A stretch of DNA of 64,000 nt. It comes from Escherichia phage vB_EcoM_I14.1. Where the stretch lies: the sequence record PP892526.1; one strand, given 5' to 3'. Below, in pieces: positions 1-64,000 of this stretch. Positions within the stretch are counted from its first letter, which is position 1. Each line of letters opens with the position of its first letter. The notes beneath the pieces are model-generated. The model ran no database searches, had not been told where the DNA came from, and saw nothing but the letters and a program-made list of their open reading frames with translations. The position numbers were made by a program, and so were the translations under genes.

Positions 1-29
1 GCCCCCTTAACATTTTCTTAACAATTTCT

Positions 30-580
30 TAACAACCCCTACATAGTTATGCTTGTTAGCAACTTGTTAGCCCCTTGTTAAATCTCTGTTAAAACCACGT
101 AAAAGCCTTGTAAGAGTCTTTAGCATAGCCTTTAAAGCCCCTGTAAAGCCCTATAAATAGCTTTCTGTATAGTTGGGGTGTAATTACTAGGGAGAGACTA
201 AAAAGAGCTTATAAGGAGCTATAGAAAGCTTTTAAGAGGGCTATTTAAAAGGTCACTAAGAAAGGAAAGGGAACGATAAGAAAAGAGATAGTGACCATGT
301 TAATAGCTTGTTAAAAAGATTAAACACTTGTTAGGAACTTGTTAATTATCTTAACAAAATAACTCTTTAAAATTAACTTGTTAGCTCTTGTTAGTCATCT
401 GTTAAGATTCTATAAAGACCATGTAGCAACTGTTAAGAAACTGTTACACCCTTGTTAGTTCTGTTAAGAATCTGTTAAGACCTCTGAAGAGATGTTAAGA
501 GGTTGTAAGAACTGTTAAGAGATTGTTAAGGATATTTTAAAATTCTGCAAAGGGGATGTTACAGGGATGTTAAGGGCTAC
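30..580 (+). repeat. array of about 30 same-orientation short direct repeats, consensus YTTGTTAR / CTGTTAAGA, mostly 10-13 bp apart
   Basis: Repeated cttgttag / ctgttaaga / gatgttaaga read directly, e.g. 62-70, 376-385, 429-438, 460-480, 491-531; no ORF in region. Confidence 0.85.
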
Positions 581-719
581 CAAGCAGATATACATCCTAA
601 TCAGATATTTTTGAGTTCCTTCAAAGACCCTAAAAAATGACTTGATAGTCCTATTTTATAAAAATTTTAAAATTCTGAATAATTACCTAAACAGTCTTCT
701 AAAAATACAGGCATAAACA

Positions 720-1080
720 GGCTTATAAGATACCTTGTTAGTACCGTGTTAGTCCTTGTGAGATAAGGTCTGTAAAGATATTCCTGTTAAGTTTGTTAAA
801 ACAGTCTATATAGAGGCTTAGTAATACCTAGTGAACACCTATAGAGGGTAACATAGCTGACATAGAGATTAAGAGGTGTATAGGGGCTTCTAAGAGGGTG
901 TAGAGGTGTGGTTAAGGTGATTGTATAGGTTGCTAAGAAGGCTTGTTAGAGGGCTTGTTAGAGGGCTATTTAGAAGGTTTATACAGAGTGACTATTAAGA
1001 CCACTAGATAGATACTAAGATACTATATAGTACTATATAACTATATAGAGAGTAAGATTAAGGAGGTTGTTAAGAAGGGT
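720..1080 (+). repeat. second degenerate repeat zone (ccttgttag, taagagg, gcttgttagaggg tandem copy, tatag/ctata tracts)
   Basis: Direct reading; gcttgttagagggcttgttagagggct at 941-967. Confidence 0.6.
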
Positions 1081-1166
1081 AGATATTTTATTCACATATG
1101 ATGGTGACCCAGAGGTTGGGACAACCGATGAAATTTTATAAAAATTATAAATTTCGTAAAATTTAC

Positions 1167-1194
1167 TCAATAAAAAGCCCCCAATTAAGGAGGC
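1167..1194 (-). terminator. rho-independent terminator ending the leftward operon
   Basis: Minus-strand hairpin AGCCTCC-ttaatt-GGGGGCT followed by T-run, just downstream of the 1207 stop. Confidence 0.7.
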
Positions 1195-1206
1195 TCTTAA
1201 GATATT

Positions 1207-1755
1207 TTAAATCAGTGTTTCCAGAACTGTCTTCAGTGATGACTTGGTTGTCTGATAAAAATGAGTAAATCCATTGTTGTTATCGAACACCTGCATCATG
1301 ATATCATCTCCCTTGATTGGGTACACTCGGATATCATAGTGAAACCCATTAAAGACAGCAGAACCATTACAGAATGAACTAAAGTCATCTACTGAGATAT
1401 ACTCTTCATGTCCTGTGATTTTTATACAAACACCTTTACTCGGTCTCTTAGGATTGATATCTTCCATCACAGACATACTTTGTCCACCAAGAGATACCAT
1501 AGTGACCACTTTACGGTTCTTCTGTCTAAAGTACATCTTGACTTTCTGTAAAGTGTCTTCATAGAACGGATAAGACTTTTCTACAAAGATTCCTTCTAAC
1601 GGCTCTTTACCATTTTCAACTTCTCTGTAATGCCGTACTGCAAAGATAATTTGTTGGAACCAGTCAAAATTTTCTTCGGAGAGTCCTTCCCGAATATCAT
1701 TCCAGTCAAGGACTAGGTAGTTACCTTCAACTTCTTTTAAGTTATCTTTTTCCAT
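1207..1755 (-). CDS. hypothetical protein
   Basis: ORF 1207..1800; first codon is TTG, first ATG at 1755, which also removes the overlap with the upstream gene. Confidence 0.55.
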   Translation of the reverse strand: MEKDNLKEVEGNYLVLDWNDIREGLSEENFDWFQQIIFAVRHYREVENGKEPLEGIFVEKSYPFYEDTLQKVKMYFRQKNRKVVTMVSLGGQSMSVMEDINPKRPSKGVCIKITGHEEYISVDDFSSFCNGSAVFNGFHYDIRVYPIKGDDIMMQVFDNNNGFTHFYQTTKSSLKTVLETLI

Positions 1756-1768
1756 ATCTATCACACCA

Positions 1769-2233
1769 TTATCGTAAAACTTGGTAAGCTGGTACTGCAA
1801 ACTTGTTGCTATTGTTCCTAATAAGGTCTTCTTCTGTTACTAAGAATGTAATCCCACATAAGTGCGTATAGTGGCTGTCATACTCGAATATTTTAAGTAA
1901 GTATTTACCATCATGATAAACAGATTCTACTACACCTTTTGCAACAATCTTTCCAGTCTTGAAGTCTTTAAGAGGGTATGTATTACCAACTTTAGGGACT
2001 GTTTTCACTTCAGGTTCTTTTAGCTTCTCACCAGCTTCTACATCACCTAGTAAGTGAGAACTTTCAAATGCTACATATTGCATGTAAACTTCTGAGCATT
2101 CCCAGATAAAACAGTGTACAAGAACCTTAGCAGCATGTCTTGAGCAATTCAGCTTATCACAAATCTCTTTGTACATTTCGTCTTTAGATGAGTTGTCAAG
2201 CATTGCTTTTCGAACGACTTCTTTAATTTTCAT
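1769..2233 (-). CDS. hypothetical protein
   Basis: 154-aa ORF, ATG with GGAGAG upstream, same-strand operon. Confidence 0.6.
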   Translation of the reverse strand: MKIKEVVRKAMLDNSSKDEMYKEICDKLNCSRHAAKVLVHCFIWECSEVYMQYVAFESSHLLGDVEAGEKLKEPEVKTVPKVGNTYPLKDFKTGKIVAKGVVESVYHDGKYLLKIFEYDSHYTHLCGITFLVTEEDLIRNNSNKFAVPAYQVLR

Positions 2234-2651
2234 AAGCTCTCCGAATAACCCTATTAAGCATCTCTAAAGTCAGCTTTCCAGATTCTAAATGTGGCATAAT
2301 GAGCTTTAAAGCTTCTTCAACATCATGCACGACATCTATTATACCTTCTTCATAGGCTTCTACAAGGATATCTTTTACGTTTTGTGGGTTAACTTTTTGC
2401 GGTATCACTAGACGCATATCAAACTCATTTGCTTGAGGATGGTTCTTACCTTGCCAATAACCGTCTTTGTTAAAGCTGATGTAGTCACCGTGGTAAAAGT
2501 GTACACCATTAGCTTTAAACTTCTCCAGCACAAGGCATTGAATTGGGTATTGAGTATTCCACTCCCTGACTCCTATAACCTTCACTGTTGCGATGTACTC
2601 CTGTGTTTTTGCATCTATGATGTCAAGTTCTTGACCAGCTATGATTTGCAT
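2223..2651 (-). CDS. hypothetical protein
   Basis: 142-aa ORF in operon context. Confidence 0.6.
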   Translation of the reverse strand: MQIIAGQELDIIDAKTQEYIATVKVIGVREWNTQYPIQCLVLEKFKANGVHFYHGDYISFNKDGYWQGKNHPQANEFDMRLVIPQKVNPQNVKDILVEAYEEGIIDVVHDVEEALKLIMPHLESGKLTLEMLNRVIRRAYEN

Positions 2652-2705
2652 ATTCGCTACCTTATAAGTTCCTACAAAGGGGCTATCAAGTAACCCCCTA
2701 AGTTA

Positions 2706-2930
2706 TTACTCAGACTCTTCAGTCTTCTTATCAGATTTCTTACTAGTCTTCTTCTCAGCTTTCTGCTCAGGTTCCTTCTCAGAAGTTGCCTTGATAACCA
2801 TATCAAGAAGCTCTGATAAATCACTCTTCAGCAAAGTAACAGGCTGCTCATTGTAGAAGTTTTTGTCAAGATAAACTTTGAACTCTTCAATAGAAGGAAA
2901 TCCAAAAATTGGTACAGGTGTCTTAATCAT
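2706..2930 (-). CDS. hypothetical small protein with Lys/Glu-rich C-terminus
   Basis: 74-aa ORF. Confidence 0.5.
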   Translation of the reverse strand: MIKTPVPIFGFPSIEEFKVYLDKNFYNEQPVTLLKSDLSELLDMVIKATSEKEPEQKAEKKTSKKSDKKTEESE

Positions 2931-3006
2931 TACTTAGTTTCTCCATAAGCATCTTTCAAGATTGCCTTGTTAATCATTTCAGCGATTGCAAAACGAACAC
3001 ATACAG

Positions 3007-3510
3007 CTATAATTGTAGGTTGCATTCTTTACTTACCTCTTCAAGTTTAATCTCTGAGTCCTTAAGTCGTTTCTTATGAACTCTGAATCTCATTAGTGCG
3101 ATGATGATACCAACTAAAGGAACAGCATACAAGTACCAAACATCATATACTTTTGCGGTAACCTGTGTAATGGTCAAATCTTGAGCTATGGAACTGATTG
3201 CTGATACTGCCAGCAATGTTGCTAAGAAAAATGCCAGTACCATTACCGTACTTAAACAACCTCTGGCATGGTGTTCATGCTTAATGCACTTATTCTTTTC
3301 GTCAACAACCCTGTTATAGTCGTTTGTAAAGTCTCTGTAGAAAGCTTTCAAGTATTCTTTATTGTAGCCTTCAAAGCAACCTGTACCGTACCAATAATCA
3401 CCACCAAAATGTGCTATGATACCAGTGTCCCCATTCGGTTTAGTTACTCTCAAAGAGGTGTGATGACGAGTGTCTTGATAGTCTATTTTGTATCTTTCTT
3501 CGTAAATCAT
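3007..3510 (-). CDS. hypothetical membrane protein (two C-terminal hydrophobic helices)
   Basis: ORF 3007..3540; ATG at 3510 forms ATGA overlap with upstream stop; hydrophobic segments LAFFLATLLAVSAI and YAVPLVGIIIALM. Confidence 0.55.
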   Translation of the reverse strand: MIYEERYKIDYQDTRHHTSLRVTKPNGDTGIIAHFGGDYWYGTGCFEGYNKEYLKAFYRDFTNDYNRVVDEKNKCIKHEHHARGCLSTVMVLAFFLATLLAVSAISSIAQDLTITQVTAKVYDVWYLYAVPLVGIIIALMRFRVHKKRLKDSEIKLEEVSKECNLQL

Positions 3511-3725
3511 TTTCCAATCCCTCTCAATCGTTTGTTCCACTCAAGGTCAACAAGTCTTTGTAGGACTTTCCCTCTAGGTGCTACACCTCTTAAATCTGCA
3601 TCGTAACAATGGTAAAAGTCACCTTCAGCGTGTCTACCATAGCATTTTCTGATATTCTGACTCCTACGATACTGCTCTAACAGGGACAGTTTGTAGTAAT
3701 CTTCAACTGTAGTTAGTTTTTTCAT
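3507..3725 (-). CDS. hypothetical protein
   Basis: 72-aa ORF. Confidence 0.5.
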   Translation of the reverse strand: MKKLTTVEDYYKLSLLEQYRRSQNIRKCYGRHAEGDFYHCYDADLRGVAPRGKVLQRLVDLEWNKRLRGIGK

Positions 3726-3808
3726 TCTTTCACCACGAATCCTTTTAACAAACTAAAAAGGGAACTACCTCTCGATAGCTCCCATCATAGTTAACATTAT
3801 ATATTCGG

Positions 3809-4390
3809 TCAAGAGTATTTTTTAGGCAGTAATGCACTGCGCTTGTTACTCTCTTCACTCAATAGTGCGATAAATTCATCACCTTTCCCTTTCCACGGAC
3901 TGAATGTAGGGATGTGCTCTCGGATAGCCTCAATCACTGTTTTCAGGGCGTTGTTCTTTAACCACCAATCAGACACTGCCGAAGCTACAATGTAGTAAGC
4001 ACCATCATCTGTGAAGATTGGCTCAGAGATACATGGTGAAATCATAGTGGTAATGATAGAACCATTATTCATGTAGTATGTTCTTTTTTCAACCTTGTCA
4101 AGCAGTTTATGAAGGTCTGCAAAGAGACTTACCACCTCTTTATGGTCAATATCTTTTTCAAGATTTGCTCTATATTTTAATAGTGCAGCATCAACCTCTT
4201 TATCATTGAATTTGAAGTATTGGACTTCTTCATTCACACATACACTGATGTTGTTGGTGTTTATCGTCAATTTGCACAGTTTGACTGGAGAGTTAATGCT
4301 GGTCTGAAAAAGTGCTACACAGCCTTCTACATTCCCGAAATGTTTGACTAATGTAACTTCTGGTTGGATGTGCTCATGTTCTTCTGACAT
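3809..4390 (-). CDS. hypothetical protein
   Basis: 193-aa ORF. Confidence 0.6.
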   Translation of the reverse strand: MSEEHEHIQPEVTLVKHFGNVEGCVALFQTSINSPVKLCKLTINTNNISVCVNEEVQYFKFNDKEVDAALLKYRANLEKDIDHKEVVSLFADLHKLLDKVEKRTYYMNNGSIITTMISPCISEPIFTDDGAYYIVASAVSDWWLKNNALKTVIEAIREHIPTFSPWKGKGDEFIALLSEESNKRSALLPKKYS

Positions 4391-4737
4391 TATAGTTTCC
4401 TCATTAAATACTTTTTAAGTTGTGTGTTAGGTTTCTCAAAAACTTCTATAGAAGATATCTTGACAGATTCACCACGCATACCAGTGTGTTTGAAAATATA
4501 GTACTCCAACATACCTATGTATTTTGCTGGTAAGTCATACTTGACGTACACTGTTACAGAATCTTCAAATTCAACAACCTTTGTACCATCTTTGTAGTTA
4601 AACTCTTTAGGATGGTTGTAATTGTCGATGTCGTACATTAAAAAGAGTCTTTTCCGTTGCATGTCAAGCTTATTGGTTAAAGACTCTTTGATATCTGAGA
4701 AGTTTTTGTACACTGTGACATGGAGCTTACTCATCAT
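4390..4737 (-). CDS. hypothetical protein
   Basis: 115-aa ORF, start/stop coupled to neighbours. Confidence 0.6.
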   Translation of the reverse strand: MMSKLHVTVYKNFSDIKESLTNKLDMQRKRLFLMYDIDNYNHPKEFNYKDGTKVVEFEDSVTVYVKYDLPAKYIGMLEYYIFKHTGMRGESVKISSIEVFEKPNTQLKKYLMRKL

Positions 4738-5020
4738 TAAACTCTCTGACGAAGAAATAGTTGACTTTATTATTACCTACCATAAGGTCAAAGCAGGTAT
4801 TCTCAAAAGGTTTGTTGTAGGCATCATATGAAGTGTACGTATCAGCTACTTGTTTAGTATTGAGCTTTTTACTTGATGGATTTAAGAGGCCACCATACAG
4901 TTTCTTGATAGCCTCTTCTACAACAGACCAGATAATTTCGTCGGTAATTTCTTCGTACAGGTCAAGTTCACGCTCTAGTGAGAAGTCACAAATAGGGAAG
5001 ATAACCTGTACTTTGCTCAT
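4727..5020 (-). CDS. hypothetical protein
   Basis: 97-aa ORF. Confidence 0.55.
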   Translation of the reverse strand: MSKVQVIFPICDFSLERELDLYEEITDEIIWSVVEEAIKKLYGGLLNPSSKKLNTKQVADTYTSYDAYNKPFENTCFDLMVGNNKVNYFFVREFNDE

Positions 5021-5415
5021 TAACGAATAACCTGTGTGACTTGAATTGCTTCAGTTACGGACAAATCACCAACTTTCTCTTCTTTGATGAAAGTAAAGGT
5101 GAGTTCAACAGGTTCTTGCTCTTCTTGCTCAACTGGAATACCGTTAAGCTCATCAAAGATTGATTGGGTAGTCCAGTCTTCTCCACCATCTGGATAATGG
5201 ATGGCATAAAGAGGAAACTCTAAATTATACCAAGCAAAAACAGGACAACCATCTGCATCATCTCGGCATCTGTGGAGGTACGTATTTGTACCTTCAAAAT
5301 GCAAATGAAGATTGCCATTCTTCTCAAATAGAAGAGCATCTCGCAGGTCTAGTTCCTCATTTTCGCTGTAACGACTGACATCAACTTTAACGTGGATATG
5401 ACTGTTATTATTCAT
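5020..5415 (-). CDS. hypothetical protein
   Basis: 131-aa ORF. Confidence 0.6.
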   Translation of the reverse strand: MNNNSHIHVKVDVSRYSENEELDLRDALLFEKNGNLHLHFEGTNTYLHRCRDDADGCPVFAWYNLEFPLYAIHYPDGGEDWTTQSIFDELNGIPVEQEEQEPVELTFTFIKEEKVGDLSVTEAIQVTQVIR

Positions 5416-5806
5416 AAAAACCTCTCTCTGCTTGTTCGATTTTTGCTCTTAAAGTTTCGCAATGCTGTAAATGGTAGTTAGCTTCTTGTTCATGTGTTGC
5501 TAACTGCCTTTCAAGAACAGTTTTATAGTAACCTGCAAGTTGCTCTTTTGTCAATGGGTGCTCTGAAATAATATCAAGTCCACTTTCACCAAGAGGATTG
5601 AATTGTCCATGCTCATTGACATTGTAAGTCTCAAACTTGAACATACCATTGTTCACAGACTCAATAGGTGACAGTTCAACAAGCTCTACAGTAAACCGTG
5701 TATACACCTTGTCGCCTCTTGAAACTACATTGTTTCCGACAATGCGTACAAGCGAACCATTACGAGTATACTTAAAAGTCCCAAAGTCACTGGCCCAAAG
5801 CTTCAT
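5408..5806 (-). CDS. hypothetical protein
   Basis: 132-aa ORF. Confidence 0.6.
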   Translation of the reverse strand: MKLWASDFGTFKYTRNGSLVRIVGNNVVSRGDKVYTRFTVELVELSPIESVNNGMFKFETYNVNEHGQFNPLGESGLDIISEHPLTKEQLAGYYKTVLERQLATHEQEANYHLQHCETLRAKIEQAERGFYE

Positions 5807-5820
5807 AGTTTTCTCCTTAG

Positions 5821-5847
5821 AAAATAAAAAAGGCTCCCGAAGGAGCC
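5821..5847 (-). terminator. rho-independent terminator after endolysin gene
   Basis: GGCTCC-ttcg-GGAGCC hairpin plus T-run on minus strand. Confidence 0.75.
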
Positions 5848-5857
5848 TATGAAGATA

Positions 5858-6322
5858 TTACTTTGGATATATACTGTCAAGATAAATGTCAGCTTCCATT
5901 CTACGTCTGTTTTTCAAGCCGTTTGAAGTGACCTTCTTACCTTTGACTGTAATCTTGTTCCACCACTGCATAGCTTCTGCACAACCTACCTTATTACCAG
6001 CATTGTGGCGCTTGATAAATGTAGAATCCTGCATAGCTGTGATACCGATGTTGTATGTTTCACTTACAAGTGCATCGAACTCATTCTGAGAAGTTGTAAC
6101 CTTGATAGCTTTGTTCACTGCTGCAACAAACTTTTCAACATCTGCGAGAAGATACTGTTCAGCTTGTTCAGCCGTGATTTTCATACCCATCTTAACAGGT
6201 TTACCAGAAATACGGATTGTACCATACCCAATTGTTGGGATTCCGGCAGAGTCTTCGTAAGCCTCTAACTTCAGACCTTCAAAGAACTTAATAGCCTCTA
6301 AACCTTTTCTTGAGAGTTGCAT
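5858..6322 (-). CDS. endolysin, T4-type lysozyme (glycoside hydrolase family 24)
   Basis: N-terminal motif EGLKLEAYEDSAGIPTIGYGT (catalytic Glu/Asp/Thr pattern of phage lysozymes), 154 aa. Confidence 0.85.
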   Translation of the reverse strand: MQLSRKGLEAIKFFEGLKLEAYEDSAGIPTIGYGTIRISGKPVKMGMKITAEQAEQYLLADVEKFVAAVNKAIKVTTSQNEFDALVSETYNIGITAMQDSTFIKRHNAGNKVGCAEAMQWWNKITVKGKKVTSNGLKNRRRMEADIYLDSIYPK

Positions 6323-7206
6323 TATACCTCCCCTGCTGGGTTAACCGTAACTGTTGCCGCATTAGATGTCACAGAACCACCTGCACCAGTCACTACACAA
6401 GTGTAGCTTCCTGCATCAGCAGTGGTTGCACCTTCTTTGGTGTAAGTTGCAGTAGTTGCGTCTGGGATGACTTCCTCACCTTTCTTCCACTGGTAACCTG
6501 TTGCACCAGTTGCCACAACATTCAGCGTTAATGTCTCACCTTCAGTGATTTCTTGATTTGCTGGCTGTTGAGTGATAACTGGCAAAGCATTCACAGTTAC
6601 TGTTGCTGCATCTGAGGTAACACTTGTTCCACCATCTCCAGATACAACACAAGTGTATGAACCAGCGTCAGAAGGTGCTACGGATGGTTTTGTGTAAGTT
6701 GCAGAAGTGGCACTAGGGATGTCCTCACCATCTTTCTTCCACTGATAACCAGTGGCATTAGACGCAACAACACTCAGAGTAAGTGTTCCACCTTCATTGA
6801 CTGTTTGGTTTGTTGGTTGCTGAGTGATTGATGGTGGTGTGATGGCATCTTTCAACTTAGCATTCAGCATTGAGAAAGGTTTAACTCTTGCCAGCCATTC
6901 ACAATAAATTGTGTCAACATCTTTACCGTTGATGATTGCATACTGTAAATCCATGAAGAAATCAGCAGTTCTCATCTGTGCACCAACACTGTAAAGGAGT
7001 TCATCACTAAACGGAACTTTGTAGTCTGGTTTGTAGTCAAACTTCTTAACTTCTGCGATATCAGCTTCAGGCCAATATGAGCTATAGGTGAGTGGTAAAA
7101 TAGCTTCTTGATATGTTCTAAAATCATATCTCTTACCAGCCTTTACATTTGCGATGAAGCCCTTCACAAATTCTTTGAAGTCTGGGTAAGTCTTTGCTTT
7201 AATCAT
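6322..7206 (-). CDS. protein with two C-terminal Ig-like domains; N-terminal domain paralogous to the next gene
   Basis: Two ~85-aa tandem repeats (ITQQP..GYQWKK..AGSYTCVV..ATVTVN); N-terminus shares GKRY, WPE(A/E)DI, FMD(L/I)QY, LNA(K/R)L with 7203..7574. Confidence 0.7.
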   Translation of the reverse strand: MIKAKTYPDFKEFVKGFIANVKAGKRYDFRTYQEAILPLTYSSYWPEADIAEVKKFDYKPDYKVPFSDELLYSVGAQMRTADFFMDLQYAIINGKDVDTIYCEWLARVKPFSMLNAKLKDAITPPSITQQPTNQTVNEGGTLTLSVVASNATGYQWKKDGEDIPSATSATYTKPSVAPSDAGSYTCVVSGDGGTSVTSDAATVTVNALPVITQQPANQEITEGETLTLNVVATGATGYQWKKGEEVIPDATTATYTKEGATTADAGSYTCVVTGAGGSVTSNAATVTVNPAGEV

Positions 7207-7574
7207 TTCTTTTTAGCCTCTAAACGTGCGTTTAATCTAAAATAGCCTTTATGTTGTGGAGACACATCACTAACAACAATACCTTCAACCTTATAGCCCT
7301 TACCAATTACATACTGGATATCCATAAGAAACGTACCAAGCCCAACAATGTGGAACATTGGGTATAGTAACTTATCTGAATCTGGGAGTTTAATTTCTGG
7401 GTTATAGGTGTGTTGTTCGGAAGTTGGTGTAATATCCTCTTCAGGCCATTTACTCATTCTCCATGTTAAAGGTGATGCAATAACATCGTTGAGATTATAT
7501 CTTTCACCATTCTCCACGGAGTGGATATAGGATTGTAGGAAGCAGTAAAAGTCTTTTGCACTCTTAGCCTTCAT
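7203..7574 (-). CDS. hypothetical protein, paralog of the N-terminal domain of the Ig-like protein
   Basis: 123-aa ORF; shared motifs with 6322..7206. Confidence 0.65.
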   Translation of the reverse strand: MKAKSAKDFYCFLQSYIHSVENGERYNLNDVIASPLTWRMSKWPEEDITPTSEQHTYNPEIKLPDSDKLLYPMFHIVGLGTFLMDIQYVIGKGYKVEGIVVSDVSPQHKGYFRLNARLEAKKK

Positions 7575-7587
7575 TAAATATCCTTAT

Positions 7588-7613
7588 AAATAGATAAAGG
7601 GGCATCAGCCCCT
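7588..7613 (-). terminator. candidate terminator hairpin
   Basis: AGGGGC-tgat-GCCCCT followed by tttatctattt on minus strand. Confidence 0.5.
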
Positions 7614-7621
7614 GTTTATAC

Positions 7622-8212
7622 TTAAGCTTTGGTCTTAAGTAGGTTCTTAAGTTTTTTGAGATTCATGCTCTCGTCAAACTTAAAACCAAATCCATTGACA
7701 TAATCAATGAACTCGGATTTCTTACTAAGTGATAGTGCGTAGCTCATATCAAAGTTATTACTTGTTTCTGCGTCTGGACTAGAGTTCACATCAAATGAAA
7801 TTTCTGTAGGCTCTTGCTTGCTACTTCTCATATTATCAATCAACAGACAGGTATAGTTTGCTGGATAGAAGTTAACACTCCCATCAACATACCCATACTT
7901 ATTATTGTGAATAAGGCTGGAAAATACCTTAAGAAATGTTTCTGAGTCGTGGCATACAAGTTTGAATTGACTGCATTCTCCAAGAGCCACTAAAGAGTAA
8001 GGGCTTTCACTATCAATGTCATAGTTTGGGTTTGATGTTGTAACTGTCACACGCATCAGGTTATTGGCAATAGTCTTCTGCTTGAAAGAATTTGGAACAT
8101 AGTGAAGACCTCTATCACACTGATTAACTAACTCTTTCAATAGGTCATTTGCATATGGTGAATTAATTGATACAGAGCCATCACTATTATAATTAAAACT
8201 TACTGTTAACAT
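7622..8212 (-). CDS. hypothetical protein
   Basis: 196-aa ORF. Confidence 0.6.
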   Translation of the reverse strand: MLTVSFNYNSDGSVSINSPYANDLLKELVNQCDRGLHYVPNSFKQKTIANNLMRVTVTTSNPNYDIDSESPYSLVALGECSQFKLVCHDSETFLKVFSSLIHNNKYGYVDGSVNFYPANYTCLLIDNMRSSKQEPTEISFDVNSSPDAETSNNFDMSYALSLSKKSEFIDYVNGFGFKFDESMNLKKLKNLLKTKA

Positions 8213-8439
8213 TTTTCAGTTCTCCTGCGATTTATGATTTTGCTGCAATAGAGAAACGAAGTAAACTCACTGGAAGAAACCATCAAGTGCTGTTCACTAG
8301 ATTGAGCCATTGCCCTGAAATACATTCCAGTCAAAGCATCGTAGTGACTATTCTTTCCAATTGAGGTTATATAGCCATGACTCTTTGCAGTTTGATATAA
8401 ATCTATAATATCTGCGATTTCTAATTGGGAACTACACAT
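8206..8439 (-). CDS. hypothetical protein
   Basis: 77-aa ORF. Confidence 0.5.
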   Translation of the reverse strand: MCSSQLEIADIIDLYQTAKSHGYITSIGKNSHYDALTGMYFRAMAQSSEQHLMVSSSEFTSFLYCSKIINRRRTEKC

Positions 8440-8603
8440 AGATAATCCTCTTGTCTTCTGTAATTTTGAAAGAACAGGTACAGACCAATTTCAGAGGATG
8501 AATAGTAGAGTAACTCTACCCTTTTTGATTCCTTACAGTGATTGGTATTTTTACCTTTCTTCGGGTTGTTTGATTTTCTCATTAAGTCTCCTTTGTAGAA
8601 CAA
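8421..8603 (-). CDS. hypothetical protein
   Basis: 60-aa ORF, first gene of the leftward operon. Confidence 0.45.
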   Translation of the reverse strand: MFYKGDLMRKSNNPKKGKNTNHCKESKRVELLYYSSSEIGLYLFFQNYRRQEDYLCVVPN

Positions 8604-8678
8604 GGCAGACCTACAGCTTTAAGTAAGATGGTACAGTAATCCATACAACAAGTCAAGAACTATTGCAAGCTAAAAAAG

Positions 8679-8705
8679 TTGTTGACAAAGTACTTGACAA
8701 GGTGT
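8679..8705 (+). promoter_or_regulatory. conserved element GTTGACAA(A/T)GTACTTGACAAGGTGT (tandem TTGACAA) in a divergent intergenic region
   Basis: Near-identical 24-mer also at 51495-51520; both lie between divergently transcribed operons. Confidence 0.5.
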
Positions 8706-8831
8706 AGGCTTATAAATACTTAGAAGATAACTTAAAAGGTTCCTCTAAAAAGGCTATTTAAACAGATATCTTTCTGGATATCTATCTTTTATCTTAAAAG
8801 CCTTTTAAGAGGTCTTATAAGAGGCATACCA

Positions 8832-9203
8832 ATGAAAAACAGAACAAACAAAGGCCAGTTTAAAAAAGGCCAGTCTGGAAACCCATCTGGAAGACCAAAA
8901 GGCTCTCGTAACAAAAGCTCACTTGTAAAAGCTCAACTGACCATTGATAATTCTGCTGAGTTTGCTGCAAAGTTGTTTGAAGCGATTGTTACAAGGGACG
9001 CTGCTAAGCTTGCAGAGTTTGGTTTAAACACAGATGACGTAACCATCAAGAGCATGATTGAGGTCGGTAAAACTATCATGACTCACTCAGCAGGTGAGAT
9101 GAAAGCAATTGCAGCAGATACTAAGAAGACCCCTGATAATGGTGGTCAGTCACAGACAGATAACAAACCAACGTTCTCTGCTGTAGCGACTCTCAAAAAA
9201 TAA
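8832..9203 (+). CDS. hypothetical protein with N-terminal GNPSGRPKG motif
   Basis: 123-aa ORF with RBS; this basic motif is common in small phage proteins. Confidence 0.6.
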   Translation: MKNRTNKGQFKKGQSGNPSGRPKGSRNKSSLVKAQLTIDNSAEFAAKLFEAIVTRDAAKLAEFGLNTDDVTIKSMIEVGKTIMTHSAGEMKAIAADTKKTPDNGGQSQTDNKPTFSAVATLKK

Positions 9204-15610: not shown

Positions 15611-16345
15611 ATGAAAGAGATGACAGAACAAGGTAAGGAGATTTTTAATCTCTTAAAAACCGGTAGAGGGTTTTCTAATCCCCTTATTACTGGTGCAGCA
15701 GTTCTCGGTGGAACAGTAGCTGCCTCTACATCACTTGTAAGCTCTATTAGCTCTGTAACAGACCCTACAATAAAGGATAAGCTTATTGCTGCTGGACTTA
15801 CAACAGTTCTGCTTAATAGCTTTACAACGAGTCTGACAAGCACTACATCAACCACTAAGACACTGACAGATTACGGTCAAAAGTCCATTGATGAGTTTTC
15901 ATCACGTATGCAGGTAGCAAAAGGCTACTCTAATGTTATGGGTGCAGCAGGGGAACAAGTTGGTTGTACACCATTTAGTGGTATTATGGGCGTTGCTACA
16001 GAATATGGTCAAAAAGCTATTGACACAATTAACAGTACACTAGACGGTGTTAATGATGTATTAAGTGACTTACAAGATGCTATTGATAAAGGTCTTGATA
16101 CTATTTCTGATTTAGCTAACCAAGCTGTTAGCAAGATTAATGAAGGTATCTCGAAGATTACAGCTTATGCAGATGAAGTTGTGCAGATGATTGAAGAAGA
16201 AGCTGCCCTTATTGCAGAGTACCTTAAAACGAATATCAATGGGTTCTTAGCAGGTATCTTACCAGACTGGTTTGATGATGCTTGTAAAACTGGTGTAATT
16301 GACACTATTGCAACACCAGAAATGAAGAACGCATTACAGAAATAA
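15611..16345 (+). CDS. hypothetical Ser/Thr-rich protein
   Basis: ORF track start 15548 lies inside tRNA-Phe; ATG at 15611 with AAGGTG RBS. Confidence 0.6.
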   Translation: MKEMTEQGKEIFNLLKTGRGFSNPLITGAAVLGGTVAASTSLVSSISSVTDPTIKDKLIAAGLTTVLLNSFTTSLTSTTSTTKTLTDYGQKSIDEFSSRMQVAKGYSNVMGAAGEQVGCTPFSGIMGVATEYGQKAIDTINSTLDGVNDVLSDLQDAIDKGLDTISDLANQAVSKINEGISKITAYADEVVQMIEEEAALIAEYLKTNINGFLAGILPDWFDDACKTGVIDTIATPEMKNALQK

Positions 16346-16346
16346 T

Positions 16347-16439
16347 GGAAGATTAACCCTAAAAGGTAAGGGAGCAGTTTGCTAAACTGCCAGTAGCTGA
16401 GAAATCGGTGTACCAGTTCAAGTCTGGTATCTTCCTCCA
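16347..16439 (+). tRNA. tRNA-Ser(GCT), long variable arm
   Basis: Acceptor GGAAGAT/ATCTTCC, anticodon stem GCAGT/ACTGC, loop TTGCTAA, CCA. Confidence 0.75.
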
Positions 16440-16443
16440 ATTT

Positions 16444-16519
16444 GAATCCGTGACAGAAATGGCTATGTGCCTGTCTGCAAAACAGGTTTATAAGGGTTCG
16501 AGTCCCTTCGGATTCTCCA
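16444..16519 (+). tRNA. tRNA-Cys(GCA)
   Basis: Anticodon stem CCTGT/ACAGG, loop CTGCAAA, T-arm AAGGGttcgagtCCCTT, CCA. Confidence 0.7.
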
Positions 16520-16556
16520 AATTATTTTACTCTCTCTCAATTAAAATAATAATAAT

Positions 16557-16616
16557 GCCCTGCTATAAGTATTCTTCCTTTCGCTACCGAAGAGTATTTT
16601 TAGACAGGGCTTTTTT
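16557..16616 (+). terminator. rho-independent terminator ending tRNA cluster
   Basis: GCCCTG..CAGGGC stem with internal hairpin, then TTTTTT. Confidence 0.65.
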
Positions 16617-16681
16617 ACAGAGTTATACTTTATAAGAAGACTTATACAGTATGTCTCTGACGTACATTGTGGTTTCTCCTT

Positions 16682-16705
16682 GACGGTCTCTGTACCGTCT
16701 TTTTT
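16682..16705 (+). terminator. rho-independent terminator
   Basis: GACGGT-ctctgt-ACCGTC TTTTTT. Confidence 0.75.
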
Positions 16706-16741
16706 AAGGAGAAACATGGTTAATTATTTGGAGAAAACATA

Positions 16742-16942
16742 ATGAGTGAGACCGTTTACAAAGAACTTTATGAAGCTAATAAAAAGCTAGAATTTATGCA
16801 GAACACTATCATGGCAATTGCAGATAGATTATCTGTAGCAACAGGTATTGATATCAAAGAAGCCTCTATGGATGCACTTCTTGATGCTGTTGATGCAAAG
16901 TTCGAAGTTAAGAAAGAAGAGACTGCTACAGACTCTGAATAA
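16742..16942 (+). CDS. hypothetical small protein upstream of terminase
   Basis: 66-aa ORF with GGAG RBS. Confidence 0.55.
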   Translation: MSETVYKELYEANKKLEFMQNTIMAIADRLSVATGIDIKEASMDALLDAVDAKFEVKKEETATDSE

Positions 16943-16963
16943 TTCTATTTGCGGAGGTGCTTA

Positions 16964-18565
16964 ATGGACTTAAATGCTGTTAAGCAGAAGCGAGTGGAAG
17001 ATGTTAGGAAAGTCCTAGCTGGAGAGTTGGGGCTTTCTGATGAAGTAAAAGAAATTATCAAATCATTCGGTAAAGACCCCTCTAAATTCCTTCCAACTCA
17101 AATTCTGACTTTATTAAGATACACACCAGACCAAGTTAGACTTATCTTCAAATTGATGACTGATAAGAACTATGTAGCCCCTCAGCCGGGTTCTCAAGAG
17201 GTGTTTTTAAATACTAATGCTGACTTGGTTTTATATGGTGGTGCTGCTGGTGCTGGTAAAACTGCTGCATTGTTAATGGACTCTTTAAGGTTTATTGAAG
17301 ACCCTAACTATAATGCTGTATATTTCCGTCGAAATACAACACAGTTACAAGGTGGTTTATGGCCTGCTGCAAAGAAACTATTTGGTAAGTTTGGTGGGGT
17401 TCCTCACGAGCAGAAGATGACTATCACATTCCCTTCTGGGGCAACTATCAAGTTCACCTACCTAGAACTTGAAAAGCACGCTGAAGGTCATCAGGGTATT
17501 GAATACTCAGCTATCTACTTTGACGAAGGCACACACTTCTCTGCTTCACAGATTTCATACCTACAGACCCGTCTGCGTTCTGGCGCTGAAGGTGACTCAT
17601 ACATGAAGATTTCTATGAACCCAGATAGAGACCACTTCATTTATGATTGGGTAGAACCCTTCTTAGATGAAGAAGGTTACCCAGACCCTGAGAAGTGCGG
17701 TCGTATTCGTTGGTATGTTATGAATGATGGTGTGATGGTTTCTGATTGGGAAAGAGACAAGATTCTTGAAATGTTCCCTCTTGAGATTCCTCAGACATAC
17801 ACCTTCATCTCTGGTACGATTGATGATAACCCAATTCTTGACTTCTTAGAACCTAAATATCGTGGTAAGTTGGAAAACAACACACCTGTAAACGTTGCAA
17901 GACTTCGTTTCGGTAACTGGAAGGCTCGTGCAGAAGGTTCAAACTATTGGCAAAGACAGTGGTGTGAGATTGTTGATTCACTCCCAGAAGATGTGTTTGA
18001 TGTCAGAGCATGGGACTTAGCAGCGACTTTACCATCTGAAATTAACCCTAACCCAGACTGGACAGCGGGTGTTAAGATGGGTAAATCTAAAAAAGACGGT
18101 TGCTATTATATCATTGATGTAGTAAGATTTAGAGATAGACCCTCTGGAGTCGAAACACAAATTAATTTGACTGCTGAAAGTGACGGTAAGCGAACTGGTA
18201 TTTTTATCCCTCAAGACCCAGGCGCTGCTGGTAAATCCTATGCAACATCCCTCATCAGGAAACTTGCCGAGAAAGGTTATCGCGCAAGAGCTAAACCAAC
18301 AAATAAAGATAAAGTTACCCGCTTTGCGGGATTTTCTGCTGCTTCTGAAGCTGGACTTGTAAAAGTCTTGAGAGGTAGTTGGAACGAAGCTTACTTTCAA
18401 GAACTTGAAGGTTTTTGTGGTGATGGCAAAACTAAAGATGACCAAGTGGATGCTACCAGTGATGCTTTCAACAGTCTTAATGAAGTTAAATTATTCAAGC
18501 CACCATCAATGGGTGCTCACACAGACTTAGTGAGAGGAAACCCATATGAGGGGCTTAGACGTTGA
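16964..18565 (+). CDS. terminase large subunit
   Basis: Walker A LYGGAAGAGKTAA, ~530 aa, directly upstream of portal; ATG 16964 with GGAGG RBS. Confidence 0.85.
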   Translation: MDLNAVKQKRVEDVRKVLAGELGLSDEVKEIIKSFGKDPSKFLPTQILTLLRYTPDQVRLIFKLMTDKNYVAPQPGSQEVFLNTNADLVLYGGAAGAGKTAALLMDSLRFIEDPNYNAVYFRRNTTQLQGGLWPAAKKLFGKFGGVPHEQKMTITFPSGATIKFTYLELEKHAEGHQGIEYSAIYFDEGTHFSASQISYLQTRLRSGAEGDSYMKISMNPDRDHFIYDWVEPFLDEEGYPDPEKCGRIRWYVMNDGVMVSDWERDKILEMFPLEIPQTYTFISGTIDDNPILDFLEPKYRGKLENNTPVNVARLRFGNWKARAEGSNYWQRQWCEIVDSLPEDVFDVRAWDLAATLPSEINPNPDWTAGVKMGKSKKDGCYYIIDVVRFRDRPSGVETQINLTAESDGKRTGIFIPQDPGAAGKSYATSLIRKLAEKGYRARAKPTNKDKVTRFAGFSAASEAGLVKVLRGSWNEAYFQELEGFCGDGKTKDDQVDATSDAFNSLNEVKLFKPPSMGAHTDLVRGNPYEGLRR

Positions 18566-18581
18566 TAGCTAGGTGAGAAGA

Positions 18582-20048
18582 ATGGCAGATATTACAGAAA
18601 CACAAGAAAGCTTACCACCATTTAGAATGGGTGAAGTAGGTTCTTTGGGTCTGAAGGTTAAGAATGGAAGAATCTATGAAGAACCTCGTCAGGCACTAAG
18701 GTTCCCTGAAAGTATTAAAACTTTCCAATTAATGATGCGTGACCCTGCTGTAGCAGCATCTGTAAATATTATTAAGATGTTTGTCAGAAAAGTCAACTGG
18801 AGATTCGTACCTCCAAAGGGAAAAGAGCAAGACCCTAAAATGCTTGAAAGAGCAGACTTCTTTAATTCTTTAATGGATGACATGGAGCATGATTGGGCAG
18901 ATTTTATTAACTCTGTAATGTCATTCTGCACTTATGGGTTCTGTGTTAACGAAAAGGTTTATAAGAAACGTCAGGGTAAAAAAGGAAAGTACCAGTCAAA
19001 ATTTGATGATGGTCTAATTGGGTGGGCTAAATTACCAATCAGAAACCAGTCAACACTTGATAAGTGGTATTTTGACGAAGACTTTAGAAAAGTTACTGGT
19101 GTTAGACAAAATCTAAGAAATGTTTCACATATTGCTGGAGCAATTAATCTTGGAGAAAGACCACTAACAAGAAAACTTCCACGAGCTAAATTCATGCTGT
19201 TTAAGTATGATGATGAGTATGGTAACCCAGAAGGTCGTTCACCATTACTTAATGCTTATGTACCGTGGAAGTATAAAGTACAGATTGAAGAGTATGAAGC
19301 TGTTGGTGTTTCAAGAGACTTAGTAGGTATGCCAAAGATTGGTTTACCACCAGACTATCTGGATGAAAATGCAGAACCTGAAAAGAAAGCTTTCGTACAA
19401 TACTGCAAAACTGTTGTTAATGATATGATTGCTAACGACAGAGCAGGTTTAATCTGGCCTAGATATATCGACCCAGATACTAAAGAGGATATTTTTGAGT
19501 TCTCATTAGTTTCTAGACAGGGTGCTAAAGCATATGATACAGGTTCTATTATTGACAGATATTCCAAGCAAATCATGATGGCATTTATGTCAGATGTTCT
19601 TGCTATGGGTCAGTCAAAATACGGTTCATTCTCTCTTGCAGATTCTAAGACAAGCTTATTAGCAATGTCAGTAGATATTCTGCTGAAGCAAATTAAGAAC
19701 GTAATTAACCGTGACTTAGTTGCACAGACTTATGCTCTTAATATGTGGGATGATGAAGAACATGTGCAAATCACATATGATGATATCGAAACTCCAGACC
19801 TTGAAGCAATTGGTTCTTATATTCAGAAGACTGTTGCAGTAGGTGCTTTGGAAGTTGACAAAGAGCTATCTAACAAACTTAGAGAGCATATTGGTCTTCC
19901 TCCTGCTGATGAGTCTCAGCCAGTATCTGAAAAGCTTTCTCCGAATAGTCAAAGCCGTTCAGGAGACGGTTATAAGACCGCTGGAGAAGGTACTGCAAAG
20001 ACACCTTCAGCGAAAGACCCAAGCACAGCAAATAAGGCAAATAAATAA
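18582..20048 (+). CDS. portal protein
   Basis: ~490 aa immediately after terminase, acidic C-terminus; ATG 18582 with AGGTGAG RBS. Confidence 0.75.
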   Translation: MADITETQESLPPFRMGEVGSLGLKVKNGRIYEEPRQALRFPESIKTFQLMMRDPAVAASVNIIKMFVRKVNWRFVPPKGKEQDPKMLERADFFNSLMDDMEHDWADFINSVMSFCTYGFCVNEKVYKKRQGKKGKYQSKFDDGLIGWAKLPIRNQSTLDKWYFDEDFRKVTGVRQNLRNVSHIAGAINLGERPLTRKLPRAKFMLFKYDDEYGNPEGRSPLLNAYVPWKYKVQIEEYEAVGVSRDLVGMPKIGLPPDYLDENAEPEKKAFVQYCKTVVNDMIANDRAGLIWPRYIDPDTKEDIFEFSLVSRQGAKAYDTGSIIDRYSKQIMMAFMSDVLAMGQSKYGSFSLADSKTSLLAMSVDILLKQIKNVINRDLVAQTYALNMWDDEEHVQITYDDIETPDLEAIGSYIQKTVAVGALEVDKELSNKLREHIGLPPADESQPVSEKLSPNSQSRSGDGYKTAGEGTAKTPSAKDPSTANKANK

Positions 20049-20548
20049 TGGCTGAAGTTATCTCTATTTCAAATGCTACACGAGTGCATTCGTATAGAGG
20101 TGTCCTTATCATTACTGATAAGTTATCTGTAGAGGCTGGCTCAAGGGTCAGCCTTTCAGGTTATGTTAGTGATGGTGGAATCTCTGACGTTTTCACTATT
20201 TGTAGGTTACTTGATGCACCAATGAGTGGAAAACCGTTTATTTCAGGAAATTGTAGTGAAATTGTTAAAATTCCATTTGACAGTTCATGCCTTTTGGGTG
20301 TAAAGTTATATAACTGCGAGAATAAACGTATCAATGTTAATAGCATTGAAGCCGCTTTCATTACCCTCGACACTGCATTTCAATCTCCAATGACAGTTAA
20401 TAAAGAAACAAACAGACTTGGATACATTTTTTCACAAAATGATTACAAAGTACTTGTCAAAGGTAAAGTATATGATATGATTGTAAATGTGGTAGATGAA
20501 TCTGGTAACCATTCAACAGTCCTTAAACAAAAAGTAAGGTTTAATTAA
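20048..20548 (+). CDS. hypothetical head-module protein
   Basis: 166-aa ORF, start/stop coupled. Confidence 0.6.
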   Translation: MAEVISISNATRVHSYRGVLIITDKLSVEAGSRVSLSGYVSDGGISDVFTICRLLDAPMSGKPFISGNCSEIVKIPFDSSCLLGVKLYNCENKRINVNSIEAAFITLDTAFQSPMTVNKETNRLGYIFSQNDYKVLVKGKVYDMIVNVVDESGNHSTVLKQKVRFN

Positions 20549-20880
20549 TGGGAACATTAACTATTGATGGTAAGAATAAAATCCTCGCCACGCTAACCCC
20601 AACGACTATTATTTTACACAATGTAGACCCAACGGCAGACCCTACAGCAAATAAGGTTACTCAGCCAGTGGCTATTTATTTTTCTGAACCGGATAATGGC
20701 TTAATTGCCTCAGAAGACACAGTTAATATTACTGTTCCAGCTTCTGCAACGGTCTCACACTATAGCTTGTGGGATGCTAACGATAAATGCGTGGCAACTG
20801 GTGCTCTTAGCAAACCTCAATTCTTTGCTGAAGAAGGTATCTATGTTATCTCTTCAGTCTCTGTAGATTTAAACAAATAG
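20548..20880 (+). CDS. hypothetical head-module protein
   Basis: 110-aa ORF. Confidence 0.6.
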   Translation: MGTLTIDGKNKILATLTPTTIILHNVDPTADPTANKVTQPVAIYFSEPDNGLIASEDTVNITVPASATVSHYSLWDANDKCVATGALSKPQFFAEEGIYVISSVSVDLNK

Positions 20881-20891
20881 GGTGAGTAAAA

Positions 20892-22238
20892 ATGAGTTCG
20901 AATATCTTCAGACTTGCTGATAGATTATTCAACCAACCTTTACTAGCCACTGAATCATTAGCTCACTCAGCAGCAACTTATGTGAATAACAGATTGCTGG
21001 GTGATGTCCAAGCAGCAGTAAACTTTGATAAACCTAAAGGTGAAGCAAGAAGTCTTTTAAAAGTAAAAGATGACATTGCTATTATCCCTATTATGGGTGG
21101 TTTAACTCATCGTATGACATTCATTGATGCAATGTGTACAGGTGGTTTAAGCTCTTATGAAGGTTTACGCAGAGGCTTTGACGAAGCTCTAGCAGATGAG
21201 TCAATCAAGACTATTGTTCTGCATATTGATTCTGGTGGTGGTGAAGCTTCAGGTTGCTTTGAATTAGCACGTCACATCATGGCTTCAAGAGGCCAAAAGA
21301 AAATTATTGCTTATGTAGATGAGTTCGCTTGTTCCGCTGCATATGCTCTTGCATCTTCTGCTGAAGAAATTATTGCATCACCAGATGCAGATGTTGGTTC
21401 TATTGGTGTAATCATGGTTCATCAGGAATTAACTAAGGCATTTGAAAAGAATGGCGTAACAATTAACGTCATCAAAGCTGGTGAGTTTAAAGGTATGGGT
21501 TCACCATTCCAAGCACTTTCAGAAGAAAGCAAAGAAAGACTTCAAAAGAGAATTAATGATACCTACGCAACCTTTACAGGTTTTGTAGCTGAATCGCGTA
21601 ATCTCTCTGAAGAAGCTGTAAAGAATACTGAGGCGAATGTTTATTCTGCTCAGGAAGCTCTTGAACTTGGTTTAATTAACTCAATCATGTCTCAAGATGA
21701 TTTCTTAAATTACTTACAAGGTTCTGAAGAGGCTCCTGTAAGTTTAAACGTTAACAATTCAGGTGAAGAAATGACTGAACAAGAAAAGCAAGAACTAGAA
21801 GCTTTGCGTCTTCAGGTTGCTCAAATGAAAGCTAAAGAACAGGAAGCTGCTTTGTCAGATTTGACTAATAAGATTTCTGCTTCTGCTGAAGCTTTTGGCT
21901 TTGATGCAAAAGAAGCTGCAACGACTATTTTAGGTGCTGGTCTTGATAACCCTCTGAGCGTTCTGTTTATGAATGCTATGGAAGGTGCTAACCAGAAACT
22001 TAATGAAACTATCGCGTCCCATGCTTCTGCAATGGAAGAAAAAGAATCAGAAATTACCAAGCTGAAAGAAACTGCTGGTGCTGTTCTTGAACATTCCAAC
22101 GCTATGGAAGAAGTGGGTAATGACGGCGAAGCTGATTTGGTTGAAGAAGAAAAAGAACCAGCTAAGAATGCTTCCGAAGACACCGCTGAACAACGCAAAC
22201 TGGCTCTCCAGAATGCTCTAAAATCTCTTATCAAATAA
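20892..22238 (+). CDS. prohead protease (S49/ClpP-like) fused to scaffold-like domain
   Basis: N-terminal IPIMGG..HIDSGGGEASG..YVDEFACSAAYALAS peptidase motifs; C-terminal 150 aa coiled-coil, acidic. Confidence 0.75.
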   Translation: MSSNIFRLADRLFNQPLLATESLAHSAATYVNNRLLGDVQAAVNFDKPKGEARSLLKVKDDIAIIPIMGGLTHRMTFIDAMCTGGLSSYEGLRRGFDEALADESIKTIVLHIDSGGGEASGCFELARHIMASRGQKKIIAYVDEFACSAAYALASSAEEIIASPDADVGSIGVIMVHQELTKAFEKNGVTINVIKAGEFKGMGSPFQALSEESKERLQKRINDTYATFTGFVAESRNLSEEAVKNTEANVYSAQEALELGLINSIMSQDDFLNYLQGSEEAPVSLNVNNSGEEMTEQEKQELEALRLQVAQMKAKEQEAALSDLTNKISASAEAFGFDAKEAATTILGAGLDNPLSVLFMNAMEGANQKLNETIASHASAMEEKESEITKLKETAGAVLEHSNAMEEVGNDGEADLVEEEKEPAKNASEDTAEQRKLALQNALKSLIK

Positions 22239-22249
22239 GGAACACAACA

Positions 22250-22627
22250 ATGGCATATCAAGGTTTTACTAAGTTAGGTAAAAGAGAACCTCTGAATGAT
22301 ATCATTCTTTGGGAACAGGTTACCCCAACAGGCCACTCTCGTAAAGAGTACACTCCACAGGCATCTACAGAATACCGTGTAGGCGAAGTTCTGAAAGCAG
22401 ATGGTACTAAAGTTGCAGCAGGGGAAGAAGCTCAGGCTGATTCTGTATGTATTGTTAACTTTTATGCAGACCTGCAACTGTCTTACCACGGTCAGTTGAA
22501 AGTTGTTGGTATTTACCGCGACGCAGAGCTAAAAGACCTGCTTACTCTTGAGTCAGGTGTTGATGCTGCCGCAGTCAAGACAGCTCTGGCTGCTAAAGGT
22601 ATCGATTTCGTACCAACTGGCCTGTAA
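22250..22627 (+). CDS. head decoration protein (lambda gpD-like)
   Basis: 125-aa protein immediately upstream of capsid gene. Confidence 0.55.
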   Translation: MAYQGFTKLGKREPLNDIILWEQVTPTGHSRKEYTPQASTEYRVGEVLKADGTKVAAGEEAQADSVCIVNFYADLQLSYHGQLKVVGIYRDAELKDLLTLESGVDAAAVKTALAAKGIDFVPTGL

Positions 22628-22660
22628 TAACAATAATAAGACATTCTGGAGAATTTTACA

Positions 22661-23767
22661 ATGTTGACTAATTCTGAAAAAAGCAGATTTTTCCTTGCTG
22701 ACCTGACTGGTGAAGTCCAGTCTATCCCAAATACTTATGGGTATATTTCCAACTTAGGTCTGTTCCGCTCAGCACCAATCACCCAAACTACTTTCCTTAT
22801 GGATTTGACTGATTGGGATGTTAGCTTGCTTGATGCGGTAGACCGCGATAGTCGTAAAGCAGAGACTAGCGCACCTGAGCGTGTTCGTCAAATCAGCTTC
22901 CCAATGATGTACTTCAAAGAAGTTGAAAGCATCACTCCTGACGAGATTCAGGGTGTACGTCAGCCAGGCACTGCAAACGAACTGACTACTGAAGCTGTAG
23001 TACGTGCTAAGAAGCTGATGAAGATTCGTACCAAGTTCGATATTACTCGTGAGTTCCTGTTTATGCAAGCTCTGAAGGGTAAAGTTGTCGATGCTCGTGG
23101 TACTCTGTACGCTGACCTGTACAAGCAGTTCGACGTTGAGAAGAAGACTATTTACTTCGACCTTGACAATCCTAATGCTGACATTGACGCTGCTATTGAA
23201 GAACTGCGTATGCACATGGAAGACGAAGCTAAGACTGGCACTGTAATCAACGGTGAAGAAATTCACGTAGTTGTTGACCGCCTGTTCTTCAGCAAACTGG
23301 TTAAACACCCTAAGATTCGTGACGCTTATCTTGCACAGCAGACTCCGCTGGCTTGGCAACAGATTACTGGTTCTCTGAGAACTGGTGGTACTGACGGCGT
23401 TCAGGCTCACATGAACACTTTCTACTACGGTGGTGTTAAGTTTGTCCAGTACAACGGTAAGTTCAAAGACAAGCGTGGCAAGGTTCACACTCTGGTAAGC
23501 ATTGATAGTGTAGCAGCAACTGTTGGTGTAGGTCATGCTTTCCCTAACGTTTCTATGCTGGGTGAAGCAAACAACATCTTCGAAGTGGCATATGGTCCAT
23601 GTCCTAAGATGGGTTATGCAAATACACTTGGTCAGGAACTGTACGTATTCGAATACGAAAAAGACCGTGACGAAGGTATTGACTTTGAAGCTCACTCTTA
23701 CATGCTGCCATACTGCACACGTCCTCAGTTGCTGGTAGACGTTCGTTCTGACGCTAAACCAGACTAA
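22661..23767 (+). CDS. major capsid protein (lambda gpE-like family)
   Basis: 368 aa, position after protease and decoration genes, high codon regularity. Confidence 0.75.
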   Translation: MLTNSEKSRFFLADLTGEVQSIPNTYGYISNLGLFRSAPITQTTFLMDLTDWDVSLLDAVDRDSRKAETSAPERVRQISFPMMYFKEVESITPDEIQGVRQPGTANELTTEAVVRAKKLMKIRTKFDITREFLFMQALKGKVVDARGTLYADLYKQFDVEKKTIYFDLDNPNADIDAAIEELRMHMEDEAKTGTVINGEEIHVVVDRLFFSKLVKHPKIRDAYLAQQTPLAWQQITGSLRTGGTDGVQAHMNTFYYGGVKFVQYNGKFKDKRGKVHTLVSIDSVAATVGVGHAFPNVSMLGEANNIFEVAYGPCPKMGYANTLGQELYVFEYEKDRDEGIDFEAHSYMLPYCTRPQLLVDVRSDAKPD

Positions 23768-23788
23768 TATTCTTAAGGAGGGTTATGA

Positions 23789-24238
23789 ATGTGCTATACA
23801 GGCGACCCAGCCAATAACCCTCTTGATAGAGTAAGAATCCTCTGCACAGACACCAATAATGATGAAATTCTTATTGAACAGTCTGTGCTAGAGTGGTTCT
23901 ATCTAGAATCTGGAAAGGATGAAAAGAAAGCAGCCATCAAAGCTCTTAAATATTTACTCTTTCAAGTAGCCAAGATGGGAGATGAGAAGGTTGGTGGTGT
24001 TTATTTACGTAACTCTTCCAGATTCAAATCTCTGAAAGCTGTTTATGACGACCTTGTTAAAAGCTCTGTTTCAGGACTACCCTATGCAGGTGGTATTAAT
24101 CAGTGCGACATTGATATGCGTCGTCAAAATCCTTGCTCTGTCAAGAAATACACAGAATATGGTGATGCTGCCAGATACGAAGGCAGAGATTACTGCAACC
24201 GTGTTAATGGCGTATTTATTATCGAGCGAGATGAATAA
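23789..24238 (+). CDS. hypothetical head-tail joining protein
   Basis: Position between capsid and tail genes. Confidence 0.5.
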   Translation: MCYTGDPANNPLDRVRILCTDTNNDEILIEQSVLEWFYLESGKDEKKAAIKALKYLLFQVAKMGDEKVGGVYLRNSSRFKSLKAVYDDLVKSSVSGLPYAGGINQCDIDMRRQNPCSVKKYTEYGDAARYEGRDYCNRVNGVFIIERDE

Positions 24239-24720
24239 TGGTTAAAAGGGTTATTCACCCCGCTAGAGCAAAATTAGTCGGGGCTATGAAGAACTTGCAA
24301 ACGGCTAATGCTCAAGTTGGGTATTTTCAAGAACAAGGTCAACATAGCTCTGGTTTTTCTTATCCTGCTTTAATGTATTTACAAGAAGTTATTGGGGTTC
24401 CTTCAGCTTCTGGTAAAGTATATCGTAGGTTGTTTGAAATCACTATGATGCTAAACAGACAGACCTTGTTAGAGCAGACTAAGAAGAATCTATATAAGCA
24501 ACTTAGCAGTCTCAACACAGACCCTTCAAATACCTTAGAAGCATTTGCAAAGAATGCTCAGAAGGCAATTAAAAGAGGCTTTGGTAATTCTGCTATCCTC
24601 CCTCCTAACGCACCTTCCACAGTCAAGAAAAAAGGCTTTAATGCACCTCTTGTCGAGACAGGTGACTTAAGGGAGAACCTTGCTTATAAAATTTCTACTA
24701 AGAAGGGTATTAAAAAATGA
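24238..24720 (+). CDS. hypothetical head-tail joining protein
   Basis: Position. Confidence 0.5.
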   Translation: MVKRVIHPARAKLVGAMKNLQTANAQVGYFQEQGQHSSGFSYPALMYLQEVIGVPSASGKVYRRLFEITMMLNRQTLLEQTKKNLYKQLSSLNTDPSNTLEAFAKNAQKAIKRGFGNSAILPPNAPSTVKKKGFNAPLVETGDLRENLAYKISTKKGIKK

Positions 24721-25118
24721 GACTCTTAAACAGACACAGCTTTATAGTAAAGCGTAAAGTCTCTGAAGACGGTTATTATAATGATGATGGTGATTGGGTA
24801 GCTTCACAAGATATTGTAGAGGTTAACTGTAAAGGTAATATCCAGCCATATATCAAAGGTTCTGTAAAGAATGGTACACAGATTGCTTTACCGGAAGGTA
24901 TTAGGCTTACCGATACAAGAATCCTGTATACTACATATAAACTTAGAACTTCAGATGATGTAGAGTGGAATGAGTCTGACATTGTTATGATTGATGGTCA
25001 TGAGTATGAAGTATTTATGACTATGGATTGGTCACAACAATTAGCCCATACGTCCCATTATGAATATATCATTATTAGAAGGGATAAAATGAATGCAGTT
25101 AGAAACAGCAGAACTTGA
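24717..25118 (+). CDS. hypothetical head-tail joining protein
   Basis: Position. Confidence 0.5.
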   Translation: MRLLNRHSFIVKRKVSEDGYYNDDGDWVASQDIVEVNCKGNIQPYIKGSVKNGTQIALPEGIRLTDTRILYTTYKLRTSDDVEWNESDIVMIDGHEYEVFMTMDWSQQLAHTSHYEYIIIRRDKMNAVRNSRT

Positions 25119-25692
25119 AAAAGGTCTAGTTAGAACCTTAGTGGATGTTATTGGTCACAGACTAGCTCGTGATAAAAATAATAGACCAAATGTAATTAGA
25201 GCTTACCCTTCTGATAACTCAAATGACAAAGGTTTAAAACCTGACCAGCCATTTATTACCGTATATTGTCAAGATGCTGCAACACCTTATGGTTGGGTTC
25301 TTGATAAGTTTGTTGAGGATGATGTAGTTTGCTACAGAATTGCTTTTCAGATTCCAGTATTAATTACGGTAAATGGTAAAGGCGCTCACAGTATTATGCT
25401 TGAGCTTAAACAACGATTAGAGATGAGTTCAGTCAGAGATTTAATTCTTGAAGAGACAGGAGCTACAGTTCTAGATACTGGAGCTATCCCAAATGACTAC
25501 ACTTATCTTAATACAGATTTCGAAAATTCTGCACCTCTTGTTGTAACTCTTGTAAAAAATTCAGTCCTGAAAGATGAACGTGGAGGTATTATTGAACGTG
25601 TCATTGTTGATGGTGAATTGGTTTACGAAGAAGGACAAGAGCCACCAGAATATACTATCCATCTAGATGTAGACTCCAAAGGGGTAAAATAA
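25093..25692 (+). CDS. hypothetical tail-completion protein
   Basis: Position. Confidence 0.5.
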   Translation: MQLETAELEKGLVRTLVDVIGHRLARDKNNRPNVIRAYPSDNSNDKGLKPDQPFITVYCQDAATPYGWVLDKFVEDDVVCYRIAFQIPVLITVNGKGAHSIMLELKQRLEMSSVRDLILEETGATVLDTGAIPNDYTYLNTDFENSAPLVVTLVKNSVLKDERGGIIERVIVDGELVYEEGQEPPEYTIHLDVDSKGVK

Positions 25693-27045
25693 ATGTGGAA
25701 TCCAATTGTTAATGTAGATATTACATTGAACACCGCAGGAACTACAAGAGAAGGTTTTGGGCTACCACTATTTTTAGCTTCAACAGATAACTTTGAAGAA
25801 AGAGTCCGTGGTTACACTTCCTTAACTGAAGTTGCTGAAGATTTCGATGAAAACTCTGCTGCATATAAGGCTGCTAAACAACTTTGGAGTCAGACTCCTA
25901 AAGTAACCCAGCTTTATATTGGTAGACGTGCTATGCAGTACACTGTATCAATTCCTGATGAGGTTACTGAGAGCACCGACTATTCTTTAACTGTAGCTGT
26001 TGGCGGTGGAGTTTCTCAACCATTCCAGTATACAGCACAGACATCAGATACCGCTGAGAAAGTGCTACAGCAGTTCAAAACACAGATTGAAGCAGAACCT
26101 TCTGTAAAAGACCTTGTTACTGTCAATGTAACTGGTGCTGGCGGTTCAGCAACAATGGTAATCACCAAAGCTGGCGACAATGACTTCGTGAAGGTTACTA
26201 CTACAGCACAAACAGTGTCAATTGCAAGCACAACTGCTGACACAGCATCGACTGCTCTGGCAGCTATTGAAGCTTATTCAACTGACTGGTATTTCATTGC
26301 AGCAGAAGACAGAACTCAACAGTTTGTCTTAGCAATGGCTTCTGAGATTCAAGCTCGTAAGAAGATTTTCTTTACAGCTAACTCTGATGTAGCAGCACTG
26401 CAAGGTACAGAATTAGCCAGTGCAAATGACGTTCCAGCACAACTTGCTAAGAATAAGTACACTCGTACAGTTTGCTTGTGGCATCACACAGCAGCAGAAG
26501 ATTATCCAGAAATGGCATACATCGCTTATGGTGCTCCATATGATGCAGGTTCAATTGCTTGGGGTAACGCACAGTTAACTGGTGTAGCTGCTTCTCTACA
26601 GCCATCTAATCAGAGACCTCTGACAAGTATTCAGAAGTCAGCTTTAGATGCACGTCACTGTAACTTTATTGACCTTGATGGTGGTGTTCCAGTGGTTCGT
26701 AGAGGGATTACTTCTGGTGGGGAATGGATTGATATCATCCGTGGTGTTGACTGGTTAGAATCAGACCTGAAAACTTCTCTGAGAGACTTGCTAATTAACC
26801 AGAAGGGTGGTAAGATTACTTATGATGATACTGGTATTACCCGTATTCGTCAAGTCATTGAAACCTCTCTGCAAAGAGCAGTCAACAGAAACTTCCTGTC
26901 ATCTTACACAGTTAATGTTCCTAAAGCCTCTCAAGTTGCTTTGGCAGACAAGAAAGCTCGCATCCTGAAAGATGTTACCTTCGCAGGTATCTTAGCAGGG
27001 GCTATCTTGGATGTTGACTTGAAAGGTACAGTGGCTTACGAATAA
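25693..27045 (+). CDS. tail sheath-like protein
   Basis: 450 aa, followed by 148-aa tube-like gene, chaperone pair and tape measure. Confidence 0.6.
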   Translation: MWNPIVNVDITLNTAGTTREGFGLPLFLASTDNFEERVRGYTSLTEVAEDFDENSAAYKAAKQLWSQTPKVTQLYIGRRAMQYTVSIPDEVTESTDYSLTVAVGGGVSQPFQYTAQTSDTAEKVLQQFKTQIEAEPSVKDLVTVNVTGAGGSATMVITKAGDNDFVKVTTTAQTVSIASTTADTASTALAAIEAYSTDWYFIAAEDRTQQFVLAMASEIQARKKIFFTANSDVAALQGTELASANDVPAQLAKNKYTRTVCLWHHTAAEDYPEMAYIAYGAPYDAGSIAWGNAQLTGVAASLQPSNQRPLTSIQKSALDARHCNFIDLDGGVPVVRRGITSGGEWIDIIRGVDWLESDLKTSLRDLLINQKGGKITYDDTGITRIRQVIETSLQRAVNRNFLSSYTVNVPKASQVALADKKARILKDVTFAGILAGAILDVDLKGTVAYE

Positions 27046-27060
27046 TAGAGGTAAATTGGA

Positions 27061-27507
27061 ATGGCTATGTATCAGCAATATTCCCCTAAAGACGTTGTGT
27101 GTAGCTGGAATGGTATTGCCATTGAAGGCTTTGCCCCAGACTCATTCTTACGTCTACAGAGAACATCACCACTTGTGACACCAGTTGTAGGTGCAGGTGG
27201 TCAAGTTGCTCTGACAAGAAATGCAGACAAGACAGGTACTATTGAGATTGAGCTAATGCAGACTTCTCTCTCTAATCAGATGCTTTCTGCAATTCAAGCT
27301 AAACAAGACAATATGGAACTTGAAGAAGATATCTCTTCTAACTTCGTAATCTACGACCCATCAGGCTCTGTTCTGGCAACTGGTATTAATGCTTGGTTGC
27401 AGGAACTACCACAGATTGAACTTGGTCGTGACCAGAACTCTAAAACTTGGATTTTTGGTTGTGAGAAGCTAGACTACACTTCTACAATTCCAGCGTCAAG
27501 TGTTTAA
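27061..27507 (+). CDS. tail tube-like protein
   Basis: 148 aa, position; strong terminator follows. Confidence 0.6.
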   Translation: MAMYQQYSPKDVVCSWNGIAIEGFAPDSFLRLQRTSPLVTPVVGAGGQVALTRNADKTGTIEIELMQTSLSNQMLSAIQAKQDNMELEEDISSNFVIYDPSGSVLATGINAWLQELPQIELGRDQNSKTWIFGCEKLDYTSTIPASSV

Positions 27508-27519
27508 TAAATCCTATAA

Positions 27520-27551
27520 GGGGGAGACTTTAAAAGGTCTTCCCCTTTTTT
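27520..27551 (+). terminator. rho-independent terminator after tube gene
   Basis: GGGGGAGAC..GTCTTCCCC then TTTTTT. Confidence 0.8.
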
Positions 27552-27580
27552 GTTTCTTTTAAAAGTATTAAGGAATCACA

Positions 27581-27979
27581 ATGAAAACAGAATCTAGAGT
27601 AATTAATGGTAAGAAAGTAAACATCATTCTGCTTGGGGCAAGAGATGGTATTAAGATGTCTATGAAGTTGGGTAAAATTGTTGTTCCAACATTTGCACAG
27701 ATGCTGTCAAGCCTGACTGATAAAGATAAGAAAGAAGCTCCGATGGTTCCGTTTAAAGAACTTGTTGAAGCTTGTTTTGACAGAATTGAAGAAATTAACC
27801 TTGAAGAAATGGCTACCCTGTTATTTCAAGGGGCAACTGTTGATGACTTCCCACTTAATATTGATACATACTTCCAAGCAAACTATGGTGAATTTATTGA
27901 TTACTTAGCATTTGCGCTGGAGGCAAACTTCGGAAGTTTTTTCGAAGCAAGCATTTTCAAAAGCCTAACTTCTCAGTAA
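27581..27979 (+). CDS. tail assembly chaperone (by position)
   Basis: 132 aa preceding tape measure. Confidence 0.55.
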   Translation: MKTESRVINGKKVNIILLGARDGIKMSMKLGKIVVPTFAQMLSSLTDKDKKEAPMVPFKELVEACFDRIEEINLEEMATLLFQGATVDDFPLNIDTYFQANYGEFIDYLAFALEANFGSFFEASIFKSLTSQ

Positions 27980-27981
27980 AC

Positions 27982-28220
27982 ATGGGTAATACTCTACAGA
28001 CACCACTGACTGATGCTGCTGTAGAGGCAACCTATGAAGAAGCAGACGAGATGAAATTTGTGCTTGCTATTTATGGTATGGAAGGGTGTAAAGAAACACT
28101 TGACCAACTCTTTGCTATGACATTCTCTGATTTATTATCATTGAGACAATTTCTTGAGATTCAGAGGTCGTATAAAGAGGAAATTGCTTACAACGAACTT
28201 AGAAGAGCAGGAAAAATGTA

Positions 28221-28221
<1 letters not shown>
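27982..28221 (+). CDS. tail assembly chaperone (by position)
   Basis: 79 aa; separate ORF with own ATG. Confidence 0.5.
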
Positions 28222-33605
<5,384 letters not shown>

Positions 33606-33606
<1 letters not shown>

Positions 33607-35075
33607 TGGCAGGACTAACTACAACAGGATTACAAACTCTAAGATATCAGGAGATTTTTGATAATATCAAATCAAGACTTCTTAGAGATATTTCACCAAA
33701 CCTTGACGTTTCTGAAGATAGTCAATTAGGACTCTTCCTAGCTTCAATTGCAAGGTCTTTAGCAGATACTCATGAGATTCTATCAGAAGTCTACGATGGG
33801 GGTACAATTGATAAGGCTGAAGGCTTTAACCTTGATGATATTACAGCTTTAAATGCGGTATACAGATATGTTGCTCAGGCAACAAGAGGTCAAGTTGAGT
33901 TTACTGGAACGACTGGTGCTACCATTCCTTCAACAACAAGATTAAGAAGTACTGCCGGAAACATCTTTTATCCAGTTAATAATATTACCCTTACTCCATC
34001 ATATTGTGTTGAAGCTGTCCTTGAAGTTAACTCTTTACGAACTGATGCAGATTATGTTATTATTATTGATAACGTCATTTTCTCATATAAACCAACCTCA
34101 TCAGACACAATCACCACGCTTCTAACAAAATTGGCAGAGGCTATTAATGGTGGTATTGTAGCAAAAGCAGAAGTCATTAATGATGGAGCCGCATTAAGAG
34201 TCTATAAAGATGAGGGCGATATCATTGCAAGAACAAACCCTATGGTTGTCACTGCAACAACGTTTCTGACCTTTACAAAAATTACAACTATTTCAGATGT
34301 AGTAGCTGAAGAGGTGGGTGCTACCCCTGCTTTGGCTGGTACACTTATTGAGATTGAGACAACTGTTGATGGTCTTGACAGTATTTATAACAGGTATGAC
34401 TTAACAACTGGTAGAAACGAAGAAACTGACACAGAACTTAGACAGAGATATTTAGAATCTTTAGCAGTTACTGGTGTAGGGACTTTGGATGCAATTGTAG
34501 CTGCTGTTAAAAGAGTTCAAGGTGTCTCAGATGCTTCAGGTGTTGAGAATGATACTGAAGAGACAAGCTCAGAAGGTCTTCCACCAAAATCTTTTAAGAT
34601 TGTTGTAGTTGGTGGTCAAAATGATAATGTTGCTCAAGCAATCTGGGATACAAAACCTGCTGGTATTAGGGCTTATGGCTCAATTTTTGGTACAGCCCAT
34701 GATTTAGGTGGTTTGGCACATAATATTTATTTTAGCAGACCAACACCAAAATACGCATTTGTTAAAGTCTCTTACTCTTTATATGATGAAGAAAGCTTGA
34801 CAATCCCTGAAGAGGATATCAGAGACAGCATTGTACAAGGTATTAATGCCTACGGAAGAACTCTTAAGGTTGGTAATGATGTTATCCCTAACAGAATCTA
34901 TGGACATATCTATGACGTAATTAAAGGTATTGAGATTAATGAAGTTAAAGTAGCATTATCAAATAGCCAATCAGTTCCACCTAGTGACGGGCAGTATACT
35001 ACAGCAAGAATTACTGTTGACGGTGACCAATATACTGTTTGGGAAAGCAGTCAGTATACCATCACTAAGGAGTAA
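33606..35075 (+). CDS. baseplate J-like protein
   Basis: 489 aa; N-terminal pattern and position typical of baseplate J family. Confidence 0.5.
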
Positions 35076-35077
35076 TA

Positions 35078-35932
35078 ATGTTTGAAAAGATTGATAGTGT
35101 TTATTACAAAACACTTGATGAAAGGACTGTAACACAGTTTAAAGATAAATTTATCTATACAAGTATCTTGAAAGCAATCACTGATGAGTTACAAACTCTA
35201 GAGGATGTTTGCTGGCAGATGCACACAGAGAGAAATATCAGGACGTCAGTAGGACAACAACTGGATAATATTGGCTCACTGATTAAAGTTCCTAGACCTT
35301 TAGGTGCAGATGATGAAACATATAGAGCTATGCTTTATATCCAAATCTTCCTAAGACGCTCTGACACCACCCCAACATTCTTGCAAAAAGCAATTATGAC
35401 ACTATATGGTGCAACTTTCTCTCAGATTTTTGAGCATATTACTCCTAAGACTGGTGGTATCGTTATCCGTATCAACACTAGGAAAAGCGTTCTAGATGCT
35501 GCATATACACTGTCAAAGATTTCTGCAACAACTACTGGCTCCGCTGTTATCTTAAGAGATGTTACTTTAAAAGGAACTGCTTGGACTCCTGTAGAGGTTG
35601 CTGATTCATCACTTGCTATTGTTGATGATAAAGAGAACTGGTTTGTAACTGACGCTAACAGAGGTCTTGTCACAAATAACACTGGTGGCTCTCTGGAGTC
35701 CAACCTAGTAGGGAGCCTTGCAGATGCTGGTGTTATTGATGGTTACTTTAAGGTTGACAGAACAGCAAACTCACAGAGTGATGATTATATGACTGTAGAT
35801 AGGTCTAATAACAGTGGATATTTCATCGTTGGTAAAGAAGCTATCGCAGGTGGTGCATACGGAATCATGGCTGAGGTTGCACAAATTGTCAAAGGCAGAA
35901 AAGATAAATCACAACAAGAAGGAAATTCTTAA
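35078..35932 (+). CDS. putative baseplate/tail fibre attachment protein
   Basis: 284 aa, position. Confidence 0.45.
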
Positions 35933-36234
35933 TGGCAGTTTTAAATTGGTCTACAAATGAAGTAGATACTGATGGTAACCAGTTAAAAGTTTTACCACCA
36001 CCGGAAGTTCAAGAGACAGGTCTTTTAAAGGGTGAACCTATGGGTAGACAGTGGTTCAACTATATTATCAACTACCTGCTTAATAAAGTAAACGGCACTG
36101 TTGGTGAAGTTCGCTCATATGCAACTGAGCAACCAGATTTAGTGGCTAATGGCTGGAATCTGATTAAGTCTGAGACAGGGACTGCATCAACAAGTACAAG
36201 AAACCTTTACACATATGAATATGTAGGAGCTTAA
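35932..36234 (+). CDS. hypothetical protein
   Basis: 100 aa. Confidence 0.5.
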
Positions 36235-36236
36235 TA

Positions 36237-37412
36237 ATGGCAGTAGGTGAAATTCAAATTAGTGCCTTGCCACAAGCGGCCTTACCAGTTGATTTAAGTG
36301 ATATCTTCCATCTCAAGCAAGGTGTTGAGGATAAAAGATGTACGCTTGAACAGTTGTTAGCACCTCACGCATCTCTGAGGAATAACCCTCATGGTGTAAC
36401 TAAATCACAAGTTGGTCTTGATAATGTTATTAACTCTCTTCAATTAGTTGCAGCTAATAACTTGTCAGATATTGTAAGTGTTGCTGAGGCAAGAGCAAAT
36501 CTACAAATTATGTCGTCAGAGGAAGTGAATAACTTAATTCAGCAACATATTGACGACAAAAGTAACCCACACAATACAACGAAAGCACAGGTTGGTTTAA
36601 GTAATGTTCAGAACTGGACAACATCTAATCTGTACAATGAAGATGCTGATAAGTATGCTACCGCGAAAGCAGTTAATAATTTATATAAAGCTATCCAAGC
36701 GTCATATCCAGTAGGGACTATTCATCTATCTGTTAACTCTGCTAACCCATCCACTTACTTGCTTTGTGGAGGTACTTGGGAGTTAGTTTCTAAAGGTAGA
36801 GCATTAGTTGGTTATGATACAGATTCTAGACCTGTTGGTTCAACGTTTGGTTCTCAGACTGTAGCATTAACAAATAATAATTTACCAGCACATACTCACT
36901 CTATCTATCTAACAGGTGGTGGTCATACACACTCTGCAAGTGTATCTATCTCTAGTTTTGATTATGGTTCAAAAAGTACATCAACTTTTGATTACGGTAC
37001 AAAAACGACTAATAGTGCTGGTGCTCACACTCACACGTTTAGTGGCACAACAAGTAATGCTGGTAACCACAACCATAGAGTCCCTATGAGGGGTAATGAT
37101 AGGGGTGGCACAAACGCTATTACTGCATCTGCTGATGCTGGTGTTGGTAATGCTATGTATACTGATTTAGCTGGTGCTCACACCCATAGCTTCTCAGGTA
37201 CAACTGCATCATCTGGTGCTCATAGCCATACTGTCGCAATTGGTGCTCACAGCCACACTGTTAATATTGGTTCGCACAGTCATACAGGCACTGTTACTGT
37301 TTCTAGCTCTGAGCATACACACTCAGGGACATCTGGTTCTGTTGGTGGTGGTCAAGCTTTCAGTGTTGAGCAGCCATCTTTTGTAGTGTATGTGTGGCAG
37401 AGAACAGCTTAA
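36237..37412 (+). CDS. tail fibre protein with His-rich HxH repeat tip
   Basis: Repeats AHTHS, GHTHSAS, GAHTHTFSGTTS, GNHNHR, GAHSHTV x2; C-terminus shared with next gene. Confidence 0.75.
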   Translation: MAVGEIQISALPQAALPVDLSDIFHLKQGVEDKRCTLEQLLAPHASLRNNPHGVTKSQVGLDNVINSLQLVAANNLSDIVSVAEARANLQIMSSEEVNNLIQQHIDDKSNPHNTTKAQVGLSNVQNWTTSNLYNEDADKYATAKAVNNLYKAIQASYPVGTIHLSVNSANPSTYLLCGGTWELVSKGRALVGYDTDSRPVGSTFGSQTVALTNNNLPAHTHSIYLTGGGHTHSASVSISSFDYGSKSTSTFDYGTKTTNSAGAHTHTFSGTTSNAGNHNHRVPMRGNDRGGTNAITASADAGVGNAMYTDLAGAHTHSFSGTTASSGAHSHTVAIGAHSHTVNIGSHSHTGTVTVSSSEHTHSGTSGSVGGGQAFSVEQPSFVVYVWQRTA

Positions 37413-37422
37413 TTTCTTTACA

Positions 37423-37442
37423 GGGGCTATAAAGCCCCTTTT
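37423..37442 (+). terminator. intrinsic terminator between the two fibre genes
   Basis: GGGGCT-ataa-AGCCCC TTTT. Confidence 0.65.
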
Positions 37443-37458
37443 AAGAGGAAAATTCATA

Positions 37459-39996
37459 ATGGCAGATTACAAATTGAGTCAGTTAAACTCAATCGACACA
37501 ATTCGTTCAGAAGACCTATTGCACATCAGAGTTAAGAAAAGACCTAAAATGTTGGGTGACGAAGACCGTAGAATGACCTATCAAGACTTCTTAGCATCTT
37601 TTAAACTTGAAAGATTTGTTCAGATTGCTGGTAGTACTATGACAGGTGACTTAGGGATTGTTAAGTTACTTTATGGTGGTAAGGCAGTATTTGACCCAAC
37701 AGGCTCTTCTGAGGTTACTATTGGGGATATTTTAAAGACTTTTAAAATTAATTCAAATGGGCTTAAACTCACTATTGCAGATGCCACAAGGTCGGCAACT
37801 GTTTATCATACTTTGAACAAACCAAGCCCTAATGAACTTGGCATGAGAACTAATGAAGAGAATGATGCAAGATATGCAAGGCTTGCTGTTACAAACACAT
37901 TCTCTGGAACTCAGAACATTCAAGGTGATGCTAACTTACTTCGCCTTAGAAACCGAAATGCAAACAATGCACAATACATTGAAGGTGTAAACCTAGATGG
38001 TTCAGCTAGATGGTGGGTTGGTATTGGTAGCAATGGTTCTGACGAAGTAAAACTGTACAATAACAAATACAACTCAGTCTTGACTGTTGCAAGTAATATC
38101 TCTGTTAATAAATCTTTAGCAATCACTGGACAAGTTCAACCTTCAGATTTCTCTAACTTAGATGCTAGATACTTCACTCAGACAGTTGCTAATCAGAGAT
38201 TTGCACAGTTAGCTGGCAATAATACTTTTACAGGTGCTAACACTTTCACTAGCCTTGTTGTTAAGAAGAATGCTAATGCTATTACTTTGCAGAATACTGA
38301 TACAAGTACAGCACTTTACATTCTCGGTAAGAAGTCTGATGGAACAAATAAATGGTATGTTGGTACAGATTCTGACGAGACACGTCTGAACATTTATAAC
38401 TACCTTACAGGTTCACAGGTTTCACTAGGTACTACTATTGGTATCAATAAGACTGTGCAAATCACTGGACAAGTTCAACCTTCGGATTGGGCTAATATCG
38501 ATTCTAGATATATTCCGGCAGCAACATTAAGTACGATTGCAAGAACTAATGCTGCTAATACATTCTCTGCACAACAGGTTATCAACGCTGATGGTGAAGC
38601 TCTTGCGTTAAAAGCAAAAACTGCAACGTCATTATTTATTAGAGGTAAGGATGTTGATGGAACCAGCAAGTGGTATGTTGGTAATGGTGATGCCAGTGAT
38701 ATCTTAAACCTGTATAACTACAAGACAGGTAAAGGGCTTAACATTGGTTCAGTATTTGAAATGAATGCAACTTTAGCAATCACTGGACAAGTTCAACCTT
38801 CTGATTGGGCTAATATTGATGCAAGATACTTTACGCAAAGTGCTAGTGATGGTAGATACCTGAGAGTCAGAAGTACTGGCTTCAATAATGGAAACGTTGA
38901 AAAGTGGGCTAAAATTGCTACTGTCGTTATGCCGCAATCCGCATCTACTGCGGTGATTGAAGTGTTTGGTGGGTCTGGTTTTAATGTTAACGCACCACAC
39001 CAAGCAGGTAAGTGTGAGATTATTTTACGAACATCAAACAATAACCCAAAGGGTTTAAATGTTGTAGCTTGGAGAACCGCAGAGAATACCATTGTCACAG
39101 ATATTGGTTATGTTAACACATCTGGCGACACTTATGATATTTACTGTAGGGTCGGTACGTACCAAAATGGTACAACATCAAGAGTTCAATCTTCTAGCAA
39201 TGCAAGTGTGCAGCTATTTGAAGTCCCACAAACGTTTGATGATGCCCCACAAGGTATTGTGAAGGGTACAATTGCAAAATACTACACAAGTTTGCAAAAG
39301 CCAACCCCTTCAGATATCGGTGCATATACTAAAGCTGAAACTGACCAGAAAATTGCAGAAGCAATCAGTGACTCTACAGACCTGAATAAAATCTATCCAG
39401 TCGGTATTGTGACGTGGTTTAACAGTAATGTTAACCCTAATACAGCACTTCCTGGTCTAACTTGGACGTACCTGAACAATGGTGTTGGCAGAACTATTAG
39501 AATTGCAGCAGCAAATGGCTCAGATGTTGCTACAACTGGTGGTTCAGACTCTGTAACGTTATCTGTTGGTAACTTACCTTCACACACGCATAGTTTCTCT
39601 GCTACCACTTCATCATTTGATTATGGTACTAAGACTTCTAGCACAACTGGTAACCATAACCACAACAGGGGGACTATGGAGATTACTGGTACAGTAGGTT
39701 ACTTCAGAAGTGATTCTAGCAGCTTCTACACAGCAAGTGGTGCATTCACACTTGGTAGTTCAACTGCTTCTAAAGGTTTTACTGGTTCTAACTTCACTTA
39801 TGGTATCCCTGCTAACTTCAATGCGTCAAGAACTTGGTCTGGTGTAACGAATACAACAGGTAACCACAGCCACACTGTTGGTATTGGTGCTCACAGCCAC
39901 ACAGTTAGCGGTAACACAGGTGGTACTGGTTCTGGTTCAGCATTTAGTGTTACTAACCAGTTCTACAAGTTAATGGCTTGGGTAAGAACTGCTTAA
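37459..39996 (+). CDS. long tail fibre protein with three internal ~110-aa repeats and HxH tip
   Basis: ATG 37459 with AAGAGGAAA RBS (track start 37390 overlaps previous gene); triplicated ITGQVQPSD(F/W)(S/A)N(L/I)D(A/S)RY; C-terminal HTHSFS, GNHNHN, GNHSHTVGIGAHSHTV. Confidence 0.8.
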   Translation: MADYKLSQLNSIDTIRSEDLLHIRVKKRPKMLGDEDRRMTYQDFLASFKLERFVQIAGSTMTGDLGIVKLLYGGKAVFDPTGSSEVTIGDILKTFKINSNGLKLTIADATRSATVYHTLNKPSPNELGMRTNEENDARYARLAVTNTFSGTQNIQGDANLLRLRNRNANNAQYIEGVNLDGSARWWVGIGSNGSDEVKLYNNKYNSVLTVASNISVNKSLAITGQVQPSDFSNLDARYFTQTVANQRFAQLAGNNTFTGANTFTSLVVKKNANAITLQNTDTSTALYILGKKSDGTNKWYVGTDSDETRLNIYNYLTGSQVSLGTTIGINKTVQITGQVQPSDWANIDSRYIPAATLSTIARTNAANTFSAQQVINADGEALALKAKTATSLFIRGKDVDGTSKWYVGNGDASDILNLYNYKTGKGLNIGSVFEMNATLAITGQVQPSDWANIDARYFTQSASDGRYLRVRSTGFNNGNVEKWAKIATVVMPQSASTAVIEVFGGSGFNVNAPHQAGKCEIILRTSNNNPKGLNVVAWRTAENTIVTDIGYVNTSGDTYDIYCRVGTYQNGTTSRVQSSSNASVQLFEVPQTFDDAPQGIVKGTIAKYYTSLQKPTPSDIGAYTKAETDQKIAEAISDSTDLNKIYPVGIVTWFNSNVNPNTALPGLTWTYLNNGVGRTIRIAAANGSDVATTGGSDSVTLSVGNLPSHTHSFSATTSSFDYGTKTSSTTGNHNHNRGTMEITGTVGYFRSDSSSFYTASGAFTLGSSTASKGFTGSNFTYGIPANFNASRTWSGVTNTTGNHSHTVGIGAHSHTVSGNTGGTGSGSAFSVTNQFYKLMAWVRTA

Positions 39997-40003
39997 TCAC
40001 TTG

Positions 40004-40032
40004 TTGACTGATTGTTAAGATGGTGTTAATAT
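40004..40032 (+). promoter_or_regulatory. sigma70-like promoter TTGACT-N17-TAATAT within a 10-bp inverted repeat
   Basis: Direct reading; inverted repeat AAGATGGTG..CACCATCTT. Confidence 0.5.
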
Positions 40033-40075
40033 TCTTTATGGGTATTCTCACCATCTTGGCTGATGAGGTGATTAA

Positions 40076-40273
40076 ATGCCTACAATCCTAGCAATTCTTC
40101 TAAAAAATCTAGGTAGCTTCTTCTGGAAACTCATTTTATCCCTTCTAAGTGAATACATGATTGAGAAAGTGTTCTTTAGGCTTGCAAGATACCTTGCGAG
40201 TAAAACAGACACACCTATTGATGATGAGTTCGTAGATAACTTAGAAAAAGCTTTTAAGGGGGAAAATAAATGA
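40076..40273 (+). CDS. small membrane protein, holin-like candidate
   Basis: 65 aa, N-terminal hydrophobic helix, charged C-terminus. Confidence 0.45.
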   Translation: MPTILAILLKNLGSFFWKLILSLLSEYMIEKVFFRLARYLASKTDTPIDDEFVDNLEKAFKGENK

Positions 40274-40641
40274 AGTGGCTAGAGGAAGCTTTTAAAAATA
40301 ATATTGGTGCAATTGTAGTTGGTATTTTTAGTGTTATTGGGATGTATACCACCATGCAAGTTTCAAGTGGTAAACAAGAAGTGTCTGTCACAACAAAGTT
40401 ACAGCAGCTAGATAACTATTCCAAAAGTAATTATTCAGCTATTCGTGATTTACAGTCTGACATGAGATTGATTCAGCTAGGGATGGAGAACCAGAAAGTT
40501 CAGTTAGAGAATGTTAAGGGTGAGAATGCAAAACTTACCAAAACTCTTGATAAGTTCTCTGATAGTGTGAACAATCTGGCTCAGTCAGTATCAGCCTTGC
40601 AAGCTATTACTGAAAAGAACACAAAGAATACTGAAAAGTAA
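40270..40641 (+). CDS. membrane-anchored coiled-coil protein (spanin- or holin-associated candidate)
   Basis: 123 aa, N-terminal TM helix IGAIVVGIFSVIGMY then coiled coil. Confidence 0.45.
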   Translation: MKWLEEAFKNNIGAIVVGIFSVIGMYTTMQVSSGKQEVSVTTKLQQLDNYSKSNYSAIRDLQSDMRLIQLGMENQKVQLENVKGENAKLTKTLDKFSDSVNNLAQSVSALQAITEKNTKNTEK

Positions 40642-40648
40642 AGTTTAA

Positions 40649-40674
40649 GGCTCCTTTTTACGGGAGCCTTTTTT
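40649..40674. terminator. bidirectional terminator between convergent operons
   Basis: GGCTCC-tttttacg-GGAGCC flanked by T/A runs on both sides. Confidence 0.75.
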
Positions 40675-40677
40675 GTT

Positions 40678-41577
40678 TTATTTACCTACTGACAAAGGTG
40701 CTTCAATCTTTCCTGCATGTTGGTAGTTGTTAATTCCACCGATAAAGTCACTTGCAGTGAGATGTTTTAGGTCACTTAAAGTATTAAGTTGTAAACCAAT
40801 CTCAAAAGTAGGTGCATGGAACTCTTCATTGTTCAGTAGTTCATAAACCTGTTTCATGTGGTTCTGATAAATCTGGGTATCTCCAAAGACACCTATCAAG
40901 TACCGTGGAGTGTATCCAGTCATCTTACAAAGAACTTCCAGAATAAAGCCATAAGATGCAATATTAAACGGAAGTCCTAAAAAGGTGTCTACAGAACGCT
41001 GATACCATTGTAAGTCAACTTCACCCTCGTTAGTGATATAAATCTGAAACAGAACATGACAAGGTGCTAAAGCCATTGAGTTTGCTGCAATATCTGCTGC
41101 ATTCCAAGCATTAACAAGCATGTAACGGTCTGTGATATCACCCTTCATCTTTGTTACTAAGGTCTCTAACTGGTCTACAACACAACCATTATGACCTTCA
41201 AAGTTTCTCCACTGAACCCCGTAGATTCTTCCACCTGCATCTTCTAACCAATCTTGTTCAGAAGAGTAATTAGAGCTTAACCAGCGTTTAAAATCATCTG
41301 ACCAGATTGTCCAACGTTCTCCATCATTTTCACCCCAAGTACGGTAACGGAGTTCACCCAACTTATTCTCACCATTCAGGAACCATAAAGCTTCCCCAAT
41401 AACTTGCCGTGTGAACACCTGTTTAGATGTTAAGAGCGGGAAACCAGTTCGCATATCAAAACGAAACTGAGGTGGAGCAAAAGCAGAGATAACATCTCCA
41501 GTTCGTGTGGTACGCAGTTCACCAACGGATAAAACATGGTTCAGGATATTTTTGTAACTTGAATCTGCTTGTGACAT
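40678..41577 (-). CDS. thyA: thymidylate synthase
   Basis: Motifs LAPCH and LGLPFNIASYG. Confidence 0.9.
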   Translation of the reverse strand: MSQADSSYKNILNHVLSVGELRTTRTGDVISAFAPPQFRFDMRTGFPLLTSKQVFTRQVIGEALWFLNGENKLGELRYRTWGENDGERWTIWSDDFKRWLSSNYSSEQDWLEDAGGRIYGVQWRNFEGHNGCVVDQLETLVTKMKGDITDRYMLVNAWNAADIAANSMALAPCHVLFQIYITNEGEVDLQWYQRSVDTFLGLPFNIASYGFILEVLCKMTGYTPRYLIGVFGDTQIYQNHMKQVYELLNNEEFHAPTFEIGLQLNTLSDLKHLTASDFIGGINNYQHAGKIEAPLSVGK

Positions 41578-41578
41578 A

Positions 41579-42124
41579 TCAAAGGTGTCCTTTTACTTGT
41601 GGTGTATAGATATCAAAAGTTGCTTTTCCATCTGCTGATGGTCTTGACTGAATCTTAGCAAAAATTTTACGGTCATGCAACTTGTCAAAGAAGTTCTCAA
41701 AAGGTAGATACACAGTTGCCTCTTCAGTCACTTCATGGAAAACTGTATGAAACACTACATCAGCATACGGTAAAGCACTGACAAGGATACCTGCACCACC
41801 AATTACGAAAACATCTTCTTCAATATTACTGTCAAGATACTTTAAAAATGCTCCAAAAGAGTCTTGATGAGATTTAGCAAACATAACGTCATCTTTACTA
41901 AAATCTATACCGTAATAAGGCACAGAGTTTGTTAAGATAAGGTTTTCACGTTCAGGTAAAGGATTACTTCCCAGAGTCTTGAAAGTCTCGTTACCCATTA
42001 CTACTAAGTTGTCTTTAGTGAGTCTCTTAAACTCTTGCATATCCTCTTTATGTCGAGGCCACGGCATACCAGTTGGAGTACCAAACTCACCATTTCCACC
42101 ACTTGCAAAGATTAATTTAATCAT
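41579..42124 (-). CDS. folA: dihydrofolate reductase
   Basis: N-terminal IFASGGNGEFGTPTGMPW..VVMGNETFKTL pattern, 181 aa, adjacent to thyA. Confidence 0.85.
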   Translation of the reverse strand: MIKLIFASGGNGEFGTPTGMPWPRHKEDMQEFKRLTKDNLVVMGNETFKTLGSNPLPERENLILTNSVPYYGIDFSKDDVMFAKSHQDSFGAFLKYLDSNIEEDVFVIGGAGILVSALPYADVVFHTVFHEVTEEATVYLPFENFFDKLHDRKIFAKIQSRPSADGKATFDIYTPQVKGHL

Positions 42125-42381
42125 TTTGTAAATCCTTTCTTAATGAACCAGTTGATAACAGTCTTCACAGCTTTATTGCTATGGTAGATTAAGTGCGGTG
42201 TAGGTTGGTATGAACCATAAGCCCAGAAAGCAATAATTTCACTACACCCTGTACATCTTGTACTCTCTTCAGCAATATGACCGTTGACTATTTCACTTAC
42301 CTCGCCTTGTAAGTCTGTACATCCACAATGTGGACAACGAATAGGTGCTCCGTCAGACTCATAGCAGTGTTCAATTTTCAT
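42121..42381 (-). CDS. zinc-ribbon protein
   Basis: CPHCG..CTGC cysteine pairs, 86 aa. Confidence 0.55.
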   Translation of the reverse strand: MKIEHCYESDGAPIRCPHCGCTDLQGEVSEIVNGHIAEESTRCTGCSEIIAFWAYGSYQPTPHLIYHSNKAVKTVINWFIKKGFTK

Positions 42382-42897
42382 TTATTTAACCTCAAAAACT
42401 GGCTCAAGAACCAATATAAAGTCTACACAGTCATCTTCTTCATCCAGAATACCATCAAAGTTCTTAGGAACGAAGTCGAAGAGGCTCATAACAAAGCAGT
42501 CAGAAGTAACTCTAATAGTGCCTCCCATATTCTCTACAGTCAACACTGTACGGCTTTCTTTTACCTCTCTCAGAAGATTACTCACAAAGTCATCTAAGAA
42601 GTACTTCATCAGTGACTTAAAGCCTTTAGGGTAATCTGTACCAGAGTATGTTTCAATCTGAGGTACAAGCTTAACATTTATGCTAGTCTTTGTTAAGAAT
42701 GTGCTAGAGAACATACTATCAGGTAACTTACAAACAGTCTTTCCAGTACCTTCATGCTCAATCTCAACAAAACCAGCTTCGTCGCCACATGTAACTATTT
42801 TAAAAGATGCTTCATTCTCATACTGTGAAGCCATAAACTTTTTAAGCATTTCCTTAAGGAAATCTGCATGAGCATCTTGTAAGTAGATATCAATCAT
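42382..42897 (-). CDS. hypothetical protein
   Basis: 171-aa ORF. Confidence 0.6.
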   Translation of the reverse strand: MIDIYLQDAHADFLKEMLKKFMASQYENEASFKIVTCGDEAGFVEIEHEGTGKTVCKLPDSMFSSTFLTKTSINVKLVPQIETYSGTDYPKGFKSLMKYFLDDFVSNLLREVKESRTVLTVENMGGTIRVTSDCFVMSLFDFVPKNFDGILDEEDDCVDFILVLEPVFEVK

Positions 42898-42910
42898 AGT
42901 TAATCACCTA

Positions 42911-43270
42911 TTATGGGAACAGACACTTGATGTCATCGTTTTTGAAAACGAAACTTGTGTAATTGTGACCATCAACATCCAGCCAAACAGCCTGAACATC
43001 TACACCATCAAGATTGTGGTAAAGCTCTTTGATGAAGTGGTCTTTCACAATCTGGCTGCTAGTTGTTTCCAGCTTAATATTTGAGATTGCTGAACCTACA
43101 GCCATATAACCCATGACACGTTTCTTCTCAGTATGCTTAATCTTACCATCTTTGTAAGCCATAATGAGATTGGAAAGAATCTTCACACCATAATACTTTT
43201 CAAGGTGAGTAGGTACACCATAAAAGCCTAATGCGAAGTTTTCAGAGTGGATAATGTTTTCACGTTTCAT
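42911..43270 (-). CDS. hypothetical protein
   Basis: 119-aa ORF. Confidence 0.6.
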   Translation of the reverse strand: MKRENIIHSENFALGFYGVPTHLEKYYGVKILSNLIMAYKDGKIKHTEKKRVMGYMAVGSAISNIKLETTSSQIVKDHFIKELYHNLDGVDVQAVWLDVDGHNYTSFVFKNDDIKCLFP

Positions 43271-43271
43271 A

Positions 43272-43571
43272 TTAATCTGCCAACCTTAAATTAAAATTAA
43301 CACCAAATTTTTCACATACTTCCAACATAAACTTAAGAGAAACATTACCAGTGAGATTGATTATGTTGGATACACGAGACTGAGAGATACCACAAATTTT
43401 AGCAACTTGCTCTTGAGAAAGGCCTCTGGATTTAATCTCTCTCTTAAAACGATGTGCAACGAAGTCTCTCATTTCGTCTACATCCATTGGACAAATATAA
43501 CTCTCCATTTCAGCCTCTCTGTCAGCCTCCCAATCATCTTGTGGAGCATAAGGGTCAAAAACCTCATTCAT
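43272..43571 (-). CDS. helix-turn-helix DNA-binding protein (XRE-like)
   Basis: LSQEQVAKICGISQSRVSNI motif; ATG at 43571 removes overlap with upstream gene. Confidence 0.6.
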   Translation of the reverse strand: MNEVFDPYAPQDDWEADREAEMESYICPMDVDEMRDFVAHRFKREIKSRGLSQEQVAKICGISQSRVSNIINLTGNVSLKFMLEVCEKFGVNFNLRLAD

Positions 43572-43776
43572 CTTTCTTCTTCCGTTTGCGTGAAGTGTCA
43601 ATCAATGAATCTATGTTTGTAGCTCTGACCTTTTCACGTTCATCGTTAAGATAATCATCAAGAGCCTTTTCAATCTGTGAATCATCTTGACAGATAACTG
43701 TAAAGACTGTAAAGCCGTCTATATCATCAATTATCTTACCATAACCGCTTCTGGGATGTAACTTTTTCAGAGCCAT
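43564..43776 (-). CDS. hypothetical protein
   Basis: 70-aa ORF. Confidence 0.5.
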   Translation of the reverse strand: MALKKLHPRSGYGKIIDDIDGFTVFTVICQDDSQIEKALDDYLNDEREKVRATNIDSLIDTSRKRKKKDE

Positions 43777-43777
43777 A

Positions 43778-44161
43778 TCAAATACCTGTGCAGCTTCTGT
43801 TTTCTAAGAAATACTCAACACCATACATAGCTTTTTGCATCAAATCTTCTTTAAACTGAATACGATGATTAAGCATAGCCTGTACATCAATATCATCATG
43901 GTGCTTCTCTTTAATATTTGCAGATTGCAGGAAATACTCTGCAAGAACACGATACTGATAGTCAGTTACCTTGTCAGTCATCTCTGTTAAAGATTCTTCA
44001 GAGATTGGTTTAAGTAACTCACCATTAGCCAAAGCAACACCTTTAACAATCTGGCAAGTATCTTCTGGAACACCTGATAAGTCCACATTTGGAAGTTCTG
44101 TTGCATTGACTGGTAAATTCATTGCCATAACCATTGCAGCAGCTAATAAAATCTTTTTCAT
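43778..44161 (-). CDS. secreted/periplasmic protein (signal peptide)
   Basis: N-terminal MKKILLAAAMVMAMNLPVNA signal-like sequence. Confidence 0.6.
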   Translation of the reverse strand: MKKILLAAAMVMAMNLPVNATELPNVDLSGVPEDTCQIVKGVALANGELLKPISEESLTEMTDKVTDYQYRVLAEYFLQSANIKEKHHDDIDVQAMLNHRIQFKEDLMQKAMYGVEYFLENRSCTGI

Positions 44162-44277
44162 AATGACCTCAAAGTTATATTAAATTTTGTATTACATTGA
44201 GTATAAAAATAAGCTATAACACCTGACTTGTCAACAGATTTTATAGCTTATTTGGCAGATTTTTTATAAGGCTACTG

Positions 44278-44780
44278 CCATCCTTCCATACCTTACCACA
44301 CCAAACCACACCATACCGAGCCACACCCTACCAGACCCTACCAAACCCGACCGAGCATCACTTAAAAATCCTCTTAGAAGACTCTTAAGTGATGTAATCG
44401 AATTTTAATGTAGCTCCGATTAACTACCCATACCTCACCTTACTTAACCGTACCGCACAGAACCACACCAAACCTAACACCACTTCTCATCACCTTATTA
44501 AAAACCCTGTTTAAAGACCTTTTAAAAAGATGAGTCTCATTTTAATGTAGATGAGACTAACTACCCGCACCGAACCTCACCTGACCTGACAGCACCCGAC
44601 CTCACCGCGCCATACCATACCATACTTCACTTAAAAATCCTCTTAGAAGGCTCTTAAGTGATGTAATCGAATTTTTATGTAGCTCCGATTAACTACCCGC
44701 ACTTTACCAAACCTCACCCTACCCTACCAGACCTTACCTAACCGCGCCGTACCTCATTAAAAGACCCTCTTAAAGACCTT
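44278..44780 (-). repeat. four tandem composite units: (GGTNN)n pentamer tract + 9-bp-stem palindrome + conserved hairpin
   Basis: Minus-strand GGT every 5 nt for 10-15 repeats per tract; palindrome ATCACTTAA..TTAAGTGAT at 44357-44393 and 44627-44663; hairpins TAATCG..CGATTA 44395-44422 and 44664-44691; each followed by ACTACCC. Confidence 0.8.
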
Positions 44781-44805
44781 TTAAAAAGGAGCCTCCGAAG
44801 AGGCT
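44781..44805 (-). terminator. rho-independent terminator after gene 44817..45257
   Basis: AGCCTC-ttcg-GAGGCT then TTTTT on minus strand. Confidence 0.7.
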
Positions 44806-44816
44806 ACCTAGTCAAC

Positions 44817-45257
44817 TTAGAAAGGTTTTCTACGTTGCTTATTAATGTTAGCTTTCATAGCAGCTAAATGGTTTTGCTGTTCAATCAGTCGTGAGCGTTC
44901 TTGATGGCTAAGTGCCATAGTGTTCACATTCTCAATCGCTTGAGTGGCTTGCTTTAAAGCTCGACCAATCTTGCCAGACATTTTACGTTTTGCAATAGTT
45001 GCTTGATGCTTAGGTTCAACCACACGATAACCAACACCCATTGAAGCAACCAGATAAATCTTCTCTTCTTTAAGAAGCTTCTCAATAAACTTCTCAAGTC
45101 GGTTTAGACGTGTAAGCGCATAAGCCTTCATTTCATCTTCGTACTTAACAATGTCACCTTGATAAGTTGGCTTCACAATACCTAAGAATGTGTCCATCTC
45201 AGAATGTGATACAGTGTCACCGTAACTAAACTTTGCTGCTAATGCTTTTGTATTCAT
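44817..45257 (-). CDS. hypothetical protein
   Basis: 146-aa ORF flanked by repeat arrays. Confidence 0.6.
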   Translation of the reverse strand: MNTKALAAKFSYGDTVSHSEMDTFLGIVKPTYQGDIVKYEDEMKAYALTRLNRLEKFIEKLLKEEKIYLVASMGVGYRVVEPKHQATIAKRKMSGKIGRALKQATQAIENVNTMALSHQERSRLIEQQNHLAAMKANINKQRRKPF

Positions 45258-45259
45258 AA

Positions 45260-45865
<606 letters not shown>

Positions 45866-45920
45866 TTAGTTGATTGTTAAGTTGTTTGTAAAGAACCCTC
45901 AACAGAAGACTCTTTAGAAA

Positions 45921-46100
45921 CTTGGTAGATTTTTAACGTGGCTACTACCATCCACCCAGACTTTACCATACCTCACCAGACCATACCTCACCTGGCCGCG
46001 CCTTGCCTTGCCAAACATCACTTAAAAACCCTTTTAAAAGACTCTTAAGTGATGCTGGTGAGTACCCGTTGGTTTATGCTGCTCAGTATACTCACCAAAT
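45921..46100 (-). repeat. fifth copy of the composite unit (GGTNN tract + palindrome + hairpin)
   Basis: GGCTACTACCATCC start matches 44271; palindrome ATCACTTAA..TTAAGTGAT 46007-46033; hairpin GGTGAGTA..TACTCACC. Confidence 0.75.
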
Positions 46101-46119
46101 TTTCTATGTCAACAACTTT

Positions 46120-47220
46120 TTATTCGTAGTCTCGAATAACGAGGCCAACAGGAAACTGTAAAGAACCCTTACGAGTCATCTTCTGGAACTGAACCGTTAA
46201 AGGCTTCCCAATAAACTCTTCAGGATGTTCAGCAAGATACTGTTTCTTCTCATGAGTAGTCTTCCATGAGACATCTACAAAGACGTTAGGAAGAGTCTCT
46301 ACAACGAACTTGCCATGACCACGCTTATCAGTCTTTACACCAGTCACTTTAAATTCTTCAGTGTGCATCTTCTTGTGCTTAATCAAGAAGTACGAACGGT
46401 GACAACACTCATAGAAGGAGTCTTCAGAGATTGAACGGTACATTGCACCTTCAAACTTAGCTTCAACCCACTTATCATGAGCTTCATCAAACTCTTCCCA
46501 AGAATTTACACGACGAGACTTAACAGGAACAACTTTACAGCCATCTCTGAAGTCATTCAATGGTGAAGTCTCAATGATATCTCTACGCTCAGGCCACGTC
46601 TTAGTGCTGTCACAGATGTCGTACCAGTAAAACTGGAGTAGATGTCGGTCTGGATTGTCAGCATTCTTAATCATAGACACAATATCTTCTAAGTCCCAAC
46701 CATGAGCATAAATCTCACCATCAAAGTCTTCGACTTGTGGATGCAATTTAAGCAACAAAAGCAAATCTGGGATTAGTTCTGCTGGGACGTTGTAAACAGC
46801 ATTCTCACGAGAATAAGCCGTGAAGCTAACTGAATCAGCATCTCTTGAAATTCTACAACGTACACCATCAAGTTTTGGTTGAGCATCAGCAGGGAATATC
46901 AAATACTTTGCATGACTCACCTTTGCAGCATCATGAGCAAGCTGTACACCTACCTTCTCAGTATTCTGTGCAGACTCTTTTGTGTAAGCATAGCCTTTGC
47001 GGTCAATTTGCTTTTTATACTTAGCAGCAACTTCAAAGAGAGCTTGCTGTTCAGCGTTACGCTCATTCTTTTTACCGATGTTTTTCGGTTCTGCTGTGTA
47101 CTCTTCAAACATCATCTTGCCATTTTCTTTACCGTAGGTTGTAATAACTTTGTCGCCTACAGCAACGCATGACCATACGTTGAAAGAGCCATCTTTATTT
47201 TGTTTGTACAGTATTGTCAT
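46120..47220 (-). CDS. ATP-dependent DNA ligase
   Basis: Adenylation motif PKLDGVRC; ATG at 47220 directly after upstream stop (track start 47256 overlaps). Confidence 0.85.
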   Translation of the reverse strand: MTILYKQNKDGSFNVWSCVAVGDKVITTYGKENGKMMFEEYTAEPKNIGKKNERNAEQQALFEVAAKYKKQIDRKGYAYTKESAQNTEKVGVQLAHDAAKVSHAKYLIFPADAQPKLDGVRCRISRDADSVSFTAYSRENAVYNVPAELIPDLLLLLKLHPQVEDFDGEIYAHGWDLEDIVSMIKNADNPDRHLLQFYWYDICDSTKTWPERRDIIETSPLNDFRDGCKVVPVKSRRVNSWEEFDEAHDKWVEAKFEGAMYRSISEDSFYECCHRSYFLIKHKKMHTEEFKVTGVKTDKRGHGKFVVETLPNVFVDVSWKTTHEKKQYLAEHPEEFIGKPLTVQFQKMTRKGSLQFPVGLVIRDYE

Positions 47221-47221
47221 T

Positions 47222-47413
47222 TTATTCCTCTGAGTGATACCAAGTGTTGCAAGCATTACATGCGTAAAGCTCTAAGTCATTTTTATCTGGTTTATGAAAA
47301 CAGTTTGCTCCGCAGTGGCAACGAAACGGCTTTCCACCAACTGTCAGGATGAAAGATTGAACCTTTCCATCAGGAGTTCGTACAGCATTTTTATGCTTAT
47401 CTTCTTTGTTCAT
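47222..47413 (-). CDS. small Cys-rich (zinc-binding) protein
   Basis: 63 aa with CHCG..C..CNAC pattern. Confidence 0.55.
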   Translation of the reverse strand: MNKEDKHKNAVRTPDGKVQSFILTVGGKPFRCHCGANCFHKPDKNDLELYACNACNTWYHSEE

Positions 47414-47616
47414 TTTCTCTTACCACCAATCTCTACGTCAATAACCTGAACATCACCAGCAACATCAAACTTGTGAATGATGCTTTCCACAGTGTAAGTC
47501 CAACCATCGATGCGAACCAATTCACCTTCTCGTGGGACTATTGGGTTACGTTGAGCTACGGTTGTAGTGGAGTGAACAACATCATAACAATAGATATAGT
47601 TTACTAGGACTTCCAT
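47410..47616 (-). CDS. hypothetical protein
   Basis: Track ORF 47410..47715 overlaps lipoprotein gene; ATG at 47616 with GAGG RBS removes overlap. Confidence 0.5.
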   Translation of the reverse strand: MEVLVNYIYCYDVVHSTTTVAQRNPIVPREGELVRIDGWTYTVESIIHKFDVAGDVQVIDVEIGGKRK

Positions 47617-47626
47617 CGTGAAAACC

Positions 47627-47863
47627 TCACTCAATAACCGTAGTATGTGATTGACCATTTTTGCCATAGCTATAAGATGTTGTTGTTTGAGAGTTTGGAC
47701 ATCTGACAACAACAATATCTCTGCTTATGGCATCGCCATGTAACTTGTAGACTTTGCAATCTTGCATCTCTGGTGGGAGGCTATAAGAAGCATTTTTATC
47801 CTCGTAAGAGGGATTGCAGCCAGCTAGAAAAATAACACCAAGCACAATTACTGCTTTCCACAT
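47627..47863 (-). CDS. small lipoprotein (signal peptide + lipobox LAGC)
   Basis: MWKAVIVLGVIFLAGC N-terminus, 78 aa. Confidence 0.65.
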   Translation of the reverse strand: MWKAVIVLGVIFLAGCNPSYEDKNASYSLPPEMQDCKVYKLHGDAISRDIVVVRCPNSQTTTSYSYGKNGQSHTTVIE

Positions 47864-47877
47864 AGCACTTCTCCTAT

Positions 47878-48033
47878 TTACTGTTCACGATGTTCTACTT
47901 CTCTATATGTACGCCGGTAGTATATGATGAGCTGTGCTAAGTCGCTACTTTTAACATCTGAGCGTAACAGTTGCCAATCAAAACCTTTACCGACCCTTCC
48001 ATATAAACTAAAGAATTTTACTTTGCGTTTCAT
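47878..48033 (-). CDS. small basic protein (51 aa), absent from ORF track
   Basis: Hand translation MKRKVKFFSLYGRVGKGFDWQLLRSDVKSSDLAQLIIYYRRTYREVEHREQ; fills the gap between two minus-strand genes. Confidence 0.45.
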   Translation of the reverse strand: MKRKVKFFSLYGRVGKGFDWQLLRSDVKSSDLAQLIIYYRRTYREVEHREQ

Positions 48034-48050
48034 TTTGGTGTTCCCAATAC

Positions 48051-48278
48051 TCAGAGGTCAATGCTAATACGTTCACCCTTAAGGACTCCTGTACGGTCTC
48101 TTGCAATCTTACCGTCAACAATAAGGATATGCGCAGACTTTAAAGATTCACTATTAAAACCTTTTACGAACTTACTAGGCATCACCACAATAAGCATCTC
48201 TTGAATCAACTCTGGAGTATAGCAATTGTCGTGAAGTTGCTGAATAACATCTGCAAGTGTCATTTTTGGTGTCTCCAA
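48051..48278 (-). CDS. small protein, paralog of 48466..48675
   Basis: Shared MTLxxxxxQL..ExxLIVxxxS..GKIA(R/K)D(R/K)TG(V/Y)LKGER(I/V) pattern. Confidence 0.6.
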   Translation of the reverse strand: METPKMTLADVIQQLHDNCYTPELIQEMLIVVMPSKFVKGFNSESLKSAHILIVDGKIARDRTGVLKGERISIDL

Positions 48279-48469
48279 TACTCAATGTCAATAAGTTCTT
48301 GTGCAATGCTTTTCAGATTACCTTTCAAGAAAACCTTCTCAGAACCTGAAAGAGATGAATTGTCAATTAACCTGTTCATTCTCTCAAACAACTTCTGTTT
48401 ACGATTCTTGATAGTTTCCTTTGAAGCACCTTTCATCATCGCTGCATGGGTTCTTCCACGGTGGCTCAT
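48260..48469 (-). CDS. hypothetical basic protein
   Basis: 69-aa ORF between the paralogs. Confidence 0.5.
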   Translation of the reverse strand: MSHRGRTHAAMMKGASKETIKNRKQKLFERMNRLIDNSSLSGSEKVFLKGNLKSIAQELIDIEYWRHQK

Positions 48470-48675
48470 AGTAAACTCTCAATATTTACACGCTCACCTT
48501 TTAAGTAGCCTGTCTTATCTTTTGCGATTTTACCTCCAGCAATAAAGATATCTACTCTACGTAGAACTTCAGGGTTTACCCTAGAACTACTGCAAATGAC
48601 AATAAGCATACTTTCAATCTCTTTTTGAGAATACCCAGCACATTGCAACTGTACTTCAATCTCTGAAAGTGTCAT
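48466..48675 (-). CDS. small protein, paralog of 48051..48278
   Basis: See paralog. Confidence 0.6.
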   Translation of the reverse strand: MTLSEIEVQLQCAGYSQKEIESMLIVICSSSRVNPEVLRRVDIFIAGGKIAKDKTGYLKGERVNIESLL

Positions 48676-48736
48676 GTGACCTCCTATACAAGATACAGTA
48701 TAAGGTACTCTTCCATGAGCACCTTGTCAATATTAA

Positions 48737-51436
48737 TTAGTGTACTTCAAGCCAGCTTTTACCAACCTTACCAGTACCTGTTACAAGTGTTTCTTTCTTA
48801 AGACCTAAGTTCTTAGAAGCTTGCCCATAATACCAGTCAGTAACTGCTTTCACTTCTGCCGTCATACTTTCTGGACATTCCCAACTCGTTTCATCGTGAT
48901 ATGCGCAGAGCAAGCGAGCACCAATAGCTGGTTGACGACCATTCAACTTCATCAAACCTTCGTCAATCATACGACGACAAGCAAGGTTAATTGCCTCATT
49001 TTGAATCTGAGCCTCTGAACCCATCAAAAGATAGTTCAACAGTTTGTGTGGAGATTTACACCACAACCAAGCTCCAGCAACCTTTACAAAACCCCCTTTA
49101 GAGATTGCAGCAGTCTTACCAAACACCTCTTCAAGTGCTTTTTTAGTCGCTTTGTAGTCAGCTTCCAAGTCATCAAGCAGCTTCTTAATTTTAGGCAAAC
49201 GAATAAAGTAAGTCTGTTTAGTCAGTGCACCTTCCTGAGTAGTTGCAGCTTTAATCGTCTTAGCAAACTTCTCATCACCTGCACCGAACAGCAGTGCATA
49301 GATACCATTCTTAGCTTTCTTACGACCCTTACTAATCTCATGAAGAAGATTCTCATCCTGAGTAGCTCGGCAAGTCAAGATATCCTGCTCATCATTCAAG
49401 CTAAAGTAAATACTGTTCAGTGTGTGTGCATCAGTCCCTGAATAGACAACGTAAAGGTCATTCTCAGAGTCATAGCGTAGGTACTTATCAATCTCTGGAT
49501 TGAGGTACTCATCAAAGTGTTTGCAGTAATAGCGTCCATCTTCTTGACGAATAAACTCAATCTCTTCTTTACCTTGCGTTACCGCTTTGGTGAAGTCTTT
49601 GTCACCCATAAAGTTACAAAGAAGAACTAGCTGGGCTGAGTTCATGTCTACAGAGACAACGTTAGTACCTTCTTCACAAATCCACACTGCCCTCATTGGT
49701 TCCCCATAGACAGCAGCACCAGACGGTACGTTTACAATACCATACTGTGTCATACGCCCAGTTGAAGTACCAAATACCATTGCACCAGCACTAAGGCGAC
49801 CATCAGGACGAATCTGGTTCAGCCAACCTTTTTCATCATCCTTTGAGTTCTCAATAGTTCTGCGTCGGTGCATCAAAGTATAGTACTTAGCAATCTTCTG
49901 TCCAAGCTCACCTTCAATCGTATCATAAGATGATTCAGTAAGCTTTGGTGAAGTCCTAATCAGACAAGGTTCAAGTAAATCTGTGTACTTCTTCACAGAC
50001 CAGTTATGCTCAATGTACTGGACACCTTCATGTTCAACATAACTCAACCCACACCGTTCAACCATCTCCTGCCACTTAGGATGCTTTGTAATCATCTTTT
50101 TGTTGTCTTTGAAACGACAAACTTTGACAGGGCGACCGTCTGAATCTTTCTTGTAGTTCCAGTCATCTGGAATCCAACCAACTGATTTCAAATAGTCTTT
50201 AACAACTGCTACCTGAGTCATACGAGAAACTTCGAACTCAATTGGTGTATATGGTGCATCAATCAAACCTGTGTAGCGACTTGACTCAAGCTCAAAGTGG
50301 TTAACAACATGGCTGTTATAGTACTTCACAGTTTTAACTGTTTTTACTGGCTTCCAATCTTTGCATTTCTTACCAATCTTTGCATTCAACTCATTGCAAA
50401 TTGCACGAGCATCCTTCATTGCTACAAAACCTTCCTTGTACTCTTCACCAGTTACAGAGTTGGTTGGTGTATAGCAATTCCGCTTTTCAATGTTAAAAAT
50501 CTTTGTAGTTGGCTTACCAAATGGCTTGATTTCATATGTCTGCATCTCACCGTTACGTACCTGCTGACGATACTTTGTCTTAGGGTACTTGGTAATTCTC
50601 TTCAATCCATCTGCATGCCCGAATGCTTCAACATACTCATTCCAAGCTTTTGCAAACTCTTCTCCAGTGACTTTACCTTTGGTCTTAATAGTTGGTGGAA
50701 GGTGTGGTTCAACTTCTGAAGCAAGCTCATTAGTCAACTTGTCAAGTTCCTTTACATGAAACTCCATAAGTTCTTTATCAGCTTTCCAACCATTGATAGC
50801 TTGTTGACTCATCCAGAAAGATGTTTCTTTAGCTCGCATGTAGGTTTCATAAGTATCTACGCCACACTTCTTCAGCTTGAGATATTCATTATCCAGTGCG
50901 CGTTTAGTTTTGGCGTTAATACGGATATCTTCTACAACACGAGTGAAGATTTCTGCATTCCACACACCCCAATGTTCAATCTCTGGTTTACGTACACCAA
51001 CACGAGCACCCCATGCTGCCAAGCCATGAGCGCCTTTATAGCCTTTTGGAGTTGGTCTATCCATCCACTGAACACGAGACTGGATAAGAGAATCCTGAAA
51101 GAAATTACTCCACGGCTTACACTTTGGATTATCAAAGTTCCACAAATCAGGTGCAATGTGATTGAAAACCCACCAGTCATATCCCAGACCATTATGGATG
51201 CAAAGTCGTTTTGCCTTTAACGCAAACTCAACACCTTCACGCAAGCCACCCTTAATGTACTTGGTATACTTGTGACCGAGGATAGGTTCATCTGTAAAGA
51301 CCCATACAGGCGGCTCTTCATCGTCAGATTTATAGTCTGCGAAAGCCATTACGTGCACTTTAGTGAACTCAAGGAGTAAACCATCAGTTTCTGTATCACC
51401 AACTAAATGTAAGTTTTTAAAATCTACGTTTTCCAT
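48737..51436 (-). CDS. DNA polymerase, family A, with 3'-5' exonuclease domain
   Basis: Exo motif LVGDTETDGL; motif B KNGIYALLFGAG; motif C YHDE; ATG at 51436 with GGAGT RBS. Confidence 0.85.
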   Translation of the reverse strand: MENVDFKNLHLVGDTETDGLLLEFTKVHVMAFADYKSDDEEPPVWVFTDEPILGHKYTKYIKGGLREGVEFALKAKRLCIHNGLGYDWWVFNHIAPDLWNFDNPKCKPWSNFFQDSLIQSRVQWMDRPTPKGYKGAHGLAAWGARVGVRKPEIEHWGVWNAEIFTRVVEDIRINAKTKRALDNEYLKLKKCGVDTYETYMRAKETSFWMSQQAINGWKADKELMEFHVKELDKLTNELASEVEPHLPPTIKTKGKVTGEEFAKAWNEYVEAFGHADGLKRITKYPKTKYRQQVRNGEMQTYEIKPFGKPTTKIFNIEKRNCYTPTNSVTGEEYKEGFVAMKDARAICNELNAKIGKKCKDWKPVKTVKTVKYYNSHVVNHFELESSRYTGLIDAPYTPIEFEVSRMTQVAVVKDYLKSVGWIPDDWNYKKDSDGRPVKVCRFKDNKKMITKHPKWQEMVERCGLSYVEHEGVQYIEHNWSVKKYTDLLEPCLIRTSPKLTESSYDTIEGELGQKIAKYYTLMHRRRTIENSKDDEKGWLNQIRPDGRLSAGAMVFGTSTGRMTQYGIVNVPSGAAVYGEPMRAVWICEEGTNVVSVDMNSAQLVLLCNFMGDKDFTKAVTQGKEEIEFIRQEDGRYYCKHFDEYLNPEIDKYLRYDSENDLYVVYSGTDAHTLNSIYFSLNDEQDILTCRATQDENLLHEISKGRKKAKNGIYALLFGAGDEKFAKTIKAATTQEGALTKQTYFIRLPKIKKLLDDLEADYKATKKALEEVFGKTAAISKGGFVKVAGAWLWCKSPHKLLNYLLMGSEAQIQNEAINLACRRMIDEGLMKLNGRQPAIGARLLCAYHDETSWECPESMTAEVKAVTDWYYGQASKNLGLKKETLVTGTGKVGKSWLEVH

Positions 51437-51494
51437 TTTTACTCCCTCTAAAATCATTAACCTCATACATTACTGCAAAAAATTATAAAAAGCA

Positions 51495-51520
51495 AGTTGA
51501 CAATGTACTTGACAAGGTGT
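51495..51520 (+). promoter_or_regulatory. second copy of conserved tandem-TTGACAA element
   Basis: AGTTGACAATGTACTTGACAAGGTGT, near-identical to 8679-8705. Confidence 0.5.
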
Positions 51521-51693
51521 TAATCTTTGCGAAGTGGGTTTTTACTTAAAAGGTTACTTAACAGTTTAACTATACAGATACTTTAAAACTCTTAAAAGAT
51601 TATTTAATAGCTTTTAAAAAGCTTTAAAGTATAACGTATAGAATACGTTAAGATAAAAGATTAAAACTTAATAGTTACTTAAAAGAGGCTTAC

Positions 51694-52116
51694 ATGCAGA
51701 AAATGTTTGTTCACCCAGACATAGCTAACTTTGTTAGGGCTTTGCAGAAGTTGGAAGAACTTGACATTGCTGCTCAACGGGAATATGCTCACCATCACAG
51801 GAGAATGGTTGATATACAACATGAAATAGAGTTGTCTGAAAACTATGAAGATGACTTAAAATGCTCTGTATTTGAGCATATGAAAGATGTTGCTACAGCG
51901 AGACGTAAAGCTAAAGACACAGTTGCTTTACTAGATTCTCTTAAAAAGAGGTTGCAAAGTGGTACAGACCTGTGTAATCTAGCGTCACTGATTAACGATG
52001 TTGAAACTTCTTGGGATAGACATTACTATCCACGTTCTGAAAAGACACTTGACTTTTCTTCATCAGAAAACTTAAAATGTTCTAGAAAGAAACTTAACCA
52101 ACTGAGAGAGAAATAA
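51694..52116 (+). CDS. hypothetical protein
   Basis: 140-aa ORF. Confidence 0.6.
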   Translation: MQKMFVHPDIANFVRALQKLEELDIAAQREYAHHHRRMVDIQHEIELSENYEDDLKCSVFEHMKDVATARRKAKDTVALLDSLKKRLQSGTDLCNLASLINDVETSWDRHYYPRSEKTLDFSSSENLKCSRKKLNQLREK

Positions 52117-52117
52117 T

Positions 52118-52930
52118 ATGAATACTACTGTAGACCAGATGCTTGAAGAAAAAGGTATTGACGAAGCATTCTTAATCAATGCCGTAGAAAGCATGGCTAT
52201 GATTCTTCGTGGAAACAACTACACAGAACAGTTTATGCCTGCAAGCTATAACTTGCCTAAAGACAAGTCTGATAACGGTGCTTTTGCAGAACAGGTTAAT
52301 ATGATGCTGTGTGACAAAACACTTGCTTTAGCATCTATCGTTGTAGGTGTTGATGCTCTTGCAGAGTTCATTTTTTATGAGATGCAGAAAAATGACTATA
52401 TTGCCATGACCTCTGAAGAAAAAGACTCGCTACTGCTCTTAGGTAATAATGAGCTAGTTGACCTGTTAATTTCGTCAACGAGTGCTGTTATGGCTGCTCT
52501 TGAGAAGCGCATGGTAGAGAAGCTGTCACGATATGAAAAACTTGATTGGGGTGTAGAAGAGTTAAACCCACGAATCAAAGAGATTATCCAGCAAACTAAA
52601 GACTCTTTAGCAGAAGCTGTGAAAGATGATTCTGTAGCTGATGTAGAACCACTACAGGTGAAGGTCGCTCTGATGATTCCAGCTATCTCTACAATGATGA
52701 ATATCGTTGCACTAATCCAACTTTCTCAGATGTTGGGTGTAACCATTGAGTTCGTTGAGGAGATGACTGGTGGTGTCAGTATGCAAGCAATCAATGATGT
52801 TTTGGTAAACATTGGTGCTTCAATCATTGAAGAGAAGCTACGTATTAACTTCGGTGATGATTTTGTGAAACAAATCTCAGCTATGGCTGAAAAAGAGCAA
52901 TCACAGATTACTAGTGACCAACTGCACTAA
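52118..52930 (+). CDS. hypothetical protein
   Basis: 270-aa ORF. Confidence 0.6.
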   Translation: MNTTVDQMLEEKGIDEAFLINAVESMAMILRGNNYTEQFMPASYNLPKDKSDNGAFAEQVNMMLCDKTLALASIVVGVDALAEFIFYEMQKNDYIAMTSEEKDSLLLLGNNELVDLLISSTSAVMAALEKRMVEKLSRYEKLDWGVEELNPRIKEIIQQTKDSLAEAVKDDSVADVEPLQVKVALMIPAISTMMNIVALIQLSQMLGVTIEFVEEMTGGVSMQAINDVLVNIGASIIEEKLRINFGDDFVKQISAMAEKEQSQITSDQLH

Positions 52931-52948
52931 GTCTTTATAAATCTTACA

Positions 52949-52972
52949 AGCCTCCTTAGTTGGGGGCTTTTT
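52949..52972 (+). terminator. rho-independent terminator
   Basis: AGCCTCC-ttagtt-GGGGGCT TTTT; near-identical hairpin to 1167-1194 on the opposite strand. Confidence 0.7.
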
Positions 52973-52991
52973 AGTAATTAAGGGAGACAAA

Positions 52992-53735
52992 ATGAGTAAT
53001 ATTATTGCATTTACTGGAAAGGCACGTTCTGGAAAAGACACCTCATGTTCGATTGTTAAGAATATCTTAGAAGATGAGTATGGCTACAATGTTGCAGTAA
53101 TGGCATATGCAGACAACCTTAAGCTTTCTGCATCAAAGATATTTGACCTGACTTGGAATGACCTATACGGTGAAACTAAAGAGACTCCACAGGTTTTTGA
53201 TTTATCATACTCTGAACTGATGTTCAAAGTTACAGAAGCTATGGAGTTCACCTTCAGAGATGAACGTTACCATATGGACTTTAAGCTTATGTCGGAGTTA
53301 ACCGGACGATTAATCATGGAACTTAAGAAGGTCGCTAAACCGACTCTATTGACACGTCTGGGGTTTAGTAAAAAGTATAAATTCTCATCAAGGCAAATTC
53401 AACAGATTTGGGGCACTGAAGTTATCCGTAAAGTTATGGGTGACAAATTCTGGGCTAAAGACCTCGAAACACGGATGGTTCGCTTCTTTGAATCTTGTTC
53501 ACTAAGGAATCAAGAGGGTGTTGTTTTAATCAGTGACTTAAGGTTTGACTCTGAAGCTGAGTGGCTGAGTAGATTTGCACACCAAACTATTGAAGTAAAA
53601 AGAGACAATGTGGATAAGGTTTCATCACATGTTTCAGAAAATGGGATTTCTACCAAATATGCGCGTGACATTATCCATAATAATGGTACTCTTGAAGACC
53701 TTGAAAGCAAGCTAAGAGCTATCCTGAAAATTTAA
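52992..53735 (+). CDS. deoxynucleoside monophosphate kinase
   Basis: P-loop FTGKARSGKDT resembling T4-type dNMP kinase N-terminus. Confidence 0.7.
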   Translation: MSNIIAFTGKARSGKDTSCSIVKNILEDEYGYNVAVMAYADNLKLSASKIFDLTWNDLYGETKETPQVFDLSYSELMFKVTEAMEFTFRDERYHMDFKLMSELTGRLIMELKKVAKPTLLTRLGFSKKYKFSSRQIQQIWGTEVIRKVMGDKFWAKDLETRMVRFFESCSLRNQEGVVLISDLRFDSEAEWLSRFAHQTIEVKRDNVDKVSSHVSENGISTKYARDIIHNNGTLEDLESKLRAILKI

Positions 53736-53743
53736 AATGGAGA

Positions 53744-53944
53744 ATGAAGATGAGAGTAAAAGATAATTTCAAGGTTATTGACCATCGTTTAGTGGAACTC
53801 TCATCTCTTTCCAATGAGGTAATGATTGAACGTCTTAAGAGAGTTGAATCACGAAGGAAAGAGATTGCAGATGAAATTCATGAACTGGACAAGATTGAAA
53901 ATGGATTGAAGGCAGAACTACAACGAAGAGGTGCTAATGTCTAA
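53744..53944 (+). CDS. hypothetical coiled-coil protein
   Basis: 66-aa ORF. Confidence 0.5.
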   Translation: MKMRVKDNFKVIDHRLVELSSLSNEVMIERLKRVESRRKEIADEIHELDKIENGLKAELQRRGANV

Positions 53945-55922
53945 AGGTCGTAAATTGAAAGAGGCTGGTCAGTTTATTGGTCATTGTGCATGTCCACGTT
54001 GTGGTTCATCCGATGCTGGTTCAATCTACCATCATGACGATGATTCTTATTCGATGACTTGCTTTAGCTGTAACAAAGGTTTCCCAGAGTGGGATTTTGA
54101 TAAAGGACAAATCGTGAGCACTTATTCTACTGGTTCAGATAATAAAAACCGTACTTTCCGTGGAATGGATTTAGACGATGTAAAAGAAAACCTAGAAGCA
54201 ATGGACTTGAAAGACAGGAAAATTCCTGCAAAAGTCCTTGAACGTTTAGGTATCAAGGTTGATATTGATAGTGACGGCGAAATTGATGCGCATTTCTATC
54301 CAACTTACAAACGTAATGAAGATGGCAAGCTAGAACATGTTGGTTATCGTGTTCGTCACCGTTACCCAGAAGACCACCCAAAAGAACACCTACGTGGTAA
54401 GCTAAAAGACTTTTCAGGTGGTGTTGGAGATATTAAAGGCGAACTGGCAATGTTCGGTTCATGGATTGCTCCAGAAGGTGGGAACCGACTGTTCATCTGG
54501 GAAGGTGAGATGGAATGTGCGACAGCTATCTACATGACTTCTTTGGCGATTAAAGATAAGTCTCGTCGTAAGAATTACTGTCACGTATCTGTTCCATCAG
54601 GTGCAAACATTAAGTCTATTAAGGACAACTATCAGTACATCACATCATTTGATGAGATTTACTTGTGCTTTGATAATGATGAAGCAGGTGCTAAAGCTAC
54701 CAAAGAGGCTGCTGGTATCCTACCTATTGAGAAGGTTCGTTTGTTCCAGTATCCAGAAGGTGTAAAAGACCTTAACGAATGGTGGACAAAGTTCTATAAA
54801 GAGAAAGACACAGTTCTGGAAGGATTTAAACAGCGTATCTACAACGCACCTCGTTACTGCCCTGCTGGTATCAAGAACTTCGCAGATGGTTTTGAGGCAA
54901 TGAAGAATCGTGGTCAGATTCCATTGATTCCTTTCCCAGAATCTTTCGGGGATTTGAATAGGTTGACTTATGGTGGTTACGGTTTAGGTGAGATTACAAC
55001 TCTGGCAGCACCATCTTCAGTAGGTAAATCAGCATACACCCGTGAAATGATTTACACTGCTTGGAAGGAAACCGATTACAATATTGGTGTAATTCCAGTT
55101 GAAGATACCTATGAAGAGTTGATGGAGATGCTCTGTGCAATCCACCTGAGCAAGCAGATTTCTGAGATTCCTTATGACGAACGTGATTGGGATGAATTAA
55201 AGGAAGCACACGCAGAACTATCTAAAGGTCGTCGTATCCACATCGTAGACCATCAAGGGGCAATTGACCAAGATAACCTGCTGGAATTTGTTGACTATCT
55301 TGTTAACAGTTTAGACTGTAAGATTATTATTCTTGACCCTATTACGTTGGCTCTGTCACGTTCAGATACGGATGAAGAGGAAGTTTTGTCTGAACTATTG
55401 CGTCGTTGCAAACGCTACCAGTATGCACAGGTTAACGTCTGTCACGTTCGTAAGAGTGCAGGTGGTCAGAAAGCCAACTCTGAAGGTGGAGATATCTCTG
55501 AAGAGGATATTAAGGGTTCTGGTGCATACTTCCAGATTTCCATGAACAACATTCTGTTAATGCGTAACAAGGTTGACCCAGACCCTGTTAAGAAAAACTT
55601 GACAAAAATCAAGTTAACTAAGTGTCGTCGTCATGGTAAGTCAACAGGTATTGCTGGTCATACTTGGTACAATCCAGACACAGGACGTCTTATCAAAGCT
55701 TCTGGGTGTGGTGTTGACATTGATGGTGCAGCAGAAAATATTCGTCAACAGTTTGGTATTGGTGAAGCTGAAGACCATTATGACGACTCTTTACCTCATT
55801 ATGAAGATGAAGTGTTTGACCGTGAGACTGGTGAAGTCTATACTGAAGAACAGCGTCAAAGCTCAACGATTCCACCTGTATTAAGTGAGGATGCAGATGA
55901 CTGTCCGTTTGAAACTGAGTGA
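53937..55922 (+). CDS. DNA primase-helicase (T7 gp4-like)
   Basis: N-terminal Cys4 zinc finger CACPRCG..CFSC, central toprim-like region, Walker A GLGEITTLAAPSSVGKSAYT. Confidence 0.8.
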   Translation: MSKGRKLKEAGQFIGHCACPRCGSSDAGSIYHHDDDSYSMTCFSCNKGFPEWDFDKGQIVSTYSTGSDNKNRTFRGMDLDDVKENLEAMDLKDRKIPAKVLERLGIKVDIDSDGEIDAHFYPTYKRNEDGKLEHVGYRVRHRYPEDHPKEHLRGKLKDFSGGVGDIKGELAMFGSWIAPEGGNRLFIWEGEMECATAIYMTSLAIKDKSRRKNYCHVSVPSGANIKSIKDNYQYITSFDEIYLCFDNDEAGAKATKEAAGILPIEKVRLFQYPEGVKDLNEWWTKFYKEKDTVLEGFKQRIYNAPRYCPAGIKNFADGFEAMKNRGQIPLIPFPESFGDLNRLTYGGYGLGEITTLAAPSSVGKSAYTREMIYTAWKETDYNIGVIPVEDTYEELMEMLCAIHLSKQISEIPYDERDWDELKEAHAELSKGRRIHIVDHQGAIDQDNLLEFVDYLVNSLDCKIIILDPITLALSRSDTDEEEVLSELLRRCKRYQYAQVNVCHVRKSAGGQKANSEGGDISEEDIKGSGAYFQISMNNILLMRNKVDPDPVKKNLTKIKLTKCRRHGKSTGIAGHTWYNPDTGRLIKASGCGVDIDGAAENIRQQFGIGEAEDHYDDSLPHYEDEVFDRETGEVYTEEQRQSSTIPPVLSEDADDCPFETE

Positions 55923-55992
55923 TAGTTATAAAAGAGAGGGGTTCATACCCTTCTTTGAAGAAAAAAGTTTAAATAAATTTCAGGAAGAGTGT

Positions 55993-56021
55993 TTGACAAA
56001 GATTGATAGGTTCTATAGAAT
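55993..56021 (+). promoter_or_regulatory. sigma70-like promoter TTGACA-N17-TAGAAT
   Basis: Direct reading. Confidence 0.55.
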
Positions 56022-56174
56022 GCTCTACATGAAATGTGATGGAGGCGTTGAGGTAGAAGAAAAGTTCCATCACAGTATGATAACAGTCACTATTACTATA
56101 CCTCGACATAATATTGGTTGGTTGTTTATAATTAAAGAAAATGTGTTTGAATATCAAGTATATCGGAGAATATC

Positions 56175-56324
56175 ATGAAACACTCTAAAGCATTTGAAAA
56201 AGTTTTTGGGGATTCCTTAAAAGCCACTGCTGGCAAACCAGCAAAATACTATGAAGAGAAGCGTGTAAGAACTGGAAAAACTGCACGTAAAGCAGCTTCT
56301 AAAGATAAGCACAACTTCCAGTAA
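56175..56324 (+). CDS. small basic protein (49 aa), absent from ORF track
   Basis: GGAGA RBS 5 nt upstream of ATG; hand translation MKHSKAFEKVFGDSLKATAGKPAKYYEEKRVRTGKTARKAASKDKHNFQ. Confidence 0.5.
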   Translation: MKHSKAFEKVFGDSLKATAGKPAKYYEEKRVRTGKTARKAASKDKHNFQ

Positions 56325-56331
56325 TTAATGT

Positions 56332-56360
56332 TTGACAATAGAGTATCAACAAATTAGAAT
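56332..56360 (+). promoter_or_regulatory. sigma70-like promoter TTGACA-N17-TAGAAT
   Basis: Direct reading; upstream of SSB-like gene. Confidence 0.55.
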
Positions 56361-56396
56361 TGGTACTCTTCATAAATTGAGATAGAGGTTTAAATA

Positions 56397-57254
56397 ATGT
56401 CTAAAGTTGTTAAAATGAAAGCTCCGGTAGAGAAGTACAATGGTACTGAACGTCAAACTCTGCGTTACCTGCTGAAAGATGTCTGGTTTTATTACCTGAA
56501 CACTTCACCACGTCCGGGAAAAGGTAAATCAATTGATAAGAAATTCCCAGGAAAAGACTGCAACTACAGTGTTTCAATTCTGGCAGAAGATGGTAACAAG
56601 CTGTTTAAAGAGTTCACTAAGTCTAAGAAAAACCCAGAAGGTTGGGATAAAGTTACTACTGAAGCAGTTGATGCAGATGATTTCGAAGAGAAGTTTGGTT
56701 GCAAACCACCATTTGAAGCAGACACTTACTACATCTTGAAAGTAAGTCGTGCAGCAGCTTATAAGGATGGTGCTGTGTGGACAGCTAAACAGTCATTCCC
56801 TGTAATGCTGATTGAAGAAGTAAACGGTAAGCGTGTAGCTGTTAAGCAGCCGATGAAGAAAATCAAAGCTCAAGCATCTGATAAGCATGAAGATGACAAG
56901 AACTATGATGTAATTCATCCAGATATTGCAGTTGGTAACGGTTCTTTTGGTAGTGTGATTCTTTCTACTCACTTCTACACCTTTGAGAACAATGTTCTGA
57001 CAAAACCTATTCAGGAACAGTTTATCATTGATACTCTTGTGCCTTACACTGGTGGTAACGGTGCTAATGGCGAACCTGAACTGGATGAAGACGAACTTGC
57101 TATGCTTGGTCTTGATGGTGTTGAAGATAACGGTGAAATCACTGAAGAAGATGCAAAAGACCACAAACCTTCGAATGATTCTGATGATGGTGACGATGAA
57201 GACTTGCCAGACCCAGATGACGAAGAAGATGAAGACTTCGATACAGAAGACTAA
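56397..57254 (+). CDS. single-stranded DNA-binding protein candidate
   Basis: Strongly acidic C-terminal tail DDGDDEDLPDPDDEEDEDFDTED, position in replication module. Confidence 0.5.
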   Translation: MSKVVKMKAPVEKYNGTERQTLRYLLKDVWFYYLNTSPRPGKGKSIDKKFPGKDCNYSVSILAEDGNKLFKEFTKSKKNPEGWDKVTTEAVDADDFEEKFGCKPPFEADTYYILKVSRAAAYKDGAVWTAKQSFPVMLIEEVNGKRVAVKQPMKKIKAQASDKHEDDKNYDVIHPDIAVGNGSFGSVILSTHFYTFENNVLTKPIQEQFIIDTLVPYTGGNGANGEPELDEDELAMLGLDGVEDNGEITEEDAKDHKPSNDSDDGDDEDLPDPDDEEDEDFDTED

Positions 57255-57273
57255 TCTCTAAAAGTTACTTTAA

Positions 57274-57300
57274 AGCCCTGTACTTAGTATGGGGCTTTTT
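57274..57300 (+). terminator. rho-independent terminator
   Basis: AGCCC..GGGCT hairpin then TTTTT. Confidence 0.65.
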
Positions 57301-57316
57301 CATATGGAGAGTCACA

Positions 57317-58357
57317 ATGGAGAAGTATACGCTAACAAAACTTCCCGATTCAGTTACACATGTCTTTATCGACTCTGACAGTATTGCCTATAAAGGTGCT
57401 TGTGTAGTTGAGAAAGCAAAATATAAATATGTCAATAAACTCACAGCAGAAGAATCTGAACCATTTGATAATGCAAAAGATGCAGCAAGATGGTTAGCAG
57501 ACCAGAGAATCCTTGTAGAAGAGCTTGGCCTAGCATTTGATGAAGATGAATGGGAAAGACAGACTTGGAAAGAAGCTAAGAGTGAAAAAGAAGCTATCAT
57601 GGCTACTCAGCAGGTTCTTCAGGAATGGCTTAAGGTTGTTGGTAAAGAAAGAACTTGGGTAGGTTACTTAACAGAGAAGGGTGTACATAAACATAAAGAC
57701 ATTAAAGGTCTTGAGCACCAATATCAAGGTAACCGTAAAGAGGCTGTCACACCAACACACTTAGTTGCTTGTCGTGAATATCTTTTATCCAGACCAGAGT
57801 TCAAACTCTTAAAGGGTGGCTTCGAAGCCGACTCAATCGTTATTGCTAAAGCTGAAAAGATGGGTAAGAAAGCTGCTCTTATGAGTATTGACAAAGACCT
57901 TCGACAAGCTGAAGGGACTTATTGTATTGATATGACTTATGAAAAGTCACCACTAATTTTTATTGCTGATAATAATGTTGGTGATATCTGGGATTGCCCT
58001 ATCAAATCAAAACCAAAAGCTGCAAAAACAGTTGGTGTAGGTTTTAAATTCTTGTGTTATCAGGCTGTTGCTGGAGATAATGCAGACAACTACTTCGGCC
58101 TTAAAGGTGCTGGCAAAGTAGCTGTGATGAATGCTTTAGATGGTAAAGAGACCTATAAAGAGTGTCTTGACGCTATCTATGAACTCTATGCTAAAAAAGA
58201 CTCTTATACCTATGTGTCATGGGATGGACAGACTGTCACAAAGACACCATTAGAGTTAATGGAACAGCATTTCTGGATAGCATATCAAGAGAGAAATCCA
58301 AAAGATAATTTCTCTTTTAAGAAATATAATTGGGAGCCGTGTATGAATGAAGATTAA
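57317..58357 (+). CDS. 5'-3' exonuclease (T7 gp6-like)
   Basis: Segments SIDKD and GDNADNYFGLKGAG resemble T7 gene 6 exonuclease (from memory). Confidence 0.55.
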   Translation: MEKYTLTKLPDSVTHVFIDSDSIAYKGACVVEKAKYKYVNKLTAEESEPFDNAKDAARWLADQRILVEELGLAFDEDEWERQTWKEAKSEKEAIMATQQVLQEWLKVVGKERTWVGYLTEKGVHKHKDIKGLEHQYQGNRKEAVTPTHLVACREYLLSRPEFKLLKGGFEADSIVIAKAEKMGKKAALMSIDKDLRQAEGTYCIDMTYEKSPLIFIADNNVGDIWDCPIKSKPKAAKTVGVGFKFLCYQAVAGDNADNYFGLKGAGKVAVMNALDGKETYKECLDAIYELYAKKDSYTYVSWDGQTVTKTPLELMEQHFWIAYQERNPKDNFSFKKYNWEPCMNED

Positions 58358-58844
58358 AGGATTTGGCAATTGTCCTACCTATGGTCATTGGGTATCTTTA
58401 TGTGGGGAAGTTGACCCCACTAAACATTTTGGTTTTGTCTATTTAGTACACTGTAAGAAAACCGGACAATATTATATTGGAAAGAAACAGCTTAATAGCG
58501 TGACCAAAAGAAAAGTTGCTGGCAAGACTCGGAAGAAGGTAGTCACTAAGGAGAGTGATTGGATGACTTACGAGACTTCTTCTGAGTATATTAAAAAAGA
58601 TATTGAGAGCTTTGGAAAAGAATTTTTTGACTTTTACATTATCCAAACCTACTACACGAAAGGTGGCCTAGTTTATGGTGAAGCAAACCTCCAACATAAA
58701 TTCGATGTAATGACAAAAAGGATTGACTCTAAGCTCAGACTCTTCTACAATGCCAATATTGCAGCAATTAAGTTTATCACTAAAGAAACTTATGAAGATG
58801 CTGAAAAAAGAATCCATAAGGTAATGAAAGCAAATTGTGCTTGA
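58347..58844 (+). CDS. GIY-YIG domain protein
   Basis: N-terminal FGFVYLVHCKKTGQYYIGKK matches GIY-x(8-10)-YIG. Confidence 0.55.
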   Translation: MKIKGFGNCPTYGHWVSLCGEVDPTKHFGFVYLVHCKKTGQYYIGKKQLNSVTKRKVAGKTRKKVVTKESDWMTYETSSEYIKKDIESFGKEFFDFYIIQTYYTKGGLVYGEANLQHKFDVMTKRIDSKLRLFYNANIAAIKFITKETYEDAEKRIHKVMKANCA

Positions 58845-58865
58845 TAACTATTGAGAGAGAATAAA

Positions 58866-59096
58866 ATGTTTAACAAAAGTAAAGCTGTGAGTCATGTAGC
58901 AAAGGTTGACAGCAAGATTGAAGAACTTGAGCGCATTCTTGCAAATGCCAGAGAGTCAATAATTAAAGAAGTTGAAGCTGTTGAATCTCAAATGCAGCAC
59001 CTAATGCTTAAACGTCAAGAGTTACGTGAGCATCTGGAATATATTGAAACACGAGAGCTAAAAGTTAACAGGTTTTTAAGGAGTCCAAATGTTTAA
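58866..59096 (+). CDS. hypothetical coiled-coil protein
   Basis: ATG 58866 with GAGAG RBS (track start 58851 is TTG). Confidence 0.5.
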   Translation: MFNKSKAVSHVAKVDSKIEELERILANARESIIKEVEAVESQMQHLMLKRQELREHLEYIETRELKVNRFLRSPNV

Positions 59097-59844
59097 CTCA
59101 AGAGAATCAGTAAAAAACTGGAATCTTCGTTGCGGAAACACACAAAAACAACCTTACAGTGATGAGTATTGGGAATCTTTGAAATCCCAGTCTCTGTGTA
59201 TGCTTGAAGAAGCAAAAGAGCTTGTAAAAGCAATTGAAGAGAAAGACCCCATTGAGACACTGGATGCTCAGGCAGATTTGCAATATGTTCTTGACGGTCT
59301 AATTTATCTGTCACAACATGACCACAATGGCGCTATGGAAGCTGTTTGCCATAATAATGACCTGAAGTACACAGATGACTATGAAGAAGCTTTAAAACGT
59401 CTTGCAGATATTGAGAAGCGTACCGGTCAAGAGTGTATTATCAGAATGTCAGTGGTTGATGGTAAAGAGTGGTATGCGATTGTCCGTGCAGCCGATGGGA
59501 AGATTATGAAGCAATCAAATCTCCCTAAAGTTCAACTTGGTGAATACATTGTAGAGCTTGAAAGCCAAGAACTTTTTGTGGTAGTATCTGAGACATGCGT
59601 TATCTGCAAAGGTATTGTAGGTAGCTTAAAGGATTTGGGTGTAGATGGTTTTGTAGAAGTTAATCCAATTACCTCTAAAGCAGACAAAGATTTCTGTAAA
59701 GAGAATGGACTATGGATTGCAGATATTGTCTACTACGATGGTGAGCAGTTCCATGTAACCTCATACCCGAAACTGAATTATGATGCTAATAACCTGAAGT
59801 GCTGGTTGAAAGGGGTTGGTTATAATGGATTCACAGAACATTAA
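59089..59844 (+). CDS. hypothetical protein
   Basis: 251-aa ORF. Confidence 0.6.
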   Translation: MFNSRESVKNWNLRCGNTQKQPYSDEYWESLKSQSLCMLEEAKELVKAIEEKDPIETLDAQADLQYVLDGLIYLSQHDHNGAMEAVCHNNDLKYTDDYEEALKRLADIEKRTGQECIIRMSVVDGKEWYAIVRAADGKIMKQSNLPKVQLGEYIVELESQELFVVVSETCVICKGIVGSLKDLGVDGFVEVNPITSKADKDFCKENGLWIADIVYYDGEQFHVTSYPKLNYDANNLKCWLKGVGYNGFTEH

Positions 59845-60148
59845 TAAAGAAGGTGTGGCTCAGAAGAGCCACTTCTCAAACTACAATATCTCTATGACGG
59901 TGTTTATGAATGACCCGTTACTTGAGAAGTATGGTGAGACTCCAGATACACTTCTGGACAATGAACAAGTTTTAAAAGCAGTCCTGTACAAATATGGGAT
60001 TGATATTGAGAAAGAGTATTCCTTTGAAATCTGCCAACACAGAAATACTTTTGGTAAAGTTGTGATGGCTCCACTCTTCATGGGTGTAGAAAGAACCGAC
60101 TATGGTTGGTTATATCTAAAAAGAAACTTGGAGAAGTACCGTGTCTAA
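59816..60148 (+). CDS. hypothetical protein
   Basis: 110-aa ORF. Confidence 0.5.
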   Translation: MVIMDSQNINKEGVAQKSHFSNYNISMTVFMNDPLLEKYGETPDTLLDNEQVLKAVLYKYGIDIEKEYSFEICQHRNTFGKVVMAPLFMGVERTDYGWLYLKRNLEKYRV

Positions 60149-60482
60149 AGCAAAAAAGTTATCTTATGATGACATTATCTCAGGTGCTAAGTTAGGTGTT
60201 GACAGTATCGGACAAGACGTTAAGCACGGAGACACAGTTATGTACTGTGATGACCGAAGAGGGAGAAGTGCAATCTTGTTTGGAAGAATTGTTTGCAAGA
60301 TGCGAGGTAATTACGTTGTTGCAGACATGGATGTGAACGTTACACAAAAACTTGAAACACTTATGGATGATAATACATCATCATCATGGTTCTTCCTGAA
60401 TTGTATGCACACTTCTTCAGTCACAAAAGTAAGTGATAAGTTTTACGATATGTGGCAGAATGAGCAAATTTTCAAGATTTAA
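60141..60482 (+). CDS. hypothetical protein
   Basis: 113-aa ORF. Confidence 0.55.
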   Translation: MSKAKKLSYDDIISGAKLGVDSIGQDVKHGDTVMYCDDRRGRSAILFGRIVCKMRGNYVVADMDVNVTQKLETLMDDNTSSSWFFLNCMHTSSVTKVSDKFYDMWQNEQIFKI

Positions 60483-60487
60483 ACTAG

Positions 60488-60511
60488 GGAGCCTCTTCGG
60501 AGGCTCTTTTC
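60488..60511 (+). terminator. rho-independent terminator
   Basis: GAGCCTC-ttcg-GAGGCTC TTTT. Confidence 0.75.
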
Positions 60512-60528
60512 ATCTGTAGGATTTAAAA

Positions 60529-62763
60529 ATGATTAAGACAATTAAAAAATCAAACGGTACAGTAGTAAACTTTGACCCAGAAAGACTGAATAAGTGGGCA
60601 TCATGGGCAGATAAGCGTGGTATTATCTGGTCAGAAGTCACTATGGAAGCTATGAAACGTGTCTATGAAGGTTGCACTACAAAAGAGATGCACCAAGCCA
60701 TGATTGATGTTTGTGTTGATAAACAAACTCAAGAGTACTCAGATATGGCTGGACGGCTACTGCTGGGAATTATCTACAAAGAAGCCTTTGGAGGCTTTAC
60801 TAAGGTTCCTACGCTGATTACCTTCGTTAAAAATATGGAGAGAGCAGGACTTTGGGAGAAGATGGACTATTCTCAGGAAGAGCTTGAATATCTGCAAGGG
60901 TACATTGTGCACTCAAAAGATATCTCTTACGGTTATGCAGTCCTGAAACAGTTTAGAGATAAGTATGGTATCCGTGATATTAAAACGGGAAGACTTTTTG
61001 AGTCACCACAGTTTATGTTTATGGGTATGGCTATGAAAGCCTTTGAGAAGCAACCAAAGCACCGTAGACTGCAAGATGTTATCAAGCTGTACACTTACCT
61101 ATCTGACCTGAAGATTAATGCTCCTACGCCTTATCTGAATGGTTTAAGAGCTACTAAATCAGGTTATGCGTCATGCTGTTTGATTAAGGCGAATGATACC
61201 GCTGAATCACTTGGTATTGCTGCAAAGGTTGCTTATGATATGACTACAAAGCAAGCTGGTATTGGGATGCTGATGGAGACTCGTACTATTGGTGATGGTA
61301 TCCGTCAAAATACTATTGAGCACATGGGTAAGCTGCCTTATTACAAGCTTGTACGTTCATCTGTAGAGGCAAATAAACAGAAGAGTCGTGGTGGTTCAGC
61401 TAACAACTTCTACACTGCTCTAGACCCGCAGATTGAAGATTTACTACGCTTGAAGCACCCTACAACGGTTCCTTCTAAACGTATTAACGAGATGGACTAC
61501 TCATTTGGTACAAATGATTATTTCTGGCAGTGTGTTCAGTATGATACAGATTGGTTACTATTCTCTTACAAGGATGCACCAAAACTTTATGATATGTTCT
61601 ACACCGCATCTGCTGATGAGTTTGCTATGGCAGTTGGTCACGCAGTACATTCTGGTGTTAAGCACAGACGAGTAAAGGCTCGTGAAATTGCTAAACTGTT
61701 TATCCAGCAGCGTTATGCAACAGGTCGTGTGTATCCATTCTTCACAAATAATGCAAACACACATACACCATTTAAAGAACCTTTGAAGATGTCAAATCTT
61801 TGTATGGAAATTGTGTTGCCAGTGTACGGTTTTGAGAAAGAGACAGACCTTTACAGAGATGATGCTGTGAAAGAGGATGGTGAGGTAGCTCTTTGCTTCC
61901 TAGCTAGTTTGGTTGCAGGGAGAATTTCAGAAGATGAATACGCTGACGTTGCTTATTATGCTCTTGCAATGGTTGACTCCGTTATTGACCTTATGGATTA
62001 TCCGTATCCGTCGATGCGCAACCATGTTCAGAAGCGTCGTTCTGTTGGGATTGGCCTTACAAATGTGGCTCATTACCTTGCGAAAAACTACGTGAACTAT
62101 TCTTCAAGAGCAGGTAAGACGAAGCTTCATGAGCTTGCTGAAATGCACTCTTACTACTTACATGAAGCTTCTTTAAGACTTGCTAAAGAACGTGGTGTAC
62201 CTGAGTATATGCAGTTCACTAAGTATCCTGAAGGTTGGGTTCCTCCGAAGACAGCTAACAAGAAGATTGATGAGAAGCATGATGCAAAACTAAGATATGA
62301 TTGGGATGACTTAGCACAACGTATTAAAGAAAATGGTGGAATCCGCAACTCCGTATTAGAAGCTTACATGCCTAATGAGAGTTCTTCACTGGCAACTAAT
62401 ACGACAAATGGCTTGTATCCAATTCGTGACTTTATTTTAACTAAAAAGTCTGCAACTGGTAACGTACTGTTTATTGTTCCAGATTACGAAGAGTTGAAGT
62501 ATGTCTATGAAATTGCTTGGGATATTGACACCTTTGACCTGATTGATTGTTATGCAATTGTTCAAAAGTTCACTGGTCAAGCTATCTCTTCAGATTTCTA
62601 TGTTGACTACGCAAAAGCTAAGAAGGTATCATTAGCTCAAGCTTTGAAGTACATGATTTATGCCAACTCAGTAGGTATGAAAACCATGTACTACCTTAAC
62701 AGTCGCATTGGTGTAGGTAAATCTGCACTGCAAGATGCTTATTGCGAGGGTTGTGGTGTTTAG
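60529..62763 (+). CDS. nrdA: ribonucleoside-diphosphate reductase alpha subunit (class I)
   Basis: 744 aa, N-terminal ATP-cone-like region, active-site segment SNLCMEIVLP, C-terminal CEGC. Confidence 0.85.
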   Translation: MIKTIKKSNGTVVNFDPERLNKWASWADKRGIIWSEVTMEAMKRVYEGCTTKEMHQAMIDVCVDKQTQEYSDMAGRLLLGIIYKEAFGGFTKVPTLITFVKNMERAGLWEKMDYSQEELEYLQGYIVHSKDISYGYAVLKQFRDKYGIRDIKTGRLFESPQFMFMGMAMKAFEKQPKHRRLQDVIKLYTYLSDLKINAPTPYLNGLRATKSGYASCCLIKANDTAESLGIAAKVAYDMTTKQAGIGMLMETRTIGDGIRQNTIEHMGKLPYYKLVRSSVEANKQKSRGGSANNFYTALDPQIEDLLRLKHPTTVPSKRINEMDYSFGTNDYFWQCVQYDTDWLLFSYKDAPKLYDMFYTASADEFAMAVGHAVHSGVKHRRVKAREIAKLFIQQRYATGRVYPFFTNNANTHTPFKEPLKMSNLCMEIVLPVYGFEKETDLYRDDAVKEDGEVALCFLASLVAGRISEDEYADVAYYALAMVDSVIDLMDYPYPSMRNHVQKRRSVGIGLTNVAHYLAKNYVNYSSRAGKTKLHELAEMHSYYLHEASLRLAKERGVPEYMQFTKYPEGWVPPKTANKKIDEKHDAKLRYDWDDLAQRIKENGGIRNSVLEAYMPNESSSLATNTTNGLYPIRDFILTKKSATGNVLFIVPDYEELKYVYEIAWDIDTFDLIDCYAIVQKFTGQAISSDFYVDYAKAKKVSLAQALKYMIYANSVGMKTMYYLNSRIGVGKSALQDAYCEGCGV

Positions 62764-62818
62764 TTTTAATAACTATGAGGGTCGTAAAAGACCCTCTAAA
62801 ATTAACTTTGGAGGAACT

Positions 62819-63076
62819 ATGAAAGACCTAATAGAAAAACATGAGAGACCCATATACTTGCTCCACAAACCTCGGAAAACGCTGTACTATGTAAGTAGCA
62901 CAGATATGATGATAAAACAAAATGATGACTCATGGGTCGATGGTGTCTCTTACATCTCTACAGCAGATGGTAAAATCTATGCAAGACCTTATGACATGTT
63001 TAACAAAGAAAATTGGGAAGTTTTAGACAGAAAACAAGCCTTAGAGATGATAAAGAAAGGAGAAATCACGCTATGA
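62819..63076 (+). CDS. hypothetical small protein between nrdA and nrdB
   Basis: ATG 62819 with GGAGG RBS; track start 62735 overlaps nrdA. Confidence 0.5.
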   Translation: MKDLIEKHERPIYLLHKPRKTLYYVSSTDMMIKQNDDSWVDGVSYISTADGKIYARPYDMFNKENWEVLDRKQALEMIKKGEITL

Positions 63077-64000
63077 TTAACCAACACCCAATCTTTTTAG
63101 GTGGTGAGAGAAAAACATTCGACTCACTTAATAAGCACTACCCAAAAATCTTTGAGCTATATAAACAACAAAAAGCACAAGACTGGTCAGAAGATGAGTT
63201 CCCTTTTGAACAATCACGTCTTGATTTTGAGAGTGTACCAGCATCAATGTCAGGTGTAATGCTTGAGATTCTTAAGTGGCAGTGGGAAGCAGATACCCAA
63301 GTTGCTAAGAGTTTAGCATTTTCCTTTGCACCATTCATCTCTGATGACATTTATGCAACTGCAATTGTGAAGCAGACTGAGATTGAAAACCTACACGCTC
63401 TCACTTACTCGGAGATTGTAAGACAATGTATTAAAAATCCTGAAACAATCTTAGATGAGATTAACCAGAACATTGCTGTACAAGACCGATTAAAAACTGT
63501 GAACCGTGTTCTTGAAGAATTGCTGGACGAAGGTATAAACTATCGGCTGAGTTATGTCCGTGACTCACTTCTGGATAAAGACCCTTTACACTTCCATAAA
63601 GTGATTCTAAAAGGTCTATTTGCAGTTACTGCACTTGAAGGTATTTCTTTTATGGCATCCTTTGCATGTACTTTTGCACTTGATGCTCAAGATAAATTTC
63701 AAGGTATTGCTCAAGCTGTCCAGAAAATTATGCTTGACGAAATCCTTCACACTAAAATTGATATTGAAGTTTTAAAAGAAACTTTAAGAGATGATGAGTG
63801 GCAAAAAGCTTTCCAACAAATTCTTCCAGAGATTAAAGTAATCTTAGATGAAGTAGTTGAAAGTGAAGAGAAATGGTCGTATTATATCTTCTCCGAAGGA
63901 CGTGCTGTAGTTGGGTTAAATACAAAGCTTCTTCATGAGTGGGTTTACTATAATGCTGCCCCACTGTATGATATGTTTGGCATTCCCAGAGATTTTGTAG
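63073..64000 (+). CDS. nrdB: ribonucleotide reductase beta subunit, 3'-truncated by window end
   Basis: ATGA overlap with previous stop; open frame to window end; paired ExxH motifs (ENLH, EILH); not in ORF track because no stop. Confidence 0.7.
   Translation, partial: MINQHPIFLGGERKTFDSLNKHYPKIFELYKQQKAQDWSEDEFPFEQSRLDFESVPASMSGVMLEILKWQWEADTQVAKSLAFSFAPFISDDIYATAIVKQTEIENLHALTYSEIVRQCIKNPETILDEINQNIAVQDRLKTVNRVLEELLDEGINYRLSYVRDSLLDKDPLHFHKVILKGLFAVTALEGISFMASFACTFALDAQDKFQGIAQAVQKIMLDEILHTKIDIEVLKETLRDDEWQKAFQQILPEIKVILDEVVESEEKWSYYIFSEGRAVVGLNTKLLHEWVYYNAAPLYDMFGIPRDFV

Follow-up and report, generated by a model that had tools for sequence, protein, structure and literature searches.

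[quoted passage not shown]

The left edge of the window (the whole stretch of DNA that was analysed, 64,000 nucleotides) is crowded with short TGTTA-core repeats, which raises the questions of what this region is and what may bind to it. The nature of the region was evaluated via comparison with the genome ends of relatives. Window positions 1-581 matched the final 581 bp of PP886228.1 (Escherichia phage vB_EcoM_D4, Felixounavirus) without a difference, and the identity failed at 582 bp. Positions 1-581 are an exact direct terminal repeat (DTR), one sequence shared by the two ends of the linear genome as in T7-type ends, and the termini were fixed, sequence-specific and common to the relatives. 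The DTR was annotated at 1-581 in the relative Pr103Blw, with a length of 570 bp in Citrobacter phage HP1, and with a length of 618 bp and an offset of 2 nt on each side in UAB_69. The independent records of D4, Pr103Blw, HP1 and NBSal004 shared the first nucleotide, the G of GCCCCCTTAAC, and the Kolesnikvirus records started no more than 4 nt from the homologous position. The ends of D4 were called by PhageTerm (PMC11737134), as were those of Pr103Blw, and for UAB_Phi87, another relative, Bal31 digestion and run-off sequencing gave an experimental map of the DTR (PMC4837284). The DTR itself was previously known for the genus. An earlier note, made from the letters of the window, had offered a genome-terminal repeat as one identity of the first repeat zone, and this was borne out by the exact DTR and by the common first nucleotide of the relatives' records.

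Exact TGTTA occurred 28 times on the + strand of 1-1100, a density about 14 times the background of 1.8 per kb. The DTR contained 21 copies against 0.99 expected (Poisson 6e-21), and TGTTA ranked first among 5-mers in an unbiased k-mer scan. Inverted copies (TAACA) were present at 8, 19 and 30, and another was present at 352. In the 64-kb window, the arrangement TGTTA-N6-TGTTA occurred 15 times, 14 of them within 8-751, compared with an expectation of 0.38 from shuffled sequence, and a scan of the whole 89-kb genome for at least three copies per 60 bp revealed no second cluster. Neighbouring copies were exactly 11 bp apart in 12 cases, and the pairwise distances were concentrated at 11, 20, 31, 42, 51-53, 62 and 71-73 bp (also in groupings of 20-22 and 31-33 bp). 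The best period was 10.3-10.4 bp, the coherence of which was equalled by none of 2000 random placements. The 28 direct and three leftmost inverted copies at this period confirmed the description of about 30 phased TGTTA-core repeats in 1-1100.

The copies did not form the one run from about 30 to 580 that had been described; instead, they fell into clusters at 54-113, 298-344, 379-572, 734-798, 941-965 and 1068, and period-11 arrays were detected by TRF at 6-35, 52-80, 129-151, 428-530, 553-576 and 731-753. The repeats had been reported in a single orientation, but the leftmost three were inverted. These three units, spaced at 11 bp (5-36, - strand), read TTGTTAAGAAATTGTTAAGAAAATGTTAAGG on the - strand. 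The six units of array A (52-113, + strand) started at 53, 64, 75, 86, 97 and 108, keeping strictly to the 11-bp register; units 1-4 carried exact TGTTA (54, 65, 76 and 87), and units 5 and 6 carried CGTAA and TGTAA, respectively. Only degenerate relatives of the motif were found in the continuation at 118-260 (+ strand), namely, CCTTTAAAGCC, CCTGTAAAGCC and CTATAAATAGC units followed by GCT(T/A)TAAG(A/G)G at 11-12 bp, and the stretch 129-157 had a period of 10-11 according to TRF. Array B (297-348, + strand) contained TGTTA at 298, 309, 329 and 340. Array C (377-577, + strand), delimited by the TGTTA counts and TRF, contained 13 TGTTA copies (379, 389, 400, 431, 442, 453, 462, 473, 493, 513, 524, 557 and 568) and TGTAA at 504.

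Array D (734-800, + strand), with TGTTA at 736, 747, 785 and 794, lay outside the DTR. The earlier note had placed a second zone of related repeats here; seven TGTTA copies were indeed found in 582-1100, but other families (TAGAGG, CTATATAG) dominated. The zone at 886-978 (+ strand, TRF period 12) comprised GCTTCTAAGAGGG, tandem GCTTGTTAGAGGG and GCTATTTAGAAGG units and was poorly conserved among the relatives; the tandem copy reported previously was recovered in it as GCTTGTTAGAGGG at 941-953 and 953-965 (TGTTA at 944 and 956). A TACTATATAG repeat family with a motif distinct from TGTTA was identified at 1013-1050 (+ strand) by the k-mer scan and TRF, and the TGTTA count gave a last, isolated unit, TTGTTAAGAA, at 1066-1076 (+ strand; TGTTA at 1068). 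The stretch at 13557-13582, which had been regarded as related, was rejected: it has two CTTGTT 13 bp apart, lacks the TGTTA core and therefore lies outside the array.

Both boundaries of the DTR were marked by conserved motifs. The left boundary motif GCCCCCTTAACATTT (1-15, + strand) was nearly invariant in 10 phages and, together with the preceding 2 nt in the concatemer, gave TAGCCCCCTTAACAT, which pairs in inverted form with the right boundary. The right boundary motif GGGATGTTAAGGGCTACC (565-581, + strand) contained GTTAAGGGCTACC, which was invariant in 10 phages, and its reverse complement, read directly from the sequence, was GGTAGCCCTTAACAT, mirroring the left boundary. The outermost TGTTA copies were oriented outward, 7 bp from the left end and 10 bp from the right end, and belonged to the inverted boundary motif TAGCCC(CC)TTAACAT, which adjoined both cut sites. 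Directly outside the right boundary, the unique flank AAGCAGATATACATCC (582-600, + strand) was invariant in 10 phages, and Erwinia phage M7 retained it as GTAGATATACA directly 3' of its own DTR. Furthermore, an AT-rich conserved block (650-686, neither strand assigned) was recognized from the repeat listing and the alignment of relatives; its 14-mer ATTTTAAAATTCTG had a second copy at 534-547, and the block was the site of highest predicted curvature under approximate wedge parameters.

The region is where two gene blocks converge. An intrinsic terminator at 1178-1192 (- strand) closes the leftward gene block, and with its partner on the + strand (record 88433-88450) it brackets the gene-free terminal region. 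An ORF annotated at 1033-1170 (- strand) is probably spurious because the relatives have a 26-bp deletion inside it. An Rfam search gave sub-threshold chance matches only, and a promoter scan gave weak matches only, because TTAACA resembles a -35 hexamer.

Selection on the array was explored according to its conservation. Array cores were 95.7% identical and spacers 81.1% identical across 10 phages of three genera (Mann-Whitney p = 2e-10). The copy number was 19-23 in all ten phages, the indels in the arrays comprised 11-12-bp units, and the cores of array C were kept in 5-9 of 9 relatives. The check proposed in the earlier note, a comparison with the terminal regions of relatives, showed the array in ten phages and ends that agreed. 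Moreover, Erwinia phage M7 (Kolesnikvirus) had an exact 444-bp DTR with 13 TGTTA and 7 TAACA, in which TGTTA was again the first-ranked 5-mer; its boundaries were homologous to those of D4, and the TGTTA motif was retained with spacers of less than 70% identity. The equivalent convergent gap in the distant Pseudomonas relative PAK_P1 was without such an array. The period of 10.3-10.4 bp and the better conservation of cores than of spacers are consistent with the phasing on one DNA face read by the earlier note, which would imply cooperative binding of a protein, as proposed along with it.

A site of this kind is known in the host. In the published ArcA-P site, 10-bp direct repeats, ATGTTAAAAA, with the core TGTTA follow one another at 11 bp centre-to-centre, further repeats are added at 11 or 22 bp, and ArcA-P binds cooperatively and bends the DNA (PMC4173790; PMC3798270). 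An ArcA matrix (18-bp box) was rebuilt from 115 of the 128 published E. coli ArcA boxes and applied with a cut-off of at least 9 bits, as in Park et al. The matrix gave 14 matches in the DTR against 0.99 +/- 1.0 in shuffles (maximum 6), and 0.57 matches per kb per strand in the genome body. The DTR, which is 0.65% of the genome, contained 11 of the 25 best scores, including the top four; the two best scores (22.8 and 22.6 bits) were in the inverted units at 5-36, the training maximum being 21.6 bits. M7 had 19 matches of up to 20.5 bits.

The individual features also corresponded to those of the E. coli ArcA box (Park et al. 2013; Park and Kiley 2014), with a T before the core and an A-rich sequence after it. 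The 28 direct and three inverted exact cores were TGTTA; T stood at -1 in 15 of the 28 copies (164 of 230 ArcA half-sites), and A stood at +1 in 16 of 28 (131 of 230). The centres of the direct repeats were 11 bp apart, additional repeats lay one or two turns off (11 or 22 bp), and the degenerate copies TGTAA and CGTAA (and TGTCA in one relative) are variants that ArcA sites tolerate. The matrix scores equalled or exceeded those of real sites. In a search for the cores of other regulators, the PhoP-like TGTTTA occurred 0-1 times and the PhoB-like TGTCA did not occur. This correspondence of cores, flanks and 11-bp direct-repeat spacing with the published ArcA-P site, drawn from sequence comparison, is new here: the literature searched contained no earlier account of the array or of ArcA at phage termini, the Felix O1 genome paper dealt with repeats of at least 24 bp only, and the PhageMaP study of felixounavirus Bas63 was silent on this region. 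The phage encodes an anaerobic ribonucleotide reductase. The recorded hosts of the subfamily (Ounavirinae) were all Enterobacterales, and Enterobacterales carry ArcA.

Several observations count against ArcA. TGTTAG was found in 10 of the 28 copies, yet G has that position in 7 of the 230 ArcA half-sites; C preceded the core in 8 of 28 copies versus 21 of 230 half-sites, and the array spacers were G+C-richer than those of the E. coli sites. The DTR has 21-24 repeats in 581 bp, whereas the known chromosomal sites have 2-5 repeats and overlap sigma-70 promoters (PMC3798270). The terminal repeat, in contrast, lies in a gene-free region between converging terminators without promoter overlap, and the promoter scan and the annotation gave no promoter or gene for ArcA to regulate in the terminal region. 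Overlap with a sigma-70 promoter is typical of repressor sites and is not a requirement for binding. A 5-bp core could match by chance. These phages are routinely grown in air, where ArcA-P is low, and ArcA cannot therefore be essential to them. An IMG/VR scan for four TGTTA at 11-bp spacing returned more than 120 loci, mostly exact 11-bp satellites in AT-rich contigs, and nine of the matches were Ounavirinae. Phased TGTTA arrays with varied spacers were also present in a few unrelated viral contigs without a host assignment, so that the scan was non-discriminating.

The sequences show the DTR, the phasing, the selective conservation of the cores, their persistence across genera and the quantitative match to ArcA sites, whereas ArcA-P as the binder, cooperative binding and an effect of that binding are inferred. 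The array is best, though tentatively, explained as a platform on which ArcA-P would assemble cooperatively at the genome ends and at the concatemer junction. It is quite possible that the TGTTA copies are direct-repeat half-sites of the OmpR/PhoB-family winged-helix type, arranged head-to-tail with one per helical turn.

A real, if lesser, possibility is that the array is a recognition and assembly platform for a phage protein, for which the most plausible candidate is a small terminase that has escaped recognition, or another factor in packaging initiation. The subunits of this protein, one per helical turn, would wrap the repeat and place the T4-type large terminase at both boundaries, and the likeness to ArcA sites would be coincidental or convergent. 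That the array occupies the whole DTR, with its outermost copies within the inverted boundary motif beside both cut sites, favours this explanation. Moreover, the motif and architecture follow the phage lineage across genera and are missing in the Pseudomonas relative, the flank preferences CTTGTTAG and CTGTTAAGA deviate from the ArcA optimum, a large terminase is present (16964-18565), and most phage proteins are ORFans. The lambda cosB (gpNu1 R sites and IHF), the SPP1 pacL/pacR boxes and the P1 pac hexamers are terminase recognition regions in which short repeated sites beside the cut site are the rule; repeated sites stand beside the cut sites here as well. In both cases, several short protein sites flank the terminase cut, and a host architectural protein is possible. 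Those systems have cohesive or headful ends, few sites and a known small terminase, whereas here the DTR is exact, the sites number about two dozen and no small terminase was found. No cognate small-terminase gene was annotated or detected in the genome, which holds many ORFans, and we know of no small terminase identified in Felix O1 and its relatives. Immediately upstream of the large terminase lies a 66-aa ORF, the product of which is acidic, with close homologues only. A PHROGs and Pfam search of 38 proteins for a phage-encoded binder gave a single Xre-type HTH protein (window 43272-43571) in the replication module and no other DNA-binding candidate. A phage protein would also leave unexplained the match to ArcA in core, flanks and spacing, with top sites exceeding all E. 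coli sites.

The layout has a parallel in phage T7, which reportedly carries CCTAAAG arrays in and beside its 160-bp terminal repeat; in the T7 sequence, CTAAAG was found at 18, 42, 61, 176, 189, 214, 227, 240, 294, 307 and 333. Both phages carry a 7-8 bp motif many times over in one orientation, inside and beside a short exact DTR, and both genomes are non-permuted. The likeness is in layout only: the motifs are unrelated, the T7 spacing is mostly 13 bp, which departs from one helical turn, versus 10.4 bp here, and the T7 arrays lie mostly outside its repeat. To our knowledge, no host-regulator match is known for the T7 arrays.

Phased direct repeats beside conserved AT-rich stretches are the classic layout of an origin, as in lambda ori and P4 ori/crr (8-bp iterons), and ArcA-P is known to bind oriC. 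It is nevertheless unlikely that the array represents replication-origin iterons at which a phage or host initiator melts the AT-rich block at 650-686, given that it sits where gene blocks converge between two terminators and coincides exactly with the DTR and its boundaries, as an origin need not. No initiator gene is adjacent, the flanking genes being ORFans without domains, and the primase-helicase is T7 gp4-like with Toprim and DnaB_C only and no origin-binding domain. The cumulative GC skew had its maximum here and was lowest where the genes diverge, near 7-8.6 kb and 51 kb, so that no strand-composition or orientation switch of an origin was found, although this test is weak because skew follows transcription. 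GC/AT skew was rejected as an origin marker; it tracks the orientation of the genes and either says nothing about an origin or speaks mildly against one. Slightly more improbable still is a decoy function, in which hundreds of replicating genomes with about 30 ArcA sites each would titrate ArcA-P at low oxygen, derepress respiratory and TCA host genes or relieve ArcA control elsewhere. In favour of a decoy, no host site equals the array in site density and scores, and the phage has genes for anaerobic growth. A decoy needs neither the position in the terminal repeat, nor helical phasing, nor outward copies at both boundaries, and the gain from derepressing aerobic metabolism without oxygen is not evident.

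The gains and losses of 11-12-bp units among relatives, and the exact 11-bp TGTTA satellites in many AT-rich viral contigs, are what a functionless satellite would show, generated in non-coding terminal DNA by replication slippage or unequal exchange. This origin is disfavoured and very improbable: the cores are far better conserved than the spacers, the copy number is steady at 19-23 in ten phages, and the motif survives in the Erwinia genus despite spacers of less than 70% identity. Furthermore, the spacers differ from one another, and the array is therefore not a young homogeneous satellite. Static curvature was also considered as the cause of the phasing, using the Bolshoy/Trifonov wedge model with approximate parameters. 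Across the arrays, the model predicted 20-50 degrees of bending per 105 bp, the genome mean being 34.5; this bending is ordinary, and static curvature of the array was therefore rejected. In the same model, predicted curvature peaked at 75-95 degrees just beyond both boundaries (-93 to -13 and 587-707).

If ArcA-P is the binder, as preferred here, the following sequence of events can be proposed. ArcA-P, abundant in the low-oxygen gut, would already be in the cell when the DNA enters and would bind cooperatively along one face of the repeat. A nucleoprotein filament would form at both genome ends and wherever genomes join in the concatemer. Because the outermost sites point outward and lie 7-10 bp from the conserved cut site on either side, the filament would serve as a host architectural cofactor, like IHF at lambda cosB. 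The filament may organise the junction for staggered terminase cuts that regenerate the repeat, may cover the free ends after injection, or may do both; in either case, the biology of the ends would be tied to the host redox state.

There are precedents for parts of this proposal. ArcA is said to be an architectural accessory factor of Xer recombination at psi of pSC101, and ArcA-P reportedly binds at oriC; both are precedents for ArcA-P in DNA transactions other than transcription, and they differ in having one or few sites and no link to phage ends. The plasmid R1 parC centromere has ten 11-bp repeats that are bound cooperatively by ParR. It resembles the array in its short repeats, one per helical turn, on which parC builds a continuous protein filament on one face, and differs in its ribbon-helix-helix fold, its motif and its partition function.

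Felix O1 and related phages are classics of phage diagnostics and therapy. Their terminal repeat now gains a defined anatomy, in which the flanks of the cut sites are conserved, the boundary motif is inverted and the phased array is under selection, and the host regulator ArcA is named as a specific and cheaply testable candidate binder. Should a phage protein bind instead, the array would be a bait for the missing packaging-recognition protein. On the ArcA-P explanation, the terminal repeats of the Ounavirinae could plausibly be the densest natural ArcA-P arrays known, with sites stronger than any on the E. coli chromosome, and a redox regulator would be a structural part of phage ends and junctions. 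Protection of the ends, concatemer processing or packaging would then become contingent on the oxygen and energy status of the host cell, a new type of host-factor dependence and environmental sensing in a virulent phage, and the role of ArcA would extend past transcription. For these gut phages, infection would be coupled to the availability of oxygen, which would bear on phage therapy in the anaerobic gut, and the engineering or rebooting of their genomes would have to retain the array.

No credible gene was found within positions 1-1100 of the window, where exact TGTTA occurred 28 times on the + strand, compared with 1.8 per kb elsewhere in the window; the repeats described in the earlier note were hence real. 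Inverted copies were located at 8, 19 and 30, plus one at 352. In 1-581, 21 copies were observed, whereas 0.99 were expected. An unbiased k-mer scan ranked TGTTA first among the over-represented 5-mers, and CTTGTTAG and TGTTAAGA were the top 8-mers. Moreover, the whole window had 15 TGTTA-N6-TGTTA pairs (0.38 in shuffles), 14 of which lay in 8-751, and no second TGTTA cluster was present in the whole genome of phage vB_EcoM_D4. Twelve spacings between neighbouring copies were exactly 11 bp, and the pairwise distances peaked at 11, 20, 31, 42, 62 and 72 bp. The best array period was 10.3-10.4 bp, with a coherence equalled by 0 of 2000 random placements, confirming the spacing of one helical turn; period-11 arrays were also reported independently by TRF. 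The copies sat in clusters instead of the continuous run first described, and 118-260 held degenerate relatives only. In the supposed second zone, a tandem GCTTGTTAGAGGG was present at 941-965, but other short repeat families, rather than related repeats, dominated 582-1100. The stretch at 13557-13582, formerly considered related, contained two CTTGTT 13 bp apart and was ruled out as an array family member by the absence of TGTTA; such pairs numbered 2 in the genome body versus 0.17 expected. In the GenBank record bumzen, the three left-end copies were marked as an unexplained repeat_region. CDS0001, an annotated 45-aa ORF in repeat-rich non-coding DNA (window 1033-1170, - strand, and 1098-1268, + strand), is probably not a gene, as Felix O1, UAB_69, VpaE1 and Pr103Blw all have a 26-bp deletion that interrupts it.

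The D4 record (PP886228.1, 89,439 bp, linear) matched window 1-1200 at 100%, starting at record position 1, and the first 6000 bases of both were exactly equal. Approximately 250 Felix-O1-like phages matched window 1-1200 at 75-95%. One 4-bp deletion and one mismatch separated the window (GGTTTCCTGC) from the record (GGTTCGACTCCTGC) near 11174 (~11165-11185), past which the window coordinate was the record coordinate minus 4. The record version resembled a tRNA T-arm and was located between tRNA-Glu (11027) and tRNA-Asn (11275); no tRNA was called there by ARAGORN on the window. GU169904.1 (147 kb), named Staphylococcus phage SA1, carried a Felix-O1-type terminal region at 92% identity, which suggests a chimeric or contaminated deposit.

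The D4 record ended in an exact 581-bp copy of window 1-581, and the identity ended at 582. The first repeat zone was thus the direct terminal repeat (DTR), one of the options raised earlier. A 581-bp DTR with the same start nucleotide was annotated in Pr103Blw, whereas that of UAB_69 was 618 bp, shifted 2 nt on each side, and that of Citrobacter phage HP1 (Mooglevirus) was 570 bp. The D4 genome ends were called by the depositors with PhageTerm (PMC11737134), and the 608-bp DTR of UAB_Phi87 was mapped experimentally by Bal31 digestion and run-off sequencing (PMC4837284). The gene-free terminal region spanned ~1.56 kb, with one repeat copy counted, and was flanked by rightward and leftward gene blocks, both ending in intrinsic terminators.

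Concatemer junctions, in which one DTR copy joins two genomes, were aligned for ten phages from Felixounavirus, Suspvirus and Mooglevirus. Within the arrays, identity to D4 was 95.7% in core columns versus 81.1% in spacer columns (p = 2e-10), indels were whole units of 11-12 bp, and each phage had 19-23 TGTTA copies. The terminal region of Erwinia phage M7 (Kolesnikvirus) was less than 70% identical to that of D4 and alignable over only ~120 bp. Its exact 444-bp DTR contained 13 TGTTA and 7 TAACA, with inverted copies in the left part and direct copies in the right part; TGTTA was again the top 5-mer, and both boundaries were homologous. The comparison with related phages proposed earlier thus showed comparable arrays in the ten aligned phages and M7. 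The equivalent convergent gap of PAK_P1, a distant Pseudomonas relative with a similar genome layout, had no TGTTA array. These patterns argue for selection on the TGTTA cores and their phasing, and hence for a predicted protein binding. Two types of small palindromic insertion, absent from D4, were scattered in the terminal non-coding DNA of relatives (~1440-1470 in L006; also L009, L010, L007, L011 and L013) and look like miniature mobile elements. One was ATGAGATAGGAATCTATCGAATCCTAT-like and occurred even within terminator loops; the other was AATTGGTATTGTTACCAATCCC, with up to three copies in NBSal004.

In the ten-phage alignment, the left boundary fell between GTTACGTAAATGCTA and GCCCCCTTAACAT and the right between ATGTTAAGGGCTACC and AAGCAGATATACA; both boundaries and their outside flanks were almost invariant. 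The DTR was bounded by a short inverted motif, since TAGCCC(CC)TTAACAT was common to both ends when read on opposite strands, and the outermost TGTTAAGGG copy pointed outward at each end. A wedge model with approximate parameters predicted no static curvature over the array and placed the strongest bends of the region just outside both DTR boundaries (-93 to -13 and 587-707, at least the 95th-99th genome percentile). From 43 to 1 bp left of the DTR in the concatemer (5816-5858 of L002), AAGTTACGTAAA, which includes the palindrome TTACGTAA, occurred twice, 22 bp apart. The boundary-adjoining copy was kept in all relatives, with TTTACGCTA as the M7 equivalent. AAGTTACGTAAA and the AAGCAGATATACA outside the right boundary are possible determinants of the terminase cut site.

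A 5-bp core with an A-rich flank, directly repeated every 11 bp, is the signature of head-to-tail OmpR/PhoB-family winged-helix proteins. It is matched exactly by the published sites of the phosphorylated host regulator ArcA (ArcA-P), which consist of 10-bp direct repeats, 5'-ATGTTAAAAA-3', 11 bp centre-to-centre, with 5'-TGTTA-3' as the most conserved core; on the chromosome, three to five such repeats, spaced by 11 or 22 bp, make up the majority of sites, and binding is cooperative, phosphorylation-dependent and DNA-distorting (PMC4173790; PMC3798270). An 18-bp ArcA-box matrix was rebuilt from 115 of the 128 boxes of Table S3 and applied at the authors' 9-bit cut-off. The DTR had 14 matches versus 0.99 ± 1.0 (maximum 6) in composition shuffles, and the genome body had 0.57 per kb per strand. 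Among the 25 best scores genome-wide, 11 were in the DTR, including the top four. The highest two, at 22.8 and 22.6 bits (- strand 7-35, 5'-TTGTTAAGAAATTGTTAAGAAAATGTTAAGG), exceeded all E. coli training sites (maximum 21.6). Furthermore, 13-19 matches were found in each of the ten aligned phages and 19 in M7 (best 20.5 bits), and PhoP-like and PhoB-like cores were absent or nearly so. Degenerate array copies carried substitutions tolerated by ArcA sites. The recorded hosts were all Enterobacterales, which possess ArcA, and the phage genome includes an anaerobic ribonucleotide reductase.

The array also departed from ArcA half-sites: TGTTAG made up 10 of 28 copies, a G that is rare there (7/230), C before the core was over-used, and the spacers were richer in G+C. 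Genuine ArcA sites overlap promoters, whereas the array does not. These phages grow well in air, most of their proteins are ORFans, and unrelated, host-unassigned viral contigs also carry phased TGTTA arrays with varied spacers. For these reasons, binding of ArcA-P to the array is given about an even chance. Beyond the terminal region, TGTTA-N6-TGTTA occurred only once (40013-40028), within 39995-40065, which had the top non-terminal ArcA-box score (16.7 bits). The site, in the gap that follows the tail-fibre gene, overlapped a near-consensus promoter-like TTGACT-N17-TAATAT preceded by TG; the block also included the inverted repeat AAGATGGTG...CACCATCTT and hardly varied among Felixounavirus, Suspvirus and Mooglevirus (one Sf13 unit was TGTCA). 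A promoter under ArcA control is one possible role, an operator of a different protein another.

The best explanation, tentative and given somewhat under an even chance, is an ArcA-P filament on the DTR acting as an architectural cofactor of terminase cuts. In the main rival reading, rather doubtful, the array is instead bound by a protein that the phage encodes, probably the small terminase that is missing. No small-terminase gene was recognisable anywhere in the genome, and one Xre-type HTH was the only DNA-binding candidate among 38 scanned phage proteins. The ORF immediately preceding the T4-type large terminase gene (16742-16942, 66 aa) was strongly acidic, with homologues in close relatives only. 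Origin iterons are improbable given the convergent transcription and skew maximum at the array and the lack of an initiator. An ArcA decoy is at least as improbable and leaves the position, phasing and boundary symmetry of the array unexplained, and a neutral satellite, contradicted by the conservation pattern, is scarcely credible.

That this genus has a short DTR is not new. The Felix O1 paper listed repeats only if at least 24 bp, and the literature search found no paper describing the array or linking ArcA to phage ends. In layout, the closest counterpart is found in T7, whose CCTAAAG array lies within and next to the terminal repeat and is spaced by ~13 bp as read from the T7 sequence; its motif, phasing and location differ. 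In sequence, the array comes closest to the ArcA multi-repeat site, which it resembles at the sequence level but not in promoter context, the binding being a prediction. In the ArcA-P filament model, the protein would polymerise on one face of the DTR, at each injected end and concatemer junction, as a host cofactor for two symmetric terminase cuts regenerating the DTR. Cut-site specificity would come from the unique conserved flanks and architecture from the array, and the filament may additionally cover free genome ends. Such a two-cut scheme would be of the staggered-nick and fill-in type classically proposed for regenerating the T7 terminal repeat. The anatomy of the array is solid, and the predicted link to ArcA is both specific and unexpected and could be tested at little cost.

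Follow-up and report, generated by a model that had tools for sequence, protein, structure and literature searches.

The Ig-bearing protein encoded beside the endolysin of Escherichia phage vB_EcoM_I14.1: a probable Hoc-like capsid decoration protein and its Ig-less paralog

Why does a phage keep the gene of an Ig-bearing protein directly against its endolysin gene, more than 10 kb away from the main structural module, and what is the smaller, related gene in front of it for? The question arises within a stretch of 64,000 nucleotides of Escherichia phage vB_EcoM_I14.1 (PP892526.1; the window in what follows), whose sequence is 100% identical to that of Escherichia phage vB_EcoM_D4, a Felixounavirus, and whose locus is common to 250 Felixounavirus-type records. 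Three genes follow one another on its minus strand: one for a protein of 123 aa (7203..7574; PHROG 4463), one for the Ig-bearing protein of 294 aa (6322..7206), and one for an endolysin of 154 aa, a GH24 lysozyme of the T4 type (5858..6322; Pfam Phage_lysozyme, 2.3e-40; PHROG 7, endolysin). The stop of the first overlaps the start of the second in ATGA, and the stop of the second shares one base with the endolysin start at 6322, in a TAATG preceded by GGGGAGG. The sequence-only reading of this locus had rightly recognized this last overlap, as well as the N-terminal domain common to the first two genes and the two tandem Ig-like modules of the second; it went on to propose that the Ig-bearing gene is translationally coupled to the endolysin, and that its product is a non-structural protein which binds carbohydrates or the cell surface in connection with lysis or adsorption. 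The codon overlap can be read in the sequence itself, and the coupling would be a supposition drawn from it; the remaining proposals have to be set against what is known of the orthologs.

The Ig-bearing gene is in fact already known, as that of the Hoc-like decoration protein of the Felix O1-type phages. Its product matches, over the full length, two direct orthologs of solved structure, the Hex-Dec protein of Bas63 (9ncf_S; phmmer E 1.1e-244, with the alignment starting from residue 1) and gp20 of Sf14 (9c2d_S; E 1.4e-165), and its capsid-binding domain (CapBD; residues 1–122, 6841..7206, minus strand), which is somewhat more diverged from that of Sf14, is near-identical to residues 1–122 of 9ncf_S, with few substitutions in the printed alignment. 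By cryo-EM the ortholog is a monomer located at the centres of the facet-edge hexamers, with an N-terminal CapBD and Ig domains that are not resolved (PMC12609058); the hexamers plugged in this way by Bas63 Hex-Dec or Sf14 gp20 are the 60 facet-edge, pentamer-proximal ones of the T=9 capsid (PMC12609058; PMC11821841), and Arg79 and Arg107 of Sf14 gp20 contact Asp221 of the major capsid protein (PMC11821841). Both arginines are present in the 294-aa protein and invariant in 28 of 28 orthologs, the CapBD having a dN/dS of 0.044, and on the other side of the contact the major capsid protein of the window phage (22661..23767, plus strand) shows few substitutions against 9ncf_A over 368 aa (E 3.7e-248) and conserves the motif KIRD221AY, and with it Asp221. 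The gene neighbourhood is likewise the same as in Bas63 and Sf14 (paralog, Hex-Dec, endolysin), the only difference being the number of Ig units, two in the window phage, four in Bas63 and three in Sf14. Finally, mass spectrometry has detected gp20 in the virions of Sf14 (PMC11821841) and gp36 in purified virions of Felix O1, with 44% coverage (PMC3185647). The virion proteomics already published for the orthologs therefore places the Ig-bearing protein among the structural components, unrelated to lysis, and its classification as non-structural has to be abandoned.

Our reading, to which we assign a probability of about 0.9, is that 6322..7206 encodes a Hoc-like decoration protein of the hexamer centres, that 7203..7574 is an old duplicate of its CapBD, and that the adjoining endolysin is no more than a member of the same conserved unit. 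The N-terminal 118–122 residues would fold as a compact CapBD. A single, monomeric copy of it would fill the centre of every pentamer-proximal hexamer, of which the T=9 head has 60, and would be held there by salt bridges in which Arg79 and Arg107 pair with Asp221 of the major capsid protein; the two C-terminal Ig domains, of the I-set type, would form a flexible string protruding from the head. This arrangement has been shown for the orthologs, from which its location and contacts are carried over to the window phage, given the near-identity of both partners.

The two Ig-like domains occupy residues 125–208 (6583..6834, minus strand; Pfam Ig_3, I-set) and 209–292 (6331..6582, minus strand; Pfam Ig_2, I-set), the matches to Ig_3 (1.3e-22), Ig_2 (2.2e-20) and I-set (6.5e-16) all exceeding the Pfam gathering cut-offs, and both contain DAGSYTCVV. 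At the level of DNA they form a direct repeat with a spacing of 252 bp (6377–6576 and 6629–6828, 72% identical). The first domain has 89–90% identity to the first Ig of the orthologs in loci L016 and L020, and the second 92–93% identity to the last Ig of the same two, being also near-identical to residues 375–458 of the Bas63 protein; to judge by these identities, domain 1 would correspond to the first Ig, and domain 2 to the last, of the orthologs with three and four Ig units. Over 28 loci there is one Ig in 3, two in 13, three in 10 and four in 2. The number of units, from one to four in the relatives, would change as the repeated Ig-coding units recombine with one another, and the window phage would retain the first and the last of them.

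As regards the role of this string, the Ig part is acidic (calculated pI 4.07), and it is solely this region (residues 121–291) that matches the PHROG families of Hoc-like head decoration proteins. By analogy with T4 Hoc, it would likely give the particle a weak hold on surfaces of the host or the environment, or control the aggregation of particles. Of the binding function that the sequence-only reading had tied to lysis or adsorption, adhesion to surfaces or carbohydrates coincides with the role currently proposed for the family, and nothing links it to lysis. Bas63 has a greater need of g124 on the host S17-1 (bioRxiv 10.1101/2024.10.10.617714), and a check of the gene numbering gave bas63_0123 as the endolysin, bas63_0124 as Hex-Dec and bas63_0125 as the paralog.

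Hex-Dec is, however, an analogue of T4 Hoc and not a member of its family. Both are monomers of the hexamer centre that combine a capsid-binding domain with an acidic Ig-like string, both are dispensable, and roles in adhesion or aggregation have been proposed for both; but the order of the domains is reversed, the capsid-binding domain being C-terminal in Hoc and N-terminal in Hex-Dec, the fold of the Hex-Dec CapBD is larger, topologically distinct and pseudo-two-fold symmetric (PMC12609058), no sequence homology is detectable beyond the Ig domains, and Hex-Dec fills just 60 of the 80 hexamers. With T5 pb10 and the other Ig-bearing decoration proteins (fusions to Pfam Big_2 or I-set) the Ig module alone is shared, their capsid-binding domains being unrelated; two PDB chains that bear the label of decoration protein, 8zvi_a and 5lxk_A, are matched by the Ig part (E about 8e-13).

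The second half of the question concerns the 123-aa protein, which aligns with the 294-aa protein over 121 aa (residues 1–119 of both) with 36% identity (BLASTP, E 2e-17), well above anything that chance would give, and with residues 3–119 of 9ncf_S (E 3.9e-13), and whose counterparts are Felix O1 gp37, Bas63 gp125 and VpaE1 ORF40c. It has no Pfam match and no Ig domain, ending at residue 123; a word-indexed protein search with it returned close paralog orthologs only, and no description of it was found in the searchable literature. An AlphaFold2 model from a 17-sequence alignment reached a mean pLDDT of 62 and a pTM of 0.57, and Foldseek with this low-pLDDT model gave no match in the PDB at E <0.1, without recovering 9NCF or 9C2D; according to the authors of the Sf14 study, AlphaFold mispredicts this capsid-binding domain (PMC11821841). 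Judged from its sequence alone, the paralog would retain the CapBD fold. Both anchoring arginines are nevertheless replaced, Gly78 standing at the position of Arg79 and Gln107 at that of Arg107 of Hex-Dec, and among the paralogs the glycine is invariant at the former position, with Q, H, N or K at the latter.

The paralog would accordingly be pictured as an old duplicate that comprises only the CapBD, late-expressed from the Hex-Dec unit and held by purifying selection. Our best guess, held with low confidence, is that it is a dispensable accessory factor and not a stoichiometric component of the virion; it may act on a step of capsid or Hex-Dec assembly, for instance by transient occupancy of the hexamer centre or by partnering Hex-Dec before maturation. 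In its wider form, in which the paralog is a functional late CapBD-only protein that controls decoration, either as a hidden three-fold cap or as a transient placeholder or Hex-Dec partner until the head matures, the proposal is a tentative one that we would not expect to hold. We know of no phage in which a Hoc-like decoration protein has a regulator or placeholder dedicated to it. If it were true that the paralog regulates the occupancy or timing of decoration, it would be a new element in the phage control of accessory capsid proteins, relevant also to Hex-Dec as a display scaffold, a use to which T4 Hoc has been put. What remains for now is a more modest point, namely a gene that is conserved and selected, yet unreported in virions and naturally lost in one lineage.

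A more specific possibility is that the 123-aa protein is a second decoration protein, an Ig-less plug of the 20 true three-fold hexamers that are closed to Hex-Dec. It is homologous to the entire CapBD, it is late-expressed together with Hex-Dec and under purifying selection, and it differs at exactly residues 79 and 107, the geometry of which is said to bar Hex-Dec from the three-fold hexamers (PMC11821841); moreover, a monomer placed on a true three-fold axis would have its density weakened and smeared by icosahedral averaging. Even so, neither cryo-EM study has density at the three-fold hexamers, nor is the paralog modelled in 9NCF or 9C2D (PMC12609058; PMC11821841). It is missing from the published list of Felix O1 virion proteins, drawn up with a 25% coverage cut-off, though the smaller gp23 (9.7 kDa) was detected (PMC3185647), nor does it figure among the three additional proteins detected in virions of VpaE1. 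Lastly, a viable lineage has lost the gene, and a search for compensating changes in the CapBD of the paralog-less genomes revealed none that was obvious, 115–118 of 122 residues being those of the window phage, with R79 and R107 retained. We regard such a plug as rather unlikely.

It may also be asked whether the paralog does anything at all, or is a functionless leftover of duplication, retained only because its 3′ end provides Hex-Dec with a ribosome-binding site and start context. About 92% of the related genomes have the gene, and in some 20 of 252 records it is missing or reduced to a pseudogene. Phages mio, Tf and FGS030 carry a decayed remnant of it, and what is left of the pseudogenised paralog is exactly its 3′ end, GAGG and ATG included. 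The rate at which the paralog evolves is, besides, roughly three times that of the CapBD. On the other hand, a dN/dS of 0.12, with a median dS near 0.7, indicates purifying selection, its reading frame is intact at 122–124 aa in three genera and in a paralog only 46% identical (P0055), and its core VGLGTFLMDIQY is almost invariant; a mere leftover is for these reasons improbable. As for Bas63, the paralog was considered as the retron-Ec67 trigger g123 and rejected, as bas63_0123 is the endolysin; in the main text of the PhageMaP study g125 goes unmentioned (bioRxiv 10.1101/2024.10.10.617714).

Having placed the Ig-bearing protein on the head, its position beside the endolysin is to be explained. 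The paralog is separated from the upstream 196-aa gene by a GC hairpin that resembles a terminator, AGGGGCTGATGCCCCT, with a T-rich run after it (7598..7613, minus strand); this hairpin is kept in 28 of 28 loci, with changes of loop and stem that preserve the pairing, and its equivalent is given in Table 2 of the Felix O1 study as a rho-independent terminator (PMC3185647). A strong terminator-like hairpin, AGGCTCCTTCGGGAGCCT, followed by TTTTTATTTT (5831..5848, minus strand), comes directly after the endolysin. These hairpins mark the 5′ and the 3′ edge, respectively, of a three-gene unit, in which the junctions of paralog, Hex-Dec and lysozyme overlap or abut in 26 of 28 loci (the other two end after the paralog, so that the count covers the 26 reaching far enough), and likewise in a divergent contig of 87 kb; even a distant relative (L040), whose CapBD is a single Ig-less copy, retains the adjacency to the endolysin. 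Paralog, Hex-Dec and endolysin would thus constitute one conserved unit bounded by two hairpins, and it is because of this unit, and not of any part taken by Hex-Dec in lysis, that the endolysin adjoins it.

In Felix O1, RT-PCR shows ORFs 36 and 37 both peaking at 60 min and the lysin at 25 min, so a single, simple co-transcript is not established. A late-promoter motif was considered for the interval that separates the upstream hairpin from the start of the paralog and was rejected, as CTATTTATAAGG (up to two mismatches) had 12 matches against 7.6 expected, without enrichment; a sigma-70 scan was at chance (10 found, 10.2 expected), and an Rfam scan of 5000–16000 gave tRNAs only, none of them in the region of the three genes. 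A programmed −1 frameshift joining the paralog to Hex-Dec at T-AAA-AAG, just upstream of ATGA, was also considered and rejected, because this site is altered in L020 and L025 and missing in Mooglevirus- and Suspvirus-type loci, and because the mass listed for Felix O1 gp36, 31.6 kDa, is that of the unfused product.

The endolysin, a single-domain GH24 lysozyme from a phage of Gram-negative bacteria, needs no wall-binding module. This bears on the idea that the Ig-bearing protein is a non-structural partner of the endolysin, either a binder of wall or carbohydrate or a factor of lysis or adsorption belonging to a lysis operon, an idea that the overlap of stop and start codons, the tightly conserved gene order and the distance from the main structural module would all invite. 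The endolysin is, however, complete as a single-domain enzyme, the expression peaks of lysin and ORF36 in Felix O1 are separate, the conditional phenotype of Bas63 g124 differs from the retron-trigger phenotype of g123, the endolysin, and cryo-EM shows the orthologs on the capsid, where mass spectrometry, too, detects them in virions, all of which leaves a lysis partner very improbable.

That the 294-aa protein is a tail or major tail protein, as stated by PHROG 3995, by many GenBank records and, for Felix O1, under the name of HK97 major tail subunit, can hardly be true, for this label derives from the similarity of the Ig domains to Ig-bearing tail tube proteins and goes no further than them (the PHROG match covers residues 96–208 only), cryo-EM puts the orthologs on the capsid (PDB 9NCF, 9C2D), and the Bas63 authors explicitly call the tail annotation wrong (PMC12609058). 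The practical value of identifying the protein as Hex-Dec is to correct this label, which is borne by the record of vB_EcoM_D4 and by most of the related records.

Beyond these phages the CapBD family is very small, with 12 representatives in an exhaustive HMMER search, and hence there is no annotated distant homolog from which to borrow a function. Its distant members match in the N-terminal domain (P0057–P0061; HMMER E 3e-8 to 2e-4) and carry different appendages, P0057, P0058 and P0061 being fused to Big_2, P0060 to Ig, and P0059 having a Lys-rich tail. They are single-copy, with no Ig-less second copy seen in the contigs available, and are nearer to the CapBD of Hex-Dec, with which they share up to 38% identity, the figure for the paralog being about 27%; P0059, moreover, also adjoins a lysozyme, in a syntenic locus.

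The Ig-bearing gene of this locus is already known, and it is its Ig-less paralog that is previously unreported and presents a small, testable curiosity. Bases 5800-8300 are 100% identical, at equal coordinates, to Escherichia phage vB_EcoM_D4 (PP886228.1), whose name we use for the encoded proteins, and another 249 phage records match the region, most of them from Felix O1-type phages of Escherichia, Salmonella, Shigella and Citrobacter; the genome, of which the window holds the first 64 kb, is assigned to Felixounavirus. Three minus-strand genes lie where the sequence-only reading had placed them: the paralog (7203..7574, 123 aa), a 294-aa protein (6322..7206), and an endolysin of 154 aa, a GH24 phage lysozyme (5858..6322; Pfam E 2.3e-40). 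The N-terminal domain which that reading held to be common to the first two was recovered (36% identity over residues 1-119, E 2e-17), as were two Ig domains in the longer copy (residues ~125-292), each with DAGSYTCVV. The paralog stop overlaps the next start as ATGA, and the stop of the 294-aa protein overlaps the endolysin start as TAATG, with GGGGAGG before it; the overlap behind the proposed coupling to the endolysin is therefore real, and from such overlaps translational coupling may be supposed.

The 294-aa protein matches, over its full length, two chains of known structure: 9ncf chain S (E 1.1e-244), the Hex-Dec of Bas63, and 9c2d chain S (E 1.4e-165), gp20 of Shigella phage Sf14. The former is an ordered monomer at the centres of the facet-edge hexamers of a T=9 capsid (PMC12609058); in the latter the capsid-binding domain (CapBD) comprises the first 118 residues, Arg79 and Arg107 form salt bridges with Asp221 of the major capsid protein, and mass spectrometry of the particles detected the protein (PMC11821841). 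Both arginines are present in the D4 protein and in 28/28 extracted orthologs, and the D4 major capsid protein (22661..23767, plus strand), with few differences from that of Bas63, has Asp221. From these full-length matches, together with the arginines and their capsid partner, the 294-aa protein is identified, at the level of sequence, as a member of a known family of capsid decoration proteins whose structure has been solved, hereafter Hex-Dec. Its best PHROG family (3995) is labelled tail protein, and weaker matches to Hoc-like head decoration families are confined to the Ig part; the label 'tail protein' in the D4 record should read capsid decoration protein. In Felix O1 the ortholog gp36 was found by virion proteomics (31.6 kDa, 44% coverage), and the authors placed this 'tail protein' gene at a distance from the remaining morphogenesis genes (PMC3185647). 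The earlier suggestion of a non-structural protein linked to lysis is thus refuted, since the orthologs are located on the capsid by cryo-EM and in virions by mass spectrometry.

Nor was any link of Hex-Dec to lysis found when gene order, expression and the Bas63 phenotypes were considered. The order paralog, Hex-Dec, endolysin, with overlapping or abutting junctions, is kept in 26/28 loci, that is, in all those reaching far enough, the other two ending after the paralog, and also in a divergent metagenomic contig of 87 kb, where identity of the paralog falls to 46%. In a more distant contig (SRR33913825_5192, 5001-5462) a single CapBD gene occupies the equivalent slot beside a lysozyme, in surroundings that are otherwise syntenic, and its product has a Lys-rich, probably disordered C-terminal tail instead of Ig domains, which suggests that the capsid-binding module may be combined with different surface-exposed tails. 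Because the order is kept across the loci, the divergent contig and the distant phage, the adjacency of Hex-Dec and endolysin is an old conserved gene order. By RT-PCR in Felix O1, ORFs 36 and 37, the Hex-Dec and paralog orthologs, are late (60 min), as are those for portal, sheath and fibre, and the lysin appears at 25 min (PMC3185647). In Bas63 (MZ501086.1, where 0123 is the endolysin, 0124 Hex-Dec and 0125 the paralog), expression of the endolysin g123 alone is reported to set off the Ec67 retron, whereas g124 has a different, host-dependent phenotype, mattering more on E. coli S17-1 than on three further strains in a transposon-style fitness screen (bioRxiv 10.1101/2024.10.10.617714).

The three genes lie between two terminator-like hairpins on the minus strand, one downstream (5848..5831) and one upstream (7613..7598), the latter conserved and included among the terminators of Felix O1 (PMC3185647). 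This GC hairpin keeps its position in the relatives' loci L002-L033, of Felixounavirus, Mooglevirus and Suspvirus type, with loop and stem changes that preserve pairing (ggggctgatgcccc, ggggcgaaagcccc, ggggcatcagcccc), and only ~25 nt separate it from the paralog ATG; it could be either read through or a processing or stability element. A candidate promoter motif upstream of the paralog was not enriched. Further upstream, a 196-aa gene (7622-8212, minus strand; PHROG 4034, function unknown) keeps its position in all loci, the distant ones included, and its 185-aa equivalent in the distant contig has a faint Pfam match to Phage_Inh_N.

The Ig fold proposed for Hex-Dec is upheld by Pfam (Ig_3 1.3e-22, Ig_2 2.2e-20, I-set 6.5e-16), and the surface-binding role proposed with it is plausible by analogy with Hoc; both structure papers propose Hoc-like surface adhesion or aggregation control (PMC12609058, PMC11821841). 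The Ig part is strongly acidic (calculated pI 4.07), as Hoc and Bas63 Hex-Dec are reported to be. Its coding units form a direct repeat with 252-bp spacing and 72% DNA identity, and over 28 loci the protein has 210-211 aa with one Ig (n=3), 294-298 aa with two (n=13), 377 aa with three (n=10) or 461 aa with four (n=2). Since the first D4 Ig matches the first of the longer forms (89-90% identity) and the second matches their last (92-93%), the internal units are those gained or lost; such variation, previously noted in both papers, is what recombination between repeats would be expected to produce.

The paralog matches the whole CapBD (E 3.9e-13 against 9ncf_S residues 3-119), and its median pairwise dN/dS is 0.12 (median dS 0.73), against values of 0.044 in the CapBD and 0.074 in the endolysin; such a ratio is that of a real gene under purifying selection. 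Its core VGLGTFLMDIQY is almost invariant, with a constant Gly at the position of Arg79 and Q, H, N or K at that of Arg107, and the published contacts would be impossible for it. Exhaustive HMMER searching against 1.84 billion representatives recovered a family of just 12 members, the distant ones being single-copy CapBDs fused to Big_2 or Ig domains; as these are nearer to the Hex-Dec CapBD (up to 38% identity, versus ~27% to the paralog), and branches are longer in the paralog clade, the paralog is the derived, faster-evolving copy. AlphaFold2 modelled the paralog poorly, and a fold search from the model gave no useful match.

As to its role, the paralog is read as functional but dispensable, and probably not a stoichiometric virion component. 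It is missing from the proteins listed for Felix O1 virions, among which one of 9.7 kDa does appear (PMC3185647), and its ortholog ORF40c is not among the proteins that VpaE1 added to that list. Around 20 of 252 records have the Hex-Dec copy only. In phages mio, Tf and FGS030 (L004:2306-2498, L005, L006) a decayed remnant has lost its start codon and ~225 bp internally, retaining the last ~60 nt, the 3′ end that holds the Hex-Dec ribosome-binding site; the CapBD key residues of these phages are unchanged. They exemplify a subclade of ~20 Felixounavirus genomes with a pseudogenised paralog. The most economical guess, held with low confidence, is that the paralog would act at the assembly step of Hex-Dec, on the hexamer centres or on Hex-Dec itself. 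Decoration of the 20 three-fold hexamers by the paralog is unlikely, although the evidence against it is entirely negative: the virion lists, and the cryo-EM maps, in which the hexamers left empty by Hex-Dec show no density (PMC12609058, PMC11821841). Both papers leave the paralog unmentioned, the word 'paralog' occurring in neither, and further literature searches found no description of it. The Bas63 and Sf14 literature does contain a single virion density with no assigned protein, and no evidence ties it to the paralog. A -1 frameshift fusing the paralog to Hex-Dec at T-AAA-AAG was rejected, the motif not being conserved.

An Rfam scan of 5000-16000 at gathering threshold returned only tRNAs, two of the matches being weak (12588-12666 and 13266-13353). 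Directly upstream of the cluster of ~22 tRNAs (~10866-15590) lies a gene for a Ro60/TROVE-like protein (9285-10700, plus strand; DUF2828), annotated as an RNA-binding or vWFA protein, whose Bas63 ortholog gp130 is reported to counter the ppl defence system, its authors having speculated on phage Y RNAs.

What the first reader, a model, noticed from the sequence alone, without database searches (positions are those of the whole stretch)
8679..8705. Conserved tandem-TTGACAA 24-mer in both divergent control regions
GTTGACAA(A/T)GTACTTGACAAGGTGT occurs at 8679-8705 and 51495-51520, each in an intergenic region between divergently transcribed operons. Two TTGACAA half-sites 12 bp apart could be overlapping -35 elements or a binding site for a regulator; the adjacent -10 candidates are weak, which would fit activator dependence. 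Both regions also share AT-rich motifs such as CTTAAAAG and GGCTATTTAA.
Basis: seen in the sequence. Interest (0 to 1): 0.5.

Follow-up and report, generated by a model that had tools for sequence, protein, structure and literature searches.

The report
Phage promoters with doubled -35 box
The repeated 25-base motif is the core of the two rightward host-polymerase promoters of a Felix O1-type phage; the promoters are ordinary, but each carries a strictly conserved second "-35" box inside its spacer, a design that also turns up in unrelated marine T4-like phages and whose reader is unknown.

Summary
GTTGACAAWGTACTTGACAAGGTGT occurs exactly twice (8681-8705 and 51496-51520, + strand), once in each divergent junction of a Felixounavirus genome almost identical to Escherichia phage vB_EcoM_D4.

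The upstream TTGACA is the -35 of a sigma-70-type promoter. It has the A-tract/GTTG context shared by about 12 promoters of this phage. A TAnnnT -10 follows at 17 nt (TAGGCT) or 18 nt (TGtTAATCT). It is homologous to the single TTGACA-N17/18-TAnnnT promoter at the same junctions in Erwinia and Pectobacterium relatives. Site 1 is the "P41" predicted for Felix O1 in 2010, and site 2 is annotated as a promoter in phage AYO145A.

The downstream TTGACA has no -10 partner, so it is not a second promoter. It is nevertheless invariant in three genera, while the bases between the hexamers vary freely. The same design (second hexamer 11-12 bp downstream, inside the spacer) is present in 52 of 57 distinct promoters next to the late-sigma gene of marine T4-like phages. 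In bacterial genomes it is near chance level.

My best inference is that polymerase's own sigma region 4 reads the second box. An operator for the phage's Cro-like HTH protein is the main rival. This is an ordinary promoter with an unusual, recurrent, unexplained spacer element.

The parts
8670..8681 (+). A-tract plus GTTG upstream of the -35 (CTAAAAAAGTTG), an UP-element-like context for the site-1 rightward promoter
   Evidence: The same AAAAA(A)GTTG context precedes most intergenic TTGACA promoters of this phage. It is conserved in the three-genus alignment.
8682..8687 (+). First TTGACA: the -35 hexamer of the site-1 rightward promoter (Felix O1 'P41')
   Evidence: A TAnnnT -10 lies 17 nt downstream. 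The hexamer is invariant in 3 genera and is homologous to the single -35 in Pectobacterium phage Wc4-1. It was predicted as P41 in PMC3185647.
8688..8692 (+). Variable bases between the two hexamers (AAGTA)
   Evidence: These bases vary between genera (AAGTA, AAGCA, AATGA, TTCCT) and within Felixounavirus. They vary independently of site 2.
8693..8700 (+). Second hexamer with flanks (CTTGACAA), embedded in the spacer at about -24 to -17
   Evidence: Invariant in 3 genera and in 19 unbiased IMG/VR instances. No -10 lies 16-18 nt downstream.
8701..8704 (+). GGTG, with a conserved TG next to the -10
   Evidence: GGTG, GCTG or CGTG in the 3 genera and GGTA in Felix O1. The T4-like promoters have the same TG.
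8705..8710 (+). -10 hexamer TAGGCT of the site-1 rightward promoter; predicted start near 8717-8718
   Evidence: TAG(G/C/T)(C/A)T is conserved at 17 nt from the first hexamer and is TAGTAT in phage KMM4. Pectobacterium phage Arno162 uses TAGGCT as its -10 at the site-2 junction. The start site is inferred, not mapped.
8730..8741 (+). ACTTAAAAGGTT box in the leader, in register with site 2
   Evidence: An exact 12-mer is shared 25-26 nt after the motif at both sites. It belongs to the CTTAA(A/C)AG family enriched in the leaders.
8628..8656 (-). Site-1 leftward promoter TTGACT-N17-TACCAT, back to back with the rightward one
   Evidence: Found by the promoter scan. It is invariant across 3 genera. 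The same TACCAT -10 occurs in Pectobacterium phage Wc4-1.
51485..51496 (+). A-tract context (ATAAAAAGCAAG) upstream of the site-2 -35; it overlaps the leftward -35 on the other strand
   Evidence: AAAAAGCAAG is invariant in 3 genera.
51497..51502 (+). First TTGACA: the -35 hexamer of the site-2 rightward promoter
   Evidence: TGtTAATCT lies at 18 nt. The hexamer is invariant. It is annotated as a promoter in AYO145A, NC_028825 65801-65830. It is homologous to the single TTGACA-N17-TACATT/TAGGCT in Erwinia and Pectobacterium phages.
51508..51515 (+). Second hexamer with flanks (CTTGACAA), inside the spacer
   Evidence: Invariant in 3 genera and in 31 unbiased instances. The hexamer 17 nt downstream is AAGTGG, which is not a -10.
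51516..51526 (+). GGTGT plus the -10 TAATCT (an extended -10, TGtTAATCT); predicted start near 51533
   Evidence: TA(A/G)TCT preceded by TG(T/G) is conserved in 3 genera. The start site is inferred.
51544..51555 (+). ACTTAAAAGGTT leader box
51467..51495 (-). Site-2 leftward (DNA polymerase) promoter TTGCTT-N17-TAATGT; its -35 is 1 bp from the rightward -35
   Evidence: TTGCTT is invariant, the -10 varies as TA(A/G)(T/G)GT and the spacer varies. This is inferred from conservation only.
48702..48730 (-). Internal promoter TTGACAAGGTG...N17...TACCTT after the DNA polymerase gene; it shares the TTGACAAGGTG half of the motif
43272..43571 (-). Gene for a 99-aa Cro/C1-type HTH protein, the only candidate phage regulator
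   Evidence: Pfam HTH_3, E=3e-11. Found in Felixounavirus, Suspvirus and Mooglevirus only.

Best explanation
The 25-mer is the -35 hexamer plus the first two thirds of the spacer of the two rightward promoters used by the host RNA polymerase-sigma-70 holoenzyme. Each sits back to back with a leftward promoter in one of the phage's two divergent control regions.

Well supported: the upstream TTGACA, preceded by an A-tract and GTTG, is the -35. The -10 is TAGGCT at 17 nt (site 1) and TGtTAATCT at 18 nt (site 2). Transcription should start near 8717 and 51533 and run through AT-rich leaders of about 115 and 160 nt into the DUF5681/TROVE-like genes and the replication/nucleotide-metabolism operon.

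Also well supported: the downstream CTTGACAA is not the -35 of a second promoter. It is a separately selected element embedded in the spacer at about -24 to -17. It was added in the common ancestor of Felixounavirus, Suspvirus and Mooglevirus.

Inferred: because the conserved unit is exactly the sigma region 4 consensus, and the same design evolved in unrelated T4-like phages, the second box is most likely read by polymerase's own sigma region 4. When the enzyme has moved 11-12 bp forward, carrying about 12 nt of RNA and with region 4 still attached, region 4 would face the second box. This would hold or pause the early complex and so tune escape or sigma retention. That would give these two promoters kinetics different from the phage's plain early promoters.
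For: The motif is exact and non-random and lies in both divergent junctions.

Promoter family: all intergenic TTGAC[AT] sites share an A-tract, GTTG, TTGACA, N16-18 and TAnnnT, and the first hexamer of both sites fits this.

Three-genus alignments show both hexamers invariant, the bases between them variable, and a -10 of TAGNNT at 17 nt or TGnTA(A/G)TCT at 18 nt from the first hexamer.

Erwinia and Pectobacterium Ounavirinae have a single TTGACA-N17/18-TACATT, TAGGCT or TACCCT at the homologous junctions.

Earlier independent predictions exist: Felix O1 P41 and the AYO145A promoter feature.

There is no -10 behind the second hexamer.

In unbiased IMG/VR samples with the spacer left free, CTTGACAAGGT is unchanged in 19 of 19 and 31 of 31 instances.

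In marine T4-like phages, 74 of 80 gp55 loci have the promoter. Of 57 distinct sequences, 52 carry an exact second TTGAC in the spacer at period 11 (28) or 12 (24). The first hexamer is always 17 nt from the -10. The information content of the second hexamer equals that of the first, and its 7th base is free.

The design is near chance level in 596 Gb of bacterial genomes, with 13 hits.

Precedent: sigma-70 region 4 causes an early pause at +14/+15 of phage 82 PR' through a -35-like element, possible only while the RNA is shorter than about 15 nt (PMC3326312).

Felix O1 RT-PCR: genes 41, 42 and 96-99 peak at 25 min, whereas genes 45, 46, 48 and 49, which lie behind plain promoters, peak at 5 min.
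Against: No transcription start has been mapped for any Felix O1-type phage, so the promoter assignment rests on sequence and conservation only.

The -10 hexamers match only 3 of 6 consensus positions, and the generic scan did not list either rightward promoter.

There is no -10-like element in the first transcribed bases, as classical sigma-dependent pauses have, so a pause would depend on region 4 alone.

The region 4 recapture step is inferred from geometry and one literature precedent, and I could not read the primary papers.

The T4-like promoters have strong -10 hexamers and an antisense position, so their second box may serve a different purpose.

The co-distribution with the HTH protein, and a tandem TTGACAA array in front of a gene for a Fic-family protein with a possible DNA-binding C-terminal region in candidate-phyla MAGs, fit a protein operator equally well.
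Confidence: 0.55

Rival explanations
1. The tandem TTGACAA pair is the operator of the phage's own Cro/C1-type HTH protein (gene at 43272-43571, - strand). Because TTGnCAA is nearly self-complementary, the direct repeat is also a 19-bp pseudo-palindrome. A dimer bound there would cover the -35 and spacer and switch both rightward promoters down, or modulate them, after early expression.
For: An HTH_3 protein is present. tblastn finds it in about 260 Felixounavirus, Suspvirus and Mooglevirus records and in no Erwinia or Pectobacterium Ounavirinae, although two neighbouring proteins do find those phages. This matches the distribution of the second hexamer. No regulator is annotated in the syntenic block of Erwinia phage Fifi318. 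The reverse strand matches the tandem pattern with only 2 mismatches. The genes behind these promoters peak later than those behind plain promoters.
Against: The co-distribution amounts to one phylogenetic event. The conserved unit equals the sigma-70 -35 consensus. In Mooglevirus site 1 the first unit is TTGACAT, which breaks the palindrome. The same architecture is conserved in unrelated marine T4-like phages with a free 7th base and with two different periods, 11 and 12 bp, which a dimeric operator should not tolerate without co-evolution. A short divergent HTH could have been missed by tblastn in the Erwinia phages.
Confidence: 0.2
2. Two overlapping sigma-70 promoters (P1 and P2), each with its own -35, start transcription 12 nt apart.
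For: Both hexamers are perfect TTGACA, and the second has the better extended context (CTTGACAA). In some unrelated contigs from the scan, the downstream hexamer of such a pair is the one with a -10 at 16-17 nt (L074, L094, L118).
Against: At 16-18 nt from the second hexamer the sequences are ATACTT/TACTTA/ACTTAG (site 1) and GAAGTG/AAGTGG/AGTGGG (site 2). None has A at position 2 together with T at position 6, and a 1-nt insertion in Suspvirus shifts the register. In the T4-like set the second hexamer shifts by 1 bp between lineages without any downstream element shifting with it. Distant relatives manage with one hexamer.
Confidence: 0.07
3. The second hexamer has no function of its own. It is a relic of a 12-bp duplication or of sequence exchange between the two control regions, kept because the regions as a whole are highly conserved.
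For: Both intergenic regions are unusually conserved overall, with 93% and 90% mean column identity across genera, so invariance of 6-8 bases is less striking at site 2.
Against: At site 1 the hexamer is an invariant island in a locally variable stretch: about half of the flanking positions differ between Felixounavirus and Mooglevirus. The bases between the hexamers vary independently at the two sites, so there is no ongoing sequence exchange. The independent recurrence, with full information content, in T4-like phages is hard to explain without selection.
Confidence: 0.08

Closest known systems
Predicted host-type promoters of Felix O1-like phages (Felix O1 'P41', Whichard et al. 2010, PMC3185647; promoter features in the vB_EcoM_AYO145A record NC_028825)
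   Same: The same DNA. P41, TTGACA(N15)TATAGG at Felix O1 21515-21541, is site 1 read from the first hexamer. The AYO145A feature 65801-65830 is TTGACA-N18-TAATCT of site 2.
   Different: Both were pattern or neural-network predictions. Whichard et al. reported no promoter in the 96-97 region. Neither source noticed the second hexamer, its conservation, or that the two sites share it.
Strong early promoters of virulent coliphages (T4 early, T5, T7 A1-A3): consensus -35, A-rich upstream element, host sigma-70 holoenzyme (my own knowledge)
   Same: A perfect TTGACA, an A-tract at about -45 to -40, a 17-18 bp spacer, use of unmodified host polymerase, and a position at the head of early or middle transcription units.
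   Different: Those promoters have no second -35 hexamer in the spacer and usually have better -10 hexamers.
-35-like element used by sigma-70 region 4 in early elongation at lambdoid late promoters (82 PR' pause at +14/+15; lambda PR' TTGACT engaged with Q)
   Same: A second -35-type hexamer lies downstream of the promoter's own -35 and can only be reached by region 4 after the enzyme has moved. The time window (RNA shorter than about 15 nt, PMC3326312) fits an 11-12 bp offset.
   Different: Lambdoid sites combine it with a -10-like pause element in the transcribed region and a Q protein. Neither a -10-like element (tested, absent) nor a Q homologue (not tested) is evident here.
Tandem-hexamer promoter upstream of the late sigma factor gene (gp55) in marine T4-like myoviruses
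   Same: A-tract, GTTG, TTGACA, N4-5, (C)TTGACA, N, TG, TAnnnT. The first hexamer is 17 nt from the -10 and the second is 11-12 bp downstream in the spacer. One instance (L096) matches a Felixounavirus site-1 promoter at 34 of 35 positions by BLAST.
   Different: It belongs to an unrelated phage family with different hosts. It has strong -10 hexamers (TATAGT) and points away from gp55, antisense to the preceding gene. Cultured relatives (HTVC008M, S-CAM3) have single hexamers.
Cro/CI-type operators overlapping early promoters of temperate phages (my own knowledge)
   Same: A 19-bp pseudo-symmetric site covers the -35 and spacer. It is present at two promoters, and an HTH_3 protein is encoded by the phage.
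   Different: The symmetry is imperfect and is a by-product of a direct repeat. The phage is virulent. Binding is untested.

Membership tests
Sigma-70 (housekeeping) promoter | -35 hexamer close to TTGACA | tested here: met
   6/6 at 8682-8687 and 51497-51502; invariant in 3 genera.
Sigma-70 (housekeeping) promoter | -10 hexamer 16-18 bp downstream with A at position 2 and T at position 6 | tested here: met
   TAGGCT at 17 bp and TAATCT at 18 bp (with TGn). Only 3/6 overall, but T1, A2 and T6 are conserved across genera, and KMM4 has TAGTAT.
Sigma-70 (housekeeping) promoter | Correct position and orientation upstream of a transcription unit, and homology to promoters in relatives | tested here: met
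   127 and 174 nt upstream of the first rightward genes. A single-hexamer promoter occupies the same junction in Erwinia and Pectobacterium phages.
Sigma-70 (housekeeping) promoter | Mapped transcription start and dependence on the holoenzyme | not testable with these tools
   No start-site data found in the literature. RT-PCR only shows that the downstream genes are transcribed from 5 min and peak at 25 min.
Tandem overlapping promoters (P1/P2) | Each -35 has its own -10 at 16-18 bp | tested here: not met
   Behind the second hexamer lie TACTTA and AAGTGG. There is no conserved candidate in the alignments.
Cro/CI-type operator | Two-fold symmetric site of about 14-20 bp | tested here: inconclusive
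   TTGACAA-N5-TTGACAA matches its own reverse complement with 2 mismatches. The symmetry is broken in Mooglevirus site 1 (TTGACAT).
Cro/CI-type operator | Cognate HTH protein encoded by the same genome and co-distributed with the site | tested here: met
   An HTH_3 protein at 43272-43571, present only in the three genera that have the second hexamer. This is one evolutionary event only.
Cro/CI-type operator | Specific binding of the protein to the site | not testable with these tools
   Needs a gel-shift or footprinting experiment.
Sigma-dependent promoter-proximal pause site (lambdoid PR' type) | -10-like element in the initially transcribed region | tested here: not met
   12 bp downstream of the -10 lie TACTTA (no T at position 6) and AGTGGG.
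Sigma-dependent promoter-proximal pause site (lambdoid PR' type) | -35-like element downstream of the promoter's -35 that region 4 can reach in early elongation | tested here: met
   A perfect CTTGACAA lies 12 bp downstream of the -35 at both sites. Whether it is used is untested.
Sigma-dependent promoter-proximal pause site (lambdoid PR' type) | Q-type antiterminator encoded by the phage | not tested
   Only 10 proteins near the sites were scanned against Pfam; none is Q-like.
T4 late promoter (TATAAATA) | TATAAATA at -10, repeated before late genes | tested here: not met
   TATAAATA overlaps site 1 at 8711, but only 4 + strand copies exist in 64 kb, none before structural genes, and it is absent at site 2.

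The most novel reading that the evidence does not exclude
A second, perfectly conserved -35 hexamer placed 11-12 bp downstream inside the spacer is a distinct, phage-specific promoter module that arose independently in Felix O1-type and marine T4-like phages. It would let sigma region 4 re-engage the DNA after the polymerase has moved one helical turn. Alternatively, it would let a polymerase whose region 4 has been displaced by a phage factor still dock 5-6 bp from the -10. Either way it would create a built-in checkpoint that keeps these promoters active, or differently timed, when plain early promoters fade.
Probability: 0.25. Interest if true: 0.7.

Novelty: new variant of a known kind. 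Interest (0 to 1): 0.45.

Why it matters
Felix O1-type phages are widely used for Salmonella and E. coli typing and biocontrol. Yet the 2010 genome paper states that nobody knows how their transcription is timed, and they encode no polymerase and no known sigma-modifying factor. This work fixes the four promoters of the two divergent control regions. It also shows that the two rightward ones share a special feature that the phage's roughly ten other host-type promoters lack, which gives a concrete handle on early-versus-middle regulation. More generally, a spacer-embedded -35 box that is as conserved as the true -35, recurs in an unrelated phage family and is almost absent from bacterial genomes is not part of the textbook promoter. 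It can be tested directly with purified E. coli polymerase. If it controls escape or sigma retention, it would also be a useful part for synthetic promoters.

Tried and rejected
1. Known RNA family in the site-1 region: Rfam at a permissive threshold gave only a chance miRNA hit.

2. Replication origin read from composition: cumulative GC skew has minima at about 8 kb and 51 kb, but these coincide with the switches in transcription direction, so they say nothing separate.

3. T4-type late promoter (TATAAATA at 8711): not repeated before late genes.

4. GGCTATTTAA as a motif shared by the two sites: it is at 239 and 8752 only.

5. A -10 partner for the second hexamer at 16-19 nt: none (and by eye).

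6. Response-regulator boxes (PhoB and ArcA direct repeats, from memory): these need a 10-11 bp period and TGTCA/TGTTA units, whereas here the period is 12 bp. I did not pursue them.

7. Concerted evolution of the two sites: rejected, because the inter-hexamer bases differ between sites in 11 of 15 genomes.

8. A general bacterial promoter form: rejected, with 13 hits in 596 Gb.

9. Several IMG/VR hits turned out to be coding coincidences. TTGACAAAGCACTTGACAAGGTG encodes VDKALDKV in L023, and the near-match in the phage's own prs gene is also coding.

10. A resemblance of leader boxes (CTCTTAAAAG) to lambda nut boxA rests on memory only and is weak in AT-rich DNA, so it is not claimed.

11. Literature: no start-site mapping or transcriptome for this phage group. 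The PhageMaP preprint on Bas63 has no promoter data. The primary papers on region 4 pausing (PMC3058920, PMC3274365) are not held.

12. My first flank-only scan for site 2 used one N too many and found nothing. It was repeated correctly.

Full report
**Identity of the window.** The window is a Felix O1-type myovirus. Positions 8000-10000 are 100% identical to Escherichia phage vB_EcoM_D4 (PP886228.1) at the same coordinates, and about 250 Felixounavirus, Suspvirus and Mooglevirus records match. From position 11175 on, the window runs 4 nt behind the record. The annotation shows four transcription blocks:
- leftward genes up to 8439;
- rightward genes from 8832 (a DUF5681 protein, a TROVE-like protein, then tRNAs and structural genes up to about 40.6 kb);
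- leftward genes from 40.7 kb to the DNA polymerase gene, whose start is at about 51.44-51.46 kb;
- rightward genes from 51694 (primase/helicase, ribonucleotide reductases and so on).

The finding's two sites lie in the two divergent junctions.

**Check of the observation.** GTTGACAAWGTACTTGACAAGGTGT matches at 8681-8705 and 51496-51520, both on the + strand, and nowhere else even with three mismatches. No matches occur in shuffled sequence. The rest of the D4 genome has no further copy; a near-match inside the prs gene is coding. A half copy, TTGACAAGGTG, lies on the - strand at 48730-48720, where it serves as the -35 and spacer start of an internal promoter with TACCTT at 17 nt. Aligning the two regions shows a further exact block, ACTTAAAAGGTT, 25-26 nt after the motif, followed by ACAGATA. 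CTTAAAAG is enriched in both leaders. GGCTATTTAA is not shared: it occurs at 239 and 8752 only.

**Which hexamer is the -35.** Three independent lines agree on the upstream one.
- *Promoter family.* Listing every intergenic TTGAC[AT] in the window reveals a family: an A-tract, usually GTTG, TTGACA, 16-18 nt, then TAnnnT. Its members are at 8682, 9216, 10719, 10810, 12237, 40004, 51497 and 56332 on the + strand, and at 48730, 46112, 44234 and 8656 on the - strand. The first hexamer of both sites has this context. The second has neither the context nor a -10: TACTTA and AAGTGG lie at 17 nt.
- *Three-genus alignments.* TAG(G/C/T)(C/A)T is conserved 17 nt after the first hexamer at site 1 and is TAGTAT in phage KMM4. 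TG(T/G)TA(A/G)TCT is conserved 18 nt after it at site 2.
- *Distant relatives.* More distant Ounavirinae have the same gene junctions with a single hexamer: Erwinia phages Fifi318 and vEam_PM_27 (TTGACA-N17-TACATT), and Pectobacterium phages Arno162 (TTGACA-N17-TAGGCT) and Wc4-1 (TTGACA-N18-TACCCT).

The assignment agrees with earlier computer predictions. Felix O1 "P41", TTGACA(N15)TATAGG at 21515-21541, is site 1. The AYO145A record marks TTGACA-N18-TAATCT at site 2. The Felix O1 paper stated that nothing comparable was found between genes 96 and 97, and that temporal regulation is unknown.

**The leftward partners.**
- At site 1, TTGACT-N17-TACCAT (8656 down to 8628) is invariant in three genera and has the same -10 as in Wc4-1.
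- At site 2, TTGCTT-N17-TA(A/G)(T/G)GT (51495 down to 51467) has an invariant -35 and a variable spacer.

Each junction is therefore a back-to-back pair of host-type promoters, with the -35 boxes 25 bp apart at site 1 and 1 bp apart at site 2.

**The second hexamer is the unusual part.**
- It lies in the spacer, 5-6 bp before the -10.
- It is invariant at both sites in Felixounavirus, Suspvirus and Mooglevirus, together with the preceding C and the following A. The four to five bases between the hexamers change freely (AAGTA, AAGCA, AATGA, TTCCT; ATGTA, ATTCA, AATCA, AAGCA).
- I scanned IMG/VR with only the flanks specified and the whole spacer free. All 19 site-1 and all 31 site-2 instances kept CTTGACAAGGT; every difference fell between the hexamers or in the -10 region.
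- In 15 contigs that hold both sites, the inter-hexamer bases differ between the sites in 11. So there is no ongoing sequence exchange, and those bases are not read. The near-identity of the two 25-mers in this particular phage is incidental.
- Because the Erwinia and Pectobacterium relatives lack it, the second hexamer was added on the branch leading to the three enterobacterial genera.

**Recurrence elsewhere.**
- *Marine T4-like phages.* An IMG/VR scan for TTGACA-N5-CTTGACAA-NN-TG returned Felix-like contigs, coding coincidences (for example VDKALDKV in L023) and a large class of other contigs with the same promoter layout and good -10 hexamers. These are marine or freshwater T4-like myoviruses. 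The neighbouring genes are the late sigma factor gp55, gp47/gp46 and a helicase, and the gp55 DNA resembles that of cyanophages and Pelagibacter phage HTVC008M. The promoter abuts the gp55 start and points away from it.
- *Unbiased sample of that family.* To avoid circularity I collected 80 gp55 loci by protein similarity alone. Of these, 74 have TTGACN-N17-TAnnnT there. Of 57 distinct sequences, 52 carry an exact second TTGAC in the spacer, at a period of 11 bp (28) or 12 bp (24). The distance from the first hexamer to the -10 stays 17 bp. The information content of the second hexamer equals that of the first and exceeds that of the -10 interior, and its seventh base is free. The cultured relatives HTVC008M and S-CAM3 have single hexamers, so here too the second box is a lineage-specific addition.
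- *Bacterial genomes.* The full pattern, including TAnnnT, occurs only 13 times in 596 Gb of bacterial genomes, which I judge to be about the chance expectation. Some of these are clearly real promoters, including three tandem CTTGACAATTAA units before a leaderless Fic-family gene in candidate-phyla MAGs.

**Mechanism.** The promoter assignment is well supported. What follows is inference.

The conserved unit is exactly the sequence recognised by sigma-70 region 4. It recurs in unrelated phages with different hosts, and its offset tolerates 11 or 12 bp. The simplest reader is therefore the polymerase itself. When the enzyme has advanced 11-12 bp, region 4 is still attached and would face the second box. 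PMC3326312 summarises earlier work showing that region 4 causes a pause at +14/+15 of phage 82 PR' through a -35-like element, possible only while the RNA is shorter than about 15 nt. Such recapture could slow escape or prolong sigma retention.

Felix O1 RT-PCR is at least compatible with distinct kinetics. Genes 41, 42 and 96-99 are detectable early but peak at 25 min. Genes 45, 46, 48 and 49, which lie behind plain promoters in the tRNA region, peak at 5 min.

Against this reading, there is no -10-like element in the first transcribed bases, I could not read the primary pausing papers, and nothing has been measured.

**Main rival.** The phage encodes one Cro/C1-type HTH protein (43272-43571, - strand; Pfam HTH_3, E=3e-11). 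tblastn finds it in the three genera that have the second hexamer and in no Erwinia or Pectobacterium relative, although the two flanking-gene queries did reach those phages. Because TTGnCAA is nearly self-complementary, the direct repeat is also a 19-bp pseudo-palindrome. This is a single phylogenetic coincidence. The palindrome is broken in Mooglevirus site 1, and the T4-like recurrence argues for a general reader. I give this rival about 0.2. Two overlapping promoters and a functionless relic are less likely, for the reasons given under the rival explanations.

**Verdict.** The finding is a pair of ordinary host-type promoters that had already been predicted computationally. What is new is the demonstration that both carry a separately selected second -35 box in the spacer, that the box is derived within the subfamily, and that the same design is conserved in an unrelated phage family while being almost absent from bacteria. 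I rate it a new variant of a known kind, of moderate interest, and directly testable with purified polymerase.

Noticed in passing
window 1-1033: A non-coding kilobase at the left edge is an array of short repeats. It has about 25 copies of TGTTA(A/G), against roughly 1 per kb elsewhere, as CTTGTTAG/CTGTTAAGA units at 10-11 bp and 31 bp periods, with three inverted copies (TCTTAACAA) at 6-35. Its complement, CTTAACAG, belongs to the same family as the CTTAA(A/C)AG boxes of the two leaders. It looks like a protein-binding (iteron-like) array; its function is unknown.
   Followed up: partly
window 8706-8831 and 51527-51693: The two rightward leaders are AT-rich, carry several CTTAA(A/C)AG boxes, and are more conserved across genera (about 90% DNA identity) than the proteins they precede (62-84% amino-acid identity). 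Erwinia and Pectobacterium relatives have a similar (T/G)AACAG...TTCTTTAAAG motif right after the promoter at both junctions. This suggests a conserved leader function.
   Followed up: partly
window 51635-51649: The hairpin or palindrome ACGTAT-AGA-ATACGT in the site-2 leader shows compensatory change in Mooglevirus (ATGTAT-AAC-ATACAT). Two pairs changed on both sides in 2 of 6 sequences.
   Followed up: partly
window 8764-8783 and 8793-8809: The site-1 leader holds an inverted repeat, AGATATC-N6-GATATCT, that is invariant in three genera. It also holds a perfect palindrome, CTTAAAAG-C-CTTTTAAG, immediately before the ribosome-binding site of the gene at 8832.
   Followed up: no
window 10711-10742: A 12-bp-stem hairpin (terminator t42/t43 of the Felix O1 paper) contains a promoter's -35 (TTGACA at 10719) inside its own stem. 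The terminator of the first rightward unit and the promoter of the tRNA cluster therefore overlap.
   Followed up: no
window 51434-51466: The DNA polymerase start is annotated at window 51457 in D4 and AYO145A, and the longest ORF starts at 51466. The ATG at 51436 is the one preceded by a good ribosome-binding site (AGAGGGAG), and it is the start used in the Citrobacter phage Michonne record.
   Followed up: partly
L141-L220 (IMG/VR marine T4-like contigs), about 20-90 nt upstream of gp55: A strong, conserved host-type promoter abuts the start of the late sigma factor gene and points away from it, antisense to the preceding same-strand gene. The first transcribed bases, (T/G)(A/G)TGT(C/T)CC, are also conserved. 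It might make an antisense or interfering RNA that delays gp55 expression.
   Followed up: partly
L229, L230, L232, L233 (candidate-phyla / Patescibacteria MAG contigs): Three tandem CTTGACAATTAA units at a 12-bp period precede a TATAAT, which is followed 6 nt later by an ATG. In L229 this ATG opens a Fic-family ORF (HPFEDGNGR motif) and implies a leaderless mRNA. It is another case of phased -35-like repeats.
   Followed up: partly
window 11175: The window lacks 4 nt (CGAC) relative to the D4 record inside a tRNA-rich stretch (TCGGCAGGTT|TCCTGCACC versus ...GGTTCGACTCCTGC...). This falls in what looks like a tRNA T-arm, so either the window or the record may carry an error, or this may be a pseudo-tRNA.
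   Followed up: no

Follow-up and report, generated by a model that had tools for sequence, protein, structure and literature searches.

Predicted short and long side fibres of a Felix O1-like phage, with T4-type histidine-rich tips and a long-fibre shaft of repeated beta domains

The region at 36237-39996 of the window, a 64,000-nt stretch of Escherichia phage vB_EcoM_I14.1 (PP892526.1), very probably encodes the short (STF) and long (LTF) side fibres of a Felix O1-like myovirus, with tips of the T4 type in both and a shaft of beta-structured domains in the LTF. This assignment draws on direct observations of sequence identity, homology, HxH motif counts and their alignment with T4, repeats, conservation and synteny with phage Bas63. 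The architecture itself is largely correct but known, having been published for the genus from cryo-EM of Bas63 and Sf14. The added value is small and consists of a residue-level map that predicts nine metal layers in the STF and four in the LTF, a correction to a claim of near-identical repeat DNA, and evidence for shaft units shuffled as cassettes; the last of these suggests a modest addition to the published architecture. Which strains of E. coli, Shigella and Salmonella this therapeutic and diagnostic phage group can attack is decided by its fibres.

The fibre region is 100% identical to Escherichia phage vB_EcoM_D4 (Felixounavirus) and has about 94% DNA identity with wV8 (ICTV species Felixounavirus wV8), where the tail-fibre genes and a terminator are annotated. 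Altogether 235 records match the region, nearly all of them Felixounavirus. Both fibre ORFs come directly after homologues of two Bas63 baseplate proteins:

35078-35932, ORF matching Bas63 wedge protein 1 (gp024; PDB 9NDY_J, E=2.5e-157)
35932-36234, + strand, LTF-platform protein of 100 aa, the LTF attachment point on the baseplate (phmmer match to 9NDY chain S, gp025, E=9.9e-59 over the full length)
36237-37412, + strand, STF, 391 aa, synteny homologue of Bas63 gp26, wV8 gp82 and the Felix O1 'gp37-like' protein (ORF; identical to a vB_EcoM_D4 CDS)
37459-39996, + strand, LTF, 845 aa, synteny homologue of Bas63 gp27 and wV8 gp83 (ORF; Shine-Dalgarno sequence)

With homologues of gp024 and gp025 upstream, the gene order gp24-gp25-gp26-gp27 is fixed and the two fibres are thus the counterparts of Bas63 gp26 and gp27. 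Gene order also matches, and lengths are about the same, in Sf14 (gp52/gp53), wV8 and Felix O1 (NP_944921/NP_944923). All of these Felixounavirus pairs are alike in having an N-terminal anchor, helix-turn motifs, an HxH tip in both fibres and beta-domain repeats in the LTF only. The STF matches PHROG 2097 'tail fiber protein' (E=1e-138) and Pfam Gp10_C (E=2.8e-18), and the LTF matches PHROG 4277 'tail fiber protein' over its full length (E=0). Along with the T4 homology described below, these matches bear out the two tail-fibre genes that an earlier sequence-only reading had proposed. The longest ORF for the LTF opens at ATG 37390, a start that was rejected in favour of ATG 37459, which is preceded by the Shine-Dalgarno sequence AAGAGGA at 37443-37449 and is the start annotated in relatives.

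To judge from homologues, each fibre protein would form a homotrimer anchored to the baseplate by its N terminus. By homology with Bas63, the N terminus of the STF would bind a wedge protein, and the LTF would bind the gp25 platform encoded just upstream. A PDB sequence search with the STF and LTF returned no match to 9NDY, meaning that the Bas63 fibres are absent from that deposit; in Bas63 the density of the fibres was too weak to build atomic models (PMC12609058). A gene like gp38 was not found adjoining the fibres, and the ORFs downstream encode small membrane-type proteins. In T4, gp37 requires the chaperones gp38 and gp57A.

The tips of the two fibres divide into a collar, a needle and a head:

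36669-36890, + strand, STF collar domain, about aa 145-218
36891-37076, + strand, descending half of the STF needle, HxH at aa 219, 230, 264 and 278, with SSFDYGxK repeats
37077-37178, + strand, STF head, predicted receptor-contact segment, aa 281-314 (lowest conservation; alignment with the T4 head)
37179-37409, + strand, ascending half of the STF needle, HxH at aa 315, 329, 338, 347 and 360, with FVVYVWQRTA at the end of the predicted C-terminal return strand
39379-39582, + strand, LTF collar domain, about aa 641-708 (aligned with the STF collar by BLASTP)
39583-39993, + strand, needle and head of the LTF, with descending HxH at aa 709 and 733 and ascending HxH at aa 803 and 812, C terminus ...AFSVTNQFYKLMAWVRTA

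Homology to the tip of T4 gp37 (PDB 2XGF, residues 785-1026) supports assigning both fibres an HxH tip of this type, strongly for the STF and significantly for the LTF. STF aa 145-362 aligns with 2XGF at E=1.8e-26 and holds seven of seven T4 HxH motifs in register: H230, H264 and H278 fall on AHSHS, GHTHS and EHSHY, and H315, H329, H338 and H347 fall on NHSHT, DHSHS, AHTHT and SHGHT. LTF aa 703-824 aligns with the same structure at E=3.8e-7, where H733, H803 and H812 meet GHTHS, DHSHS and AHTHT; the fourth LTF motif corresponds to the collar-proximal site of the STF. In a tblastn search, T-even gp37 distal fibres match the LTF tip at 40-44% identity, and the motif SSFDYGTK is shared with T4 gp37. 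A collar of the gp10/gp11/gp12 C-terminal type precedes the needle. The LTF collar scores below the Gp10_C threshold (24.6 bits vs a cut-off of 27), matches PHROG 4618 'tail collar fiber protein' (E=1.3e-15) and is 0.95-1.00 identical among 116 homologues.

The C-terminal modules of the STF and LTF are also homologous to each other (32% identity over 221 aa, E=4e-17). The STF holds nine HxH motifs and the LTF four, counts that none of 5000 composition-preserving shuffles reached for either protein (means 1.4 and 0.13). Both fibres end AFSV...W(Q/V)RTA, so the common histidine-rich tip and the similar C termini noticed from the letters alone hold up.

As in T4, the collar would lead into a beta needle of six strands, with each chain descending, forming a small distal head and returning upward. 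The HxH motifs of all three chains would face inward, each layer binding one metal ion, which is Fe2+ in T4, via six histidines, and these layers would pin the thin needle together. The STF would have nine layers, adding one at either collar-proximal end to the seven of T4; the LTF would have four and a larger head. We infer the metal-binding trimer from T4 and from the trimers of Bas63. The number of metal sites is extrapolated, since the counts differ from those reported for Bas63 (nine and four here, seven in the STF and six in the LTF there). That the arrays are instead a structural beta-strand motif without metal, alike to T4 in architecture only, is highly improbable. The variation of the counts among alleles (7-10 in the STF, 4 or 6 in the LTF) speaks for it, but the residue-for-residue alignment of the seven iron-binding motifs of T4 with the STF argues against it. 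The paired histidines of the STF are likewise hard to explain without ligand binding: among 68 homologues, several of H219, H278, H280, H315, H317, H338, H340, H347 and H349 are invariant or more than 90% conserved, and H347, H349, W387 and R389 are invariant.

The Bas63 cryo-EM study describes for both gp26 and gp27 a tip like that of T4 gp37, built of collar, HxH needle and head (PMC12609058). The likeness to T4 covers the collar and the HxH arrays, and would extend to the interdigitated needle and the head at the chain reversal. The setting is different: T4 gp37 (1026 aa) makes up the distal quarter of a kinked fibre of four proteins, whereas here a single protein is the whole straight fibre. 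Relative to the T4 tip, the STF has two extra HxH layers, and the LTF has four layers and a longer head.

In the STF and LTF tips alike, variability peaks between the descending array of HxH motifs and the ascending one. The STF head, which aligns with the head region between the arrays of T4 gp37, is 0.16-0.36 identical vs 0.8-0.9 elsewhere among 48 homologues, and single-chain AF2 prediction gives it a pLDDT below 50. The variable LTF head spans aa ~736-802, with segment 741-800 the least conserved of the tip (0.58-0.65). This hypervariable loop is the likely contact with LPS; felixounaviruses are reported to depend on the LPS core (PMC8594841, PMC11821841). The LTF tip allele reaches 80% identity or more mainly in phages whose isolation hosts were O157:H7, O103 and E. 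fergusonii; its identity to Salmonella phage tips stays below 60%. A head-loop map (STF aa 281-314, LTF aa ~736-802) tells engineers what to swap, as is known for the genus.

The extra length of the LTF would lie in a shaft, where conserved QVQPSDxxNxDxRY connectors set beta-structured domains apart. The Bas63 LTF is described with five beta-helix domains, divided by helix-and-turn motifs (PMC12609058); only three of the five shaft domains are recognisable here as sequence repeats:

37876-38172, + strand, LTF repeat unit U1, aa 140-238 (unit boundaries, HMM domains)
38173-38511, + strand, LTF repeat unit U2, aa 239-351 (unit boundaries, HMM domains)
38512-38829, + strand, LTF repeat unit U3, aa 352-457 (unit boundaries, HMM domains)
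38830-39378, + strand, larger fifth domain of the shaft, about aa 458-640, with a KPTPSDIGAYTKAETD connector at its end and limits that we infer

Partial PHROG matches at aa 472-625, within this larger domain, are to several tail-fibre families.

The three units are paralogues of ~100-113 aa, as the proposed triplication of ~110 aa had it, and the repeat is conserved at the protein level (45-47% pairwise identity, z=17-21 vs shuffles). Pfam PF20744 (gp37_trimer) matches the LTF in three stretches (E=4.8e-63, 209.7 bits vs a cut-off of 21.7). A profile of the unit also matches the pyramid domain of T7 gp17 (4A0T/4A0U, residues ~368-436, E about 1e-6). T7 gp17 has one such domain directly before the tip; the LTF has three copies in the shaft, far from the tip.

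The repeats had been described as near-identical in DNA, which overstates their likeness: the units are 58-60% identical on aligned codons, and exact matches are confined to a core of 24-31 nt that differs at synonymous sites in relatives. Tandem Repeats Finder did not find a ~330-nt array in the region, and a repeat search returned 80-nt stretches of 70-79% identity. The ITGQVQPSD cores lie at nt 38122, 38461 and 38779, so that of the positions first given (38122, 38459, 38773) the first is exact and the other two are slightly off.

Several comparisons of fibre alleles support recombination at the repeats, with exchange or conversion of unit cores both among alleles and from one repeat position to another. 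Identity of the LTF with wV8 is 95-100% through U2, 58-70% in U3 and 94% again beyond; with H12 and JN01 it is 97-99% in U1 and falls to 54-76% in U2 and U3. A core of the D4 U1 type stands at position 2 in DaR-2019a and at position 3 in DaR-2019b and FGS030. Two 89-kb scaffolds carry intragenic LTF copies of 281-300 nt with 99-100% DNA identity, and in the chimeric units that occur the junctions fall at the RWW(V/I)G motif. The finding of one unit type at several positions, together with the intragenic copies, suggests that units are exchanged as cassettes. That the three shaft units are exchangeable cassettes, recombining at the motifs NTF, RW(Y/W)VG and TGQVQPSD while their count stays nearly fixed at three, is a reading with about even chances. 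Recombination at such short motifs would swap cores between phages and positions and convert one unit into a copy of another.

Variation of the units by point mutation alone, in beta-structured domains tolerant of change, is an unlikely account. Mutational tolerance is the first possibility offered by the Bas63 authors (PMC12609058), and the unit cores are indeed less conserved than the connectors, U3 being the most variable unit among homologues (core identity 0.41-0.53). Against it stand the abrupt changes of identity at unit borders relative to wV8, H12 and JN01, the U1-type cores at other positions, and the near-identical intragenic copies and chimeric units.

The possibility that the triplication acts mainly as a hotspot for unequal crossing-over that alters fibre length is quite unlikely. 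One homologue cluster (P0072, on a 23.3-kb ENA contig) does have one unit fewer (740 aa, two units), and U1, U2 and U3 of this phage have a short core of identical DNA in common. Yet an HMM built from the units finds three of them in this LTF and in the remaining 119 of 120 LTF homologue clusters, the length classes of 785-788, 812 and 837-858 aa differ outside the units, and the units have only 58-60% DNA identity. The Bas63 study likewise found no variable repeat number among ICTV-listed species (PMC12609058). Of the suggestion that the repeats are a site for recombination or length variation, the first half is supported, though with a different outcome, seen in unit-wise jumps in identity and unit types at shifted positions; length variation is rare, at one cluster in 120.

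Recombination at a 'His-box' in gene 37 of T-even phages was reportedly described by Tetart et al. in J Mol Biol in 1996 and 1998. The cassette reading of the LTF shaft resembles it in that short motifs (NTF, RW(Y/W)VG, TGQVQPSD) flank variable segments and appear to be crossover points. The T-even segments exchanged are those of the adhesin tip, whereas here they would be shaft cassettes that also move between repeat positions. The Bas63 study notes variable beta-helix repeats 2-5 without mention of recombination (PMC12609058). If true, cassette exchange would explain this variability, called 'unexpected' there, as something other than simple mutational tolerance. It would also imply that the shaft surface is under selection, for instance for binding secondary glycans or for evading a defence system or antibody-like recognition. 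If confirmed, cassette shuffling would indicate that the fibre shaft holds a second determinant of host interaction or immune evasion, so far unrecognised.

One further element lies between the two genes:

37422-37442, + strand, hairpin AGGGGCT-ATAA-AGCCCCT followed by TTTT, the first T closing the stem (sequence, fold energy)

The G+C-rich stem of 7 bp (37422-37439) folds at -16.1 kcal/mol (z=-3.4). An efficient intrinsic terminator that gives separate fibre transcripts is possible but doubtful. The stability of the stem and its kept position favour one, and the hairpin is annotated as a Rho-independent terminator in wV8. Only four T follow, however, one of them paired, and a consensus terminator scan does not call the site under its U-tract rule. 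Nor was a promoter-like site found between the hairpin and the LTF start, 17 nt on, and the two fibres are needed in equal copy number, with six trimers of each in Bas63 (PMC12609058). Of the terminator placed here from the letters alone, then, the conserved, stable hairpin stands and the U-tract is weak. In an outer helix, UUCUU is paired with AAGAG from the Shine-Dalgarno sequence of the LTF, which suggests a role in translation or mRNA stability instead. The hairpin probably attenuates transcription or stabilises the mRNA. Its stem is invariant among E. coli phage relatives while the loop varies (ATAA, TTGT or TTAT), and Salmonella phage Mushroom has a shifted hairpin.

The two tail-fibre genes of vB_EcoM_I14.1 are known, annotated genes, and the fibre architecture of the genus has already been published. 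The two ORFs upstream of the pair match solved baseplate chains of Bas63, a felixounavirus studied by cryo-EM, and so by synteny the genes are assigned as the counterparts of Bas63 gp26, the short side-fibre protein (STF), and gp27, the long side-fibre protein (LTF). The features of the region are the following.

35078-35932, ORF, wedge protein 1 homologue, matching Bas63 chain gp024 (E=2.5e-157)
35932-36234, ORF, LTF platform homologue, matching Bas63 chain gp025 (E=9.9e-59)
36237-37412, + strand, ORF, STF gene (391 aa)
37422-37439, + strand, 7-bp G+C-rich hairpin, then TTTT
37459-39996, + strand, ORF, LTF gene (845 aa), start at ATG 37459
37876-38172, + strand, LTF shaft repeat unit U1 (aa 140-238)
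38173-38511, + strand, LTF shaft repeat unit U2 (aa 239-351)
38512-38829, + strand, LTF shaft repeat unit U3 (aa 352-457)
40076-40273, hydrophobic ORF after LTF (65 aa), with a homologue that carries Pfam PF26925 (Phage_PM2_Gpl)
40270-40641, second ORF after LTF (123 aa), annotated 'holin' in phage JN01

The fibre region is 100% identical in vB_EcoM_D4 (PP886228) and about 94% identical in phage wV8 and the O157 typing phages. It matches 235 phage records, nearly all of them Felixounavirus. Felixounavirus LTF sequence, 87-89% identical in DNA to that of the window, also occurs in two records whose names point to unrelated hosts, GU169904 (Staphylococcus phage SA1) and MG065664 (Campylobacter phage A132); these look like contaminated or mislabelled deposits. 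A mechanical ORF call started LTF at ATG 37390, adding 23 codons that overlap the end of STF and run through the intergenic hairpin. The start at 37459 is credible instead, because it follows a Shine-Dalgarno sequence (AAGAGGA, 37443-37449) and the equivalent codon is used in all annotated relatives. The adjacent ORFs include no fibre-chaperone-like gene, and the terminator scan called a strong terminator with a long T-run at 40647-40670, after the two small ORFs. Elsewhere in the window, a cluster of 24 tRNA genes lies on the + strand at 10866-16519.

The sequence-only reading held that both fibres carry arrays of the HxH (His-x-His) motif, end in a similar C terminus, and have tips of the T4 type, and these claims are borne out. 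STF contains 24 histidines and nine HxH motifs (aa 219, 230, 264, 278, 315, 329, 338, 347, and 360), and LTF has four (aa 709, 733, 803, and 812); shuffled sequences average 1.4 and 0.13 motifs, respectively, and none of 5000 shuffles reached the number found in either protein. The C-terminal modules of the two fibres are diverged homologues (32% identity over 221 aa, E=4e-17), and the C-terminal strand AFSV...W(Q/V)RTA, similar in both, is highly conserved among homologues. STF aa 145-362 align to the sequence of the T4 gp37 receptor-binding tip crystal structure (PDB 2XGF, residues 785-1026) with E=1.8e-26; the seven HxH motifs of T4 are all in register, and both proteins contain the SSFDYGTK motif. 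LTF aa 703-824 align to the same sequence with E=3.8e-7, and tblastn places the LTF tip at 40-44% identity to T-even distal fibres. The STF collar matches Pfam Gp10_C (E=2.8e-18) as well as T4 gp10 chains.

Several of the paired histidines in STF are shared by all, or by more than 90%, of 68 homologues. The STF conservation minimum (aa 281-320, 0.16-0.36 identity) and that of the LTF tip (aa 741-800, 0.58-0.65 identity) both fall exactly in the stretch that separates the descending HxH array from the ascending one, the place taken in T4 gp37 by the receptor-binding head. The AF2 single-chain model of STF reached pLDDT 68.8 and pTM 0.33; searched against the PDB with Foldseek, it gave no match at E<=1e-3, its long hairpin drawing beta-pore toxins. 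Cryo-EM of Bas63 found a T4 gp37-like collar, HxH needle, and head in both fibres, the LTF having in addition five beta-helix domains with helix-and-turn motifs between them (PMC12609058). Two fibre sets are also reported for Sf14, a related ounavirus (PMC11821841).

From the likeness to T4, we infer trimerisation, metal binding, and receptor contact in both fibres. Each fibre would be a homotrimer, and at each level three HxH motifs would coordinate an axial metal ion (Fe2+ in T4) through six histidines, the ions together stapling a thin six-stranded needle. The chain would reverse at the distal head, where variable loops would contact LPS; LPS structures are the receptors reported for the group (PMC8594841, PMC11821841). 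Nine metal layers are predicted for STF, i.e., the seven of T4 plus a collar-proximal one at NLPAHTH and a late one at EHTHS. LTF is predicted to have four layers, and its head, at about 65 aa, is longer. Outside the fibre pair, the baseplate spike protein (207 aa, 32564-33187) has an HxH-type motif near its C terminus, reminiscent of the P2 and phi92 spikes with their iron-loaded tips. For Sf14, a ring of His residues is mentioned in the needle protein (PMC11821841).

The observation in the earlier reading is largely right and its interpretation mostly right, with overstatement in what it made of DNA identity and length variation in the LTF shaft. It described three tandem repeats of near-identical DNA. 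The three units are present and are clearly paralogous in protein, with 45-47% pairwise identity (z=17-21), ITGQVQPSDxxNxDxRY at the end of each, and three stretches of LTF matched by Pfam PF20744 (E=4.8e-63). The repeat-unit profile also matches the pyramid domain of T7 gp17 (E about 1e-6). Near-identity of DNA, however, holds only for a short core, since the units share 58-60% identity on aligned codons with exact matches of only 24-31 nt, and a repeat search in LTF returned 80-nt stretches at 70-79% identity. Tandem Repeats Finder reported no array of about 330 nt, the units being too diverged, and picked up only a 27-nt HxH-coding periodicity. The exact 24-31-nt core was considered as a DNA-level constraint or recombination signal; relatives differ in it at synonymous sites (GGA/GGT, CAA/CAG, GTT/GTC), and it is therefore not a conserved DNA signal.

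The same reading took the repeats as a likely site of length variation. Such variation is rare, because 119 of the best 120 LTF homologue clusters keep three units, in agreement with the Bas63 survey, in which repeat number did not vary across the ICTV-listed species (PMC12609058). The single two-unit exception is a 740-aa protein (cluster P0072; locus L002, 4001-6223) on a 23.3-kb contig (ENA ERZ1505402 NODE_674). Its second unit is of a divergent type rather than a plain fusion of U2 and U3 from the D4 allele. The other length classes among the homologue clusters retain three units and differ elsewhere, and LTF homologues have either four or six HxH motifs. At 80% identity or more, the LTF tip allele occurs mainly in phages with O157:H7, STEC O103, or E. 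fergusonii as isolation host; identity drops to 60-70% for phages of Shigella flexneri and to less than 60% for those of Salmonella.

What does vary is the make-up of the units. At 80% identity, their cores sort into at least 34 types; most of these, though not all, are confined to one position. The linkers ahead of each unit remain position-specific. The comparison of units covered window positions 37876-38829 and loci L010 (MK965969), L011 (MK965970), L012 (PP429241), L008, and L009. The core type of D4 U1 occupies position 1 in D4, wV8, H12, JN01, and Mushroom, position 2 in Salmonella phage DaR-2019a (85% aa identity), and position 3 in DaR-2019b (87%) and vB_Si_CECAV_FGS030 (93%), the last of which has it at position 1 as well. 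In two 89-kb metagenome scaffolds (ERZ28584719, ERZ28650236), possibly assembly chimeras, stretches of 300 and 281 nt recur within the gene at 99-100% DNA identity. Chimeric units with a junction at the RWW(V/I)G motif were found, and among close relatives DNA identity shifts abruptly at unit borders. Because of these shifted positions, near-identical copies, chimeras, and abrupt changes, the alignments suggest that unit cores are exchanged and converted as cassettes at short conserved motifs. The authors of the Bas63 study had not expected repeats 2-5 to vary as they do and put forward three explanations, recombination not among them (PMC12609058). A literature search of incomplete coverage turned up no account of units being shuffled in felixounavirus LTF, so its novelty is weakly supported. 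The pattern offers a modest lead beyond the original finding.

Between the two genes, the sequence-only reading placed a terminator, and wV8, in which both genes are annotated as tail-fibre proteins, has a Rho-independent terminator annotated there. The hairpin is stable (-16.1 kcal/mol, z=-3.4) and is a conserved structure, its stem invariant and its loop ATAA, TTGT, or TTAT in five E. coli-phage loci, with a shifted hairpin kept between the fibre genes of Salmonella phage Mushroom. It fails the U-tract rule, however, and was not called in the terminator scan. A role in transcription termination is plausible. An outer 5-bp helix (UUCUU/AAGAG) enclosing the hairpin at 37414-37447 would mask part of the Shine-Dalgarno sequence of LTF, which hints at translational control or coupling rather than simple termination.

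Follow-up and report, generated by a model that had tools for sequence, protein, structure and literature searches.

The GGYNN tracts of Escherichia phage vB_EcoM_I14.1 as a probable guide-RNA array of a type II VIPR system

The DNA analyzed here ("the window") is a 64,000-nucleotide stretch of Escherichia phage vB_EcoM_I14.1 (PP892526.1). On its minus strand, which also carries all of the surrounding genes, a locus running from 46112 to 44253 consists of a promoter, a first guide RNA gene (vrRNA1), the gene vipr, a 146-aa gene (the vap1 candidate) and four further guide RNA genes (vrRNA2 to vrRNA5). These names are taken from the published VIPR system, to which the locus is assigned below. 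Two guide arrays, one upstream (45923-46022) and one downstream (44253-44782), flank vipr and the 146-aa gene. Each vrRNA is predicted to be an RNA of ~100 nt with a 5′ tract of 11-15 GGYNN pentamers followed by a 3′ pseudoknot tail. The region is 100% identical to that of Escherichia phage vB_EcoM_D4 (Felixounavirus) and is kept, at variable length, in 230 phage records, mostly of Felix-O1-like phages of Escherichia and Salmonella.

A phased scan for GGT at a period of 5 over both strands of the whole window found five tracts, all of them on the minus strand; four span 44268-44768 and the fifth 45943-46012. Parsed in register, the downstream tracts comprise 11, 13, 13 and 15 units and the upstream tract 13. 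A preliminary description of this DNA had reported four tandem minus-strand tracts with GGT every 5 nt in an ORF-free region, and both observations hold: no ORF of at least 40 aa lies inside 44162-44816. It had overlooked vipr and the fifth tract upstream of it (45958-46022), which lies beyond the interval that it covered. Short ORFs within the tracts were discarded as coding sequence, being not conserved and broken in frame by the period of 5. An Rfam scan of 43000-46000 with E up to 10 returned sub-threshold chance matches only. These repeats are not mentioned in the Felix O1 genome paper, which does list others, and nothing relevant was found in the literature on Felixounavirus non-coding RNA and on pentanucleotide or GGU repeats.

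To define the pentamer, 20 related loci were fetched, which gave 73 unique tracts with 887 pentamers from 21 related phages. Position 1 is G in 81% of the pentamers (T 12%, A 7%, C 0%), position 2 is G in 97%, and position 3 is T in 88% and C in 11%, a pyrimidine in 99%. Positions 4 and 5 (NN) are almost random, at ~0.09 bits each. Tracts have 9-18 units, mostly 10-12, and in 71 of the 73 the length preserves the register with both flanks. The elements between the tracts are almost invariant across the related phages, and the tracts vary in sequence, length and number; in the place of the downstream array, relatives have 1-3 tracts. Two candidate functions were discarded on composition: a Shine-Dalgarno-like ribosome sponge (the NN positions have no purine bias) and Chi-like sites (position 3, with its pyrimidine, stands where a complete Chi requires a purine).

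The preliminary description had suggested DNA or RNA G-quadruplexes. The sequence does formally contain the minimal G2N3 pattern, from which two-tetrad quadruplexes could form and act as a structural or regulatory signal. However, a quadruplex needs neither a pyrimidine at position 3 nor a strict 5-nt register over 9-18 units, let alone a register with both flanks, and position 1 is something other than G in 19% of the units. Nor can it explain NN information that matches a foreign element (see below). Published cryo-EM of the 98%-identical SUSP1 system shows the two G bases of each unit flipped singly into protein pockets, with no tetrad stacking (10.64898/2026.04.26.720927). We regard quadruplex formation as a very improbable explanation of the tracts.

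The guide RNA genes and their spacer elements are arranged as follows (all coordinates on the minus strand). vrRNA1 is preceded by a 5′ spacer element, the P hairpin (CATCACTTAAGAG...TTTTTAAGTGATG; 46016..46054), followed by its tract of 13 GGYNN units (45958..46022), of which the first one or two overlap the hairpin and are probably not read. Its 3′ tail (45923..45957) is predicted to fold as an H-type pseudoknot, in which GTGG/CCAC forms stem 1, TGGTAG/CTACCA forms stem 2 and loop 3 is rich in A. vrRNA2 follows a different spacer, the M hairpin (AAAAGGTCTTTAAGAGGGTCTTTT; 44759..44782), and has 11 units (44699..44753) and a predicted pseudoknot tail (44663..44698) with stem 1 GTAG/CTAC and stem 2 TAATCGG/TCGATTA. 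vrRNA3 again follows a P hairpin (44625..44663), with 13 units (44567..44631) and a tail (44531..44566) predicted to pair through GTAG/CTAC and AGTCTCA/TGAGACT. vrRNA4 follows an M hairpin (44500..44523); among its 13 units (44430..44494), five have a first base other than G and one (TGAGA) violates the GGY rule, and its tail (44394..44429) is likewise a predicted pseudoknot. vrRNA5 follows a P hairpin (44356..44394) and has 15 units (44288..44362), the first of which lies inside the hairpin and the last two of which, GGTAA GGTAT, recur in many tracts; its tail (44253..44287) has stem 1 AAGG/CCTT and stem 2 TGGCAG/CTGCCA as predicted pairings.

Two structural elements of the preliminary description are partly borne out by this arrangement. 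The palindrome ATCACTTAA..TTAAGTGAT, assigned there to every unit, does precede two of the four tracts (44625-44663 and 44356-44394), and the remaining two are preceded by another hairpin, AAAAGGTCTTTAA..GGGTCTTTT. The hairpin given as TTTTAATGTAG followed by ACTACCC is the plus-strand reading of the 3′ tail in three tracts; the fourth tail has another sequence and the same fold as the remaining three. Across the related phages, both interleaved stems are present in all 91 tails (22 sequence variants). Stem 1 occurs in three Watson-Crick versions (GTAG/CTAC, GTGG/CCAC and AAGG/CCTT) and stem 2 in four unrelated complementary versions, besides single-side G-U changes. The tails fit a predicted H-type pseudoknot in which both stems covary. 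As a side observation, a P hairpin variant with a ~25-nt loop insertion (AAATTATATTCGATAGAGTATCTCAT) occurs in five relatives (IG1 of L002; IG2 of L004, L016, L017 and L019). CTTTAA motifs in the spacers had prompted the idea of boxA/nut-like antitermination, which was dropped.

Three lines of evidence bear on the direction of transcription. A sigma-70-type promoter (TTGACA-16-TATACT; 46085..46112; 11/12 matches in a consensus scan), kept in related loci, lies directly upstream of the first guide RNA gene. Downstream of vap1, a hairpin followed by a T run (AGCCTCTTCGGAGGCT; 44790..44805) resembles an intrinsic terminator. Finally, the spacer and tail hairpins are more stable as minus-sense RNA than as antisense: a copy of the P element (44622-44664) folds at −15.6 kcal/mol versus −9.8, and a 41-nt stretch around the M element, including part of the vap1 terminator, at −9.0 versus −2.4 kcal/mol. 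The stronger sense folding arises because of G-U pairs. Thus, promoters, terminators and folding all make the G-rich strand the sense strand, as the preliminary description had assumed in calling the minus strand the transcribed one. On the same evidence from promoters and terminators, Rho rut sites on the antisense strand were discarded.

The locus ends at a second sigma-70-type promoter found by the consensus scan (TTGACA-17-TATTTT; 44206..44234), which belongs to the next gene, the 127-aa ORF at 43778-44161. Between the hairpin at 44790-44805 and this promoter, the scan found no sigma-70 promoter for the four-guide array; transcription of the downstream array must therefore use read-through or a promoter that the scan does not recognize. 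The 127-aa gene encodes a signal peptide, and a 19-bp inverted repeat (AAATAAGCTATAA..TTATAGCTTATTT, 89% complementary; 44207-44253) around the −35 region of its promoter could be an operator. Elsewhere in the window, positions 1-1165, the left end of the phage record, form a ~1.1-kb non-coding stretch crowded with same-strand CTTGTTAR / CTGTTAAGA motifs at ~11-nt spacing. The window has 30 matches to CTKGTTAR; 12 of them, all plus-strand, lie within positions 1-961. The stretch also has CTTAACAATTT repeats that resemble boxA, and is a possible terminal, packaging or regulator-binding region.

A search for a protein partner used the tracts themselves. IMG/VR was scanned for seven phased GGT units, which recovered, besides simple microsatellites, many unrelated viral contigs whose tracts are degenerate and non-coding. 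Often these tracts stand head to tail in arrays of 10-13 units, with GGCA or GGCTAATG between them and with terminator hairpins, oriented as for the G-rich strand, at the end. When the ORFs of 70 such tract loci were clustered, one family of ~190 aa was shared by 40 of them, always adjoining the tracts and in the same orientation. This family includes the window ORF 45260-45862, which lies between the two window arrays. Separately, we noted other array styles beside a vipr homologue in unrelated contigs (L130 0-340, L120 2826-3147, L139 2943-3283, L140 3395-3843 and L023 6113-6498), in which tracts of 9-14 units directly adjoin one another. Only a 4-nt GGCA (register shift −1) or GGCTAATG (+3) separates the tracts in these five contigs, and a terminator hairpin closes each array.

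This co-occurrence bears on the proposal of a replication origin, an iteron array or a packaging signal. Transcription of the G-rich strand might form R-loops, with the displaced (GGTNN)n as loading sites for primase or helicase. T7-type primases read G/T-rich pentamers, and the locus lies among replication genes (ligase, polymerase) behind a strong promoter. In the 40 unrelated viral contigs, however, the tracts keep company with vipr and not with replication genes. Among near-identical related phages, the number of tracts ranges from 1 to 5 per intergenic region, and an origin would not require hypervariable NN pairs that match satellite genes by a fixed skip rule. An origin, iterons or a packaging signal therefore have hardly any chance of being the right reading, and neither these roles nor that of a protein-binding decoy, all raised in the preliminary description, found support. 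Its further suggestion of a structured RNA array came close to the truth: the tracts are best read as guide RNAs of an RNA-guided DNA-binding system, beside the gene of an RNA-binding RAMP protein.

The partner is that gene. The mechanical ORF starts from a GTG at 45862; homologues agree with an ATG at 45847, which gives a 195-aa protein (vipr, 45260..45847, minus strand). The family, with more than 500 members, has no Pfam domain and no name. Among solved structures, a profile of 38 homologues retrieved only PDB 36pp_D, "SUSP1 Vipr protein" (E = 6.4e-81), and the window protein is identical to SUSP1 Vipr at 191 of 195 residues (98%). Its AF2 model (pLDDT 94.7) has as best PDB fold matches the Csm3/Cas7 RAMPs, which build the backbone of CRISPR complexes of types III and VII, and the protein contains the G-loop GVGDWRP. 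Nine residues that are published RNA/DNA contacts in SUSP1 Vipr, where they grip GGY and the skipped base (H17, K33, E71, M72, R138, C173, D177, W178 and R179), are all kept in the alignment of the window protein to SUSP1 Vipr; H17, K33, R138 and R179 are invariant or nearly so across the 38 homologues.

Downstream of vipr, the 146-aa gene (44817..45257, minus strand) occupies the same position as the sole other gene of the SUSP1 locus and, by synteny only, is probably vap1 (vipr accessory protein). The protein is 99-100% identical across the clade. A homologue search returned 3 proteins only, and a single-sequence model (pLDDT 68) had no significant structural match; its weak top fold matches were winged-helix regulators (E ≥ 0.2).

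A 5-nt step with a triplet-plus-spacer design and a mode of 10-13 units also resembles the binding sites of TRAP from Bacillus, in which triplets separated by 2-nt spacers, in ~11 units of single-stranded RNA, each bind one subunit. On this reading, the array would be a sponge or attenuator RNA for a TRAP-like ring protein, titrating a host factor or controlling a downstream gene. The triplet here is GGY and not the (G/U)AG of TRAP, and the spacers carry information whereas those of TRAP are neutral. Ten neighboring ORFs gave no Pfam match for such a protein, and E. coli is not known to have TRAP. The protein that is linked to the tracts is a RAMP, which by its fold matches and by published cryo-EM forms a helical filament rather than the 11-mer ring of TRAP. 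We give this reading very little credence.

VIPR (Viral Interference Programmable Repeat) was described in two 2026 bioRxiv preprints (10.64898/2026.04.26.720920 and 10.64898/2026.04.26.720927). It combines Vipr, a minimal RAMP built of an RRM core, a thumb and a G-loop, with vrRNAs in which 9-16 YNNGG repeats precede a conserved 3′ tail. Phage SUSP1 has four vrRNAs, one ahead of vipr and vap1 and three behind them; they are expressed as RNAs of ~100 nt and co-purify with Vipr. [quoted passage not shown] The natural targets in the SUSP1 clade converge on a satellite phage, which has a baseplate gene in common with SUSP1. The published work on SUSP1 includes experiments by small-RNA-seq, co-purification and cryo-EM and on binding, GFP repression and phage defence (10.64898/2026.04.26.720920; 10.64898/2026.04.26.720927). 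The 3′ tail of the SUSP1 clade is a pseudoknot (10.64898/2026.04.26.720920).

The window locus resembles the SUSP1 type II system in gene order and neighborhood (ligase ... DHFR), in the identity of Vipr (98%) and of the 146-aa neighbor (99%), in its GGY/NN tracts and four tail types, and in having one guide upstream and an array downstream. It differs in three respects. First, the window phage has four downstream guides versus three in SUSP1, because a 269-bp two-guide unit has been duplicated; the unit is present twice, with 76% identity between the copies, and two guides were gained in this way. Second, the NN identity of the window guides to those of SUSP1 is 0.32-0.60, against a chance level near 0.25-0.5 in this best-of-n comparison. 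Third, one window guide (vrRNA4) is an orphan, as described next.

To find what the guides might read, we needed copies of the satellite. The lookup was seeded with the window homologue (30449-31246) of the baseplate gene common to the satellite and SUSP1. Chromosomal copies of this gene were present in 474 of 5426 complete E. coli genomes and, among the best-ranked matches, were 91-95% identical to it in nucleotide sequence over ~70% of its length. Six satellite copies (L143-L148) were fetched with flanking chromosome. The satellite is an integrated element of ~11-15 kb (4.3-19 kb of L143 and ~3.5-15.4 kb of L144-L148) found at no fewer than three insertion sites (ymdF-wrbA, yciI-tonB and yecN-yecD). 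It carries one or two recombinase genes, a tape-measure gene, a baseplate gene and Felix-like tail genes. A Dam-like methylase gene is present in three of the six copies, and IS elements disrupt several. None of the six contains a period-5 tract.

The NN list of each guide was slid over both strands with 0-3 skipped bases. With a 1-nt skip, vrRNA1 matched at 22 of 26 NN positions in a satellite recombinase gene (L144 14465-14502) and vrRNA3 at 23 of 26, with 11 consecutive perfect units, in the same kind of gene (L143 18554-18591). vrRNA5 matched there as well, at 22 of 30 overall and at 22 of 24 over its 12 central units (L148 14177-14220). The gene targeted by these three guides is a serine-recombinase gene. 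vrRNA2 matched at 20 of 22 in an intergenic region (L145 9574-9605), 56-87 bp upstream of a conserved 235-aa gene. Unit-order shuffles reached the total score of vrRNA1, vrRNA2 or vrRNA3 in 0 of 200 cases. The total score of vrRNA5 was borderline, being reached by 4 of 200, and by local score none of 100 shuffles reached any of the four guides. Skips of 0, 2 or 3 bases gave only background scores for the window guides on the six copies, and the best self-matches within the window were also at background. Within each of the three coding targets, the base that is skipped is the third (wobble) base of the codon. Thus, four of the five window guides obey the 1-nt skip (NNx) rule on the E. coli satellite, and they share with SUSP1 both this rule and convergence on the same kind of satellite.

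For vrRNA4, no target was found in the six satellite copies, and an exact-pattern search of IMG/VR gave no match. Because its GGY units are degenerate and it is the sole window guide without a detectable target, vrRNA4 may be a decaying guide; it may also be aimed differently. Across the clade, 40 of the 73 guides had significant matches, all of them inside the satellite, and none of the 73 matched the flanking chromosomal half of the same loci.

Our conclusion, with a probability of roughly 0.93, is that the phage carries a type II VIPR system belonging to the SUSP1 clade and that this region forms its downstream guide-RNA array. In its sequence, the locus has the features of a VIPR system throughout, namely a vipr gene with the contact residues of its product, GGY/NN tracts, predicted pseudoknot tails, the locus layout and NNx target matches. 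By analogy with SUSP1, Vipr, a minimal Cas7-like RAMP, would polymerize on each vrRNA with one protomer per pentamer, flipping each G-G-Y into its pockets so that only the two N bases stay accessible. Strung together, these NN pairs would then base-pair with double-stranded target DNA as NNx, skipping every third base of the target, and the gapped R-loop/triplex so formed would block transcription. A protein that grips each GGY would also account for the 99% pyrimidine at position 3, the strict register and the informative NN pairs.

The VIPR machinery has clear parallels in the backbones of class 1 CRISPR-Cas complexes (Cas7/Csm3 on crRNA): the RAMP fold with its thumb and G-rich loop, one protomer per fixed RNA step with periodic base flipping, and arrays in which a variable guide is joined to a conserved structured handle. 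In each 5-nt step, VIPR buries three bases and reads two; CRISPR, by contrast, reads five and flips one. VIPR also reads its target with a 1-nt gap. Unlike class 1 CRISPR-Cas, this VIPR type has no Cas1/Cas2, CRISPR repeat, PAM or nuclease; its carrier is a lytic phage, and its target is a second mobile element. A CRISPR-Cas array as such was discarded for the window. Instead of one identical direct repeat between contiguous spacers, the window has three or more kinds of conserved element (P, M and tails) and, as its variable parts, period-5 tracts; among ten neighboring ORFs, there was no Cas1/Cas2 or other Pfam-recognizable cas gene.

The guides vary far more than the genes that they flank. 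Between phages of the clade, the vipr and vap genes are 94-98% identical in nucleotide sequence (83-95% at third codon positions), and guide NN identity is near chance, save for occasional identical cassettes. Even so, the agreement of an individual clade guide with a satellite gene can extend to 22 of 22 NN positions, and the locus contains no adaptation gene. The same guide cassette is found at different array positions, with different tails, in different phages. As an example, the cassette GTGTGGCACGGTAATG...GGTCAGGTCAGGTCAGGTGAGG has the terminal tail GGAAGGATGGCAG in three loci (L001 3216-3280, L006 3642 and L012 3642) and the internal tail GGGTAGTTA in another (L008 3632). Also, vrRNA3 of the window has only its 3′ half in common with a guide of L016. 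The guides appear to be shuffled, even recombined within tracts. There are at least two possibilities for how guides are acquired. A dedicated process that converts target sequence to the GGY-interleaved form, beyond the exchange of P/M/tail cassettes, seems unlikely. In a milder version, recombination of co-infecting phages at the conserved elements would be the entire acquisition mechanism.

VIPR as a system is already described, and the finding is not new in that respect. VIPR is a newly described form of RNA-guided DNA recognition with a non-contiguous code and a proposed ancestor of the CRISPR RAMP proteins. The window adds a naturally occurring locus with five guides, carried by a lytic Felix-O1-like coliphage, with the 1-nt skip code confirmed independently, from guides and satellite copies gathered without the published target lists. 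It also adds (i) specific targets, of which three lie within the serine recombinase gene and the fourth lies ahead of a conserved gene, (ii) examples of arrays that grow when a unit is duplicated and of cassettes shuffled from phage to phage, and (iii) a phased GGT scan that by itself recovers vipr genes in unrelated viral contigs. In current annotation, labels for the intergenic regions do not go beyond "repeat_region", "terminator" or "promoter", and the protein is called hypothetical; these can now be named. For the phage itself, the putative targets suggest that it most likely uses these guides during infection to silence a satellite that would otherwise parasitize it.
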